Shown here one piece after another: positions 1 through 64,000 of a DNA stretch of 64,000 bases; the first letter of the stretch is position 1, and every line of letters begins with the position of its first letter. The notes beneath the pieces were generated by a model. That model was not told where the DNA came from and did not search any database. It saw nothing but the letters and a program-made list of their open reading frames with translations. Source of the DNA: Eledone cirrhosa (Eukaryota); contig OZ024757.1 in the NCBI GenBank assembly GCA_964016885.1, forward strand, positions 10,540,001 through 10,604,000, read 5' to 3'. A program made the translations under genes and the position numbers.

Positions 1-113
1 ATTATGTATATATATATGTATGTATGTATATGTATATGTGTATGTATATGTGTATGTATGTATGTATATATATATATATATGTATGTATATGTATGTGTA
101 TGTATATGTATAT
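1..113. repeat. (TA)n/(TATG)n compound microsatellite
   Basis: Directly visible low-complexity TA/TG run; overlapping Y/I/C/M-rich ORFs are artefacts. Confidence 0.95.
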
Positions 114-452
114 GGAGGCACATGGCTTAGTGGTTAGAGCATTGGCCTGGCAATCGAAAGGTTGTGAGTTCAATTCTCAGACCGGGTGATGTGTTGTTTC
201 CTTGAGCAAGACACTTTATTTGACATTGCTCCAGTTTACTCAGCTGTAGAAATGAGATGATAGGGACTGGGGTACCTATCATTCCACTGCAAAGTGGTCG
301 TTGAGGTGCCACGGCAAAAAAGCACCCAGCACTCACTGTAAATGAGGTTGGTGTTAGGAAGGGCATCCAGCTGTAGAAATCAAACCAGAATCAGTTCCCG
401 TCCCACCCTTGCAAGCAGGGAAAAAGCGGACTTAAAACAAAATGATGATGAT
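114..452 (+). mobile_element. tRNA-derived SINE with central core and RTE-LINE-type 3' tail ending in (ATG)n
   Basis: Pol III box A TGGCTTAGTGG (123-133) and box B-like AGTTCAATTCT (167-177); core CCTTGAGCAAGACACTT; 3' part (~285-452) is homologous to the reverse complement of the RTE tail at 5059-5270; ends in atgatgatgatg. Confidence 0.8.
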
Positions 453-496
453 GTATGTATGTGTATATGTATGTATGTATATGTATGTATGTGTAT

Positions 497-631
497 GAGA
501 TGCAGTTTGGTTTTGTGCCCCTGAAAAGTACAACAGATGCCCTCTTCTTAGTGAGACAACCACAAGAGAGGTTCTCAGAGAAAAATAAGCCACTATACTT
601 AGCTTTGGACATAGAGAAGGCTTTTGATAGA
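497..631 (+). pseudogene. Fragment of LINE (RTE-like) reverse transcriptase
   Basis: Translates EMQFGFVPLKSTTDALFLVRQPQERFSEKNKPLYLALDIEKAFDR, i.e. the QxGF..STxDA and DxEKAFD RT motifs; flanked by microsatellites. Confidence 0.85.
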
Positions 632-714
632 GAACTCTTATAAATGTCAACATATATATATGTGTGTGTATATATATATTTTTTTAAAACTATATATTTA
701 TTACTCCCTTAAGC

Positions 715-1010
715 AGAAGAAATATATTCCCAGATATCGAAGATTACCACAATAACTAGGGAGCGGAAGTCAATAGATGCTGGACATTGCTGCTGAGGGT
801 AGGATGACCTGATGAGCTGGCTCCTGTGGTGGATACCTAAACATAGTAAGACCCAAGTGGGATGACTGAGGTTCACCTACATACATCAGATGTCTCTGGA
901 TCTCCAGCTGGAGATTAATGATCTCAGGAATGCCATGAAAAATCGTGACATCTAAAAAAGAAGAGTAGAATTGTTCTGGCCAATCCACCTGACCTAATAA
1001 ACAATAATAA
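715..1010 (+). pseudogene. Degenerate 3' end of an RTE/RTE-X-like LINE ORF
   Basis: Plus frame with stops reads ...AGHCC*G*DDLMSWLLWWIPKHSKTQVG*LRFTYIHQMSLDLQLEINDLRNAMKNRDI*KRRV, resembling the RTE-group C-terminus (AGHC..LLW.P.HG..GRP..TYI..AM.DR..W); followed by a TAA-rich tail. Confidence 0.6.
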
Positions 1011-1097
1011 TATTAATATATATTGATGAAAATTAATTATGGTGAAATATCTGAGAAATCATTATCAGAGGTTTTGTATTGTAATCCACACTTGCTC

Positions 1098-3091
1098 CTT
1101 GTGGCTTCTGATGCAGTCATCATGTCCACCATCAGGTCCTTCCCAGCTAGCAGCTGCGGAGATGTTGATGGTCTCTGACCAGGCCTCCTCAAGGAGTTGA
1201 TATCTCCCCTCTCCGCTGAGGCCGGGCGCCGCCTTCTGAGTGCAATTGTGGCGTTCACCAATAGGCTCATCCATGGCGTCCCGGACTCTTACGCTCGAGG
1301 CCTCTTTTTTTCGGCCAGCCTCACCGCTCTCAGGAAGAAAGAGGGTGGCATACGCCCCATTGCTGTTGGCAATGTCTTCCGGAGGCTGGCTGCCAAGGTG
1401 ATCTGCAAGTCCGCAACACTCGGAACCGGCATCCAGGGACTCCAGGCACCTCATTGTCAAGTTTGATATGAGGAATGCCTGCAACTCTTTACGCTGGGAT
1501 CATCTGCTCGAAGCCTGCCTCAGCCGAGCCCCCTCTGCCTACCTGTCATATGGAGCCCCTAGCATGCGCCTTGCTGCTGATACGGTCATACCCTCGGCTA
1601 CTGGGATCCAACAGGGCAACCCTTTGGGACCCCTCCTGTTCACCCTTGGTATTGACTACATCGCCCGGAGTATAACGGCCCCTCTCAACGTTTGGTATCT
1701 GGATGATGCTACTTTGGGTGGGCCCGTACAGACGGTCTGCCATGACCTTCAATCGGTGGATCCTGCCCTGGCGGGAATCGACCTCCAGGTCAACTCAGCC
1801 AAGTCGGAGGTGGTGAATGTCAGCCTCGATGCTGCAAGCATCGAGGCTGACATTCTCCGCTAGGTTCAGGTGACCCCCAAAGAGGATGCCCTCACCGATC
1901 CACCCGCAGGCCATCCGCTCCACCATCAAGTCCAGACTCTCACGAGCCGACTGGGCTTGATTGACGGCCACCCAGTTCTCTTTCTGCTGAGGAACTGATA
2001 CGCCATGCCGAAGCTCCTCTATACACTCTGTGCTACACCCAGACATGTCACCTCCCTGAGCTCGATGCTTGTATCCGAGCAGCAGCCAATGAGATATGCA
2101 ACTTTACCTGTCAGGTATGGCGGCCTTCGCCTCCAGTCCCCGATCTCTAGCTTTGCCGGCGTATCTTTCGTCGGTAACCTCGTACCACGTCCTCCTCAGC
2201 AGGGTTCTTCAAAACACAACAGAACCCTCTGTGTTCAGAGAACGCGTGGCCGCCTGTGAGACGTGGGACCGGCTGGGACTTAGCCCAGTAGACGTTCCTC
2301 CTCCTTCTCCCCCTGTTGACGTCAAGTCCCCCCAACACACTTGGGATGCCATCCAGTGCAGCCTGGCCTCAGACAGGCTCACGCGCCAAATCTACCAGCA
2401 CCGCCTTGTTTGTTTTCGTGCGGCCTCCAAACCCCACAGTGGGGCCTGGCTCCATGCCCTGCCCTCCATCTCCACTCGCACGCAGCTAGACAACCATAGC
2501 TTGCGCATCGGCGTTTCCCTGAGGCTCGGCCTCACACCAATGTCGCTGCCGTTCCACCATGGACTCTTTCGGCCTCCACCCGCTTTCATGTCGCCACAGT
2601 GCCGGCAGCAATCCACGCCATGCTGCCCTCAACGAAGTCATTAAGCATGGCTTAGACGCTGCAGGCTTCCCTTCCCAGCTCGAGGGGACGGCAAAAGGCC
2701 AGATGGCATGACCATCTTCCCGTTCCGCGGTGGCAAACCCCTCGTCTGGGATGCCACTTGCACCGACACTTTCTGCAGCCGCAACCTGGTGCAGTCTGTG
2801 ACTGGCCCAGGTTCTGCTGCACGTCAGGCTGAGGGGGTCAAACTCCTCACATATCGTTCACTCTCCGACAGGTTTGCGGTCGTACCCCTGGAAGTGGAGA
2901 CGTCTGGTGTCCTCGGCCCCAGGGCTAACTCCTTACTCACCACCATAGGCGCTGAGCTGGCCAGCCGCAGGTGTGAGCCCCGCGAGTTGGAGTGGCTTTT
3001 CCAGCGCGTGTCCCTTGCCGTGCTCCGGGGAAACGTCTTCTCCATTCTGTCCGCCGGGGCTGTGGGTGGGCCCCATCGCGTACCGTTATAG
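1098..3091 (+). mobile_element. 5'-truncated, decayed CRE-clade non-LTR retrotransposon (RT + CCHC + restriction-like endonuclease)
   Basis: Across frameshifted segments: IRSFP..G.DGL*P, GGIRPIAVG, KFDMRNACN, GIQQGNPLGPLLF, WYLDD; then HQCRC..DSFGLHPLSC..RHAALN and GKRPDGMT..VWDATCTDT..VETSG, the PD-(D/E)xK RLE layout typical of CRE elements. GC-rich relative to its flanks. Confidence 0.85.
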
Positions 3092-3789
3092 TTGTTGAAG
3101 AAGAAACAGGGAGACAACAACTGGAATGTATACAAAACAACTAAATCTGTTAAATAACTTATATCCAAAATACGATTTGTATATACATCAACAGTGACTC
3201 ATTATTATACGCCAGTCACAACCCCACTGCAAAAACGATATCTATATAACAACTGCACCGTAAAACTACTCTTCCCCACTTTACAAACACTTTATATTAT
3301 TTGTCATTAAGGTTTCTTAAAATAAATATATATACGTATGTGTAGTAATTAGTATGAGGGCTTAGAGAAGGGACGAGTGTGTCTTGATGGAGGGCACAGG
3401 GGACCAGCAAAATCCTAAAAGTAGAGACCAGTAAATGAGATAAGGTCCTAGCTATGTTAAGAATATAAATAAGAAACATGTTCTATACATTTAAGAAGAC
3501 AAGAGAAACATGTTCTAAACATTTAAGAAATAATTATTTACCTCTTTCATGTCGGTAATATAGCGGTGTTATAAAACTAATTATAACGACCGGTGTTAAA
3601 ATAGAGAGAGATAGACAGATAAATGTGTGTCACACTCTCACACTCTCTTTAAATCTTTTACACTATCTAACTCGTCCTTCTTCCCCTCTCTTTACATCTT
3701 TTACTCTATCTCCCTCTCTTTACATCTACCTCTTATTTCTATCTGTGTACATATATATGTGTGTATCTGTCTATGTGTAACTATGTGTA

Positions 3790-3829
3790 CTGGAGCAATA
3801 TGAAGTGAAGTGTCTTGCTCAAGAACACA
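3790..3829 (-). mobile_element. Short SINE core fragment of the same family as 114-452
   Basis: Reverse complement TGTGTTCTTGAGCAAGACACTTCACTTCATATTGCTCCAG matches 190-234. Confidence 0.65.
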
Positions 3830-4302
3830 TTTTGTGGAGTTATATCATCGTTTCTTGTTATAAAGCTACTTATACTACCGGCGTAACAGTCGCTATAGGT
3901 GAAATATGTAGAAATAAAAGGCTGTAACAGCGATATAAATATAGATGAAATAGTTTACCACGAGACTAAGAATGAATGTTTAATGGAATTAAGTGTAATC
4001 TAATAGGAAATAAGAGGCTAGAGCAGCGAAATGTTTACGTAAAATAAAAGAACAACAAACAAGAGTGCAACATGGAAATTTTTGTTTTTTTTGTCGATAT
4101 AAGCGTTATTTTATGCGCGATTTGCCTTGCTGCCGGCGTTGCTCAGTTAGTAGCAGCCCCGCTTACGAACTTCAGGAGTCAACGACTTTACATGGTTCGA
4201 ATCTCACCCTCTCCGCTCTTGTCGAGTTATCTCCTACTCTTTTCACTTAGTTCCAGGTCATTGAAAAAGAGCAAAGAGGGCGCGGCGATCGGCATATGCA
4301 CT

Positions 4303-4468
4303 GGCTACAATGTTGAAATTTGGTACTGACTGCGTAGTTGAACGTTCCACATACCAACCGCCCAACTGGCCAGTCAACCGCAAATACGGCTGGCTGGCCG
4401 GTTGGGTAGTTGGCATAAGTACGGGCTACCATGCTGAACATTGGTACTGACTGTCAAGTTGAACGTTC
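4303..4468. repeat. 45-bp imperfect direct repeats flanking a 27-bp-stem GC-rich inverted repeat
   Basis: GGCTACAATGTTGAAATTTGGTACTGACTGCGTAGTTGAACGTTC (4303-4347) resembles GGCTACCATGCTGAACATTGGTACTGACTGTCAAGTTGAACGTTC (4424-4468); hairpin at 4354-4413. Confidence 0.75.
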
Positions 4469-4914
4469 TCACACCCTCTTTACATCTATTACTCTATCTA
4501 CCGCTTATTTCTCCCCCTCTCTTTACTTCTATAACTCTATCTACCCCTCTCTTTACATCTATTACAGTGTCTCCCTGTATATATACACGTATATATGCAC
4601 TAGATTTTATAAGAAATCTAAGTAATAATATAATTAACAATAGTTGATGAATTAGACCAGAGTTAATTAAACAATAAATATGAATGAAATGGCAGTAGAT
4701 GGCGAAACTTGAGTGTTTTGTGTGCATACATATATATGAGGTAAACTGGTTCAAATACTGTCAGGATTATATTGGATCAAAGACTGTATTAAATAGAAAG
4801 TAAAAAATGAAGTGAAAATATAAAAACAAACTGAAAATTTCCCCATCCCTAGAAAAATTCATATCTTGTTATATATAGATAATTGGCGCTTTAAATTGAA
4901 TAAATATTCATTTA

Positions 4915-5055
4915 TATATATATATATATGTATATATACATGTACACTGATATATATGTGTGTATATATATATATGTATATATATGTACATATATGTATG
5001 TGTATATGTGTACATATGTATGTGTATATATATACTAATATATATATATATATAT
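4915..5055. repeat. (TA)n-rich microsatellite
   Basis: Direct inspection. Confidence 0.9.
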
Positions 5056-5058
5056 CAA

Positions 5059-5604
5059 CTTCATCATACGTCCGCTTTTCCATGATTGCAAGGGTGGGAT
5101 GGGAGCTGATTCTGGATTGGTTTCTACAGCTGGGTGCCCTTCCTGACGCCAACCCCGTTTGCAGTGAGTGCTGGGTGCTTTTTTTTTCGTGGCACCTCCA
5201 CGTCAGCTTTACAGTGTGGGCTGGGTGCTTTTTTGCCGTGGCGCCTCCACGACCACTTTGCGGTGGGGTGGTGGGGTGGTATGTGTATACCCAGCCCATC
5301 GTCATTTCCCACCCAGAAAAGCTTATAGCATCGTTCTTTACCCACGATGAATCTAGCAGACCCACCTCTCCACCTGGTCTCTTGAATACAACAAACATTG
5401 ACCTCCTTACGTTCAAGCATTTCTACAACCTCGTTAGAGCCACCCTTTAAGGTGCCTACATTAATGGTACCAACTCTGAAGCTTTGGATTGCGTTTGGAG
5501 GGTGGGAGCGGTGGGGGGTGAGGTGTGGGGTTATTTTAGCCATCCGCGGCCGAAACAAAGAGGAGGAGCCCTTGCATTCTCGTCCATGAGGTGGATTTGT
5601 CTTT
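5059..5604 (-). mobile_element. Internally deleted (bipartite) non-autonomous RTE-clade element: 5' end plus APE N-terminus fused to the 3' tail
   Basis: Minus ORF gives FRVGTINVGTLKG..EVVEMLERKEVNVCCIQETRWRG..YKLFWVG (APE motifs I-II), then jumps at ~5285 into the same 3' tail seen in SINE 114-452; flanked by TA microsatellite on both sides. Confidence 0.8.
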
Positions 5605-5860
5605 ATGTATGTATATATATATATGTATGTATGTGTGTGTATGTATGTATATGTATATATGAGTGTATATGTATATGTGTATATGTATGTATATGTATGT
5701 GTATGTATGTGTATATATTTGTATATGTATATGTATGTATGTATATATGTGTGTGTATGTATATATGTGTGTGTATGTATATATATATATGTATGTGTAT
5801 GTATATGTATGTGTATATATATGTATGTATGTGTATGTGTATATATGTGTGTATATGTAT
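5605..5860. repeat. (TA)/(TG)/(TATG) compound microsatellite
   Basis: Direct inspection. Confidence 0.95.
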
Positions 5861-6112
5861 CCTAAACGGACGGTAGTCCGTTTAGTAATATTGTTGTGGT
5901 CGTGTTTTCGTTGGCAATCGTCTGTTTACGACAGTACAGCGCGGCTCTACTTTATTTAACTGAGATAAAACTTATATGAGCATGAACAGTAGATCATTAC
6001 GCATCTTTTGGCTTAAAAATCTAGAAATTTGGTCCAGCGGGAAAAAGTTTATAATCAAAGTTTGCTGATAAATCTTGCGTTCAAGATTTATCAGCAAATT
6101 AAATTTCGTGTG

Positions 6113-6720
6113 TGTATACGTGTGTGTATTCATATACACACTAGTATTTCAGTATGCATATGTAGATGTACATTTTTAACTTAATTGTTTAAGTGTCAGT
6201 CATACAAAAGTGAGTTACAAACGAAACGAAATTTAATTTCGTTTCGTTATTTGTTTTTATCGTCTCCGCTGAACCGGTGCGTACTCACACTCTATGCAAA
6301 TTAGTCTGCCCACTACTAATTTTCATAGAAAAAGCATATAACGATATGTGCTTTTACAATTCTCCAGAAGGGCCGGTAGATAGGTAAATATTGCTGATGA
6401 GTTGTAACAACAACGAAACTAGTTCAATATTCCTTGTCTGGCTTTCTGGAGAATAGAGGGAAGGTGTTCCCCCGAAAACCAGTATGACTCTAAAAACCTG
6501 TTTGTCTGTGTGTTTACATACAGAATAGCTGGGTTGCTCACAGTAAAGCAACCAGTGAAAGACTTGTTACACCTACATATGTATACGTGTGTGTATTCAT
6601 ATACACACTAGTATTTCAGTATGCATATGTAGATGTACATTTTTAACTTAATTGTTTAAGCGTCAGTCATACAAAGGTGAGTTACAAACGAAGCGAAATT
6701 TAATTTCGTTTCGTTATTTG

Positions 6721-6727
<7 letters not shown>
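6113..6727 (+). mobile_element. Partial-tandem non-coding retroelement A (Penelope-like/retrozyme-like), period 467 bp
   Basis: 148-bp near-identical direct repeats 6113-6260 and 6580-6727; contains a hammerhead ribozyme motif; runs directly into (TA)n. Confidence 0.7.
6387..6431 (+). ncRNA. Minimal type I hammerhead ribozyme
   Basis: Stem I AATATTG/CAATATT, core CTGATGA (6394-6400), stem II GTTGT-aaca-ACAAC, GAAA, palindromic stem III ACTAGT, triplet GUU with predicted cleavage after 6424; stem I extends to ATTCTCCAGAA (6359-6369)/TTCTGGAGAAT (6444-6454). Confidence 0.85.
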
Positions 6728-6785
<58 letters not shown>

Positions 6786-6861
6786 CTATACATATATATA
6801 TATATACATTATGCATATATTCATATATACAATATATACATATATATATAGATTGCATGTG

Positions 6862-6920
<59 letters not shown>

Positions 6921-7077
6921 GAGTATATATATACGAGTATATATATATATATATATGTATTAGTATATATATATATATATATATATGTATACGTATGAGT
7001 ATATATATATATATGTATATATATGAGTATATATATGTGTATATATATGAGTATATATATATATGTATATATATGAG

Positions 7078-7112
<35 letters not shown>

Positions 7113-7175
7113 GTATATATATATGAGTATATATATATATATTTATATGTATATATATGAGTATATATATGCATA
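6728..7175. repeat. (TA)n microsatellite with ATGAGT interruptions
   Basis: Direct inspection. Confidence 0.95.
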
Positions 7176-7311
7176 TGAACAAAAGGTGACATCGTTGCCT
7201 GAACACTGTACAGCGTAATTCAGGCTGTTCGTTTGTTTACAAACGGACAAACCGATCATTATAATAAATGTTCGGTAAACTGATACGTACATATATATGT
7301 GTGTGCCTGTA

Positions 7312-7359
<48 letters not shown>

Positions 7360-7785
7360 CTACTGTACGTCTGTATACATATATGTATGTACGTATACAT
7401 ACATACTTACATTTAAGTAAGTGCCGTATTAAGAGTGAGAAATGAAATTTCGTTTCATTCTATTCCATTTATCGTTTTCGGTGCGCCTGGCCGACTGAAC
7501 TCACTCGATATGCAAATTAGGTTGCTCAGCGGTTAATTTTCATAAGGAAAGTATATACTTTCGGACGTTCAACCATCTGGCAGAAGGGTATACGGTGCTG
7601 ATGATAGCTAACATGCTTGAAACTAGTACATCGTTCCTGTGTCAGTGTTGAACAAAAAGGTGACATGGTTGCCTGAATACTGTACACCGTAATTCAGGCT
7701 GTTCGTTTGTTTACAAACGGACAAACCGAGCATTATAATAAATGTTCGGTAAACTGATACGTACATATATATATATGTGTGCCTG

Positions 7786-7883
<98 letters not shown>

Positions 7884-7988
7884 CATACTACTGTACATCT
7901 GTATACATATATGTATGTACGTATACATACATACTTACATTTAAGTAAGTGCCGTACTAAGAGAAATGAAATTTCGTTCCATTCTATT

Positions 7989-7992
<4 letters not shown>
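7176..7992 (+). mobile_element. Partial-tandem non-coding retroelement B (Penelope-like/retrozyme-like), period ~473 bp
   Basis: Direct repeats 7176-7468 and 7649-7992 (differing mainly in internal TA length); hammerhead between them; embedded in (TA)n. Confidence 0.7.
7592..7634 (+). ncRNA. Minimal type I hammerhead ribozyme
   Basis: Stem I ACGGTG/CATCGT, core CTGATGA (7598-7604), stem II (T)AGC-taacat-GCT(T), GAAA, stem III ACTAGT, triplet GUA with predicted cleavage after 7628; stem I extension CTGGCA/TGTCAG and GTTCAAC/GTTGAAC. Confidence 0.8.
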
Positions 7993-8033
<41 letters not shown>

Positions 8034-8054
8034 TATGTATATATATATATATGA

Positions 8055-8099
<45 letters not shown>

Positions 8100-8126
8100 T
8101 ATATATATATATGTGTATATATATGA

Positions 8127-8165
<39 letters not shown>

Positions 8166-8194
8166 TATATATATATATATATATATATATATGA

Positions 8195-8229
<35 letters not shown>

Positions 8230-8248
8230 TATATATATATATATATGA

Positions 8249-8285
<37 letters not shown>

Positions 8286-8314
8286 TATATATATATATAT
8301 ATATATATATATGA

Positions 8315-8393
<79 letters not shown>

Positions 8394-8414
8394 TATATAT
8401 ATATATATATATGA

Positions 8415-8509
<95 letters not shown>

Positions 8510-8577
8510 TATATATATATATGAGTATATATATATATGTATATATATGAGTATATATATATATGAGTATATATATG

Positions 8578-8608
<31 letters not shown>

Positions 8609-8739
8609 CTGAGTATATATATATATATGTATATATCTGAGTATATATATATATATGTATATATCTGAGTATATATATATATATGTATATATCTGAGTAT
8701 ATATATATATATGTATATATATGAGTATATATATATGAG

Positions 8740-8770
<31 letters not shown>

Positions 8771-8914
8771 GAGTATATATATATATATGTATATATATGA
8801 GTATATATATATATATGTATATATATGAGTATATATATATGTATATATATGAGTATATATATATATATATATATATATGAGTATATATATATATATATAT
8901 ATATGAGTATATAT
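7993..8914. repeat. Long (TA)n microsatellite punctuated by GAG (ATGAGT/CTGAGT)
   Basis: Direct inspection. Confidence 0.95.
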
Positions 8915-9698
8915 GCAAAAGTTTTATTTAAAATTGTAGGGTTACAACGAGTAAATATTTTATAACTGATATAAAAGCACTCAACAGGTTTTGGAGTAGG
9001 TTTACGATATTAAACAAATGGAAACTATATTTATAAAACCATATTTATTTCATTATATATATTTCAGGGATACCATATTAAAAATATGGTATGCCTTCCT
9101 CAGACAAAATACAATATATAAACCGTTTCATAAATAAATTTGACATACCTAGAACAGTGCAACTTCCATTTAAAAAGTTGATTTGGTAGTGAAAATGTTG
9201 AGGACAGTTAAAAAGAAGGACGAAGAGAAAAAAGAAAAAAAGAAAAAAAAAGAAAAAAAGAAGAGAAGAAGAAAGAAAGTGTATAGTGCTAAGGACAGTT
9301 AGAGAAGAAGATGAAGAGATGTATGTAAAGAAAACAACAGAGCGAGATAGAGAGAAAAAGATATGGGAGAGAAATATATTGAGGAAGTGAAAAATGATAG
9401 GCAGCTTGGAGACAGATGATTAGCGTACAAATGAGATATTAAGGAGGGAAGGGGGTACTGTAATTATTTATTTATTTATTTATTTAGTTATAGTGTTAAG
9501 GATACGGAGAGAAATAAGATAAATAAAGAGAGGTAGAGAGAGATATATGTGGTGGGAGAAAAGAGGTAGATCGAGTAATATCTATCATACGAGGTGGGAG
9601 AGATACAGTTAAAAACAGCCGATATATAAGTCCCGTCAAGTGTAGAGGTTAAAAAGAAAGAAAGATGATATATTTAAAATATTATGTCTCGTCCATTT

Positions 9699-10133
<435 letters not shown>

Positions 10134-10697
10134 ATAAAATAACAGAGATAGCTTAAAGCTAAACTCTGACTGGTAACCATCTCACTCAACAAACAGGTTA
10201 TATGTTAGTATAAACCCAATTTAAGTGTTTGGGGTGCTAACTATATGTATTTTGTGGAAAGCCAGTTGTATTATTTTATGAGATATAATTAAAGTTAAAA
10301 TATATCTCTCTTTCCAAACAATTGTTTCATTATAAGTTTTCTACAAATTGGGAGAATGTTTCCAGTTTATGTAGAAGCCTGACATATATTCATGTAAGAA
10401 TATATTTAGGTGGGCGCTTATAAATCTTCAGTGGAAGCCCATTAAACTTTGATATGAGAAAAAATTCTTACCGCAGTTAAAAATCGTGTCTGCTAAATTG
10501 CTCCCTCACGCATCGAATGACCGCCAAATTTGAAATTCCAGCAGTTTTTGACTGAGGAAGTATTATAGCGTCACGAAGCGGGAAGGGGAGACAACCAGTA
10601 CACGAGAAAAGAGAAAAATAATATTCACGCGGGTTAATCAGTTTTTTCAAAAACATTATCAATCCAACGTGTTAAGAACTCAATTGAAATTAAAAAA

Positions 10698-10702
<5 letters not shown>

Positions 10703-10757
<55 letters not shown>

Positions 10758-11171
10758 TCTCTCTCTCTCTCCCATCCTTACACTTCATCAAATCCACATC
10801 CAAAAGAAATTTGGCATTTGTTCAACTAAATAGATTTGCCTATCTTTCACACACGCACACATGCACATACAGACTCTCACACACATACACACACACATGT
10901 ACACTAACACACACACACACACACATACACACAGACACATAGACACTGGCGCACACACGCACACACACACGAACAAATATATATACATATGTGTGTCTGT
11001 GTGTGTGTATATATGTTTGTGTGTGTGAGTATATATATATATGTGTGTGTGTGGGTATGTGCGTGCGTCTATATGTATAAATATATATATATATATGTGT
11101 GTGTGTGAGTATATATATATGTGTGTGTGTGAGTATATATATATCTATGTGTATGTGTATGTGCGTGCGTC

Positions 11172-11215
<44 letters not shown>

Positions 11216-11265
11216 TGTGTGTGTGAGTATATATATATATGTGTGTGTTTGTAGGTGCGTGCGTC

Positions 11266-11296
<31 letters not shown>

Positions 11297-11372
11297 GCAT
11301 ATATATATATATATGTGTGTGTGTGTGAGTATATATATATATATGTGTGTTTGGGGTGCGTGCGTCTATATG

Positions 11373-11413
<41 letters not shown>
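10703..11413. repeat. Compound (TA)n/(CA)n/(TG)n microsatellite field with a recurring TGCGTGCGTCTATAT unit
   Basis: Direct inspection; TGCGTGCGTCTATAT recurs near 11060, 11162, 11256 and 11357. Confidence 0.9.
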
Positions 11414-11422
<9 letters not shown>

Positions 11423-11435
11423 ATAGATAGATAGA
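11414..11435. repeat. Target-site duplication copy 1 (GTGTGTGTGATAGATAGATAGA)
   Basis: Identical 22-mer at 11414-11435, 17254-17275 and 23074-23095, exactly at the LINE boundaries. Confidence 0.85.
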
Positions 11436-11439
11436 TTTC

Positions 11440-11445
11440 TTTATT
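11440..11445 (-). promoter_or_regulatory. Polyadenylation signal AATAAA at the LINE 3' terminus (same at 17280-17285)
   Basis: Minus strand reads GGTAAATAAAGAAA, then the target sequence. Confidence 0.7.
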
Positions 11446-11650
11446 TACCATAAAGGCATAGAAAGAAGGGACAAATACAAAGGGGGAGTTTACATATAAT
11501 CGAGTAAAAAGGGTGTAACATGAAAATAATCGAAAATAACCTCAAAAGGGAGGGGACGTGATGGGGGTTGCACACACCCCCGAAAAAGTGTGCAATCCTT
11601 TGCCCGGGGAGCACATGGAGAAGGTGCTCCCCTCTCCTTTACTTCTTTAC

Positions 11651-14600
11651 CTACAGGATGGTATACAGAGAAGGCCCATTTACACGAGCCATTCTCGCCA
11701 CTATCACCCACCTTTCATAAAACTGCCTGTGGCCAAGCACCTCTCTCTCCATTCTTATCCTTCTTCCGAAGTGATATCGGAAGAAGTAGACCAGACTATG
11801 GCCAGAGAGGAAGTTGCCTGACCTCAGACCTTTCAATCGTGTCCACCAAACAACCTCTTTCAACATGGCTATTACGCACAGAAAAACCGCCTTTGCTTCC
11901 TTTGTGAAGAGGGGAGGCGGTTTGATTGTCATCACGGACTCGGCGGTCAATTTAATCGGCGCCACCCGCGACAGCAGTCGTTCGGCGTAGCCCCACAGAT
12001 CAGCCACGCCCGGACATTGCACCAATGCGTGCGCAACGGTTTCTTCGTGACCCACGCATCTAGGGCAAATCTTTTTTGAGGGATCCCTGCCCGGGCGCCC
12101 GTGTCTGTAGAGCCTCTCTCAAACGGGTAGAGCCCCTCGGTAGCACTGCCAGGCCAGTGACTTCTGGAAGTTGTCCATTGGTCCTGGGCCGAAAGTCCTA
12201 CCGAACAGGCTGGCCAGTTCGTCTTCTTCCATGTCCAGCGACTCTCCAAGGGTGTCATCGCCCCTGCTAGCCACCAGCCCTCTATAGAATGCTGATGTGG
12301 ATTCTCCACCGATGGCCCGGCCCGCTTGCCAGAGAGCCCTGAGCGCCTGAGCACACTCAGTGTGCCAGTCTCCCAGTTTTCCGGATCTTTGCTTGACCCA
12401 GGACTGTAGCTCGGTGAGCGAGACGAGTCTCGGAAAGGCTCGTTTCACGAACGGAGCCGACACCGGTTGACCAGTGAGGAATACCTGTAGGTGCCGTAGC
12501 CTTAATGCGTGCCTACGCATCATCAACCACGGCATCCCCAGCCCTCCTTTCGAAGGTTGTTGGCAGCAGATGGATCTTCTCACCATAGGAGGACGCTTCT
12601 TCCAAAGAAATTGGAAGAGCATGCGTTCCATGGTGGTGAGTGTTTCCTTAGGGCAAGGCACGACAGTCAGGCGGTAGTAAGTGACGGACGCTATGTAAAT
12701 GTTCGCCACCTCCGCCCGGCCTTTTAGGGACAGCTTACACTTGGCCCATTTCTGGGTTAGTGCAAACACCTTGTTCGTAACCTCGTTCCAGTTCTTTTCC
12801 ACCTGGAGGTCCGGTCCAAACCAGACCCCAAGCAACTTTACCGGGCCCTCCGTCCAGTGTCCGACGACACCGTCAGGAGGCATCGGTCTGCCTCTCCACG
12901 TTCCGAGTTGCAGCCCGATGGATTTTTCCCGGTTCAGTTTCGCTCCTGACAACTTTTCGTACTCCTCCAGTAAGGTACCGATCGCCTCGATCTCCGAGTC
13001 GGTTGATACCATTACTGTTACGTCATCGGCGTAGGCCGACACCGCTTTGCTCAATCTTGGTTCCAGGGGGATACCCTGCAACAACTCCAACTTCCTCAGT
13101 AAAGGCTCGAGAGTCAATACGTACAGAAGGGAGGAGAGAGGGCACCCCTGTCGAATGGATCGTGTGATTTCGAACGGCTTCGAAAGGTAGCCGTTCACCT
13201 TGATCCTAGAACAGATGTGGTTGCTATGTAGGGCAGTGATCCAGCCTCTGAAAACAGGACCGAACCCAGCCGCCACTAGCACCGCATCCAGGTAACCATG
13301 GTCGACCCTATCGAAGGCCTTAGACTGATCTAAGTTGATCAGGGCCCCACCGAAGCCGGGTTTGTTGCCAACCCTCTCTATGATGTATCGCATGAGGTGG
13401 AGGTTATCGTGAATGGACCTGGATGGGATAGCACATGTCTGCGCATCTCTCACGAGGCCACCCACGACAAGCGCCAACCTCTTTGCTAACACCTTTGCCA
13501 AAATCCTTAACTCTGTGTTTAGCAGGGTTATGGGCCGAAAATTATTTATATTATCCCCCTTGTTCTCGTCCTTCCTCACCATCGTGACTACGCCCTTGGC
13601 TACAGAACAAGGAATTCTCCCGTTCTGCTGCCAATTGCAGTAGACCGCTACGAGGAGTTCGGAGAAGAAGACCGGCATTGCTAAATAAAGTTCGTAAGGT
13701 ATACCATCGAGACCTGGAGATTTGCGTCTGCTGCATTGGCTCAGCGCATCTCCGATCTCATCAGCCGAGATTGGTCCCTCGCAGGACTCTGCCTCTTCGT
13801 TCGAGAGACGCGGCAGGCCGTCGAGGTATGGACCGAAATCCACGCCCCCGCCCGGACCCTCGCCTCCCCCGAACAATCGGGCAAAGTGCCTTTGAAAGGC
13901 CTCGCACATCTGCTTAGGCTCCCGGATCACCCGTCCATCTTCGTCTTGCAACGACCGGATGGTGGATCGATTTCCACTCTTAGCTTCTGTCACGCGGGCC
14001 CATCCAACGGCTTTGGCCCCCTCATTACCTAGAGCACGTATTTTACTTCGAATGACGCAGCCTTCGTGCTTTGCATCGAAAAACTGGTTCAAGGCCGTCC
14101 TCGATGCCAGCACTCTGGCCACATCTTCGCTCTTGATTGCCTCTTCTAATTTACCTGTTAATTCTTTCTCGTTTCTATTCCTATCGGCAGCTAACATCTT
14201 GCTATAACTTATTGATTCTGTTCTAATCTCTCTTTTGAGAGATGCCCACCATCGGTTGTTGACGATTGCACCCGTCAACCTCTCCTTAACTAATCTGCTA
14301 ATCCGGTTTCTGTAAGTCTCTTTTGCCGGTAAAGACAAATTAAGTTTCCAGTAACCGGGACCCTGTCTATGTGTTTTCTCGAGATTGACCACGCAGGTCA
14401 CTAATTTGTGATCCGTGTAGCCAACCGTGCGCATTTCTGGACAGCTTAATATGTCCCTATCCTTACTTCTAACTAAGAATCTATCTAAGTACGATCTAGA
14501 TTGACCACTGTGGTTTCTCCAAGTCCAGGTAGGCACAGTTGGAAAATCTAATCGATATCTATCGACCAAGTTAAAACGGTCGAGTAACCCCTTGAGGCTG

Positions 14601-15088
14601 TTACACCCCCCTCTATTAGGACATGCTCCTGCAGAGTCCCAACGTGCATCCAGGATGTCATTCCAATCCCCCGCTAGAAGCAGGGAACGCGACGTTCCCA
14701 GAAAAGTCTCCAAACGCTGGAAGAAGTTGGGCCGTTCAGCTCCGAAAGGGGAGTAGACGGCGACCAGTCTCAAGGCCGCACTTTCACTACTGCCAACGTC
14801 TAGCACCAACAAACGACCCTCCGGGTCCGAGTGCACAACCTGTACGGCAAGACCCAGGTGTTTTTGCAGCAGTACGACAACCCCACCCCCACCTCCAGGT
14901 TGACAGAGAGATGCATGCACCTCAAAGTCATCGAAGGTGGGGGCCAGCTGCCGCACGACGCTGATTCGAGTCTCACAGATAACCATTACATTTATACTAC
15001 ATGACCTGAGGTCATTTAGAAGCTTTGCTTGCTTCCAAGTTGAGCCCAGGCCACGTGCATTCAAACATCCTACTCTTAACACATCCAT
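11651..15088 (-). pseudogene. Tx1-type ORF2 (APE-RT-CCHC), truncated at 989 aa by a premature stop
   Basis: Collinear with the 1145-aa ORF2 of copy 2; CGA>TGA at 12119-12121 (plus 12121 A vs 17961 G); the same frame continues to 11651. Confidence 0.92.
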
Positions 15089-15121
15089 GTGGGCGGCAGA
15101 GCCAAAGGAGAGTGTAGAGAC

Positions 15122-17022
15122 CTACCTTTCCGCTTCCCGGGGTTCGGGTTGCACGACTTCCATGGGGTCGGGGGTGTTGGGTGAAGGGGTGTCTTGTGGT
15201 GGTGTGGGGTCGTCAGTGTGTGGTGGGGTTGGGGTGTTTGGAGTTGTGTTGGGGAGGGGAAGGGGAGGGGGAAAGCTTTTTAGTAGGACGCGGTTTATGG
15301 GTTTGACAGAGGGTGGTCCTACGTCCTCCTTAAAATCCTTTTTTAGTTTTTGGTAGAGGTTCATTGGGATCTTTATTAGTTTTAAATGTGGGTAGTTTTC
15401 TGACGAAACAAAGTTTACACCTTTGGTTTGTACCGAAGGATTATTGTATATGAGCTCATTTAATTTATTATTGTTTCTGTTGATGTAAGTATAGTGTAAT
15501 GTCTTTTTTTCCGATGGTGTGAGTGTTTCGAAGAGGAGAGGGGCAGGTTTGGTTTTGTTTGTTGCTGGAGGGGTGTTTTCTGTTTTGTTGGATTGTGTTG
15601 AGATTTGGGTGGGGGTTGTTTGTCCTTGTGTGTTTTGCACATGTTTTCTTTTTTTCCTTTTAATCTGTCTGAAGGACTCCGTTTCTTCCTCCGAATTCGT
15701 TGGGTTATCTTCAGTGTTGGAGGGAAGAGGTATGTTTGCTGGTAATGTTTCCGTGTTGGTTTTCTTTGTGGGGGAGATGGATGTCACTATGTTAGACTGT
15801 GTTGTGTGTTGTGTCTGCGGTGGTTGTGTTGTTTTATTGAGTGAGAGGTTGGGTGGGCCTGTATTTTGTTTTGGGGTAATGTGTTGTGACTGTTTGTGTT
15901 GTGGTGGTGTTGTGGTTTTACTGAGGGACGGGTTGGGTGGGACTGAGTTTTGTTGTTTGTTTATCTGTTGTGGTGGTGGTGGTGGAGCTGGTGTTGGTAG
16001 CAGGGTTTTCTTTTTGTTGAGTTGGGGACAAGCGGCCTTCAGGTGCCCTCTGCCTGCACAGATATGGCAGGACGGCCTTCTCCCCTCCACGCTAATGTTT
16101 ATATACCCGTGGTCCTCTAATAGGATTCTGTCGTGTATTTGGGCGATGCGTTCAGGCTTCATTTGTACTACCAGCTCTATACCTGTTCCACTGAACGCAT
16201 TGCCTGTGGTTTTCCCAATGGAAATCACGTTGTCATTCCCTGGATCGATGAAGCCAGCTATGAGCCAGCAGTAGTCCACACCTGGCATCATTGCATCCAG
16301 CCATATGCGTTGAGTTCTTTTCCCCATATAAGATGGATAAAAGGTGAAATTTTTCGAACGTATCGGTGACAAAGCACATTTTTTTGCCGCTGATTCGTTC
16401 TTCATGATAATTGCTAGGCTTCCATACAGTCTGTCTTTTCTTATGAAAGTGGTTTCATTAAGTACTTCTGTGAGTACTGTTTTGATATCTGCTTGAGAAG
16501 GCTGTTCAGGTTTTTTTGTACTGTTGTTGATGGTCCGAAACTTGACCGTTCGGCTTTCAATGTCTTTCGTGAATTCTTGAGGCATTTTTACCGATAAAAT
16601 ACCATTCTCTCCTTCACGTATGTATTGTTTGGCGTCCGTGATCCTTCGTACCACATCTGAAATGTTTTCCGCTATATAAGTCAAAGATTTCTTGTTTTCT
16701 GTGCAAATGAAATCTTGTCGTCTGCTTTGTTTTCTGATATGGTGTTATTTTCAACTGTTATTTTTGTGTTTGTTGTGTCTTTGTTTGTGTTATTAGTATT
16801 GTCATGCAATTTTTCAAATTTTTTTTTTTCGTTGTTGGAATCCAAGTCCAGATTTGTGTTTTCGTCATTTAATTTTTTCTCCGCAGATTCGTCTGTTTTT
16901 ATTTTAATTTTTTCTTCCTTCTCTATGACGTTAGTTGGGAAGGAAGGGAGGACTAAAGCGTGCGAGCTTACAACTCTTACCGCTGTCCCCCCACCACTAT
17001 TTTCGTTCGCTGCGTTTAACAT
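15122..17022 (-). pseudogene. Tx1-type ORF1 (CCHC zinc knuckle), frameshifted
   Basis: ORFs 16681-17022 and 15122-16684 together equal copy-2 ORF1; one T is missing at ~16692 (CTTG vs CTTTG). Confidence 0.88.
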
Positions 17023-17253
17023 TTCTGTTAGACGATTGAAATTTTTTACACAAAATTTTTTAAAACAGGTTTTTCACCTCTAGGAGGGGTAAAGATGAGC
17101 TGACCCACCGCCTGACAGTTCAGACGGAGGGTCAAGCTACACAATTGTATCAAAATTAAGTTTGAACTCACAAAATTTCCTCAATAAATTTGAACAAAAC
17201 TTCTGTGCGAAGTGAATGACATCCACACTGTAGAACAGACTACAGCTAGTTTT

Positions 17254-17275
17254 GTGTGTGTGATAGATAGATAGA
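17254..17275. repeat. Target-site duplication copy 2 (between the two LINEs)
   Basis: GTGTGTGTGATAGATAGATAGA at the head-to-tail junction. Confidence 0.85.
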
Positions 17276-17490
17276 TTTCTTTATTTACCATAAAGGCATA
17301 AAAAGAAGGGACAAATACAAAGGGGGAGTTTACATATAATCGAGTAAAAAGGGTGTAACATGAAAATAATCGAAAATAACCTCAAAAGGGAGGGGACGTG
17401 ATGGGGGTTGCACACACCCCCGAAAAAGTGTGCAATCCTTTGCCCGGGGAGCACATGGAGAAGGTGCTCCCCTCTCCTTTACTTCTTTAC

Positions 17491-20400
17491 CTACAGGATG
17501 GTATACAGAGAAGGCCCATTTACACGAGCCATTCTCGCCACTATCACCCACCTTTCATAAAACTGCCTGTGGCCAAGCACCTCTCTCTCCATTCTTATCC
17601 TTCTTCCGAAGTGATATCGGAAGAAGTAGACCAGACTATGGCCAGAGAGGAAGTTGCCTGACCTCAGACCTTTCAATCGTGTCCACCAAACAACCTCTTT
17701 CAACATGGCTATTACGCACAGAAAAACCGCCTTTGCTTCCTTTGTGAAGAGGGGAGGCGGTTTGATTGTCATCACGGACTCGGCTGTCAATTTAATCGGC
17801 GCCACCCGCGACAGCAGTTGTTCGGCGTAGCCCCACAGATCAGCCACGCCCGGACATTGCACCAATGCGTGCGCCACGGTTTCTTCGTGACGCACGCATC
17901 TAGGGCAAATCTTTTTTGAGGGATCCCTGCCCGGGCGCCCGTGTCTGTAGAGCCTCTCTCGAACGGGTAGAGCCCCTCGGTAGCACTGCCAGGCCAGTGA
18001 CTTCTGGAAGTTGTCCATTGGTCCTGGGCCGAAAGTCCTACCGAACAGGCTGGCCAGTTCGTCTTCTTCCATGTCCAGCGACTCTCCAAGGGTGTCATCG
18101 CCCCTGCTAGCCACCAGCCCTCTATAGAATGATGAGGTGGATTCTCCACCGATGGCCCGGCCCGCTTGCCAGAGAGCCCTGAGCGCCTGAGCACACTCAG
18201 TGTGCCAGTCTCCCAGTTTTCCGGATCTTTGCTTGACCCAGGACTGTAGCTCGGTGAGTGAGACGAGTCTCGGAAAGGCTCGTTTCACGAACGGAGCCCA
18301 CACCGGTTGACCAGTGAGGAATACCTGTAGGTGCCGTAGCCTTAATGCGTGCCTACGCATCATCAACCACGGCATCCCCAGTCCTCCTTTCGAAGGTTGT
18401 TGGCAGCAGATGGATCTTCTCACCATAGGAGGACGCTTCTTCCAAAGAAATTGGAAGAGCATGCGTTCCATGGTGGTGAGTGTTTCCTTAGGGCAAGGCA
18501 CGACAGTCAGGCGGTAGTAAGTGACGGACGCTATGTAAATGTTCGCCACCTCCGCCCGGCCTTTTAGGGACAGCTTACACTTGGCCCATTTCTGGGTTAG
18601 TGCAAACACCTTGTTCGTAACCTCGTTCCAGTTCTTTTCCACCTGGAGGTCCGGTCCAAACCAGACCCCAAGCAACTTTACCGGGCCCTCCGTCCAGTGT
18701 CCGACGACACCATCGGGAGGCATCGGTCTGCCTCTCCACGTTCCGAGTTGCAGCCCGATGGATTTTTCCCGGTTCAGTTTCGCTCCTGACAACCTTTCGT
18801 ACTCCTCCAGTAAGGTACCGATCGCCTCGATCTCCGAGTCGGTTGATACCATTACTGTTACGTCATCGGCGTAGGCCGACACCGCTTTGCTCAATCCTGG
18901 TTCCAGGGGGATACCCTGCAACAACTCCAACTTCCTCAGTAAAGGCTCGAGAGTCAATACGTACAGAAGGGAGGAGAGAGGGCACCCCTGTCGAATGGAT
19001 CGTGTGATTTCGAACGGCTTCGAAAGGTAGCCGTTCACCTTGATCCTAGAACAGATGTGGTTGCTATGTAGGGCAGTGATCCAGCCTCTGAAAACAGGAC
19101 CGAACCCAGCCGCCGCTAGCACCGCATCCAGGTAACCATGGTCGACCCTATCGAAGGCCTTAGACTGATCCAAGTTGATCAGGGCCCCACCGAAGCCGGG
19201 TTTGTTGCCAACCCTCTCTATGATGTATCGCATGAGGTGGAGGTTATCGTGAATGGACCTGGATGGGATAGCACATGTCTGCGCATCTCCCACCAGGCCA
19301 CCCACGACAAGCGCCAACCTCTTTGCTAACACCTTGGCCAAAATCTTTAACTCTGTGTTTAGCAGGGTTATGGGCCGAAAATTATTTATACTATCCCCCT
19401 TTTTCTCGTCCTTCCTCACCAGCGTGACTACGCCCTTGGCTACAGAACAAGGAATTCTCCCGTTCTGCTGCCAATTGCAGTAGACCGCTTCGAGGAGTTC
19501 GGAGAAGAAGACCGGCATTGCTAAATAAAGTTCGTAAGGTATACCATCGAGACCTGGAGATTTGCGTCTGCTGCATTGGCTCAGCGCATCTCCGATCTCA
19601 TCAGCCGAGATTGGTCCCTCGCAGGACTCCGCCTCTTTGTTCGAGAGACGCGGCAGGCCGTCGAGGTATGGACCGAAATTCACGCCCCGGCCCGGACCCT
19701 CGCCTCCCCCGAACAATCGGGCAAAGTGCTTTTGAAAGGCCTCGCACATCTGCTTAGGCTCCCGGATCACTCGTCCATCTTCGTCTTGCAACGACCGGAT
19801 GGTAGATCGATTTCCACTTTTAGCTTCTGTCACGCGGGCCCATCCAACGGCTTTGGCCCCCTCATTACCTAGAGCACGTATTTTACTTCGAATGACGCAG
19901 CCTTCATGCTTTGCATCGAAAAACTGGTTCAAGGCCGTCCTCGATGCCAGCACTCTGGCCACATCTTCGCTCTTGATTGCCTCTTCTAATTTACCTGTTA
20001 ATTCTTTCTCGTTTCTATTCCTATTGGCAGCTAACATCTTGCTATAGCTTATTGATTCTGTTCTAATCTCTCTTTTGAGAGATGCCCACCATCGGTTGTT
20101 GACGATTGCACCCGTCAACCTCTCCTTAACTAATCTGCTAATCCGGTTTCTGTAAGTCTCTTTTGCCGGTAAAGACAAATTAAGTTTCCAGTAACCGGGA
20201 CCCTGTCTATGTGTTTTCTCGAGATTGACCACGCAGGTCACTAATTTGTGATCCGTGTAGCCAACCGTGCGCATTTCTGGACAGCTTAATATGTCCCTAT
20301 CCTTACTTCTAACTAAGAATCTATCTAAGTACGATCTAGATTGACCACTGTGGTTTCTCCAAGTCCAGGTAGGCACAGTTGGAAAATCTAGTCGATATCT

Positions 20401-20928
20401 ATCGACCAAGTTAAAACGGTCGAGTAACCCCTTGAGGCTGTTACACCCCCCTCTATTAGGACATGCTCCTGCATAGTCCCAACGTGCATCTAGGATGTCA
20501 TTCCAATCCCCCGCTAGAAGCAGGGAACGCGACGTTCCCAGAAAAGTCTCCAAACGCTGGAAGAAGTCGGGCCGTTCAGCTCCGAAAGGGGAGTAGACGG
20601 CGACCAGTCTCAAGGCCGCACTTTCACTACTGCCAACGTCTAGCACCAACAAACGACCCTCCGGGTCCGAGTGCACAACCTGTACGGCAAGACCCAGGTG
20701 TTTTTGCAGCAGCACGACAACCCCACCCCCACCTCCAGGTTGACAGAGAGATGCATGCACCTCAAAGTCATCGAAGGTGGGGGCCAGCTGCCGCATGACG
20801 CTGATTCGAGTCTCACAGATAACCATTACATTTATACTACATGACCTGAGGTCATTTAGAAGCTTTGCTTGCTTCCAAGTTGAGCCCAGGCCACGTGCAT
20901 TCAAACATCCTACTCTTAACACATCCAT
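17491..20928 (-). CDS. LINE ORF2p: apurinic-like endonuclease + reverse transcriptase + C-terminal CCHC
   Basis: APE motifs LNARG, ICET, VYSP, GDWN, SYLDRF, TDH; L1/Tx1 linker GPGYWKLN; RT motifs KSPGLDG, FRPITLLN, LDQSKAFDRV, RQGCPLS, AYADD; GGLG; CPRC..ETVAHALVQC. Confidence 0.96.
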   Translation of the reverse strand: MDVLRVGCLNARGLGSTWKQAKLLNDLRSCSINVMVICETRISVMRQLAPTFDDFEVHASLCQPGGGGGVVVLLQKHLGLAVQVVHSDPEGRLLVLDVGSSESAALRLVAVYSPFGAERPDFFQRLETFLGTSRSLLLAGDWNDILDARWDYAGACPNRGGCNSLKGLLDRFNLVDRYRLDFPTVPTWTWRNHSGQSRSYLDRFLVRSKDRDILSCPEMRTVGYTDHKLVTCVVNLEKTHRQGPGYWKLNLSLPAKETYRNRISRLVKERLTGAIVNNRWWASLKREIRTESISYSKMLAANRNRNEKELTGKLEEAIKSEDVARVLASRTALNQFFDAKHEGCVIRSKIRALGNEGAKAVGWARVTEAKSGNRSTIRSLQDEDGRVIREPKQMCEAFQKHFARLFGGGEGPGRGVNFGPYLDGLPRLSNKEAESCEGPISADEIGDALSQCSRRKSPGLDGIPYELYLAMPVFFSELLEAVYCNWQQNGRIPCSVAKGVVTLVRKDEKKGDSINNFRPITLLNTELKILAKVLAKRLALVVGGLVGDAQTCAIPSRSIHDNLHLMRYIIERVGNKPGFGGALINLDQSKAFDRVDHGYLDAVLAAAGFGPVFRGWITALHSNHICSRIKVNGYLSKPFEITRSIRQGCPLSSLLYVLTLEPLLRKLELLQGIPLEPGLSKAVSAYADDVTVMVSTDSEIEAIGTLLEEYERLSGAKLNREKSIGLQLGTWRGRPMPPDGVVGHWTEGPVKLLGVWFGPDLQVEKNWNEVTNKVFALTQKWAKCKLSLKGRAEVANIYIASVTYYRLTVVPCPKETLTTMERMLFQFLWKKRPPMVRRSICCQQPSKGGLGMPWLMMRRHALRLRHLQVFLTGQPVWAPFVKRAFPRLVSLTELQSWVKQRSGKLGDWHTECAQALRALWQAGRAIGGESTSSFYRGLVASRGDDTLGESLDMEEDELASLFGRTFGPGPMDNFQKSLAWQCYRGALPVRERLYRHGRPGRDPSKKICPRCVRHEETVAHALVQCPGVADLWGYAEQLLSRVAPIKLTAESVMTIKPPPLFTKEAKAVFLCVIAMLKEVVWWTRLKGLRSGNFLSGHSLVYFFRYHFGRRIRMEREVLGHRQFYERWVIVARMARVNGPSLYTIL

Positions 20929-20961
20929 GTGGGCGGCAGAGCCAAAGGAGAGTGTAGAGAC

Positions 20962-22842
20962 CTACCTTTCCGCTTCCCGGGGTTCGGGTTGCACGACTTC
21001 CATGGGGTCGGGGGTGTTGGGTGAAGGGGTGTCTTGTGGTGGTGTGGGGTCGTCGGTGTGTGGTGGGGTTGGGGTGTTTGGAGTTGTGTTGGGGAGGGGA
21101 AGGGGAGGGGGAAAGCTTTTTAGTAGGACGCGGTTTATGGGTTTGACAGAGGGTGGTCCTACGTCCTCCTTAAAATCCTTTTTTAGTTTTTGGTAGAGGT
21201 TCATTGGGATTTTTATTAGTTTTAAATGTGGGTGGTTTTCTGAAGAAACAAAGTTTACACCTTCGGTTTGTACCGAAGGATTATTGTATATGAGTTCATT
21301 TAATTTATTATTGTTTCTGTTGATGTAAGTATAGTGTAGTGTCTTTTTTTCCGATGGTGTGAGTGTTTCGAAGAGGGGAGGGGCAGGTTTGGTTTTGTTT
21401 GTTGCTGGAGGGGTGTTTTCTGTTTTGTTAGATTGTGTTGCGATTTGGGTGGGGGTTGTTTGTCCTTGTGTGTTTTGCACATGTTTTCTTTTTTTCCTTT
21501 TAATCTGTCTGAAGGACTCCGTTTCTTCCTCCGAATTCGTTGGGTTATCTTCAGTGTTGGAGGGAAGAGGTATGTTTGCTGGTAATGTTTCCGTGTTGGT
21601 TTTCTTTGTGGGGGAGATGGATGTCACTATGTTAGACTGTGTTGTGTGTTGTGTCTGCGGTGGTTGTGTTGTTTTATTGAGTGAGAGGTTGGGTGGGCCT
21701 GTATTTTGTTTTGGGGTAATGTGTTGTGACTGTTTGTGTTGTGGTGGTGTTGTGGTGTTACTGAGGGACGGGTTGGGTGGGACTGAGTTTTGTTGTTTGT
21801 TTATCTGTTGTGGTGGTGGTGGTGGAGCTGGTGTTGGTAGCAGGGTTTTCTTTTTGTTGAGTTGGGGACAAGCGGCCTTCAGGTGCCCTCTGCCTGCACA
21901 GATATGGCAGGACGGCCTTCTCCCCTCCACGCTAATGTTTATATACCCGTGGTCCTCTAATAGGATTCTGTCGGGTATTTGGGCGATGCGTTCAGGCTTC
22001 ATTTGTACTACCAGCTCTATACCTGTTCCACTGAACGCATTGCCTGTGGTTTTCCCAATGGAAATCACGTTGTCATTCACTGGATCGATGAAGCCAGCTA
22101 TGAGCCAGCAGTAGTCCACATCTGGCATCATTGCATCCAGCCATATGCGTTGAGTTTTTTTTCCCATATAAGATGGATAAAAGGTGAAATTTTTCGAACG
22201 AATCGGTGACAAAGCACATTTTTTTGCCGCCGATTCGTTCTTCATGATAATTGCTAGGCTTCCATACAGTCTGTCTTTTCTTATGAAAGTTGTTTCATTC
22301 AGTACTTCTGCGAGTACTGTTTTGATATCTGCTTGAGAAGGCTGTTCAGGTTTTTTTGTACTGTTGTTGATGGTCCGAAACTTGACCGTTCGGCTTTCAA
22401 TGTCTTTCGTGAATTCTTGAGGCATTTTTACCAATAAAATACCATTCTCACCTTCACTTATGTATTGTTTTGCGTCCGTGATCCTTCGTACCACATCTGA
22501 AATGTTTTCCGCTATATAAGTCAAAGATTTCTTTGTTTTCTGTGCAAAAGAAATCTTGTCGTCTGCTTTGTTTTCTGATATTATGTTATTTTCAACTGTT
22601 ATTTTTTTGTTTGTTGTGTCTTTGTTTGTGTTATTAGTATTGTCATGCAATTTTTCAAATTTTTTTTTTTCGTTGTTTTCGTCATTTAATTTTTTTCCCT
22701 CCGCAGATTCGTCCGTTTTTATTTTCATTTTTCCTTCCTTCTCTATGACGTTAGTTGGGAAGGAAGGGAGGACTAAAGCGTGCGAGCTTACAACTCTTAC
22801 CGCTGTCCCCCCACCACTATTTTCGTTCGCTGCGTTTAACAT
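20962..22842 (-). CDS. LINE ORF1p (nucleic-acid binding, single CCHC knuckle, long P/T/Q/N low-complexity C-half)
   Basis: ATG at 22842; CHICAGRGHLKAAC = CX2CX4HX4C; lies directly upstream of ORF2 as in Tx1 elements. Confidence 0.9.
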   Translation of the reverse strand: MLNAANENSGGGTAVRVVSSHALVLPSFPTNVIEKEGKMKIKTDESAEGKKLNDENNEKKKFEKLHDNTNNTNKDTTNKKITVENNIISENKADDKISFAQKTKKSLTYIAENISDVVRRITDAKQYISEGENGILLVKMPQEFTKDIESRTVKFRTINNSTKKPEQPSQADIKTVLAEVLNETTFIRKDRLYGSLAIIMKNESAAKKCALSPIRSKNFTFYPSYMGKKTQRIWLDAMMPDVDYCWLIAGFIDPVNDNVISIGKTTGNAFSGTGIELVVQMKPERIAQIPDRILLEDHGYINISVEGRRPSCHICAGRGHLKAACPQLNKKKTLLPTPAPPPPPQQINKQQNSVPPNPSLSNTTTPPQHKQSQHITPKQNTGPPNLSLNKTTQPPQTQHTTQSNIVTSISPTKKTNTETLPANIPLPSNTEDNPTNSEEETESFRQIKRKKRKHVQNTQGQTTPTQIATQSNKTENTPPATNKTKPAPPLFETLTPSEKKTLHYTYINRNNNKLNELIYNNPSVQTEGVNFVSSENHPHLKLIKIPMNLYQKLKKDFKEDVGPPSVKPINRVLLKSFPPPLPLPNTTPNTPTPPHTDDPTPPQDTPSPNTPDPMEVVQPEPREAER

Positions 22843-23073
22843 TTCTGTTAGACGATTGAAATTTTTTACACAAAATTTTTTAAAACAGGTTTTTCACCTC
22901 TAGGAGGGGTAAAGATGAGCTGACCCACCGCCTGACAGTTCAGACGGAGGGTCAAGCTACACAATTGTATCAAAATTAAGTTTGAACTCACAAAATTTCC
23001 TCAATAAATTTGAACAAAACTTCTGTGCGAAGTGAATGACATCCACACTGTAGAACAGACGACAGCTAGATTG

Positions 23074-23095
23074 GTGTGTGTGATAGATAGATAGA
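23074..23095. repeat. Target-site duplication copy 3
   Basis: GTGTGTGTGATAGATAGATAGA followed by unique sequence CAGGCAGTAATG. Confidence 0.85.
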
Positions 23096-23123
23096 CAGGC
23101 AGTAATGCTTGCAACAAGTTTAC

Positions 23124-26100
23124 TGTTGATGGTTTAGTGGGGATGATGATGGTGGTATTGATGGTGGCGGTGGTGGTAGTATTGATGATGGTGGCGGTGG
23201 TGGTGGTAGTATTGATGGTGGTGGCGGTGGTGCTGGTAGTGTTGATGGTGGTGACTGTGGTGGTGGTAGTGTTGATGGTGGTGGCGGTGGTGGTAGTGTT
23301 CATGGTGGTGGCGGTGGTGGTAGTGTTGATGGTGGTGGTGGTAGTGTTGATGGTGGTGGCGGTGGTGGTAGTGTTGAGTGTGGTGGAGGTGTTGGTGGTA
23401 GTGTTGATGGTGGTGGCGGTGGTGGTAGTGTTGATGGTGGTGGCGGTGGTGGTAGTGTTGATGGTGGTGGCGGTGGTGGTAGTGTTGAATGGTGGTGGTG
23501 GCGGTGGTGGTAGTGTTGATGGTGGTGGCGGTGGTGGTGGTAGTGTTGATGGTGGTGGCGGTGGTGGTAGAGTTGATGGTGATGGCGGTGGTGGTAGTGT
23601 TGATGGTGGTGGCGGTGGTGGTAGTGTTGATGGTGGTGGCGGTGGTGGTAGTGTTGAGTGTGGTGGAGGTGTTGGTGGTAGTGTTGATGGTGGTGGCGGT
23701 GGTGGTGGTAGTGTTGATGGTGGTGGCGGTGGTGGTAGTGTTGATGGCGGTGGTGCTGGTAGTGTTGATGGTGGTGACTGTCGTGGTGGTAGTGTTGATG
23801 GTGGTGGCGGTGGTGGTAGTGTTGATGGTGGTGGCGGTGGTGGTAGTGTTGATGGTGGTGGTGGTAGTGTTGATGGTGGTGGCGGTGGTGGTAGTGTTGA
23901 TGGTGGTGGCGGTGGTGCTGGTAGTGTTGATGGTGGTGACTGTGGTGGTGGTAGTGTTGATGGTGGTGGCGGTGGTGGTAGTGTTGATGGTGGTGGCGGT
24001 GGTGGTAGTGTTGATGGTGGTGGTGGTAGTGTTGATGGTGGTGGCGGTGGTGGTAGTGTTGATGGTGGTGGTGGTAGTGTTGATGGTGGTGGCGGTGGTG
24101 GTAGTGTTGATGGTGGTGGCGGTGGTGGTAGTGTTGATGGCGGTGGTGGTAGTGTTGATGGTGGTGGCGGTGGTGGTAGTGTTGATGGTGGTGGTGGTAG
24201 TGTTGATGGTGGTGGCGGTGGTGGTAGTGTTGATGGTGGTGGCGGTGGTGGTGGTGTTGATGGTGGTGGTGGTAGTGTTGATGGTGGTGGCGGTGGTGGT
24301 AGTGTTGATGGTGGTGGCGGTGGTGGTGGTAGTGTTGATGGTGGTGGCGGTGGTGGTAGTGTTGATGGCGGTAGCGGTGGTGGTAGTGTTGATGGTGATG
24401 GCGGTGGTAGTAGTGTTGATGGTGGAGGTGGTGGTGGTAGTGTTGATGGTGGTGGCGGTGGTGGTGGCGGTGGTGGTAGTGATGATGGTGGTGGCGGTGG
24501 TGCTGGTAGTGTTGATGGTGGTGACTGTGGTGGTGGTAGTGTTGATGGTGGTGGCGGTGGTGGTAGTGTTCATGGTGGTGGCGGTGGTGGTAGTGTTGAT
24601 GGTGGTGGTGGTAGTGTTGATGGTGGTGGCGGTGGTGGTAGTGTTGAGTGTGGTGGAGGTGTTGGTGGTAGTGTTGATGGTGGTGGCGGTGGTGGTAGTG
24701 TTGATGGTGGTGGCGGTGGTGCTGGTAGTGTTGATGGTGGTGACTGTGGTGGTGGTAGTGTTGATGGTGGTGGCGCTGGTGGTAGTGTTCATGGTGGTGG
24801 CGGTGGTGGTAGTGTTGATGGTGGTGGTGGTAGTGTTGATGGTGGTGGCGGTGGTGGTAGTGTTGATGGTGGTGGCGGTGGTGGTAGTGTTGATGGTGGT
24901 GGTGGTAGTGTTGATGGTGGTGGCGGTGGTGGTAGTGTTGATGGTGGTGGCGGTGGTGGTAGTGTTGATGGCGGTGGTGGTAGTGTTGATGGTGGTGGCG
25001 GTGGTGGTAGTGTTGATGGTGGTGGTGGTAGTGTTGATGGTGGTGGCGGTGGTGGTAGTGTTGATGGTGGTGGCGGTGGTGGTGGTGTTGATGGTGGTGG
25101 TGGTAGTGTTGATGGTGGTGGCGGTGGTGGTAGTGTTGATGGTGGTGGCGGTGGTGGTGGTAGTGTTGATGGTGGTGGCGGTGGTGGTAGTGTTGATGGC
25201 GGTAGCGGTGGTGGTAGTGTTGATGGTGATGGCGGTGGTAGTAGTGTTGATGGTGGAGGTGGTGGTGGTAGTGTTGATGGTGGTGGTGGTTGTGGTGGTA
25301 GTGTTGATGGTGGTGGCGGTGGTGGTAGAGTTGATGGTGATGGCGCTGGTGGTAGTGTTGATGGTGGTGGCGGTGGTGGGAGTGTTGATGGTGGTGGCGT
25401 AGTGTTGATGGTGGTGGCGGTGGTGGTAGTGTTGATGGTGGTGGCGGTGGTGGTAGTGTTGATGGTGGTGGCGGTGGTGGTAGTGTTGATGGTGGTGGTG
25501 GCGGTGGTGGTAGTGTTGATGGTGGTGGCGGTGGTGGTGGTAGTGTTGATGGTGGTGGCGGTGGTGGTAGAGTTGATGGTGGTGGCGGTGGTGATGGTAG
25601 TTTTGATGGCGGTGGCGGTGGTGGTGGTAGTGTTGTTGGTGGTGGCGGTGGTGGTAGTTTTGATGGTGGTGGCGGTGGTGGTAGTGTTGATGGTGGTGGC
25701 GGTGGTGGTGGTAGTGTTGATGGTGGTGGCGGTGGTGGTAGAGTTGATGGTGATGGTGGTGGTGGTAGTGTTGATGGTGGTGGCGGTGGTGGTAGTGTTG
25801 ATGGTGGTGGAGGTGGTGGTAGTGTTGATCGTGGTGGTGGTGGTGGCAGTGTTGATGGTGGTGGCGGTGGTGATGGTAGTGTTGATGGTGGTGGCGGTGG
25901 TGGTGGTAGTGTTGTTGGTGGTGGCGGTGGTGGTAGTGTTGATGGTGGTGGTGCTGGTAGTGTTGATGGTGGTGACTGTGGTGGTGGTAGTGTTGATGGT
26001 GGTGGCGGTGGTGGTAGTGTTGATGGTGGTGGTGGTAGTGTTGATGGTGGTGGCGGTGGTGGTAGTGCTGATGGCGGTGGCGGTGGTGGTAGTGTTGATG

Positions 26101-29100
26101 GTGATGGCGGGGATGTTGGTGTTGATAGTGTTCGCCGTGGTGGTAGTGTTGATGGTGGTGGCGGTGGTGGTGGTAGTGTTGATGTTGATGGCGGTGGTGG
26201 TAGTGTTGATGGTGGTGGCGGAGGTGGTAGTGTTGATGGTGGTGGTGGTGGTGGTAGTGTTGATGGTGGTGATGGTGGTGGTACTGTTGATGGTGGTGGA
26301 GGTGGTGGTGGTAGTGTTGATGGTGGTGGCGGTGGTGGTGGTAGTGTTGATGGTGGTGGTTGTAGTGTTGATGGTGGTGGCGGTGGTGGTAGTGTTGATG
26401 GTGGTGGTGGTGGTACTGTTGATGGTGTTGGAGGTGGTGGTGGTAGTGTTGATGGTAGTGGCGGTGGTGGTGGTAGTGTTGATGGTGGTGGCGGTGGTGG
26501 TAGTGTTGATGGTGGTGGCGGTGGTGGTAGTGTTGATGGGGGTGGCGGTGGTGGTAGTGTTGATGGTGGCGTTGGCGGTGGTGGTAGTGTTGATGGTGGT
26601 GGCGGTGGTGGTGGTAGTGTTGATGGTGGTGGCCGTGGTGGTAGAGTTGATGGTGATGGCGGTGGTGGTAGTGTTGATTGTGGTGGCGGTGGTGGTAGTG
26701 TTGAGGGTGGTGGCGGTGGTGGTAGTGTTGAGTGTGGTGGAGGTGTTGGTGGTAGTGCTGATGGTGGTGGCGGTGGTGGTGGTAGTGTTGATGGTGGAGG
26801 CGGTGGTGGTAGAGTTGATGGTGATGGTGGTGGTGGTAGTGTTGATGGTGGTGGCGGTGGTGGTAGTGTTGATGGTGGTGGCGGTGGTGGTGGTAGTGTT
26901 GATGGTGGTGGCGGTGGTGGTAGTGTTGATGGTGGTGGTGGTGGTGGTAGTGTTGATGGTGGTGGTGGTGGTGGTACTGTTGATGGTGGTGGCGGTGGTG
27001 GTAGAGTTGATGGTGATGGCGGTGGTGGTAGTGTTGATTGTGGTGGCGGTGGTGGTAGTGTTGATGGTGGTGGCGGTGGTGGTAGTGTTGATGGTGGTGG
27101 CGGTGGTGGTAGTGTTGATGGTGGTGGCGGTGGTGGTAGTGTTGAGTGTGGTGGAGGTGTTGGTGGCAGTGTTGATGGTGGTGGCGGTGGTGGTGGTAGT
27201 GTTGATGGTGGTGGCGGTGGTGGTAGAGTTGATGGTGATGGTGGTGGTGGTAGTGTTGATGGTGGTGGCGGTGGTGGTAGTGTTGATGGTGGTGGCGGTG
27301 GTGGTAGTGTTGATGGTGCTGGAGGTGTTGGTGGTAGTGTTGATGGTGGTGGCGGTGGTGGTGGTAGTGTTGATGGTGGTGGCGGTGGTGGTAGTGTTGA
27401 TGGTGGTGGCGGTGGTGGTAGTGTTGATGGTGGTGGCGGTGGTGGTAGTGTTGATGGTGGTGGCGGTGGTGGTAGTGTTGATGGTGGTGGTGGCGGTGGT
27501 GGTAGTGTTGATGGTGGTTGCGGTGGTGGTGGTAGTGTTGATGGTGGTGGCGGTGGTGGTAGAGTTGATGGTGATGGCGGTGGTGGTAGTGTTGATGGTG
27601 GTGGCGGTGGAGGTAGTGTTGATGGTGGTGGCGGTGGTGGTAGTGTTGAGTATGGTGGAGGTGTTGGTGGTAGTGTTGATGGTGGTGGCGGTGGTGGTGG
27701 TAGTGTTGATGGTGGTGGCGGTGGTGGTAGAGTTGATGGTGATGGTGGTGGTGGTAGTGTTGATGGTGGTGGCGGTGGTGGTAGTGTTGATGGTGGTGGC
27801 GGTGGTGGTAGTGTTGATGGTGCTGGAGGTGTTGGTGGTAGTGTTGATGGTGGTGGCGGTGGTGGTGGTAGTGTTGATGGTGGTGGCGATGGTGGTAGGG
27901 TTGATGGTGGTGGCGGTGGTGGTAGTGTTGATCGTGGCGGTGGTGGTGGCAGTGTTGATGGTGGTGGCGGTGGTGATGGTAGTGTTGATGGTGGTGGCGG
28001 TGGTGGTGATAGTGTTGATGGTGGTGGCGGTGGTGGTACTGTTGATGGTGGTGGCGGTGGTGGTAGTAATGATGATGGTGGCGGTGGTGGTGGTAGTATT
28101 GATGGTGGTGGCGGTGGTGGTAGTGTTGATGGTGGTGGCGGTGGTGCTGGTAGTGTTGATGGTGGTGACTGTGGTGGTGGTAGTGTTAATGGTGGTGGCG
28201 GTGGTGGTAGTGTTGATGGTGGTGGCAGTGGTGGTAGTATTGATGATGGTGGCGGTGGTGGTGGTAGTATTGATGGTGGTGGCGGTGGTGGTAGTGTTGA
28301 TGGTGGTGGCGGTGGTGCTGGTAGTGTTGATGGTGGTGACTGTGGTGGTGGTAGTGTTGATGGTGGTGGCGGTGGTGGTAGTGTTGATGGTGGTGGCGGT
28401 GGTGGTAGTGTTGATGGTGGTGGTGCTAGTGTTGATGATGGTGGCGGTGGTGGTAGTGTTGATGGCGGTGGCGGTGGTGGTAGTGTTCATGGTGGTGGCG
28501 GTGGTGGTAGTGTTGATGGTGGTGGTGCTAGTGTTGATGATGGTGGCGGTGGTGTTAGTGTTGATGGCGGTGGCGGTGGTGGTAGTGTTGATGGTGATGG
28601 CGGTGGTGGTAGTGTTGATGGTGGAGGTGGTGGTGGTAGTGTTGATGGTGGTGGCGGTGGTGGTGGTAGTGTTGATGGTGGTGGCCGTGGTGGTAGAGTT
28701 GATGGTGATGGCGGTGGTGGTAGTGTTGATGGTGGAGGTGGTGGTGGTAGTGTTGATGGTGGTGGCGGTGGTGGTGGTAGTGTTGATGGTGGTGGCGGTG
28801 GTGGTAGTGTTGATGGTGGTGGCGGTGGTGGTAGTGTTGATGGTGGTGGCGGTGGTGGTAGTGTTGATGGTGGTGGTGGCGGTGTTGGTAGTGTTGATGG
28901 TGGTTGCGGTGGTGGTGGTAGTGTTGATGGTGGTGGCGGAGGTGGTAGAGTTGATGGTGATGGCGGTGGTGGTAGTGTTGATGGTGGTGGCGGTGGAGGT
29001 AGTGTTGATGGTGGTGGCGGTGGTGGTAGTGTTGAGTATGGTGGAGGTGTTGGTGGTAGTGTTGATGGTGGTGGCGGTGGTGGCGGTGGTGGTGGTAGTG

Positions 29101-32100
29101 TTGATGGTGGTGGCGGTGGTGGTAGAGTTGATGGTGATGGTGGTGGTGGTAGTGTTGATGGTGGTGGCGGTGGTGGTAGTGTTGATGGTGGTGGCGGTGG
29201 TGGTAGTGTTGATGGTGCTGGAGGTGTTGGTGGTAGTGTTGATGGTGGTGGCGGTGGTGGTGGTAGTGTTGATGGTGGTGGCGGTGGTGGTAGAGTTGAT
29301 GGTGATGGCGGTGGTGGTAGTGTTGATGGTGGTGGCGGTGGTGGTAGTGTTGATGGTGGTGGCGGTGGTGGTAGTGTTGAGTGTGGTGGAGGTGTTGGTG
29401 GTAGTGTTGATGGTGGTGGCGGTGGTGGTGGTAGTGTTGATGGTGGTGGCGATGGTGGTAGAGTTGATGGTGATGTTGGTGGTGGTAGTGTTGATGGTGG
29501 TGGCGGTGGTGGTAGTGTTGATGGTGGTGGCGGTGGTGGTAGTGTTGATGGTGCTGGAGGTGTTGGTGGTAGTGTTGATGGTGGTGGCGGTGGTGGTGGT
29601 AGTGTTGATGGTGGTGGCGGTGTTGGTAGTGTTGATCGTGGTGGTGGTGGTGGCAGTGTTGATGGTGGTGGCGGTGGTGATGGTAGTTTTGATGGTGGTG
29701 GCGGTGGTGGTGGTAGTGTTGTTGGTGGTGGCGGTGGTGGTAGTGTTGATGGTGGTGGCGGTGGTGGTAGTATTGATGATGGTGGCGGTGGTGGTGGTAG
29801 TGTTGATGGTGGTGGCGGTGGTGGTACTGTTGATGGTGGTGGAGGTGGTGGTGGTAGTGTTGATGGTGGTGGCGGTGGTGGTGGTAGTGTTGATTGTGGT
29901 GGCGGTGGTGGTAGTGTTGATGGTGGTAGCGGTGGTGGTAGTGTTGATGGTGGTGGCGGTGGTGGTAGTGTTGATGGTGGTAGCGGTGGTGGTAGTGTTG
30001 ATGGTGGTTGCGGTGGTGGTGGTAGTGTTGATGGTGGTGGCGGAGGTGGTAGAGTTGATGGTGATGGCGGTGGTGGTAGTGTTGATGGTGGTGGCGGTGG
30101 TGGTAGTGTTGATGGTGGTGGCGGTGGTGGTAGTGTTGATGGTGGTGGCGGTGGTGGTAGTGTTGATGGTGGTGGTGGCGGTGGTGGTAGTGTTGATGGT
30201 GGTTGCGGTGGTGGTGGTAGTGTTGATGGTGGTGGCGGAGGTGGTAGAGTTGATGGTGATGGCGGTGGTGGTAGTGTTGATGGTGGTGGCGGTGGTGGTA
30301 GTGGTAGTGTTGATGGTGGTGGCGGTGGTGGTAGTGTTGAGTAAGGTGGAGGTGTTGGTGGTAGTGTTGATGGTGGTGGCGGTGGTGGTGGTAGTGTTGA
30401 TGGTGGTGGCGGTGGTGGTAGAGTTGATGGTGATGGTGGTGGTGGTAGTGTTGATGGTGGTGGCGGTGGTGGTAGTGTTGATGGTGGTGGCGGTGGTGGT
30501 GGTAGTGTTGATGGTGGTGGCGATGGTGGTAGGGTTGATGGTGGTGGCGGTGGTGGTAGTGTTGATCGTGGCGGTGGTGGTGGCAGTGTTGATGGTGGTG
30601 GCGGTGGTGATGGTAGTGTTGATGGTGGTGGCGGTGGTGGTGATAGTGTTGATGGTGGTGGCGGTGGTGGTACTGTTGATGGTGGTGGCGGTGGTGGTAG
30701 TAATGATGATGGTGGCGGTGGTGGTGGTAGTATTGATGGTGGTGGCGGTGGTGGTAGTGTTGATGGTGGTGGCGGTGGTGCTGGTAGTGTTGATGGTGGT
30801 GACTGTGGTGGTGGTAGTGTTAATGGTGGTGGCGGTGGTGGTAGTGTTGATGGTGGTGGCAGTGGTGGTAGTATTGATGATGGTGGCGGTGGTGGTGGTA
30901 GTATTGATGGTGGTGGCGGTGGTGGTAGTGTTGATGGTGGTGGCGGTGGTGCTGGTAGTGTTGATGGTGGTGACTGTGGTGGTGGTAGTGTTGATGGTGG
31001 TGGCGGTGGTGGTAGTGTTGATGGTGGTGGCGGTGGTGGTAGTGTTGATGGTGGTGGTGCTAGTGTTGATGATGGTGGCGGTGGTGGTAGTGTTGATGGC
31101 GGTGGCGGTGGTGGTAGTGTTCATGGTGGTGGCGGTGGTGGTAGTGTTGATGGTGGTGGTGCTAGTGTTGATGATGGTGGCGGTGGTGTTAGTGTTGATG
31201 GCGGTGGCGGTGGTGGTAGTGTTGATGGTGATGGCGGTGGTGGTAGTGTTGATGGTGGAGGTGGTGGTGGTAGTGTTGATGGTGGTGGCGGTGGTGGTGG
31301 TAGTGTTGATGGTGGTGGCCGTGGTGGTAGAGTTGATGGTGATGGCGGTGGTGGTAGTGTTGATGGTGGAGGTGGTGGTGGTAGTGTTGATGGTGGTGGC
31401 GGTGGTGGTGGTAGTGTTGATGGTGGTGGCGGTGGTGGTAGTGTTGATGGTGGTGGCGGTGGTGGTAGTGTTGATGGTGGTGGCGGTGGTGGTAGTGTTG
31501 ATGGTGGTGGTGGCGGTGTTGGTAGTGTTGATGGTGGTTGCGGTGGTGGTGGTAGTGTTGATGGTGGTGGCGGAGGTGGTAGAGTTGATGGTGATGGCGG
31601 TGGTGGTAGTGTTGATGGTGGTGGCGGTGGAGGTAGTGTTGATGGTGGTGGCGGTGGTGGTAGTGTTGAGTATGGTGGAGGTGTTGGTGGTAGTGTTGAT
31701 GGTGGTGGCGGTGGTGGCGGTGGTGGTGGTAGTGTTGATGGTGGTGGCGGTGGTGGTAGAGTTGATGGTGATGGTGGTGGTGGTAGTGTTGATGGTGGTG
31801 GCGGTGGTGGTAGTGTTGATGGTGGTGGCGGTGGTGGTAGTGTTGATGGTGCTGGAGGTGTTGGTGGTAGTGTTGATGGTGGTGGCGGTGGTGGTGGTAG
31901 TGTTGATGGTGGTGGCGGTGGTGGTAGAGTTGATGGTGATGGCGGTGGTGGTAGTGTTGATGGTGGTGGCGGTGGTGGTAGTGTTGATGGTGGTGGCGGT
32001 GGTGGTAGTGTTGAGTGTGGTGGAGGTGTTGGTGGTAGTGTTGATGGTGGTGGCGGTGGTGGTGGTAGTGTTGATGGTGGTGGCGATGGTGGTAGAGTTG

Positions 32101-35100
32101 ATGGTGATGTTGGTGGTGGTAGTGTTGATGGTGGTGGCGGTGGTGGTAGTGTTGATGGTGGTGGCGGTGGTGGTAGTGTTGATGGTGCTGGAGGTGTTGG
32201 TGGTAGTGTTGATGGTGGTGGCGGTGGTGGTGGTAGTGTTGATGGTGGTGGCGGTGTTGGTAGTGTTGATCGTGGTGGTGGTGGTGGCAGTGTTGATGGT
32301 GGTGGCGGTGGTGATGGTAGTTTTGATGGTGGTGGCGGTGGTGGTGGTAGTGTTGTTGGTGGTGGCGGTGGTGGTAGTGTTGATGGTGGTGGCGGTGGTG
32401 GTAGTGTTGATGGTGGTGGTGGTGGTGGTAGTGTTGATGGTGGTGGTGGTGGTGGTACTGTTGATGGTGGTGGAGGTGGTGGTGGTAGTGTTGATGGTGG
32501 TGGCGGTGGTGGTGGTAGTGTTGATGGTGGTGGTGGTAGTGTTGATGGTGGTGGCGGTGGTGGTAGTGTTGATGGCGGTGGCGGTGGTGGTAGTATTGAT
32601 GGTGATGGCGGTTGTGGTAGTGTTGATGGTGGAGGTGGTGGTGGTAGTGTTGATGGTGGTGGCGATGGTGGTGGTAGTGTTGATGGTGGTGGCGGTGGTG
32701 GTAGAGTTGATGGTGATGGCGGTGGTGGTAGTGTTGATGGTGGTGGCGGTGGTGGTAGTGTTGATCGTGGTGGCGGTGGTGGTAGTGTTGAGTGTGGTGG
32801 AGGTGTTGGTGGTAGTGTTGATGGTGGTGGCGGTGGTGGTGGTAGTGTTGATGGTGGTGGCGGTGGTGGTAGTGTTGATGGTGGTGGCGGTGGTGGTAGT
32901 GTTGATGGTGGTGGCGGTGGTGGTAGTGTTGATGGTGGTGGCGGTGGTGGTGGTAGTGTTGATGGTGGTGGCGGTGGTGGTAGAGTTGATGGTGATGGCG
33001 GTGGTGGTAGTGTTGATTGTGGTGGCGGTGGAGGTAGTGTTGATGGTGGTGGCGGTGGTCGTAGTGTTGAGTGTGGTGGAGGTGTTGGTGGTAGTGTTGA
33101 TGGTGGTGGCGGTGGTGGTGGTAGTGTTGATGGTGGTGGCGGTGGTGGTAGTGTTGAGTGTGGTGGAGGTGTTGGTGGTAGTGTTGATGGTGGTGGCGGT
33201 GGTGGTGGTAGTGTTTCTGGTGGTGGCGGTGGTGGTAGAGTTGATGGTGATGGTGGTGGTGGTAGTGTTGATGGTGGTGGCGGTGGTGTTAGTGTTGATG
33301 GTGGTGGCGGTGGTGGTAGTGTTCATGGTGCTGGAGGTGTTGGTGGTAGTGTTGATGGTGGTGGCGGTGGTGGTGGTAGTGTTGATGGTGGTGGCGGTGG
33401 TGGTAGTGTTGATGATGGTGGCGGTGGTGATGGTAGTTTTGATGGTGGTGGCGGTGGTGGTGGTAGTGTTGATCGTGGTGGTGGTGGTGGCAGTGCTGAT
33501 GGTGGTGGCGGTGGTGGTGGTAGTGTTGATCGTGGTGGTGGTGGTGGCAGTGTTGATGGTGGTGGCGGTGGTGATGGTAGTTTTGATGGTGGTGGCGGTG
33601 GTGGTGGTAGTGTTGTTGGTGGTGGCGGTGGTGGTAGTGTTGATGGTGGTGGCGGTGGTGGTAGTATTGATGATGGTGGCGGTGGTGGTGGTAGTGTTGA
33701 TGGTGGTGGCGGTGGTGGTACTGTTGATGGTGGTGGAGGTGGTGGTGGTAGTGTTGATGGTGGTGGCGGTGGTGGTGGTAGTGTTGATGGTGGTGGCCGT
33801 GGTGGTAGAGTTGATGGTGATGGCGGTGGTGGTAGTGTTGATGGTGGAGGTGGTGGTGGTAGTGTTGATGGTGGTGGTGGTGGTGGTGGTAGTGTTGATG
33901 GTGGTGGCGGTGGTGGTAGTGTTGATGGTGGTGGCGGTGGTGGTAGTGTTGTTGGTGGTGGCGGTGGTGGTAGTGTTGATGGTGGTGGTGGCGGTGGTGG
34001 TAGTGTTGATGGTGGTTGCGGTGGTGGTGGTAGTGTTGATGGTGGAGGCGGAGGTGGTAGAGTTGATGGTGATGGCGGTGGTGGTAGTGTTGATGGTGGT
34101 GGCGGTGGAGGTAGTGTTGATGGTGGTGGCGGTGGTGGTAGTGTTGAGTATGGTGGAGGTGTTGGTGATAGTGTTGATGGTGGTGGCGGTGGTGGTGGTA
34201 GTGTTGATGGTGGTGGCGGTGGTGGTAGAGTTGATGGTGATGGTGGTGGTGGTAGTGTTGATGGTGGTGGCGGTGGTGGTAGTGTTGATGGTGGTGGCGG
34301 TGGTGGTAGTGTTGATGGTGCTGGAGGTGTTGGTGGTAGTGTTGATGGTGGTGGCGGTGGTGGTGGTAGTGTTTCTGGTGATGGCGGTGGTGGTAGTGTT
34401 GATGGTGGTGGCGGAGGTGGTAGTGTTGATGGTGGTGGTGGTGGTGCTAGAGTTGATGGTGGTGGTGGTGGTGGTACTGTTGATGGTGGTGGAGGTGGTG
34501 GTGGTAGTGTTGATGGTGGTGGCGGTGGTGGTGGTAGTGTTGATGGTGGTGGTGGTAGTGTTGATGGCGGTGGCGGTGGTGGTAGTGTTGATGGTGGTGG
34601 CGGTGGTGGTGGTAGTGTTGATGGTGGTGGCGGTGGTGGTAGAGTTGATGGTGATGGTGGTGGTGGTAGTGTTGATGGTGGTGGCGGTGGTGGTAGTGTT
34701 GATGGTGGTGGAGGTGGTGGTAGTGTTGATCGTGGTGGTGGTGGCAGTGTTGATGGTGGTGGCGGTGGTGATGGTAGTGTTGATGGTGGTGGCGGTGGTG
34801 GTGGTAGTGTTGTTGGTGGTGGCGGTGGTGGTAGTGTTGATGGTGGTGGTGCTGGTAGTGTTGATGGTGGTGACTGTGGTGGTGGTAGTGTTGATGGTGG
34901 TGGCGGTGGTGGTAGTGTTGATGGTGGTGGTGGTAGTGTTGATGGTGGTGGCGGTGGTGGTAGTGCTGATGGCGGTGGCGGTGGTGGTAGTGTTGATGGT
35001 GATGGCGGGGATGTTGGTGTTGATAGTGTTCGCCGTGGTGGTAGTGTTGATGGTGGTGGCGGTGGTGGTGGTAGTGTTGATGTTGATGGCGGTGGTGGTA

Positions 35101-38100
35101 GTGTTGATGGTGGTGGCGGAGGTGGTAGTGTTGATGGTGGTGGTGGTGGTGGTAGTGTTGATGGTGGTGATGGTGGTGGTACTGTTGATGGTGGTGGAGG
35201 TGGTGGTGGTAGTGTTGATGGTGGTGGCGGTGGTGGTGGTAGTGTTGATGGTGGTGGTTGTAGTGTTGATGGTGGTGGCGGTGGTGGTAGTGTTGATGGT
35301 GGTGGTGGTGGTACTGTTGATTGTGTTGGAGGTGGTGGTGGTAGTGTTGATGGTAGTGGCGGTGGTGGTGGTAGTGTTGATGGTGGTGGCGGTGGTGGTA
35401 GTGTTGATGGTGGTGGCGGTGGTGGTAGTGTTGATGGTGGTGGCGGTGGTGGTAGTGTTGATGGTGGCGTTGGCGGTGGTGGTAGTGTTGATGGTGGTGG
35501 CGGTGGTGGTGGTAGTGTTGATGGTGGTGGCCGTGGTGGTAGAGTTGATGGTGATGGCGGTGGTGGTAGTGTTGATTGTGGTGGCGGTGGTGGTAGTGTT
35601 GAGGGTGGTGGCGGTGGTGGTAGTGTTGAGTGTGGTGGAGGTGTTGGTGGTAGTGCTGATGGTGGTGGCGGTGGTGGTGGTAGTGTTGATGGTGGAGGCG
35701 GTGGTGGTAGAGTTGATGGTGATGGTGGTGGTGGTAGTGTTGATGGTGGTGGCGGTGGTGGTAGTGTTGATGGTGGTGGCGGTGGTGGTAGTGTTGAGTG
35801 TGGTGGAGGTGTTGGTGGTAGTGTTGATGGTGGTGGCGGTGGTGGTGGTAGTGTTGATGGTGGTGGCGGTGGTGGTAGTGTTGATGGTGGTGGTGGTGGT
35901 GGTAGTGTTGATGGTGGTGGTGGTGGTGGTACTGTTGATGGTGGTGGCGGTGGTGGTAGAGTTGATGGTGATGGCGGTGGTGGTAGTGTTGATTGTGGTG
36001 GCGGTGGTGGTAGTGTTGATGGTGGTGGCGGTGGTGGTAGTGTTGATGGTGGTGGCGGTGGTGGTAGTGTTGATGGTGGTGGCGGTGGTGGTAGTGTTGA
36101 GTGTGGTGGAGGTGTTGGTGGCAGTGTTGATGGTGGTGGCGGTGGTGGTGGTAGTGTTGATGGTGGTGGCGGTGGTGGTAGAGTTGATGGTGATGGTGGT
36201 GGTGGTAGTGTTGATGGTGGTGGCGGTGGTGGTAGTGTTGATGTTGGTGGCGGTGGTGGTAGTGTTGATGGTGCTGGAGGTGTTGGTGGTAGTGTTGATG
36301 GTGGTGGCGGTGGAGGTAGTGTTGATGGCGGTGGCGGTGGTCGTAGTGTTGAGTGTGGTGGAGGTGTTGGTGGTAGTGTTGATGGTGGTGGCGGTGGTGG
36401 TGGTAGTGTTGATGGCGGTGGCGGTGGTGGTAGTATTGATGGTGATGGCGGTGGTGGTAGTGTTGATGGTGGAGGTGTTGGTGGTAGTGTTGATGGTGGT
36501 GGCGGTGGTGGTGGTAGTGTTTCTGGTGGTGGCGGTGGTGGTAGAGTTGATGGTGATGGTGGTGGTGGTAGTGTTGATGGTGGTGGCGGTGGTGTTAGTG
36601 TTGATGGTGGTGGCGGTGGTGGTAGTGTTGATGGTGCTGGAGGTGTTGGTGGTAGTGTTGATGGTGGTGGCGGTGGTGGTGGTAGTGTTGATGGTGGTGG
36701 CGGTGGTGGTAGTGTTGATGATGGTGGCGGTGGTGGTAGTGTTGATCGTGGTGGTGGTGGTGGCAGTGTTGATGGTGGTGGCGGTGGTGATGGTAGTTTT
36801 GATGGTGGTGGCGGTGGTGGTGGTAGTGTTGTTGGTGGTGGCGGTGGTGGTAGTGTTGATGGTGGTGGCGGTGGTGGTAGTATTGATGATGGTGGCGGTG
36901 GTGGTGGTAGTGTTGATGGTGGTGGTGGTGGTGGTAGTTTTGATCGTGGTGGTGGTGGTGGCAGTGTTGATGGTGGTGGCGGTGGTGATGGTAGTTTTGA
37001 TGGTGGTGGCGGTGGTGGTGCTAGTGTTGTTGGTGGTGGCGGTGGTGGTAGTGTTGATGGTGGTGGCGGTGGTGGTAGTATTGATGATGGTGGCGGTGGT
37101 GGTGGTAGTGTTGATGGTGGTGGCGGTGGTGGTACTGTTGATGGTGGTGGAGGTGGTGGTGGTAGTGTTGATGGTGGTGGCGGTGGTGCTGGTAGTGTTG
37201 ATGGTGGTGACTGTGGTGGTGGTAGTGTTGATGGTGGTGGCGGTGGTGGTAGTGTTGATGGTGGTGGCAGTGGTGGTAGTATTGATGATGGTGGCGGTGG
37301 TGGTGGTAGTATTGATGGTGGTGGCGGTGGTGGTAGTGTTGATGGTGGTGGCGGTGGTGCTGGTAGTGTTGATGGTGGTGACTGTGGTGGTGGTAGTGTT
37401 GATGGTGGTGGCAGTGGTGGTAGTGTTGATGGTGGTGGCGGTGGTGGTAGTGTTGATGGTGGTGGTGCTAGTGTTGATGATGGTGGCGGTGGTGGTAGTG
37501 TTGATGGCGGTGGCGGTGGTGGTAGTGTTGATGGTGGTGGCGGTGGTGGTAGTGTTGAGTGTGGTGGAGGTGTTGGTGGTAGTGTTGATGGTGGTGGCGG
37601 TGGTGGTGGTAGTGTTGATGGTGGTGGCGGTGGTGGTAGTGTTGATGGTGGTGGTGGTGGTGGTAGTGTTGATGGTGGTGGTGGTGGTGGTACTGTTGAT
37701 GGTGGTGGAGGTGGTGGTGGTAGTGTTGATGGTGGTGGCGGTGGTGGTGGTAGTGTTGATGGTGGTGGTGGTAGTGTTGATGGTGGTGGCGGTGGTGGTA
37801 GTGTTGATGGCGGTGGCGGTGGTGGTAGTATTGATGGTGATGGCGGTTGTGGTAGTGTTGATGGTGGAGGTGGTGGTGGTAGTGTTGATGGTGGTGGCGA
37901 TGGTGGTGGTAGTGTTGATGGTGGTGGCGGTGGTGGTAGAGTTGATGGTGATGGCGGTGGTGGTAGTGTTGATGGTGGTGGCGGTGGTGGTAGTGTTGAT
38001 CGTGGTGGCGGTGGTGGTAGTGTTGAGTGTGGTGGAGGTGTTGGTGGTAGTGTTGATGGTGGTGGCGGTGGTGGTGGTAGTGTTGATGGTGGTGGCGGTG

Positions 38101-41100
38101 GTGGTAGTGTTGATGGTGGTGGCGGTGGTGGTAGTGTTGATGGTGGTGGCGGTGGTGGTAGTGTTGATGGTGGTGGCGGTGGTGGTGGTAGTGTTGATGG
38201 TGGTGGCGGTGGTGGTAGAGTTGATGGTGATGGCGGTGGTGGTAGTGTTGATTGTGGTGGCGGTGGAGGTAGTGTTGATGGTGGTGGCGGTGGTCGTAGT
38301 GTTGAGTGTGGTGGAGGTGTTGGTGGTAGTGTTGATGGTGGTGGCGGTGGTGGTGGTAGTGTTGATGGTGGTGGCGGTGGTGGTAGTGTTGAGTGTGGTG
38401 GAGGTGTTGGTGGTAGTGTTGATGGTGGTGGCGGTGGTGGTGGTAGTGTTTCTGGTGGTGGCGGTGGTGGTAGAGTTGATGGTGATGGTGGTGGTGGTAG
38501 TGTTGATGGTGGTGGCGGTGGTGTTAGTGTTGATGGTGGTGGCGGTGGTGGTAGTGTTCATGGTGCTGGAGGTGTTGGTGGTAGTGTTGATGGTGGTGGC
38601 GGTGGTGGTAGTGTTGATGGTGGTGGTGGTAGTGTTGATGGTGGTGGCGGTGGTGGTAGTGCTGATGGCGGTGGCGGTGGTGGTAGTGTTGATGGTGATG
38701 GCGGGGATGTTGGTGTTGATAGTGTTCGCCGTGGTGGTAGTGTTGATGGTGGTGGCGGTGGTGGTGGTAGTGTTGATGTTGATGGCGGTGGTGGTAGTGT
38801 TGATGGTGGTGGCGGAGGTGGTAGTGTTGATGGTGGTGGTGGTGGTGGTAGTGTTGATGGTGGTGATGGTGGTGGTACTGTTGATGGTGGTGGAGGTGGT
38901 GGTGGTAGTGTTGATGGTGGTGGCGGTGGTGGTGGTAGTGTTGATGGTGGTGGTTGTAGTGTTGATGGTGGTGGCGGTGGTGGTAGTGTTGATGGTGGTG
39001 GTGGTGGTACTGTTGATTGTGTTGGAGGTGGTGGTGGTAGTGTTGATGGTAGTGGCGGTGGTGGTGGTAGTGTTGATGGTGGTGGCGGTGGTGGTAGTGT
39101 TGATGGTGGTGGCGGTGGTGGTAGTGTTGATGGTGGTGGCGGTGGTGGTAGTGTTGATGGTGGCGTTGGCGGTGGTGGTAGTGTTGATGGTGGTGGCGGT
39201 GGTGGTGGTAGTGTTGATGGTGGTGGCCGTGGTGGTAGAGTTGATGGTGATGGCGGTGGTGGTAGTGTTGATTGTGGTGGCGGTGGTGGTAGTGTTGAGG
39301 GTGGTGGCGGTGGTGGTAGTGTTGAGTGTGGTGGAGGTGTTGGTGGTAGTGCTGATGGTGGTGGCGGTGGTGGTGGTAGTGTTGATGGTGGAGGCGGTGG
39401 TGGTAGAGTTGATGGTGATGGTGGTGGTGGTAGTGTTGATGGTGGTGGCGGTGGTGGTAGTGTTGATGGTGGTGGCGGTGGTGGTAGTGTTGAGTGTGGT
39501 GGAGGTGTTGGTGGTAGTGTTGATGGTGGTGGCGGTGGTGGTGGTAGTGTTGATGGTGGTGGCGGTGGTGGTAGTGTTGATGGTGGTGGTGGTGGTGGTA
39601 GTGTTGATGGTGGTGGTGGTGGTGGTACTGTTGATGGTGGTGGCGGTGGTGGTAGAGTTGATGGTGATGGCGGTGGTGGTAGTGTTGATTGTGGTGGCGG
39701 TGGTGGTAGTGTTGATGGTGGTGGCGGTGGTGGTAGTGTTGATGGTGGTGGCGGTGGTGGTAGTGTTGATGGTGGTGGCGGTGGTGGTAGTGTTGAGTGT
39801 GGTGGAGGTGTTGGTGGCAGTGTTGATGGTGGTGGCGGTGGTGGTGGTAGTGTTGATGGTGGTGGCGGTGGTGGTAGAGTTGATGGTGATGGTGGTGGTG
39901 GTAGTGTTGATGGTGGTGGCGGTGGTGGTAGTGTTGATGTTGGTGGCGGTGGTGGTAGTGTTGATGGTGCTGGAGGTGTTGGTGGTAGTGTTGATGGTGG
40001 TGGCGGTGGAGGTAGTGTTGATGGCGGTGGCGGTGGTCGTAGTGTTGAGTGTGGTGGAGGTGTTGGTGGTAGTGTTGATGGTGGTGGCGGTGGTGGTGGT
40101 AGTGTTGATGGCGGTGGCGGTGGTGGTAGTATTGATGGTGATGGCGGTGGTGGTAGTGTTGATGGTGGAGGTGTTGGTGGTAGTGTTGATGGTGGTGGCG
40201 GTGGTGGTGGTAGTGTTTCTGGTGGTGGCGGTGGTGGTAGAGTTGATGGTGATGGTGGTGGTGGTAGTGTTGATGGTGGTGGCGGTGGTGTTAGTGTTGA
40301 TGGTGGTGGCGGTGGTGGTAGTGTTGATGGTGCTGGAGGTGTTGGTGGTAGTGTTGATGGTGGTGGCGGTGGTGGTGGTAGTGTTGATGGTGGTGGCGGT
40401 GGTGGTAGTGTTGATGATGGTGGCGGTGGTGGTAGTGTTGATCGTGGTGGTGGTGGTGGCAGTGTTGATGGTGGTGGCGGTGGTGATGGTAGTTTTGATG
40501 GTGGTGGCGGTGGTGGTGGTAGTGTTGTTGGTGGTGGCGGTGGTGGTAGTGTTGATGGTGGTGGCGGTGGTGGTAGTATTGATGATGGTGGCGGTGGTGG
40601 TGGTAGTGTTGATGGTGGTGGTGGTGGTGGTAGTTTTGATCGTGGTGGTGGTGGTGGCAGTGTTGATGGTGGTGGCGGTGGTGATGGTAGTTTTGATGGT
40701 GGTGGCGGTGGTGGTGCTAGTGTTGTTGGTGGTGGCGGTGGTGGTAGTGTTGATGGTGGTGGCGGTGGTGGTAGTATTGATGATGGTGGCGGTGGTGGTG
40801 GTAGTGTTGATGGTGGTGGCGGTGGTGGTACTGTTGATGGTGGTGGAGGTGGTGGTGGTAGTGTTGATGGTGGTGGCGGTGGTGCTGGTAGTGTTGATGG
40901 TGGTGACTGTGGTGGTGGTAGTGTTGATGGTGGTGGCGGTGGTGGTAGTGTTGATGGTGGTGGCAGTGGTGGTAGTATTGATGATGGTGGCGGTGGTGGT
41001 GGTAGTATTGATGGTGGTGGCGGTGGTGGTAGTGTTGATGGTGGTGGCGGTGGTGCTGGTAGTGTTGATGGTGGTGACTGTGGTGGTGGTAGTGTTGATG

Positions 41101-44100
41101 GTGGTGGCAGTGGTGGTAGTGTTGATGGTGGTGGCGGTGGTGGTAGTGTTGATGGTGGTGGTGCTAGTGTTGATGATGGTGGCGGTGGTGGTAGTGTTGA
41201 TGGCGGTGGCGGTGGTGGTAGTGTTGATGGTGGTGGCGGTGGTGGTAGTGTTGAGTGTGGTGGAGGTGTTGGTGGTAGTGTTGATGGTGGTGGCGGTGGT
41301 GGTGGTAGTGTTGATGGTGGTGGCGGTGGTGGTAGTGTTGATGGTGGTGGTGGTGGTGGTAGTGTTGATGGTGGTGGTGGTGGTGGTACTGTTGATGGTG
41401 GTGGAGGTGGTGGTGGTAGTGTTGATGGTGGTGGCGGTGGTGGTGGTAGTGTTGATGGTGGTGGTGGTAGTGTTGATGGTGGTGGCGGTGGTGGTAGTGT
41501 TGATGGCGGTGGCGGTGGTGGTAGTATTGATGGTGATGGCGGTTGTGGTAGTGTTGATGGTGGAGGTGGTGGTGGTAGTGTTGATGGTGGTGGCGATGGT
41601 GGTGGTAGTGTTGATGGTGGTGGCGGTGGTGGTAGAGTTGATGGTGATGGCGGTGGTGGTAGTGTTGATGGTGGTGGCGGTGGTGGTAGTGTTGATCGTG
41701 GTGGCGGTGGTGGTAGTGTTGAGTGTGGTGGAGGTGTTGGTGGTAGTGTTGATGGTGGTGGCGGTGGTGGTGGTAGTGTTGATGGTGGTGGCGGTGGTGG
41801 TAGTGTTGATGGTGGTGGCGGTGGTGGTAGTGTTGATGGTGGTGGCGGTGGTGGTAGTGTTGATGGTGGTGGCGGTGGTGGTGGTAGTGTTGATGGTGGT
41901 GGCGGTGGTGGTAGAGTTGATGGTGATGGCGGTGGTGGTAGTGTTGATTGTGGTGGCGGTGGAGGTAGTGTTGATGGTGGTGGCGGTGGTCGTAGTGTTG
42001 AGTGTGGTGGAGGTGTTGGTGGTAGTGTTGATGGTGGTGGCGGTGGTGGTGGTAGTGTTGATGGTGGTGGCGGTGGTGGTAGTGTTGAGTGTGGTGGAGG
42101 TGTTGGTGGTAGTGTTGATGGTGGTGGCGGTGGTGGTGGTAGTGTTTCTGGTGGTGGCGGTGGTGGTAGAGTTGATGGTGATGGTGGTGGTGGTAGTGTT
42201 GATGGTGGTGGCGGTGGTGTTAGTGTTGATGGTGGTGGCGGTGGTGGTAGTGTTCATGGTGCTGGAGGTGTTGGTGGTAGTGTTGATGGTGGTGGCGGTG
42301 GTGGTGGTAGTGTTGATGGTGGTGGCGGTGGTGGTAGTGTTGATGATGGTGGCGGTGGTGATGGTAGTTTTGATGGTGGTGGCGGTGGTGGTGGTAGTGT
42401 TGATCGTGGTGGTGGTGGTGGCAGTGCTGATGGTGGTGGCGGTGGTGGTGGTAGTGTTGATCGTGGTGGTGGTGGTGGCAGTGTTGATGGTGGTGGCGGT
42501 GGTGATGGTAGTTTTGATGGTGGTGGCGGTGGTGGTGGTAGTGTTGTTGGTGGTGGCGGTGGTGGTAGTGTTGATGGTGGTGGCGGTGGTGGTAGTATTG
42601 ATGATGGTGGCGGTGGTGGTGGTAGTGTTGATGGTGGTGGCGGTGGTGGTACTGTTGATGGTGGTGGAGGTGGTGGTGGTAGTGTTGATGGTGGTGGCGG
42701 TGGTGGTGGTAGTGTTGATGGTGGTGGCCGTGGTGGTAGAGTTGATGGTGATGGCGGTGGTGGTAGTGTTGATGGTGGAGGTGGTGGTGGTAGTGTTGAT
42801 GGTGGTGGTGGTGGTGGTGGTAGTGTTGATGGTGGTGGCGGTGGTGGTAGTGTTGATGGTGGTGGCGGTGGTGGTAGTGTTGTTGGTGGTGGCGGTGGTG
42901 GTAGTGTTGATGGTGGTGGTGGCGGTGGTGGTAGTGTTGATGGTGGTTGCGGTGGTGGTGGTAGTGTTGATGGTGGAGGCGGAGGTGGTAGAGTTGATGG
43001 TGATGGCGGTGGTGGTAGTGTTGATGGTGGTGGCGGTGGAGGTAGTGTTGATGGTGGTGGCGGTGGTGGTAGTGTTGAGTATGGTGGAGGTGTTGGTGAT
43101 AGTGTTGATGGTGGTGGCGGTGGTGGTGGTAGTGTTGATGGTGGTGGCGGTGGTGGTAGAGTTGATGGTGATGGTGGTGGTGGTAGTGTTGATGGTGGTG
43201 GCGGTGGTGGTAGTGTTGATGGTGGTGGCGGTGGTGGTAGTGTTGATGGTGCTGGAGGTGTTGGTGGTAGTGTTGATGGTGGTGGCGGTGGTGGTGGTAG
43301 TGTTTCTGGTGATGGCGGTGGTGGTAGTGTTGATGGTGGTGGCGGAGGTGGTAGTGTTGATGGTGGTGGTGGTGGTGCTAGAGTTGATGGTGGTGGTGGT
43401 GGTGGTACTGTTGATGGTGGTGGAGGTGGTGGTGGTAGTGTTGATGGTGGTGGCGGTGGTGGTGGTAGTGTTGATGGTGGTGGTGGTAGTGTTGATGGCG
43501 GTGGCGGTGGTGGTAGTGTTGATGGTGGTGGCGGTGGTGGTGGTAGTGTTGATGGTGGTGGCGGTGGTGGTAGAGTTGATGGTGATGGTGGTGGTGGTAG
43601 TGTTGATGGTGGTGGCGGTGGTGGTAGTGTTGATGGTGGTGGAGGTGGTGGTAGTGTTGATCGTGGTGGTGGTGGCAGTGTTGATGGTGGTGGCGGTGGT
43701 GATGGTAGTGTTGATGGTGGTGGCGGTGGTGGTGGTAGTGTTGTTGGTGGTGGCGGTGGTGGTAGTGTTGATGGTGGTGGTGCTGGTAGTGTTGATGGTG
43801 GTGACTGTGGTGGTGGTAGTGTTGATGGTGGTGGCGGTGGTGGTAGTGTTGATGGTGGTGGTGGTAGTGTTGATGGTGGTGGCGGTGGTGGTAGTGCTGA
43901 TGGCGGTGGCGGTGGTGGTAGTGTTGATGGTGATGGCGGGGATGTTGGTGTTGATAGTGTTCGCCGTGGTGGTAGTGTTGATGGTGGTGGCGGTGGTGGT
44001 GGTAGTGTTGATGTTGATGGCGGTGGTGGTAGTGTTGATGGTGGTGGCGGAGGTGGTAGTGTTGATGGTGGTGGTGGTGGTGGTAGTGTTGATGGTGGTG

Positions 44101-47100
44101 ATGGTGGTGGTACTGTTGATGGTGGTGGAGGTGGTGGTGGTAGTGTTGATGGTGGTGGCGGTGGTGGTGGTAGTGTTGATGGTGGTGGTTGTAGTGTTGA
44201 TGGTGGTGGCGGTGGTGGTAGTGTTGATGGTGGTGGTGGTGGTACTGTTGATTGTGTTGGAGGTGGTGGTGGTAGTGTTGATGGTAGTGGCGGTGGTGGT
44301 GGTAGTGTTGATGGTGGTGGCGGTGGTGGTAGTGTTGATGGTGGTGGCGGTGGTGGTAGTGTTGATGGTGGTGGCGGTGGTGGTAGTGTTGATGGTGGCG
44401 TTGGCGGTGGTGGTAGTGTTGATGGTGGTGGCGGTGGTGGTGGTAGTGTTGATGGTGGTGGCCGTGGTGGTAGAGTTGATGGTGATGGCGGTGGTGGTAG
44501 TGTTGATTGTGGTGGCGGTGGTGGTAGTGTTGAGGGTGGTGGCGGTGGTGGTAGTGTTGAGTGTGGTGGAGGTGTTGGTGGTAGTGCTGATGGTGGTGGC
44601 GGTGGTGGTGGTAGTGTTGATGGTGGAGGCGGTGGTGGTAGAGTTGATGGTGATGGTGGTGGTGGTAGTGTTGATGGTGGTGGCGGTGGTGGTAGTGTTG
44701 ATGGTGGTGGCGGTGGTGGTAGTGTTGAGTGTGGTGGAGGTGTTGGTGGTAGTGTTGATGGTGGTGGCGGTGGTGGTGGTAGTGTTGATGGTGGTGGCGG
44801 TGGTGGTAGTGTTGATGGTGGTGGTGGTGGTGGTAGTGTTGATGGTGGTGGTGGTGGTGGTACTGTTGATGGTGGTGGCGGTGGTGGTAGAGTTGATGGT
44901 GATGGCGGTGGTGGTAGTGTTGATTGTGGTGGCGGTGGTGGTAGTGTTGATGGTGGTGGCGGTGGTGGTAGTGTTGATGGTGGTGGCGGTGGTGGTAGTG
45001 TTGATGGTGGTGGCGGTGGTGGTAGTGTTGAGTGTGGTGGAGGTGTTGGTGGCAGTGTTGATGGTGGTGGCGGTGGTGGTGGTAGTGTTGATGGTGGTGG
45101 CGGTGGTGGTAGAGTTGATGGTGATGGTGGTGGTGGTAGTGTTGATGGTGGTGGCGGTGGTGGTAGTGTTGATGTTGGTGGCGGTGGTGGTAGTGTTGAT
45201 GGTGCTGGAGGTGTTGGTGGTAGTGTTGATGGTGGTGGCGGTGGTGGTGGTAGTGTTGATGGTGGTGGCGGTGGTGGTAGTGTTGATGGTGGTGGCGGTG
45301 GTGGTAGTGTTGATGGTGGTGGCGGTGGTGGTAGTGTTGATGGTGCTGGAGGTGTTGGTGGTAGTGTTGATGGTGGTGGCGGTGGTGGTGGTAGTGTTGA
45401 TGGTGGTGGCGGTGCTGGTAGTGTTGATGGTGGTGACTGTGGTGGTGGTAGTGTTGATGGTGGTGGCGGTGGTGGTAGTGTTGATGGTGGTGGCGGTGGT
45501 GGTAGTGTTGATGGTGGTGGTGGCGGTGGTGGTAGTGTTGATGGTGGTTGCGGTGGTGGTGGTAGTGTTGATGGTGGTGGCGGTGGTGGTAGAGTTGATG
45601 GTGATGGCGGTGGTGGTAGTGTTGATGGTGGTGGCGGTGGAGGTAGTGTTGATGGTGGTGGCGGTGGTGGTAGTGTTGAGTATGGTGGAGGTGTTGGTGG
45701 TAGTGTTGATGGTGGTGGCGGTGGTGGTGGTAGTGTTGATGGTGGTGGCGGTGGTGGTAGAGTTGATGGTGGTGGCGGTGGTGGTGGTAGTGTTGATGGT
45801 GGTGGCGGTGGTGGTAGAGTTGATGGTGATGGCGGTGGTGGTAGTGTTGATGGTGGTGGCGGTGGTGGTAGTGTTGATGGTGGTGGCGGTGGTGGTAGTG
45901 TTGAGTGTGGTGGAGGTGTTGGTGGTAGTGTTGATGGTGGTGGCGGTGGTGGTGGTAGTGTTGATGGTGGTGGCGGTGGTGGTAGTGTTGATGGTGCTGG
46001 AGGTGTTGGTGGTAGTGTTGATGGTGGTGGCGGTGGTGGTGGTAGTGTTGATGGTGGTGGCGGTGGTGGTATTGTTGAGTGTGGTGGAGGTGTTGGTGGT
46101 AGTGTTGATGGTTCTGGCGGTGGTGGTGGTAGATTTGATGGTGGTGGCGGTAGTGTTGATGGTGGTGGCGGTGGTGGTAGTGTTGATGGTGGTGGCGGTG
46201 GTGGTAGTGTTGATGGTGGTGGCGGTGGTGGTAGTGTTGATGATGGCGGTGGCGGTGGTGGTAGTGTTGATGGTGGTGGCGGTGGTGGTGGTAGTGTTGA
46301 TGGTGGTGGCCGTGGTGGTAGAGTTGATTGTGGTGGCGGTGGTGGTAGTGTTGAGGGTGGTGGCGGTGGTGGTAGTGTTGAGTGTGGTGGAGGTGTTGGT
46401 GGTAGTGCTGATGGTGGTGGCGGTGGTGGTGGTAGTGTTGATGGTGGTGGCGGTGGTGGTAGAGTTGATGGTGATGGTGGTGGTGGTAGTGTTGATGGTG
46501 GTGGCGGTGGTGGTAGTGTTGATGGTGGTGGCGGTGGTGGTAGTGTTGAGTGTGGTGGAGGTGTTGGTGGTAGTGTTGATGGTGGTGGCGGTGGTGGTGG
46601 TAGTGTTGATGGTGGTGGCGGTGGTGGTAGTGTTGATGGTGGTGGTGGTGGTGGTAGTGTTGATGGTGGTGGTGGTGGTGGTACTGTTGATGGTGGTGGC
46701 GGTGGTGGTAGAGTTGATGGTGATGGCGGTGGTGGTAGTGTTGATTGTGGTGGCGGTGGTGGTAGTGTTGATGGTGGTGGCGGTGGTGGTAGTGTTGATG
46801 GTGGTGGCGGTGGTGGTAGTGTTGATGGTGGTGGCGGTGGTGGTAGTGTTGAGTGTGGTGGAGGTGTTGGTGGTAGTGTTGATGGTGGTGGCGGTGGTGG
46901 TGGTAGTGTTGATGGTGGTGGCGTTGGTGGTAGAGTTGATGGTGATGGTGGTGGTGGTAGTGTTGATGGTGGTGGCAGTGGTGGTAGTGTTGATGGTGGT
47001 GGCGGTGGTGGTAGTGTTGATGGTGCTGGAGGTGTTGGTGGTAGTGTTGATGGTGGTGGCGGTGGTGGTGGTAGTGTTGATGGTGGTGGCGGTGGTGGTA

Positions 47101-50100
47101 GTGTTGATGGTGGTGGCGGTGGTGGTAGTGTTGATGGTGGTGGCGGTGGTGGTAGTGTTGATGGTGGTGGCGGTGGTGGTAGTGTTGATGGTGGTGGTGG
47201 CGGTGGTGGTAGTGTTGATGGTGGTTGCGGTGGTGGTGGTAGTGTTGATGGTGGTGGCGGTGGTGGTAGAGTTGATGGTGATGGCGGTGGTGGTAGTGTT
47301 GATGGTGGTGGCGGTGGAGGTAGTGTTGATGGTGGTGGCGGTGGTGGTAGTGTTGAGTATGGTGGAGGTGTTGGTGGTAGTGTTGATGGTGGTGGCGGTG
47401 GTGGTGGTAGTGTTGATGGTGGTGGCGGTGGTGGTAGTGTTGATGGTGGTGGCGGTGGTGGTAGTGTTGATGGTGCTGGAGGTGTTGGTGGTAGTGTTGA
47501 TGGTGGTGGCGGTGGTGGTGGTAGTGTTGATGGTGGTGGCGATGGTGGTAGGGTTGATGGTGCTGGAGGTGTTGGTGGTAGTGTTGATGGTGGTGGCGGT
47601 GGTGGTGGTAGTGTTGATGGTGGTGGCGATGGTGGTAGGGTTGATGGTGGTGGCGGTGGTGGTAGTGTTGATCGTGGCGGTGGTGGTGGCAGTGTTGATG
47701 GTGGTGGCGGTGGTGATGGTAGTGTTGATGGTGGTGGCGGTGGTGGTGATAGTGTTGATGGTGGTGGCGGTGGTGGTACTGTTGATGGTGGTGGCGGTGG
47801 TGGTAGTAATGATGATGGTGGCGGTGGTGGTGGTAGTATTGATGGTGGTGGCGGTGGTGGTAGTGTTGATGGTGGTGGCGGTGGTGCTGGTAGTGTTGAT
47901 GGTGGTGACTGTGGTGGTGGTAGTGTTGATGGTGGTGGCGGTGGTGGTAGTGTTGATGGTGGTGGCAGTGGTGGTAGTATTGATGATGGTGGCGGTGGTG
48001 GTGGTAGTATTGATGGTGGTGGCGGTGGTGGTAGTGTTGATGGTGGTGGCGGTGGTGCTGGTAGTGTTGATGGTGGTGACTGTGGTGGTGGTAGTGTTGA
48101 TGGTGGTGGCGGTGGTGGTAGTGTTGATGGCGGTGGCGGTGGTGGTAGTGTTGATGGTGGTGGTGCTAGTGTTGATGATGGTGGCGGTGGTGGTAGTGTT
48201 GATGGCGGTGGCGGTGGTGGTAGTGTTGATGGTGGTGGCGGTGGTGGTAGTGTTGAGTGTGGTGGAGGTGTTGGTGGTAGTGTTGATGGTGGTGGCGGTG
48301 GTGGTGGTAGTGTTGATGGTGGTGGCGGTGGTGGTAGTGTTGATGGTGGTGGTGGTGGTGGTAGTGTTGATGGTGGTGGTGGTGGTGGTACTGTTGATGG
48401 TGGTGGAGGTGGTGGTGGTAGTGTTGATGGTGGTGGCGGTGGTGGTGGTAGTGTTGATGGTGGTGGTGGTAGTGTTGATGGTGGTGGCGGTGGTGGTAGT
48501 GTTGATGGCGGTGGCGGTGGTGGTAGTATTGATGGTGATGGCGGTGGTGGTAGTGTTGATGGTGGAGGTGGTGGTGGTAGTGTTGATGGTGGTGGCGGTG
48601 GTGGTGGTAGTGTTGATGGTGGTGGCGGTGGTGGTAGAGTTGATGGTGATGGCGGTGGTGGTAGTGTTGATGGTGGTGGCGGTGGTGGTAGTGTTGATCG
48701 TGGTGGCGGTGGTGGTAGTGTTGAGTGTGGTGGAGGTGTTGGTGGTAGTGTTGATGGTGGTGGCGGTGGTGGTGGTAGTGTTGATGGTGGTGGCGGTGGT
48801 GGTAGTGTTGATGGTGGTGGCGGTGGTGGTAGTGTTGATGGTGGTGGCGGTGGTGGTAGTGTTGATGGTGGTGGCGGTGGTGGTGGTAGTGTTGATGGTG
48901 GTGGCGGTGGTGGTAGAGTTGATGGTGATGGCGGTGGTGGTAGTGTTGATTGTGGTGGCGGTGGAGGTAGTGTTGATGGTGGTGGCGGTGGTCGTAGTGT
49001 TGAGTGTGGTGGAGGTGTTGGTGGTAGTGTTGATGGTGGTGGCGGTGGTGGTGGTAGTGTTGATGGTGGTGGCGGTGGTGGTAGTGTTGATTGTGGTGGC
49101 GGTGGAGGTAGTGTTGATGGTGGTGGCGGTGGTCGTAGTGTTGAGTGTGGTGGAGGTGTTGGTGGTAGTGTTGATGGTGGTGGCGGTGGTGGTGGTAGTG
49201 TTGATGGCGGTGGCGGTGGTGGTAGTATTGATGGTGATGGCGGTGGTGGTAGTGTTGATGGTGGAGGTGTTGGTGGTAGTGTTGATGGTGGTGGCGGTGG
49301 TGGTGGTAGTGTTTCTGGTGGTGGCGGTGGTGGTAGAGTTGATGGTGATGGTGGTGGTGGTAGTGTTGATGGTGGTGGCGGTGGTGTTAGTGTTGATGGT
49401 GGTGGCGGTGGTGGTAGTGTTGATGGTGCTGGAGGTGTTGGTGGTAGTGTTGATGGTGGTGGCGGTGGTGGTGGTAGTGTTGATGGTGGTGGCGGTGGTG
49501 GTAGTGTTGATGATGGTGGCGGTGGTGGTAGTGTTGATCGTGGTGGTGGTGGTGGCAGTGTTGATGGTGGTGGCGGTGGTGATGGTAGTTTTGATGGTGG
49601 TGGCGGTGGTGGTGGTAGTGTTGTTGGTGGTGGCGGTGGTGGTAGTGTTGATGGTGGTGGCGGTGGTGGTAGTATTGATGATGGTGGCGGTGGTGGTGGT
49701 AGTGTTGATGGTGGTGGTGGTGGTGGTAGTTTTGATCGTGGTGGTGGTGGTGGCAGTGTTGATGGTGGTGGCGGTGGTGATGGTAGTTTTGATGGTGGTG
49801 GCGGTGGTGGTGCTAGTGTTGTTGGTGGTGGCGGTGGTGGTAGTGTTGATGGTGGTGGCGGTGGTGGTAGTATTGATGATGGTGGCGGTGGTGGTGGTAG
49901 TGTTGATGGTGGTGGCGGTGGTGGTACTGTTGATGGTGGTGGAGGTGGTGGTGGTAGTGTTGATGGTGGTGGCGGTGGTGCTGGTAGTGTTGATGGTGGT
50001 GACTGTGGTGGTGGTAGTGTTGATGGTGGTGGCGGTGGTGGTAGTGTTGATGGTGGTGGCAGTGGTGGTAGTATTGATGATGGTGGCGGTGGTGGTGGTA

Positions 50101-53100
50101 GTATTGATGGTGGTGGCGGTGGTGGTAGTGTTGATGGTGGTGGCGGTGGTGCTGGTAGTGTTGATGGTGGTGACTGTGGTGGTGGTAGTGTTGATGGTGG
50201 TGGCGGTGGTGGTAGTGTTGATGGTGGTGGCGGTGGTGGTAGTGTTGATGGTGGTGGTGCTAGTGTTGATGATGGTGGCGGTGGTGGTAGTGTTGATGGT
50301 GGTGGCGGTGGTGGTAGTGTTGATGGTGGTGGCGGTGGTGGTAGTGTTGTTGGTGGTGGCGGTGGTGGTAGTGTTGATGGTGGTGGTGGCGGTGGTGGTA
50401 GTGTTGATGGTGGTTGCGGTGGTGGTGGTAGTGTTGATGGTGGAGGCGGAGGTGGTAGAGTTGATGGTGGAGGCGGTGGTGGTAGTGTTGATGGTGGTGG
50501 CGGTGGAGGTAGTGTTGATGGTGGTGGCGGTGGTGGTAGTGTTGAGTATGGTGGAGGTGTTGGTGGTAGTGTTGATGGTGGTGGCGGTGGTGGTGGTAGT
50601 GTTGATGGTGGTGGCGGTGGTGGTAGAGTTGATGGTGATGGTGGTGGTGGTAGTGTTGATGGTGGTGGCGGTGGTGGTAGTGTTGATGGTGGTGGCGGTG
50701 GTGGTAGTGTTGATGGTGCTGGAGGTGTTGGTGGTAGTGTTGATGGTGGTGGCGGTGGTGGTGGTAGTGTTTCTGGTGATGGCGGTGGTGGTAGTGTTGA
50801 TGGTGGTGGCTGAGGTGGTAGTGTTGATGGTGGTGGTGGTGGTGCTAGTGTTGATGGTGGTGGTGGTGGTGGTACTGTTGATGGTGGTGGAGGTGGTGGT
50901 GGTAGTGTTGATGGTGGTGGCGGTGGTGGTGGTAGTGTTGATGGCGGTGGTGGTAGTGTTGATGGTGATGGCGGTGGTGGTAGTGTTGATGGTGGAGGTG
51001 GTGGTGGTAGTGTTGATGGTGGTGGCGGTGGTGGTGGTAGTGTTGATGGTGGTGGCGGTGGTGGTAGAGTTGATGGTGATGGCGGTGGTGGTAGTGTTGA
51101 TGGTGGTGGCGGTGGTGGTAGTGTTGATGGTGGTGGCGGTGGTGGTAGTGTTGAGTGTGGTGGAGGTGTTGGTGGTAGTGTTGATGGTGGTGGCGGTGGT
51201 GGTGGTAGTGTTGATGGTGGTGGCGATGGTGGTAGTGTTGAGTGTGGTGGAGGTGTTGGTGGTAGTGTTGATGGTGGTGGCGGTGGTGGTGGTAGTGTTT
51301 CTGGTGGTGGCGGTGGTGGTAGTGTTGATGGTGATGGTGGTGGTGGTAGTGTTGATGGTGGTGGCGGTGGTGGTGGTAGTGTTTCTGGTGGTGGCGGTGG
51401 TGGTAGAGTTGATGGTGATGGTGGTGGTGGTAGTGTTGATGGTGGTGGCGGTGGTGGTAGTGTTGATGGTGGTGGCGGTGGTGGTAGTGTTGATGGTGCT
51501 GGAGGTGTTGGTGGTAGTGTTGATGGTGGTGGCGGTGGTGGTGGTAGTGTTGATGGTGGTGGCGGTGGTGGTAGTGTTGATGGTGATGGTGTTGGTGGTA
51601 GTGTTGATGGTGGTGGCGGTGGTGGTGGTAGTGTTTCTGGTGGTGGCGGTGGTGGTAGAGTTGATGGTGATGGTGGTGGTGGTAGTGTTGATGGTGGTGG
51701 CGGTGGTGGTAGTGTTGATGGTGGTGGCGGTGGTGGTAGTGTTGATGGTGCTGGAGGTGTTGGTGGTAGTGTTGATGGTGGTGGCGGTGGTGGTGGTAGT
51801 GTTGATGGTGGTGGCGGTGGTGGTAGTGTTGATGGTGGTGGCGGTGTTGGTAGTGTTGATCGTGGTGGTGGTGGTGGCAGTGTTGATGGTGGTGGCGTGG
51901 TGATGGTAGTTTTGATGGTGGTGGCGGTGGTGGTGGTAGTGTTGTTGGTGGCGGCGGTGGTGGTAGTGTTGATGGTGGTGGCGGTGGTGGTAGTATTGAT
52001 GATGGTGGCGGTGGTGGTGGTAGTGTTGATGGTGGTGGCGGTGGTGGTACTGTTGATGGTGGCGGAGGTGGTGGTTGTAGTGTTGATGGTGGTGGCGGTG
52101 GTGGTGGTAGTGTTGATGCTGGTGGCGGTGGTGGTAGAGTTGATGGTGATGGCGGTGGTGGTAGTGTTGATGGTGGAGGTGGTGGTGGTAGTGTTGATGG
52201 TGGTGGCGGTGGTGGTGGTAGTGTTGATGGTGGTGGCGGTGGTGGTAGTGTTGATGGTGGTGGCGGTGGTGGTAGTGTTGATGGTGGTGGCGGTGGTGGT
52301 AGTGTTGGTGGTGGTGGTGGCGGTGGTGGTAGTGTTGATGGTGGTGGCGGTGGTGGTGGTAGTGTTGATGGTGGTGGCGGTGGTGGTAGTGTTGAGTATG
52401 GTAGAGGTGTTGGTGGTAGTGTTGATGGTGGTGGCGGTGGTGGTGGTAGTGTTGATGGTGGTGGCGGAGGTGGTAGAGTTGATGGTGATGGCGGTGGTGG
52501 TAGTGTTGATGGTGGTGGCGGTGGAGGTAGTGTTGATGGTGGTGGCGGTGGTGGTAGTGTTGAGTATGGTGGAGGTGTTGGTGGTAGTGTTGATGGTGGT
52601 GGCGGTGGTGGTGGTAGTGTTGATGGTGGTGGCGGTGGTGGTAGAGTTGATGGTGATGGTGGTGGTGGTAGTGTTGATGGTGGTGGCGGTGGTGGTAGTG
52701 TTGATGGTGGTGGCGGTGGTGGTAGTGTTGATGGTGCTGGAGGTGTTGGTGGTAGTGTTGATGGTGGTGGCGGTGGTGGTGGTAGTGTTGATGGTGGTGG
52801 CGGTAGTGGTGGTAGTGTTGATGTTGATGGCGGTGGTGGTAGTGTTGATGGTGGTGGCGGAGGTGGTAGTGTTGATGGAGGTGGTGGTGGTGGTAGTGTT
52901 GATGGTGGTGGTGGTGGTGGTACTGTTGATGGTGGTGGAGGTGGTGGTGGTAGTGTTGATGGTGGTGGCGGTGGTGGTGGTAGTGTTGATGGTGGTGGTG
53001 GTAGTGTTGATGGTGGTGGCGGTGGTGGTAGTGTTGATGGCGGTGGCGGTGGTGGTAGTGTTGATGGTGATGGCGGTGGTGGTAGTGTTGATGGTGGAGG

Positions 53101-56100
53101 TGGTGGTGGTAGTGTTGATGGTGGTGGCGGTGGTGGTGGTAGTGTTGATGGTGGTGGCGGTGGTGGTAGATTTGATGGTGATGGCGGTGGTGGTAGTGTT
53201 GATGGTGGTGGCGGTGGTGGTAGTGTTGATGGTGGTGGCGGTGGTGGTAGTGTTGAGTGTGGTGGAGGTGTTGGTGGTAGTGTTGATGGTGGTGGCGGTG
53301 GTGGTGGTAGTGTTGATGGTGGTGGCGGTGGTGTTAGTGTTGATGGTGGTGGCGGTGGTGGTAGTGTTGATGGTGGTGGCGGTGGTGGTACTGTTGATGG
53401 TGGCGGTGGCAGTGGTGGTAGTGTTGATGGTGGTGGCGGTGGTGGTGGTAGTGTTGATGGTGGTGGCGGTGGTGGTAGAGTTGATGGTGATGGCGGTGGT
53501 CGTAGTGTTGATGGTGGTGGCGGTGGTGGTAGTGTTGATGGTGGTGGCGGTGGTGGTAGTGTTGAGTGTGGTGGAGGTGTTGGTGGTAGTGTTGATGGTG
53601 GTGGCGGTGGTGGTGGTAGTGTTGATGGTGGTGGCGGTGGTGGTAGTGTTGATGGTGCTGGAGGTGTTGGTGGTAGTGTTGATGGTGGTGTCGGTGGTGG
53701 TGGTAGTGTTGATGGTGGTGGCGGTGGTGGTATTGTTGAGTGTGGTGGAGGTGTTGGTGGTAGTGTTGATGGTTCTGGCGGTGGTGGTGGTAGTTTTGAT
53801 GGTGGTGGCGGTAGTGTTGATGGTGGTGGCGGTGGTGGTAGTGTTGATGGTGGTGGCGGTGGTGGTAGTGTTGATGGTGGTGGCGGTGGTGGTAGTGTTG
53901 ATGGTGGTGGCGGTGGTGGTAGTGTTGAGTGTGGTGGAGGTGTTGGTGGTAGTGTTGATGGTGGTGGCGGTGGTGGTGGTAGTGTTGATGGTGGTGGCGG
54001 TGGTGGTAGTGTTGATGGTGGTGGCGGTGGTGGTAGTGTTGATCGTGGTGGCGGTGGTGGTAGTGTTGAGTGTGGTGGAGGTGTTGGTGGTAGTGTTGAT
54101 GGTGGTGGCGGTGGTGGTGGTAGTGTTGATGGTGGTGGCGGTGGTGGTAGTGTTGATGGTGGTGGCGGTGGTGGTAGTGTTGATGGTGGTGGCGGTGGTG
54201 GTAGTGTTGATGGTGGTTGCGGTGGTGGTGGTAGTGTTGATGGTGGAGGCGGAGGTGGTAGAGTTGATGGTGATGGCGGTGGTGGTAGTGTTGATGGTGG
54301 TGGCGGTGGTGGTAGAGTTGATGGTGATGGCGGTGGTCGTAGTGTTGATGGTGGTGGCGGTGGAGGTAGTGTTGATGGTGGTGGCGGTGGTGGTAGTGTT
54401 GAGTATGGTGGAGGTGTTGGTGGTAGTGTTGATGGTGGTGGCGGTGGTGGTGGTAGTGTTGATGGTGGTGGCGGTGGTGGTAGAGTTGATGGTGATGGTG
54501 GTGGTGGTAGTGTTGATGGTGGTGGCGGTGGTGGTAGTGTTGATGGTGGTGGCGGTGGTGGTAGTGTTGATGGTGCTGGAGGTGTTGGTGGTAGTGTTGA
54601 TGGTGGTGGCGGTGGTGGTGGTAGTGTTTCTGGTGATGGCGGTGGTGGTAGTGTTGATGGTGGTGGCGGAGGTGGTAGTGTTGATGGTGGTGGTGGTGGT
54701 GCTAGTGTTGATGGTGGTGGTGGTGGTGGTACTGTTGATGGTGGTGGAGGTGGTGGTGGTAGTGTTGATGGTGGTGGCGGTGGTGGTGGTAGTGTTGATG
54801 GTGGTGGTGGTAGTGTTGATGGCGGTGGCGGTGGTGGTAGTGTTGATGGTGATGGCGGTGGTGGTAGTGTTGATGGTGGAGGTGGTGGTGGTAGTGTTGA
54901 TGGTGGTGGCGGTGGTGGTGGTAGTGTTGATGGTGGTGGCGGTGGTGGTAGAGTTGATGGTGATGGCGGTGGTGGTAGTGTTGATGGTGGTGGCGGTGGT
55001 GGTAGTGTTGATGGTGGTGGCGGTGGTGGTAGTGTTGAGTGTGGTGGAGGTGTTGGTGGTAGTGTTGATGGTGGTGGCGGTGGTGGTGGTAGTGTTGATG
55101 GTGGTGGCGATGGTGGTAGTGTTGAGTGTGGTGGAGGTGTTGGTGGTAGTGTTGATGGTGGTGGCGGTGGTGGTGGTAGTGTTTCTGGTGGTGGCGGTGG
55201 TGGTAGTGTTGATGGTGATGGTGGTGGTGGTAGTGTTGATGGTGGTGGCGGTGGTGGTGGTAGTGTTTCTGGTGGTGGCGGTGGTGGTAGAGTTGATGGT
55301 GATGGTGGTGGTGGTAGTGTTGATGGTGGTGGCGGTGGTGGTAGTGTTGATGGTGGTGGCGGTGGTGGTAGTGTTGATGGTGCTGGAGGTGTTGGTGGTA
55401 GTGTTGATGGTGGTGGCGGTGGTGGTGGTAGTGTTGATGGTGGTGGCGGTGGTGGTAGTGTTGATGGTGATGGTGTTGGTGGTAGTGTTGATGGTGGTGG
55501 CGGTGGTGGTGGTAGTGTTTCTGGTGGTGGCGGTGGTGGTAGAGTTGATGGTGATGGTGGTGGTGGTAGTGTTGATGGTGGTGGCGGTGGTGGTAGTGTT
55601 GACGGTGGTGGCGGTGGTGGTAGTGTTGATGGTGCTGGAGGTGTTGGTGGTAGTGTTGATGGTGGTGGCGGTGGTGGTGGTAGTGTTGATGGTGGTGGCG
55701 GTGGTGGTAGTGTTGATGGTGGTGGCGGTGTTGGTAGTGTTGATCGTGGTGGTGGTGGTGGCAGTGTTGATGGTGGTGGCGTGGTGATGGTAGTTTTGAT
55801 GGTGGTGGCGGTGGTGGTGGTAGTGTTGTTGGTGGTGGCGGTGGTGGTAGTGTTGATGGTGGTGGCGGTGGTGGTAGTATTGATGATGGTGGCGGTGGTG
55901 GTGGTAGTGCTGATGGTGGTGGCGGTGGTGGTACTGTTGATGGTGGCGGAGGTGGTGGTTGTAGTGTTGATGGTGGTGGCGGTGGTGGTGGTAGTGTTGA
56001 TGCTGGTGGCGGTGGTGGTAGAGTTGATGGTGATGGCGGTGGTGGTAGTGTTGATGGTGGAGGTGGTGGTGGTAGTGTTGATGGTGGTGGCGGTGGTGGT

Positions 56101-59100
56101 GGTAGTGTTGATGGTGGTGGCGGTGGTGGTAGTGTTGATGGTGGTGGCGGTGGTGGTAGTGTTGATGGTGGTGGCGGTGGTGGTAGTGTTGGTGGTGGTG
56201 GTGGCGGTGGTGGTAGTGTTGATGGTGGTGGCGGTGGTGGTGGTAGTGTTGATGGTGGTGGCGGTGGTGGTAGTGTTGAGTATGGTAGAGGTGTTGGTGG
56301 TAGTGTTGATGGTGGTGGCGGTGGTGGTGGTAGTGTTGATGGTGGTGGCGGAGGTGGTAGAGTTGATGGTGATGGCGGTGGTGGTAGTGTTGATGGTGGT
56401 GGCGGTGGAGGTAGTGTTGATGGTGGTGGCGGTGGTGGTAGTGTTGAGTATGGTGGAGGTGTTGGTGGTAGTGTTGATGGTGGTGGCGGTGGTGGTGGTA
56501 GTGTTGATGGTGGTGGCGGTGGTGGTAGAGTTGATGGTGATGGTGGTGGTGGTAGTGTTGATGGTGGTGGCGGTGGTGGTAGTGTTGATGGTGGTGGCGG
56601 TGGTGGTAGTGTTGATGGTGCTGGAGGTGTTGGTGGTAGTGTTGATGGTGGTGGCGGTGGTGGTGGTAGTGTTGATGGTGGTGGCGGTAGTGGTGGTAGT
56701 GTTGATGTTGATGGCGGTGGTGGTAGTGTTGATGGTGGTGGCGGAGGTGGTAGTGTTGATGGAGGTGGTGGTGGTGGTAGTGTTGATGGTGGTGGTGGTG
56801 GTGGTACTGTTGATGGTGGTGGAGGTGGTGGTGGTAGTGTTGATGGTGGTGGCGGTGGTGGTGGTAGTGTTGATGGTGGTGGTGGTAGTGTTGATGGTGG
56901 TGGCGGTGGTGGTAGTGTTGATGGCGGTGGCGGTGGTGGTAGTGTTGATGGTGATGGCGGTGGTGGTAGTGTTGATGGTGGAGGTGGTGGTGGTAGTGTT
57001 GATGGTGGTGGCGGTGGTGGTGGTAGTGTTGATGGTGGTGGCGGTGGTGGTAGATTTGATGGTGATGGCGGTGGTGGTAGTGTTGATGGTGGTGGCGGTG
57101 GTGGTAGTGTTGATGGTGGTGGCGGTGGTGGTAGTGTTGAGTGTGGTGGAGGTGTTGGTGGTAGTGTTGATGGTGGTGGCGGTGGTGGTGGTAGTGTTGA
57201 TGGTGGTGGCGGTGGTGTTAGTGTTGATGGTGGTGGCGGTGGTGGTAGTGTTGATGGTGGTGGCGGTGGTGGTACTGTTGATGGTGGCGGTGGCAGTGGT
57301 GGTAGTGTTGATGGTGGTGGCGGTGGTGGTGGTAGTGTTGATGGTGGTGGCGGTGGTGGTAGAGTTGATGGTGATGGCGGTGGTCGTAGTGTTGATGGTG
57401 GTGGCGGTGGTGGTAGTGTTGATGGTGGTGGCGGTGGTGGTAGTGTTGAGTGTGGTGGAGGTGTTGGTGGTAGTGTTGATGGTGGTGGCGGTGGTGGTGG
57501 TAGTGTTGATGGTGGTGGCGGTGGTGGTAGTGTTGATGGTGCTGGAGGTGTTGGTGGTAGTGTTGATGGTGGTGTCGGTGGTGGTGGTAGTGTTGATGGT
57601 GGTGGCGGTGGTGGTATTGTTGAGTGTGGTGGAGGTGTTGGTGGTAGTGTTGATGGTTCTGGCGGTGGTGGTGGTAGTTTTGATGGTGGTGGCGGTAGTG
57701 TTGATGGTGGTGGCGGTGGTGGTAGTGTTGATGGTGGTGGCGGTGGTGGTAGTGTTGATGGTGGTGGCGGTGGTGGTAGAGTTGATGGTGATGGCGGTGG
57801 TGGTAGTGTTGATGGTGGTGGCGGTGGTGGTAGTGTTGATGGTGGTGGCGGTGGTGGTAGTGTTGAGTGTGGTGGAGGTGTTGGTGGTAGTGTTGATGGT
57901 GGTGGCGGTGGTGGTGGTAGTGTTGATGGTGGTGGCGGTGGTGGTAGTGTTGATGGTGGTGGCGGTGGTGGTAGTGTTGATCGTGGTGGCGGTGGTGGTA
58001 GTGTTGAGTGTGGTGGAGGTGTTGGTGGTAGTGTTGATGGTGGTGGCGGTGGTGGTGGTAGTGTTGATGGTGGTGGCGGTGGTGGTAGTGTTGATGGTGG
58101 TGGCGGTGGTGGTAGTGTTGATGGTGGTGGCGGTGGTGGTAGTGTTGATGGTGGTTGCGGTGGTGGTGGTAGTGTTGATGGTGGAGGCGGAGGTGGTAGA
58201 GTTGATGGTGATGGCGGTGGTGGTAGTGTTGATGGTGGTGGCGGTGGTGGTAGAGTTGATGGTGATGGCGGTGGTCGTAGTGTTGATGGTGGTGGCGGTG
58301 GAGGTAGTGTTGATGGTGGTGGCGGTGGTGGTAGTGTTGAGTATGGTGGAGGTGTTGGTGGTAGTGTTGATGGTGGTGGCGGTGGTGGTGGTAGTGTTGA
58401 TGGTGGTGGCGGTGGTGGTAGAGTTGATGGTGATGGTGGTGGTGGTAGTGTTGATGGTGGTGGCGGTGGTGGTAGTGTTGATGGTGGTGGCGGTGGTGGT
58501 AGTGTTGATGGTGCTGGAGGTGTTGGTGGTAGTGTTGATGGTGGTGGCGGTGGTGGTGGTAGTGTTTCTGGTGATGGCGGTGGTGGTAGTGTTGATGGTG
58601 GTGGCGGAGGTGGTAGTGTTGATGGTGGTGGTGGTGGTGCTAGTGTTGATGGTGGTGGTGGTGGTGGTACTGTTGATGGTGGTGGAGGTGGTGGTGGTAG
58701 TGTTGATGGTGGTGGCGGTGGTGGTGGTAGTGTTGATGGTGGTGGTGGTAGTGTTGATGGCGGTGGCGGTGGTGGTAGTGTTGATGGTGATGGCGGTGGT
58801 GGTAGTGTTGATGGTGGAGGTGGTGGTGGTAGTGTTGATGGTGGTGGCGGTGGTGGTGGTAGTGTTGATGGTGGTGGCGGTGGTGGTAGAGTTGATGGTG
58901 ATGGCGGTGGTGGTAGTGTTGATGGTGGTGGCGGTGGTGGTAGTGTTGATGGTGGTGGCGGTGGTGGTAGTGTTGAGTGTGGTGGAGGTGTTGGTGGTAG
59001 TGTTGATGGTGGTGGCGGTGGTGGTGGTAGTGTTGATGGTGGTGGCGATGGTGGTAGTGTTGAGTGTGGTGGAGGTGTTGGTGGTAGTGTTGATGGTGGT

Positions 59101-62100
59101 GGCGGTGGTGGTGGTAGTGTTTCTGGTGGTGGCGGTGGTGGTAGTGTTGATGGTGATGGTGGTGGTGGTAGTGTTGATGGTGGTGGCGGTGGTGGTGGTA
59201 GTGTTTCTGGTGGTGGCGGTGGTGGTAGAGTTGATGGTGATGGTGGTGGTGGTAGTGTTGATGGTGGTGGCGGTGGTGGTAGTGTTGATGGTGGTGGCGG
59301 TGGTGGTAGTGTTGATGGTGCTGGAGGTGTTGGTGGTAGTGTTGATGGTGGTGGCGGTGGTGGTGGTAGTGTTGATGGTGGTGGCGGTGGTAGTAGTGTT
59401 GATGGTGATGGTGTTGGTGGTAGGTGTTGATGGTGGTGGCGGTGGTGGTGGTAGTGTTTCTGGTGGTGGCGGTGGTGGTAGAGTTGATGGTGATGGTGGT
59501 GGTGGTAGTGTTGATGGTGGTGGCGGTGGTGGTAGTGTTGACGGTGGTGGCGGTGGTGGTAGTGTTGATGGTGCTGGAGGTGTTGGTGGTAGTGTTGATG
59601 GTGGTGGCGGTGGTGGTGGTAGTGTTGATGGTGGTGGCGGTGGTGGTAGTGTTGATGGTGGTGGCGGTGTTGGTAGTGTTGATCGTGGTGGTGGTGGTGG
59701 CAGTGTTGATGGTGGTGGCGTGGTGATGGTAGTTTTGATGGTGGTGGCGGTGGTGGTGGTAGTGTTGTTGGTGGTGGCGGTGGTGGTAGTGTTGATGGTG
59801 GTGGCGGTGGTGGTAGTATTGATGATGGTGGCGGTGGTGGTGGTAGTGTTGATGGTGGTGGCGGTGGTGGTACTGTTGATGGTGGCGGAGGTGGTGGTTG
59901 TAGTGTTGATGGTGGTGGCGGTGGTGGTGGTAGTGTTGATGCTGGTGGCGGTGGTGGTAGAGTTGATGGTGATGGCGGTGGTGGTAGTGTTGATGGTGGA
60001 GGTGGTGGTGGTAGTGTTGATGGTGGTGGCGGTGGTGGTGGTAGTGTTGATGGTGGTGGCGGTGGTGGTAGTGTTGATGGTGGTGGCGGTGGTGGTAGTG
60101 TTGATGGTGGTGGCGGTGGTGGTAGTGTTGGTGGTGGTGGTGGCGGTGGTGGTAGTGTTGATGGTGGTGGCGGTGGTGGTGGTAGTGTTGATGGTGGTGG
60201 CGGTGGTGGTAGTGTTGAGTATGGTAGAGGTGTTGGTGGTAGTGTTGATGGTGGTGGCGGTGGTGGTGGTAGTGTTGATGGTGGTGGCGGAGGTGGTAGA
60301 GTTGATGGTGATGGCGGTGGTGGTAGTGTTGATGGTGGTGGCGGTGGAGGTAGTGTTGATGGTGGTGGCGGTGGTGGTAGTGTTGAGTATGGTGGAGGTG
60401 TTGGTGGTAGTGTTGATGGTGGTGGCGGTGGTGGTGGTAGTGTTGATGGTGGTGGCGGTGGTGGTAGAGTTGATGGTGATGGTGGTGGTGGTAGTGTTGA
60501 TGGTGGTGGCGGTGGTGGTAGTGTTGATGGTGGTGGCGGTGGTGGTAGTGTTGATGGTGCTGGAGGTGTTGGTGGTAGTGTTGATGGTGGTGGCGGTGGT
60601 GGTGGTAGTGTTGATGGTGGTGGCGGTAGTGGTGGTAGTGTTGATGTTGATGGCGGTGGTGGTAGTGTTGATGGTGGTGGCGGAGGTGGTAGTGTTGATG
60701 GAGGTGGTGGTGGTGGTACTGTTGATGGTGGTGGTGGTGGTGGTACTGTTGATGGTGGTGGAGGTGGTGGTGGTAGTGTTGATGGTGGTGGCGGTGGTGG
60801 TGGTAGTGTTGATGGTGGTGGTGGTAGTGTTGATGGTGGTGGCGGTGGTGGTAGTGTTGATGGCGGTGGCGGTGGTGGTAGTGTTGATGGTGATGGCGGT
60901 GGTGGTAGTGTTGATGGTGGAGGTGGTGGTGGTAGTGTTGATGGTGGTGGCGGTGGTGGTGGTAGTGTTGATGGTGGTGGCGGTGGTGGTAGATTTGATG
61001 GTGATGGCGGTGGTGGTAGTGTTGATGGTGGTGGCGGTGGTGGTAGTGTTGATGGTGGTGGCGGTGGTGGTAGTGTTGAGTGTGGTGGAGGTGTTGGTGG
61101 TAGTGTTGATGGTGGTGGCGGTGGTGGTGGTAGTGTTGATGGTGGTGGCGGTGGTGTTAGTGTTGATGGTGGTGGCGGTGGTGGTAGTGTTGATGGTGGT
61201 GGCGGTGGTGGTACTGTTGATGGTGGTGGTGGCAGTGGTGGTAGTGTTGATGGTGGTGGCGGTGGTGGTGGTAGTGTTGATGGTGGTGGCGGTGGTGGTA
61301 GAGTTGATGGTGATGGCGGTGGTCGTAGTGTTGATGGTGGTGGCGGTGGTGGTAGTGTTGATGGTGGTGGCGGTGGTGGTAGTGTTGAGTGTGGTGGAGG
61401 TGTTGGTGGTAGTGTTGATGGTGGTGGCGGTGGTGGTGGTAGTGTTGATGGTGGTGGCGGTGGTGGTAGTGTTGATGGTGCTGGAGGTGTTGGTGGTAGT
61501 GTTGATGGTGGTGTCGGTGGTGGTGGTAGTGTTGATGGTGGTATTGTTGAGTGTGGTGGAGGTGTTGGTGGTAGTGTTGATGGTTCTGGCGGTGGTGGTG
61601 GTAGTTTTGATGGTGGTGGCGGTAGTGTTGATGGTGGTGGCGGTGGTGGTAGTGTTGATGGTGGTGGCGGTGGTGGTAGTGTTGATGGTGGTGGCGGTGG
61701 TGGTAGAGTTGATGGTGATGGCGGTGGTGGTAGTGTTGATGGTGGTGGCGGTGGTGGTAGTGTTGATGGTGGTGGCGGTGGTGGTAGTGTTGAGTGTGGT
61801 GGAGGTGTTGGTGGTAGTGTTGATGGTGGTGGCGGTGGTGGTGGTAGTGTTGATGGTGGTGGCGGTGGTGGTAGTGTTGATGGCGGTGGTGCTGGTAGTG
61901 TTGATGGTGGTGACTGTCGTGGTGGTAGTGTTGATGGTGGTGGCGGTGGTGGTAGTGTTGATGGTGGTGGCGGTGGTGGTAGTGTTGATGGTGGTGGTGG
62001 TAGTGTTGATGGTGGTGGCGGTGGTGGTAGTGTTGATGGTGGTGCTGGTGGTGGTAGTGTTGATGGTGGTGGTGGTGGTGGTACTGTTGATGGTGGTGGA

Positions 62101-64000
62101 GGTGGTGGTGGTAGTGTTGATGGTGGTGGCGGTGGTGGTGGTAGTGTTGATGGTGGTGGTGGTAGTGTTGATGGTGGTGGCGTGGTGGTAGTGTTGATGG
62201 CGGTGGCGGTGGTGGTAGTGTTGATGGTGGTGGCGGTGGTGGTAGTGTTGATCGTGGTGGCGGTGGTGGTAGTGTTGAGTGTGGTGGAGGTGTTGGTGGT
62301 AGTGTTGATGGTGGTGGCGGTGGTGGTGGTAGTGTTGATGGTGGTGGCGGTGGTGGTAGTGTTGATGGTGGTGGCGGTGGTGGTAGTGTTGAGTGTGGTG
62401 GAGGTGTTGGTGGTAGTGTTGATGGTGGTGGCGGTGGTGGTGGTAGTGTTTCTGGTGGTGGCGGTGGTGGTAGAGTTGATGGTGATGGTGGTGGTGGTAG
62501 TGTTGATGGTGGTGGCGGTGGTGGTAGTGTTGATGGTGGTGGCGGTGGTGGTAGTGTTGATGGTGCTGGAGGTGTTGGTGGTAGTGTTGATGGTGGTGGC
62601 GGTGGTGGTGGTAGTGTTGATGGTGGTGGCGGTGGTGGTAGTGTTGATGGTGGTGGCGGTGGTGGTAGTGTTGATCGTGGTGGTGGTGGTGGCAGTGTTG
62701 ATGGTGGTGGCGGTGGTGATGGTAGTTTTGATGGTGATGGCGGTGGTGGTGGTAGTGTTGTTGGTGGTGGCGGTGGTGGTAGTGTTGATGGTGGTGGCGG
62801 TGGTGGTAGTGTTGATGGTGGAGGTGGTGGTGGTAGTGTTGATGGTGGTGGCGGTGGTGGTGGTAGTGTTGATGGTGGTGGCGGTGGTGGTAGTGTTGAT
62901 GGTGGTGGCGGTGGTGGTAGTGTTGATGGTGGTGGCGGTGGTGGTAGTGTTGATGGTGGTGGTGGCGGTGGTGGTAGTGTTGATGGTGGTTGCGGTGGTG
63001 GTGGTAGTGTTGATGGTGGTGGCGGTGGAGGTAGTGTTGATGGTGGTGGCGGTGGAGGTAGTGTTGATGGTGGTGGCGGTGGTGGTAGTGTTGAGTATGG
63101 TGGAGGTGTTGGTGGTAGTGTTGATGGTGCTGGAGGTGTTGGTGGTAGTGTTGATGGTGGTGGCGGTGGTGGTGGTAGTGTTGATGGTGGTGGCGGTAGT
63201 GGTGGTAGTGTTGATGTTGATGGCGGTGGTGGTAGTGTTGATGGTGGTGGCGGAGGTGGTAGTGTTGATGGTGGTGGTGGTGGTGCTAGTGTTGATGGTG
63301 GTGGTGGTTGTGGTACTGTTGATGGTGGTGGAGGTGGTGGTGGTAGTGTTGATGGTGGTGGCGGTGGTGGTGGTAGTGTTGATGGTGGTGGTGGTAGTGT
63401 TGATGGTGGTGGCGGTGGTGGTAGTGTTGATGGCGGTGGCGGTGGTGGTAGTGTTGATGGTGATGGCGGTGGTGGTAGTGTTGATGGTGGAGGTGGTGGT
63501 GGTAGTGTTGATGGTGGTGGCGGTGGTGGTGGTAGTGTTGATGGTGGTGGCGGTGGTGGTAGAGTTGATGGTGATGGCGGTGGTGGTAGTGTTGATGGTG
63601 GTGGCGGTGGTGGTAGTGTTGATGGTGGTGGCGGTGGTGGTAGTGTTGAGTGTGGTGGAGGTGTTGGTGGTAGTGTTGATGGTGGTGGCGGTGGTGGTGG
63701 TAGTGTTGATGGTGGTGGCGATGGTGGTAGTGTTGAGTGTGGTGGAGGTGTTGGTGGTAGTGTTGATGGTGGTGGCGGTGGTGGTGGTAGTGTTTCTGGT
63801 GGTGGCGGTGGTGGTAGAGTTGATGGTGATAGTGGTGGTGGTAGTGTTGATGGTGGTGGCGGTGGTGGTAGTGTTGATGGTGGTGGCGGTGGTGGTAGTG
63901 TTGATGGTGCTGGAGGTGTTGGTGGTAGTGTTGATGGTGGTGGCGGTGGTGGTGGTAGTGTTGATGGTGGTGGCGGTGGTGGTAGTGTTGATGGTGGTGT
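23124..64000 (-). CDS. Putative giant Thr-rich mucin-like exon, (TTATTINTT)n; coding status unproven
   Basis: Thr frame appears unbroken from ~51896 to ~25400 (ORF track: 5822 aa from 42257, last ~200 aa in the Pro frame); seven single-base indels seen in 41 kb; ends in non-repeat IIIPTKPST followed by a possible donor GTAAAC (23123-23118). No start codon, signal peptide or other exons visible. Confidence 0.4.
23141..64000. repeat. Giant GGT-derived minisatellite, consensus GATGGTGGTGGCGGTGGTGGTAGTGTT (27 bp; 21/30-bp variants), with kb-scale higher-order repeats; runs off the window end
   Basis: Direct inspection; rare variant units recur at kb spacing. Confidence 0.98.

Follow-up and report, generated by a model that had tools for sequence, protein, structure and literature searches.

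Two related hammerhead-bearing retrozyme families at (TA)n sites in Eledone cirrhosa and their probable mobilisation by Penelope-type enzymes

Introduction

Within a 64,000-nucleotide stretch of contig OZ024757.1 from the 3.0-Gb genome of Eledone cirrhosa (the window), two short elements with a hammerhead motif, here termed A and B, each run into a (TA)n tract, which raises the question of what they are, what transcribes them and which enzyme places them in the genome. The available part of one study (PMC7229834) already describes non-LTR retrozymes of animals, with circular RNAs found in coral, mussel and axolotl, and names Penelope-like elements (PLEs) as candidate movers, and Li, Clavereau and Pollet (2026) argue that retrozymes arose from PLEs, on the grounds that the two co-occur and that vertebrate examples show pLTR homology, again as far as the accessible text extends (10.64898/2026.07.22.740005). 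In those portions of the retrozyme papers, the enzyme that moves animal retrozymes and the machinery that transcribes them are left open. The analysis indicates that A and B are, very probably, copies of two related high-copy non-LTR retrozymes moved by Penelope-type enzymes. Insertion into (TA)n is likely carried out by the RT and endonuclease of PLEs, the units are possibly transcribed from an internal U6-type box, and a circular RNA would serve as the template. The window copies themselves are two separate and ordinary single-arm insertions, both ending at the site termed long below.

Results and Discussion

Layout of the two elements in the window

The first-pass annotation had described both elements as a truncated copy followed by a full unit with shared motifs, no coding capacity and an equivalent end point before (TA)n, and this blueprint is borne out with small corrections (Table 1). 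The common end point is the long 3′ site, although in B its final 2-4 nt are indistinguishable from the (TA)n target, leaving the right border at about 7996, and B lies inside the TA tract 3′ of A. The shared motifs are colinear in A and B and comprise ATGCAAAT at 6294 and 7510, TAATTTTCATA at 6317 and 7534, the hammerhead pattern CTGATGA..GAAACTAG at 6394/6415 and 7598/7619, and a GAAAT..TTTCGTT hairpin at 6228, 6695, 7439 and 7963; the first three have no further plus-strand match in the 64 kb. Open reading frames of at least 40 amino acids are limited to short or TA-tract frames (15 listed). The proposed period of 467 bp for A is exact, with three differences in 148 nt between the partial and the full unit, and that of about 473 bp for B applies to the 5′ part of the element only. 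At the 3′ part of B the period is 524, owing to expansion of the TA tract inside the full unit and to the absence of 4 nt; B units typically measure 442 bp.

Other parts of the initial description change once additional copies are considered. The motif TTATCGT, taken as the unit start, is the junction between a long end and the next unit (TTAT/CGT), and TAAG(T/C)G, which is present as described, is a second, short 3′ end site (TTTA/AG) recognisable only from other copies. What had been proposed as one family is two related ones. The local alignment of A with B scores 47, whereas none of 500 shuffles exceeds 31, and an older B variant (L137) shares 73% identity with A along 112 nt that span the short end and the tail, from which the families are likely related by descent.

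Table 1. Features of elements A and B and their flanks; coordinates are window positions, and a slash within a motif marks the end site.
Feature	Position	Strand	Details
A 5′ junction fold-back	6061..6098	+	Perfect 17-bp inverted repeat, 6061-6077 / 6082-6098, in flanking DNA
Inverted piece of A tail hairpin at 5′ junction	6096..6109	-	14 nt; reverse complement equals window 6226-6239
Family A, 5′-truncated unit	6113..6260	+	Unit positions 320-467; 148 nt
Family A, full unit	6261..6727	+	467 bp, up to long 3′ site
A box TATGCAAATTAG	6293..6304	+	Exact match to the -78 box of a host U6 gene
A near-inverted box copy	6316..6327	+	
A TATA-like CATATAA	6335..6341	+	
A type I hammerhead	6387..6431	+	Core CTGATGA 6394-6400; Rfam (below gathering), folding
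A short 3′ end sites	6653..6658	+	Unit positions 393-398; used by other copies
A tail, short end to long end	6659..6727	+	Contains 13-bp hairpin 6687-6715
(TA)n-rich tract	6728..7175		Target at A 3′ end and site holding B
Family B, 5′-truncated unit	7176..7472	+	Typical-unit positions ~177-442
Family B, full unit	7473..7996	+	524 bp in the window, up to long 3′ site
B box TATGCAAATTAG	7509..7520	+	
B near-inverted box copy	7533..7544	+	
B TATA-like GTATATAC	7551..7558	+	
B type I hammerhead	7592..7634	+	Core 7598-7604, CTAG helix III; pattern, folding
B short end site and tail	7940..7996	+	TTTA/AG at 7943; hairpin 7963-7980
(TA)n tract	7997..8914		At 3′ end of B

The left flank of A is not (TA)n. 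In other copies of the flanking repeat, seen in a single contig from each of the runs X1 and X4, the sequence is different beyond 6085, so that 6086-6098 is likely templated fill-in, and the 5′ junction as a whole, with its fold-back and inverted hairpin piece, looks like the outcome of templated repair. The flank itself (about 6000-6085) belongs to another high-copy repeat that is broken off at 6085. Contigs of four sequencing runs, compared with 6000-6800, contain the A family.

A type I hammerhead in each unit

The repeat units of both families contain a type I hammerhead composed of CUGAUGA, a stem II of 4 bp that is capped by a loop of the UAACAA type, GAAAC, a helix III formed by the palindrome CUAG, and a GUH site. 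In A, stem II is GTTG/CAAC, cleavage is predicted after GUU at 6424, and the motif sits in a long stem at 6362-6451; in B, cleavage is predicted after GUA at 7628 and stem II has a U.U mismatch at its base. Stems I and II covary. Across 47 distinct contexts, the A subfamilies have either GTTG/CAAC or GATG/CATC as stem II, which amounts to a double change, and B has (T/C)AGC/GCT(T/A); the two families have different stem I sequences, with pairing kept in both (AATATTG/CAATATT vs ACGGTG/CATCGT). The cleavage triplet is GUU, GUC or GUA in the 45 contexts listed out of these 47, and conservation of the core is no evidence, as the search pattern had fixed it.

Comparison with Rfam assigns A to RF02275 (Hammerhead_HH9) at E 1e-7 and 38.6 bits, below the gathering score of 52, and at the gathering threshold the window has 0 matches. 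At E of up to 5 there are 109 matches, one of which is the A hammerhead and none a hammerhead in B, the remainder being mostly TA-tract miRNA noise. Folding z-scores are -5.9 for A and -5.0 for B, and the parts outside TA tracts beat all 200 shuffles. A short palindromic helix III implies activity as dimers according to the available text of PMC4209133, and since helix III is here a 2-bp palindrome, the hammerheads would probably cleave as dimers. Self-cleavage of A and B is a prediction from the motif; eight of nine Xenopus retrozyme dimers gave no cleavage in vitro in the accessible part of the preprint (10.64898/2026.07.22.740005), so a hammerhead motif need not be active.

Copy number and dispersal

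Families A and B are dispersed and young. All 40 scored matches to A (1,296 candidates) are 99-100% identical over unit positions 1-315, and scored matches to B (2,712 candidates) are 95-96% identical. The pair ATGCAAATTAG..TAATTTTCATA has 17,375 exact matches genome-wide against 0 for the reversed control, and the hammerhead pattern, with the two window variants excluded, has 5,965 additional matches against 11 for its control; the first 100 listed of those 5,965 are A and B subfamilies with one exception. As in retrozymes, the short non-coding units occur both dispersed and in tandem, from dimers to multimers, and one array on C1 has at least 29 units. The window copies carry one hammerhead each, and a further retrozyme characteristic appears in the families only (for example at L014, L242 and L136).

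Insertions end at two fixed 3′ sites

The ends of insertions were surveyed at 60 loci chosen by likeness and 61 chosen by position on C1. Across these loci the 3′ ends fall at two fixed sites, unit positions 393/398 or 465/467 in A and 385 or 442 in B, and nearly always run into (TA)n, and the 5′ ends are scattered; partial tandems with variable 5′ truncation and fixed 3′ ends are a Penelope trait. A motif-based end caller agrees with the two-site reading, and 77 of the 85 ends that it called in B continue into TA-alternating DNA; the corresponding value for A, 76/116, is not a target rate, as internal junctions of a divergent subfamily were flagged too. The stretch between the short and long sites is a tail of 57-74 nt that contains a hairpin.

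Many insertions consist of two arms placed head to head, and all 54 that were counted by hand, with both outer ends at a standard site, pair one long with one short end (12 A and 17 B from the likeness set, 13 A and 12 B from the C1 set), a result with a probability of 5.6e-17 if ends were independent at one half. Eleven insertions were left out of this count, five with an off-site arm (L006, L034, L058, L158, L238) and six that were unclear (L159, L237, L239, L246, L256, L272), and a further three outside the 54 (L053, L060, L247) are long plus short according to the motif caller. Neither long/long nor short/short pairs were seen in the surveyed loci. The 54 thus show an inverted 5′-truncated copy and a tail at one end only, which together with partial tandems are traits of PLEs in the available text of two studies (10.1101/2021.04.23.441226, PMC3846280). 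Both arms carry the same marker changes in all seven informative two-armed A insertions (six others have no markers, and L006 has no overlap), which indicates that the arms derive from one RNA or one source locus. Rare insertions, L158 and L261, end in (CAT)n or (CA)n and not in (TA)n.

As a candidate general cause of the 3′ ends, Pol III termination was rejected: the A long end comes after T5, the reference B unit has no T5 at this place, and autonomous PLEs have equal end pairs.

Autonomous Penelope-like elements follow the same end rule

A search of the genome for GIY-YIG domains gave 10,596 candidates, of which 150 were listed. The long frames inspected are Penelope-like, with RT, a C-x4-C-xx-C linker and GIY-YIG at the C terminus, and L126 holds an intact 938-aa frame with both RT and GIY-YIG. 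This linker marks the Neptune and Nematis clades in the available text of 10.1101/2021.04.23.441226. Five autonomous families of this linker type end in (TA)n and pair a long with a short end in inverted insertions; N1 and N5 have tails of 61 and about 60 nt, N2 and N4 have tails of about 33 and about 36 nt, and in N3 the tail lies behind an internal TA tract. The host genome therefore contains autonomous RT and GIY-YIG elements whose target and end pattern match those of A and B. The long/short end rule held in common with these elements is direct genomic evidence on the mover, and it names two exact priming sites. With the dispersed copies and the autonomous PLEs taken into account, the proposal of a non-autonomous retrozyme with a (TA)n preference and Penelope-style insertion has held up, and the autonomous Penelope elements expected to share its termini do share the end pattern, in five families, without homologous terminal sequence in 110 GIY-YIG loci.

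An internal box shared with host U6-type promoters

The sequence ATGCAAATTAG, which lies in each unit upstream of the hammerhead and is the first motif of the initial description, where its likeness to host genes went unnoticed, equals the box at -77 to -79 of host U6, U6atac and RNase MRP genes and is a putative host-specific upstream box of a Pol III type 3 (U6-type) promoter in both A and B. At 0-1 mismatch, the box is found in 12 of 20 U6 loci, which represent three promoter types, in one of 10 U6atac loci, the one that scores best, and in the only MRP locus, against a background at up to one mismatch of 9 in 814 kb on both strands (1.1e-5 per nt). The promoters of RNase P, five U1 and three U2 promoter types differ from it by at least four mismatches and have another motif in common, RTCAGT near -60. 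Of 498 retrozyme units, 455 have the exact 11-mer 100 nt (A) or 88 nt (B) upstream of the hammerhead, although overlapping loci from a single array weigh on these numbers. The host loci without the box are eight of the 20 U6 and nine of the 10 U6atac loci; in six copies of a U6 cluster another repeat replaces the upstream region, and these, with two more U6 and the nine U6atac loci, are tentatively read as interrupted or retrocopied.

Judged from sequence, the prospect that the box is a working promoter in A and B is about even, and the same weight falls on a reading in which it is a relic, an RNA-structure element or a protein-binding element and transcription comes from Pol II read-through. 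The distance from the box to TATA bears on this choice, being 47-49 nt in five host promoter types and 42-44 nt in A and B, about 5 nt too close, so that neither family has a TATA at the fixed host distance. The box also pairs with its near-inverted copy 12-13 nt downstream, and both box and TATA lie inside predicted RNA hairpins in A and B. The T5 runs of A, at unit positions 380 and 461, point the same way in that Pol III could stop within a unit, and newt satellite 2 offers a precedent for Pol II transcription (cited in the available parts of PMC2220036 and PMC6765202). Against a relic or a structural role, A and B have retained an identical box whereas the adjacent stems have diverged without compensatory change, and this box equals the host Pol III box and not that of U1/U2.

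Two other promoter arrangements were tried and rejected. A Pol II snRNA-type promoter as in newt does not fit, the host U1, U2 and RNase P promoters having the RTCAGT motif and lacking the box, and an antisense promoter from the inverted box has no TATA at 47-49 nt on that strand.

The host genes surveyed here have features of their own. The RNase P RNA gene (L277, G000:C24:12936134) has the U1/U2-type upstream motif and not the U6/MRP box, which suggests that it may be transcribed by Pol II in this species. About 30 variant U6 genes form a tandem cluster with a spacing of about 1.8 kb (L063-L080, G000:C19:31.78-31.84 Mb), and in six of the 16 copies inspected the promoter upstream of about -28 is replaced by the other repeat.

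A possible replication cycle and the form of its template

A cycle compatible with the ends and motifs can be outlined in four steps. A transcript would run across one or more unit boundaries in a tandem or partial tandem; hammerheads are predicted to cut this transcript, probably as dimers, and a unit would probably be ligated to a circle. As the observed ends suggest, a Penelope-type protein would then cut (TA)n and use each side of the break to prime cDNA, at two fixed AU-rich sites between which the tail hairpin lies. The outcome, as seen in the genome, would be head-to-head or single arms with variable 5′ ends and from one to more than 29 units, two-armed insertions being left with one long and one short 3′ end. 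In its complete form, with a retrozyme carrying a captured host U6-type promoter inside a self-cut RNA circle that a Penelope-type enzyme copies repeatedly from both sides of the (TA)n break, this scheme is tentative and, taken as a whole, doubtful.

The same retrozyme and the same Penelope mobilisation could operate with a linear multimer from tandem arrays as the template in place of a circle, which deserves serious weight while falling short of an even prospect. Arrays of at least 29 units could supply long transcripts, and autonomous PLEs give an equal two-ended pattern from presumably linear RNA. Units within one insertion also differ: those inside one arm are distinguished by one or two private changes, and in arrays L010-L012 and L242 two unit variants alternate with period two (467/480 bp in L011). 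Given these private changes and the three differences between the units of A, a single circular template is insufficient without later mutation. A dimer template, later mutation and unequal exchange all fit the private changes and the alternation, however, so that these leave the choice between circle and linear multimer undecided. Weighing against a linear multimer, the abundant RNA of coral, mussel and axolotl consists of unit-length circles in the available text of PMC7229834, and the arms cross the predicted cleavage site, with no 5′ end exactly there among the A copies listed. An excess of A>G changes on the ribozyme strand, looked for as a trace of RNA editing, was not significant in 27 A insertions (12 vs 8, p 0.38) or in 30 B insertions (14 vs 11, p 0.69).

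Alternative origins of the families

A more distant alternative to independent retrozymes moved by Penelope-type enzymes is that A and B are solo pLTRs or 5′-truncated stubs of an autonomous PLE, a very improbable origin that is largely refuted by the loci examined. Its appeal lies in the pLTRs of PLEs, which have hammerheads and form partial tandems (PMC4209133, available text), and in the Xenopus retrozymes, which resemble pLTRs in the accessible part of the preprint (10.64898/2026.07.22.740005). In the 60 top and 61 further loci, however, the DNA upstream of a full unit is the end of another unit, an inverted arm or a TA-rich flank, and contains no ORF. Among 110 GIY-YIG loci (of the 150 listed from 10,596 candidates), there is no terminal repeat homologous to A or B and no terminal sequence shared with a named autonomous partner, leaving derivation from a pLTR unsupported; the matches found at such loci are nested A/B copies, and no RT/GIY-YIG frame is joined to an A/B repeat in the loci examined. 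Moreover, A and B have a canonical 4-bp stem II and a bulged stem I, against reduced motifs in the PLE ends of this genome.

Finally, the idea that DNA recombination spread a satellite or local duplication, or that a LINE moved the units, is scarcely credible. The long/short end rule refutes dispersal by either route, and no listed end has poly(A). Thousands of dispersed near-identical copies with paired fixed 3′ ends, variable 5′ ends and inversions are unexpected under recombination, and they also contradict the single-copy duplications and random ends that had been named as refutations of the retrozyme proposal. Recombination may still explain the growth of long arrays, which probably occurred by unequal exchange.

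A weak likeness of the A tail to L301 and L292 was followed up and set aside as belonging to a separate two-armed TA-targeted element. This further (TA)n-targeted element (L292:1000-1500, L301, L325, L129, L242, L256) has two inverted arms, a hammerhead-like CTGAAGA..GAAA motif in which stem II is long, and a long and a short end of its own. Additional hammerhead-like repeat motifs with different stems lie near PLE loci (L128, L131, L135 and L138; L132 and L133; L106/L145; L139).

Relation to known systems

The following comparisons apply to the portions of the cited papers that were available. Families A and B resemble metazoan non-LTR retrozymes in their non-coding tandem units with one type I hammerhead each and a short palindromic helix III (PMC7229834, 10.64898/2026.07.22.740005), in their low GC, in their range from monomers to long arrays and in their co-occurrence with PLEs, and B shares with axolotl HHR_Amex2 the U.U at the base of helix II. 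Their units of 442-467 bp compare with 170-400 in Cervera and de la Pena 2020 (PMC7229834) and with families of up to 972 in 10.64898/2026.07.22.740005. The text of these two papers gives neither insertion ends nor a promoter and describes no targeting of (TA)n and no layout with two arms, and the link to PLEs rests on pLTR homology in the Xenopus preprint and, for A and B, on insertion ends without pLTR homology. Canonical endonuclease-bearing PLEs of the Neptune/Nematis type share with A and B the partial tandems, inverted 5′-truncated copy and one-end tail (10.1101/2021.04.23.441226, PMC3846280), as well as AT-rich or (TA)n targets and a hammerhead with palindromic helix III (PMC4209133). 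Unlike PLEs, A and B have no ORF and their hammerhead is canonical, not reduced, and their tails of 57-74 nt exceed the 30-40 bp described for PLEs; one autonomous family of this genome has a tail of 61 nt. Newt satellite 2 and Schistosoma SM-alpha are similar in being hammerhead tandem repeats with a promoter in the unit, where an upstream unit drives the next (PMC2220036, PMC6765202); the newt repeat has an snRNA-type promoter used by Pol II and the Schistosoma repeat a Pol III promoter. The putative promoter box of A and B, by comparison, is specific to host U6/U6atac/MRP genes, where it normally lies outside the transcript.

The retrozyme class and its Penelope link are thus published, and no description of these families, of an end rule for retrozymes or of a U6-type box in retrozymes was found in the literature searched. 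The initial suggestion that the elements are undescribed holds for that literature, which lay outside subscription journals, with Dfam and Repbase outside the comparison. The box would give a specific, falsifiable answer to what transcribes retrozymes. If a captured U6 promoter does reside in an RNA circle, the two priming sites and the tail hairpin would make up a minimal cis signal for Penelope trans-mobilisation, and an in vitro Penelope assay, so far missing, would have a ready substrate in the 467-nt unit.

Other features of the window

The right two thirds of the window (23162-64000) are occupied by a G-rich tandem array of 41 kb, in which a unit of 27 bp recurs in 1,471 copies and the GC skew is extreme. 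Between this array and the retrozyme copies, the stretch 11000-23000 contains an apparent duplication with 5,840-bp spacing, seen in 84-bp tandem blocks at 15798 and 21638 and in motif matches at 13404/19244, 13758/19598 and 12678/18518.
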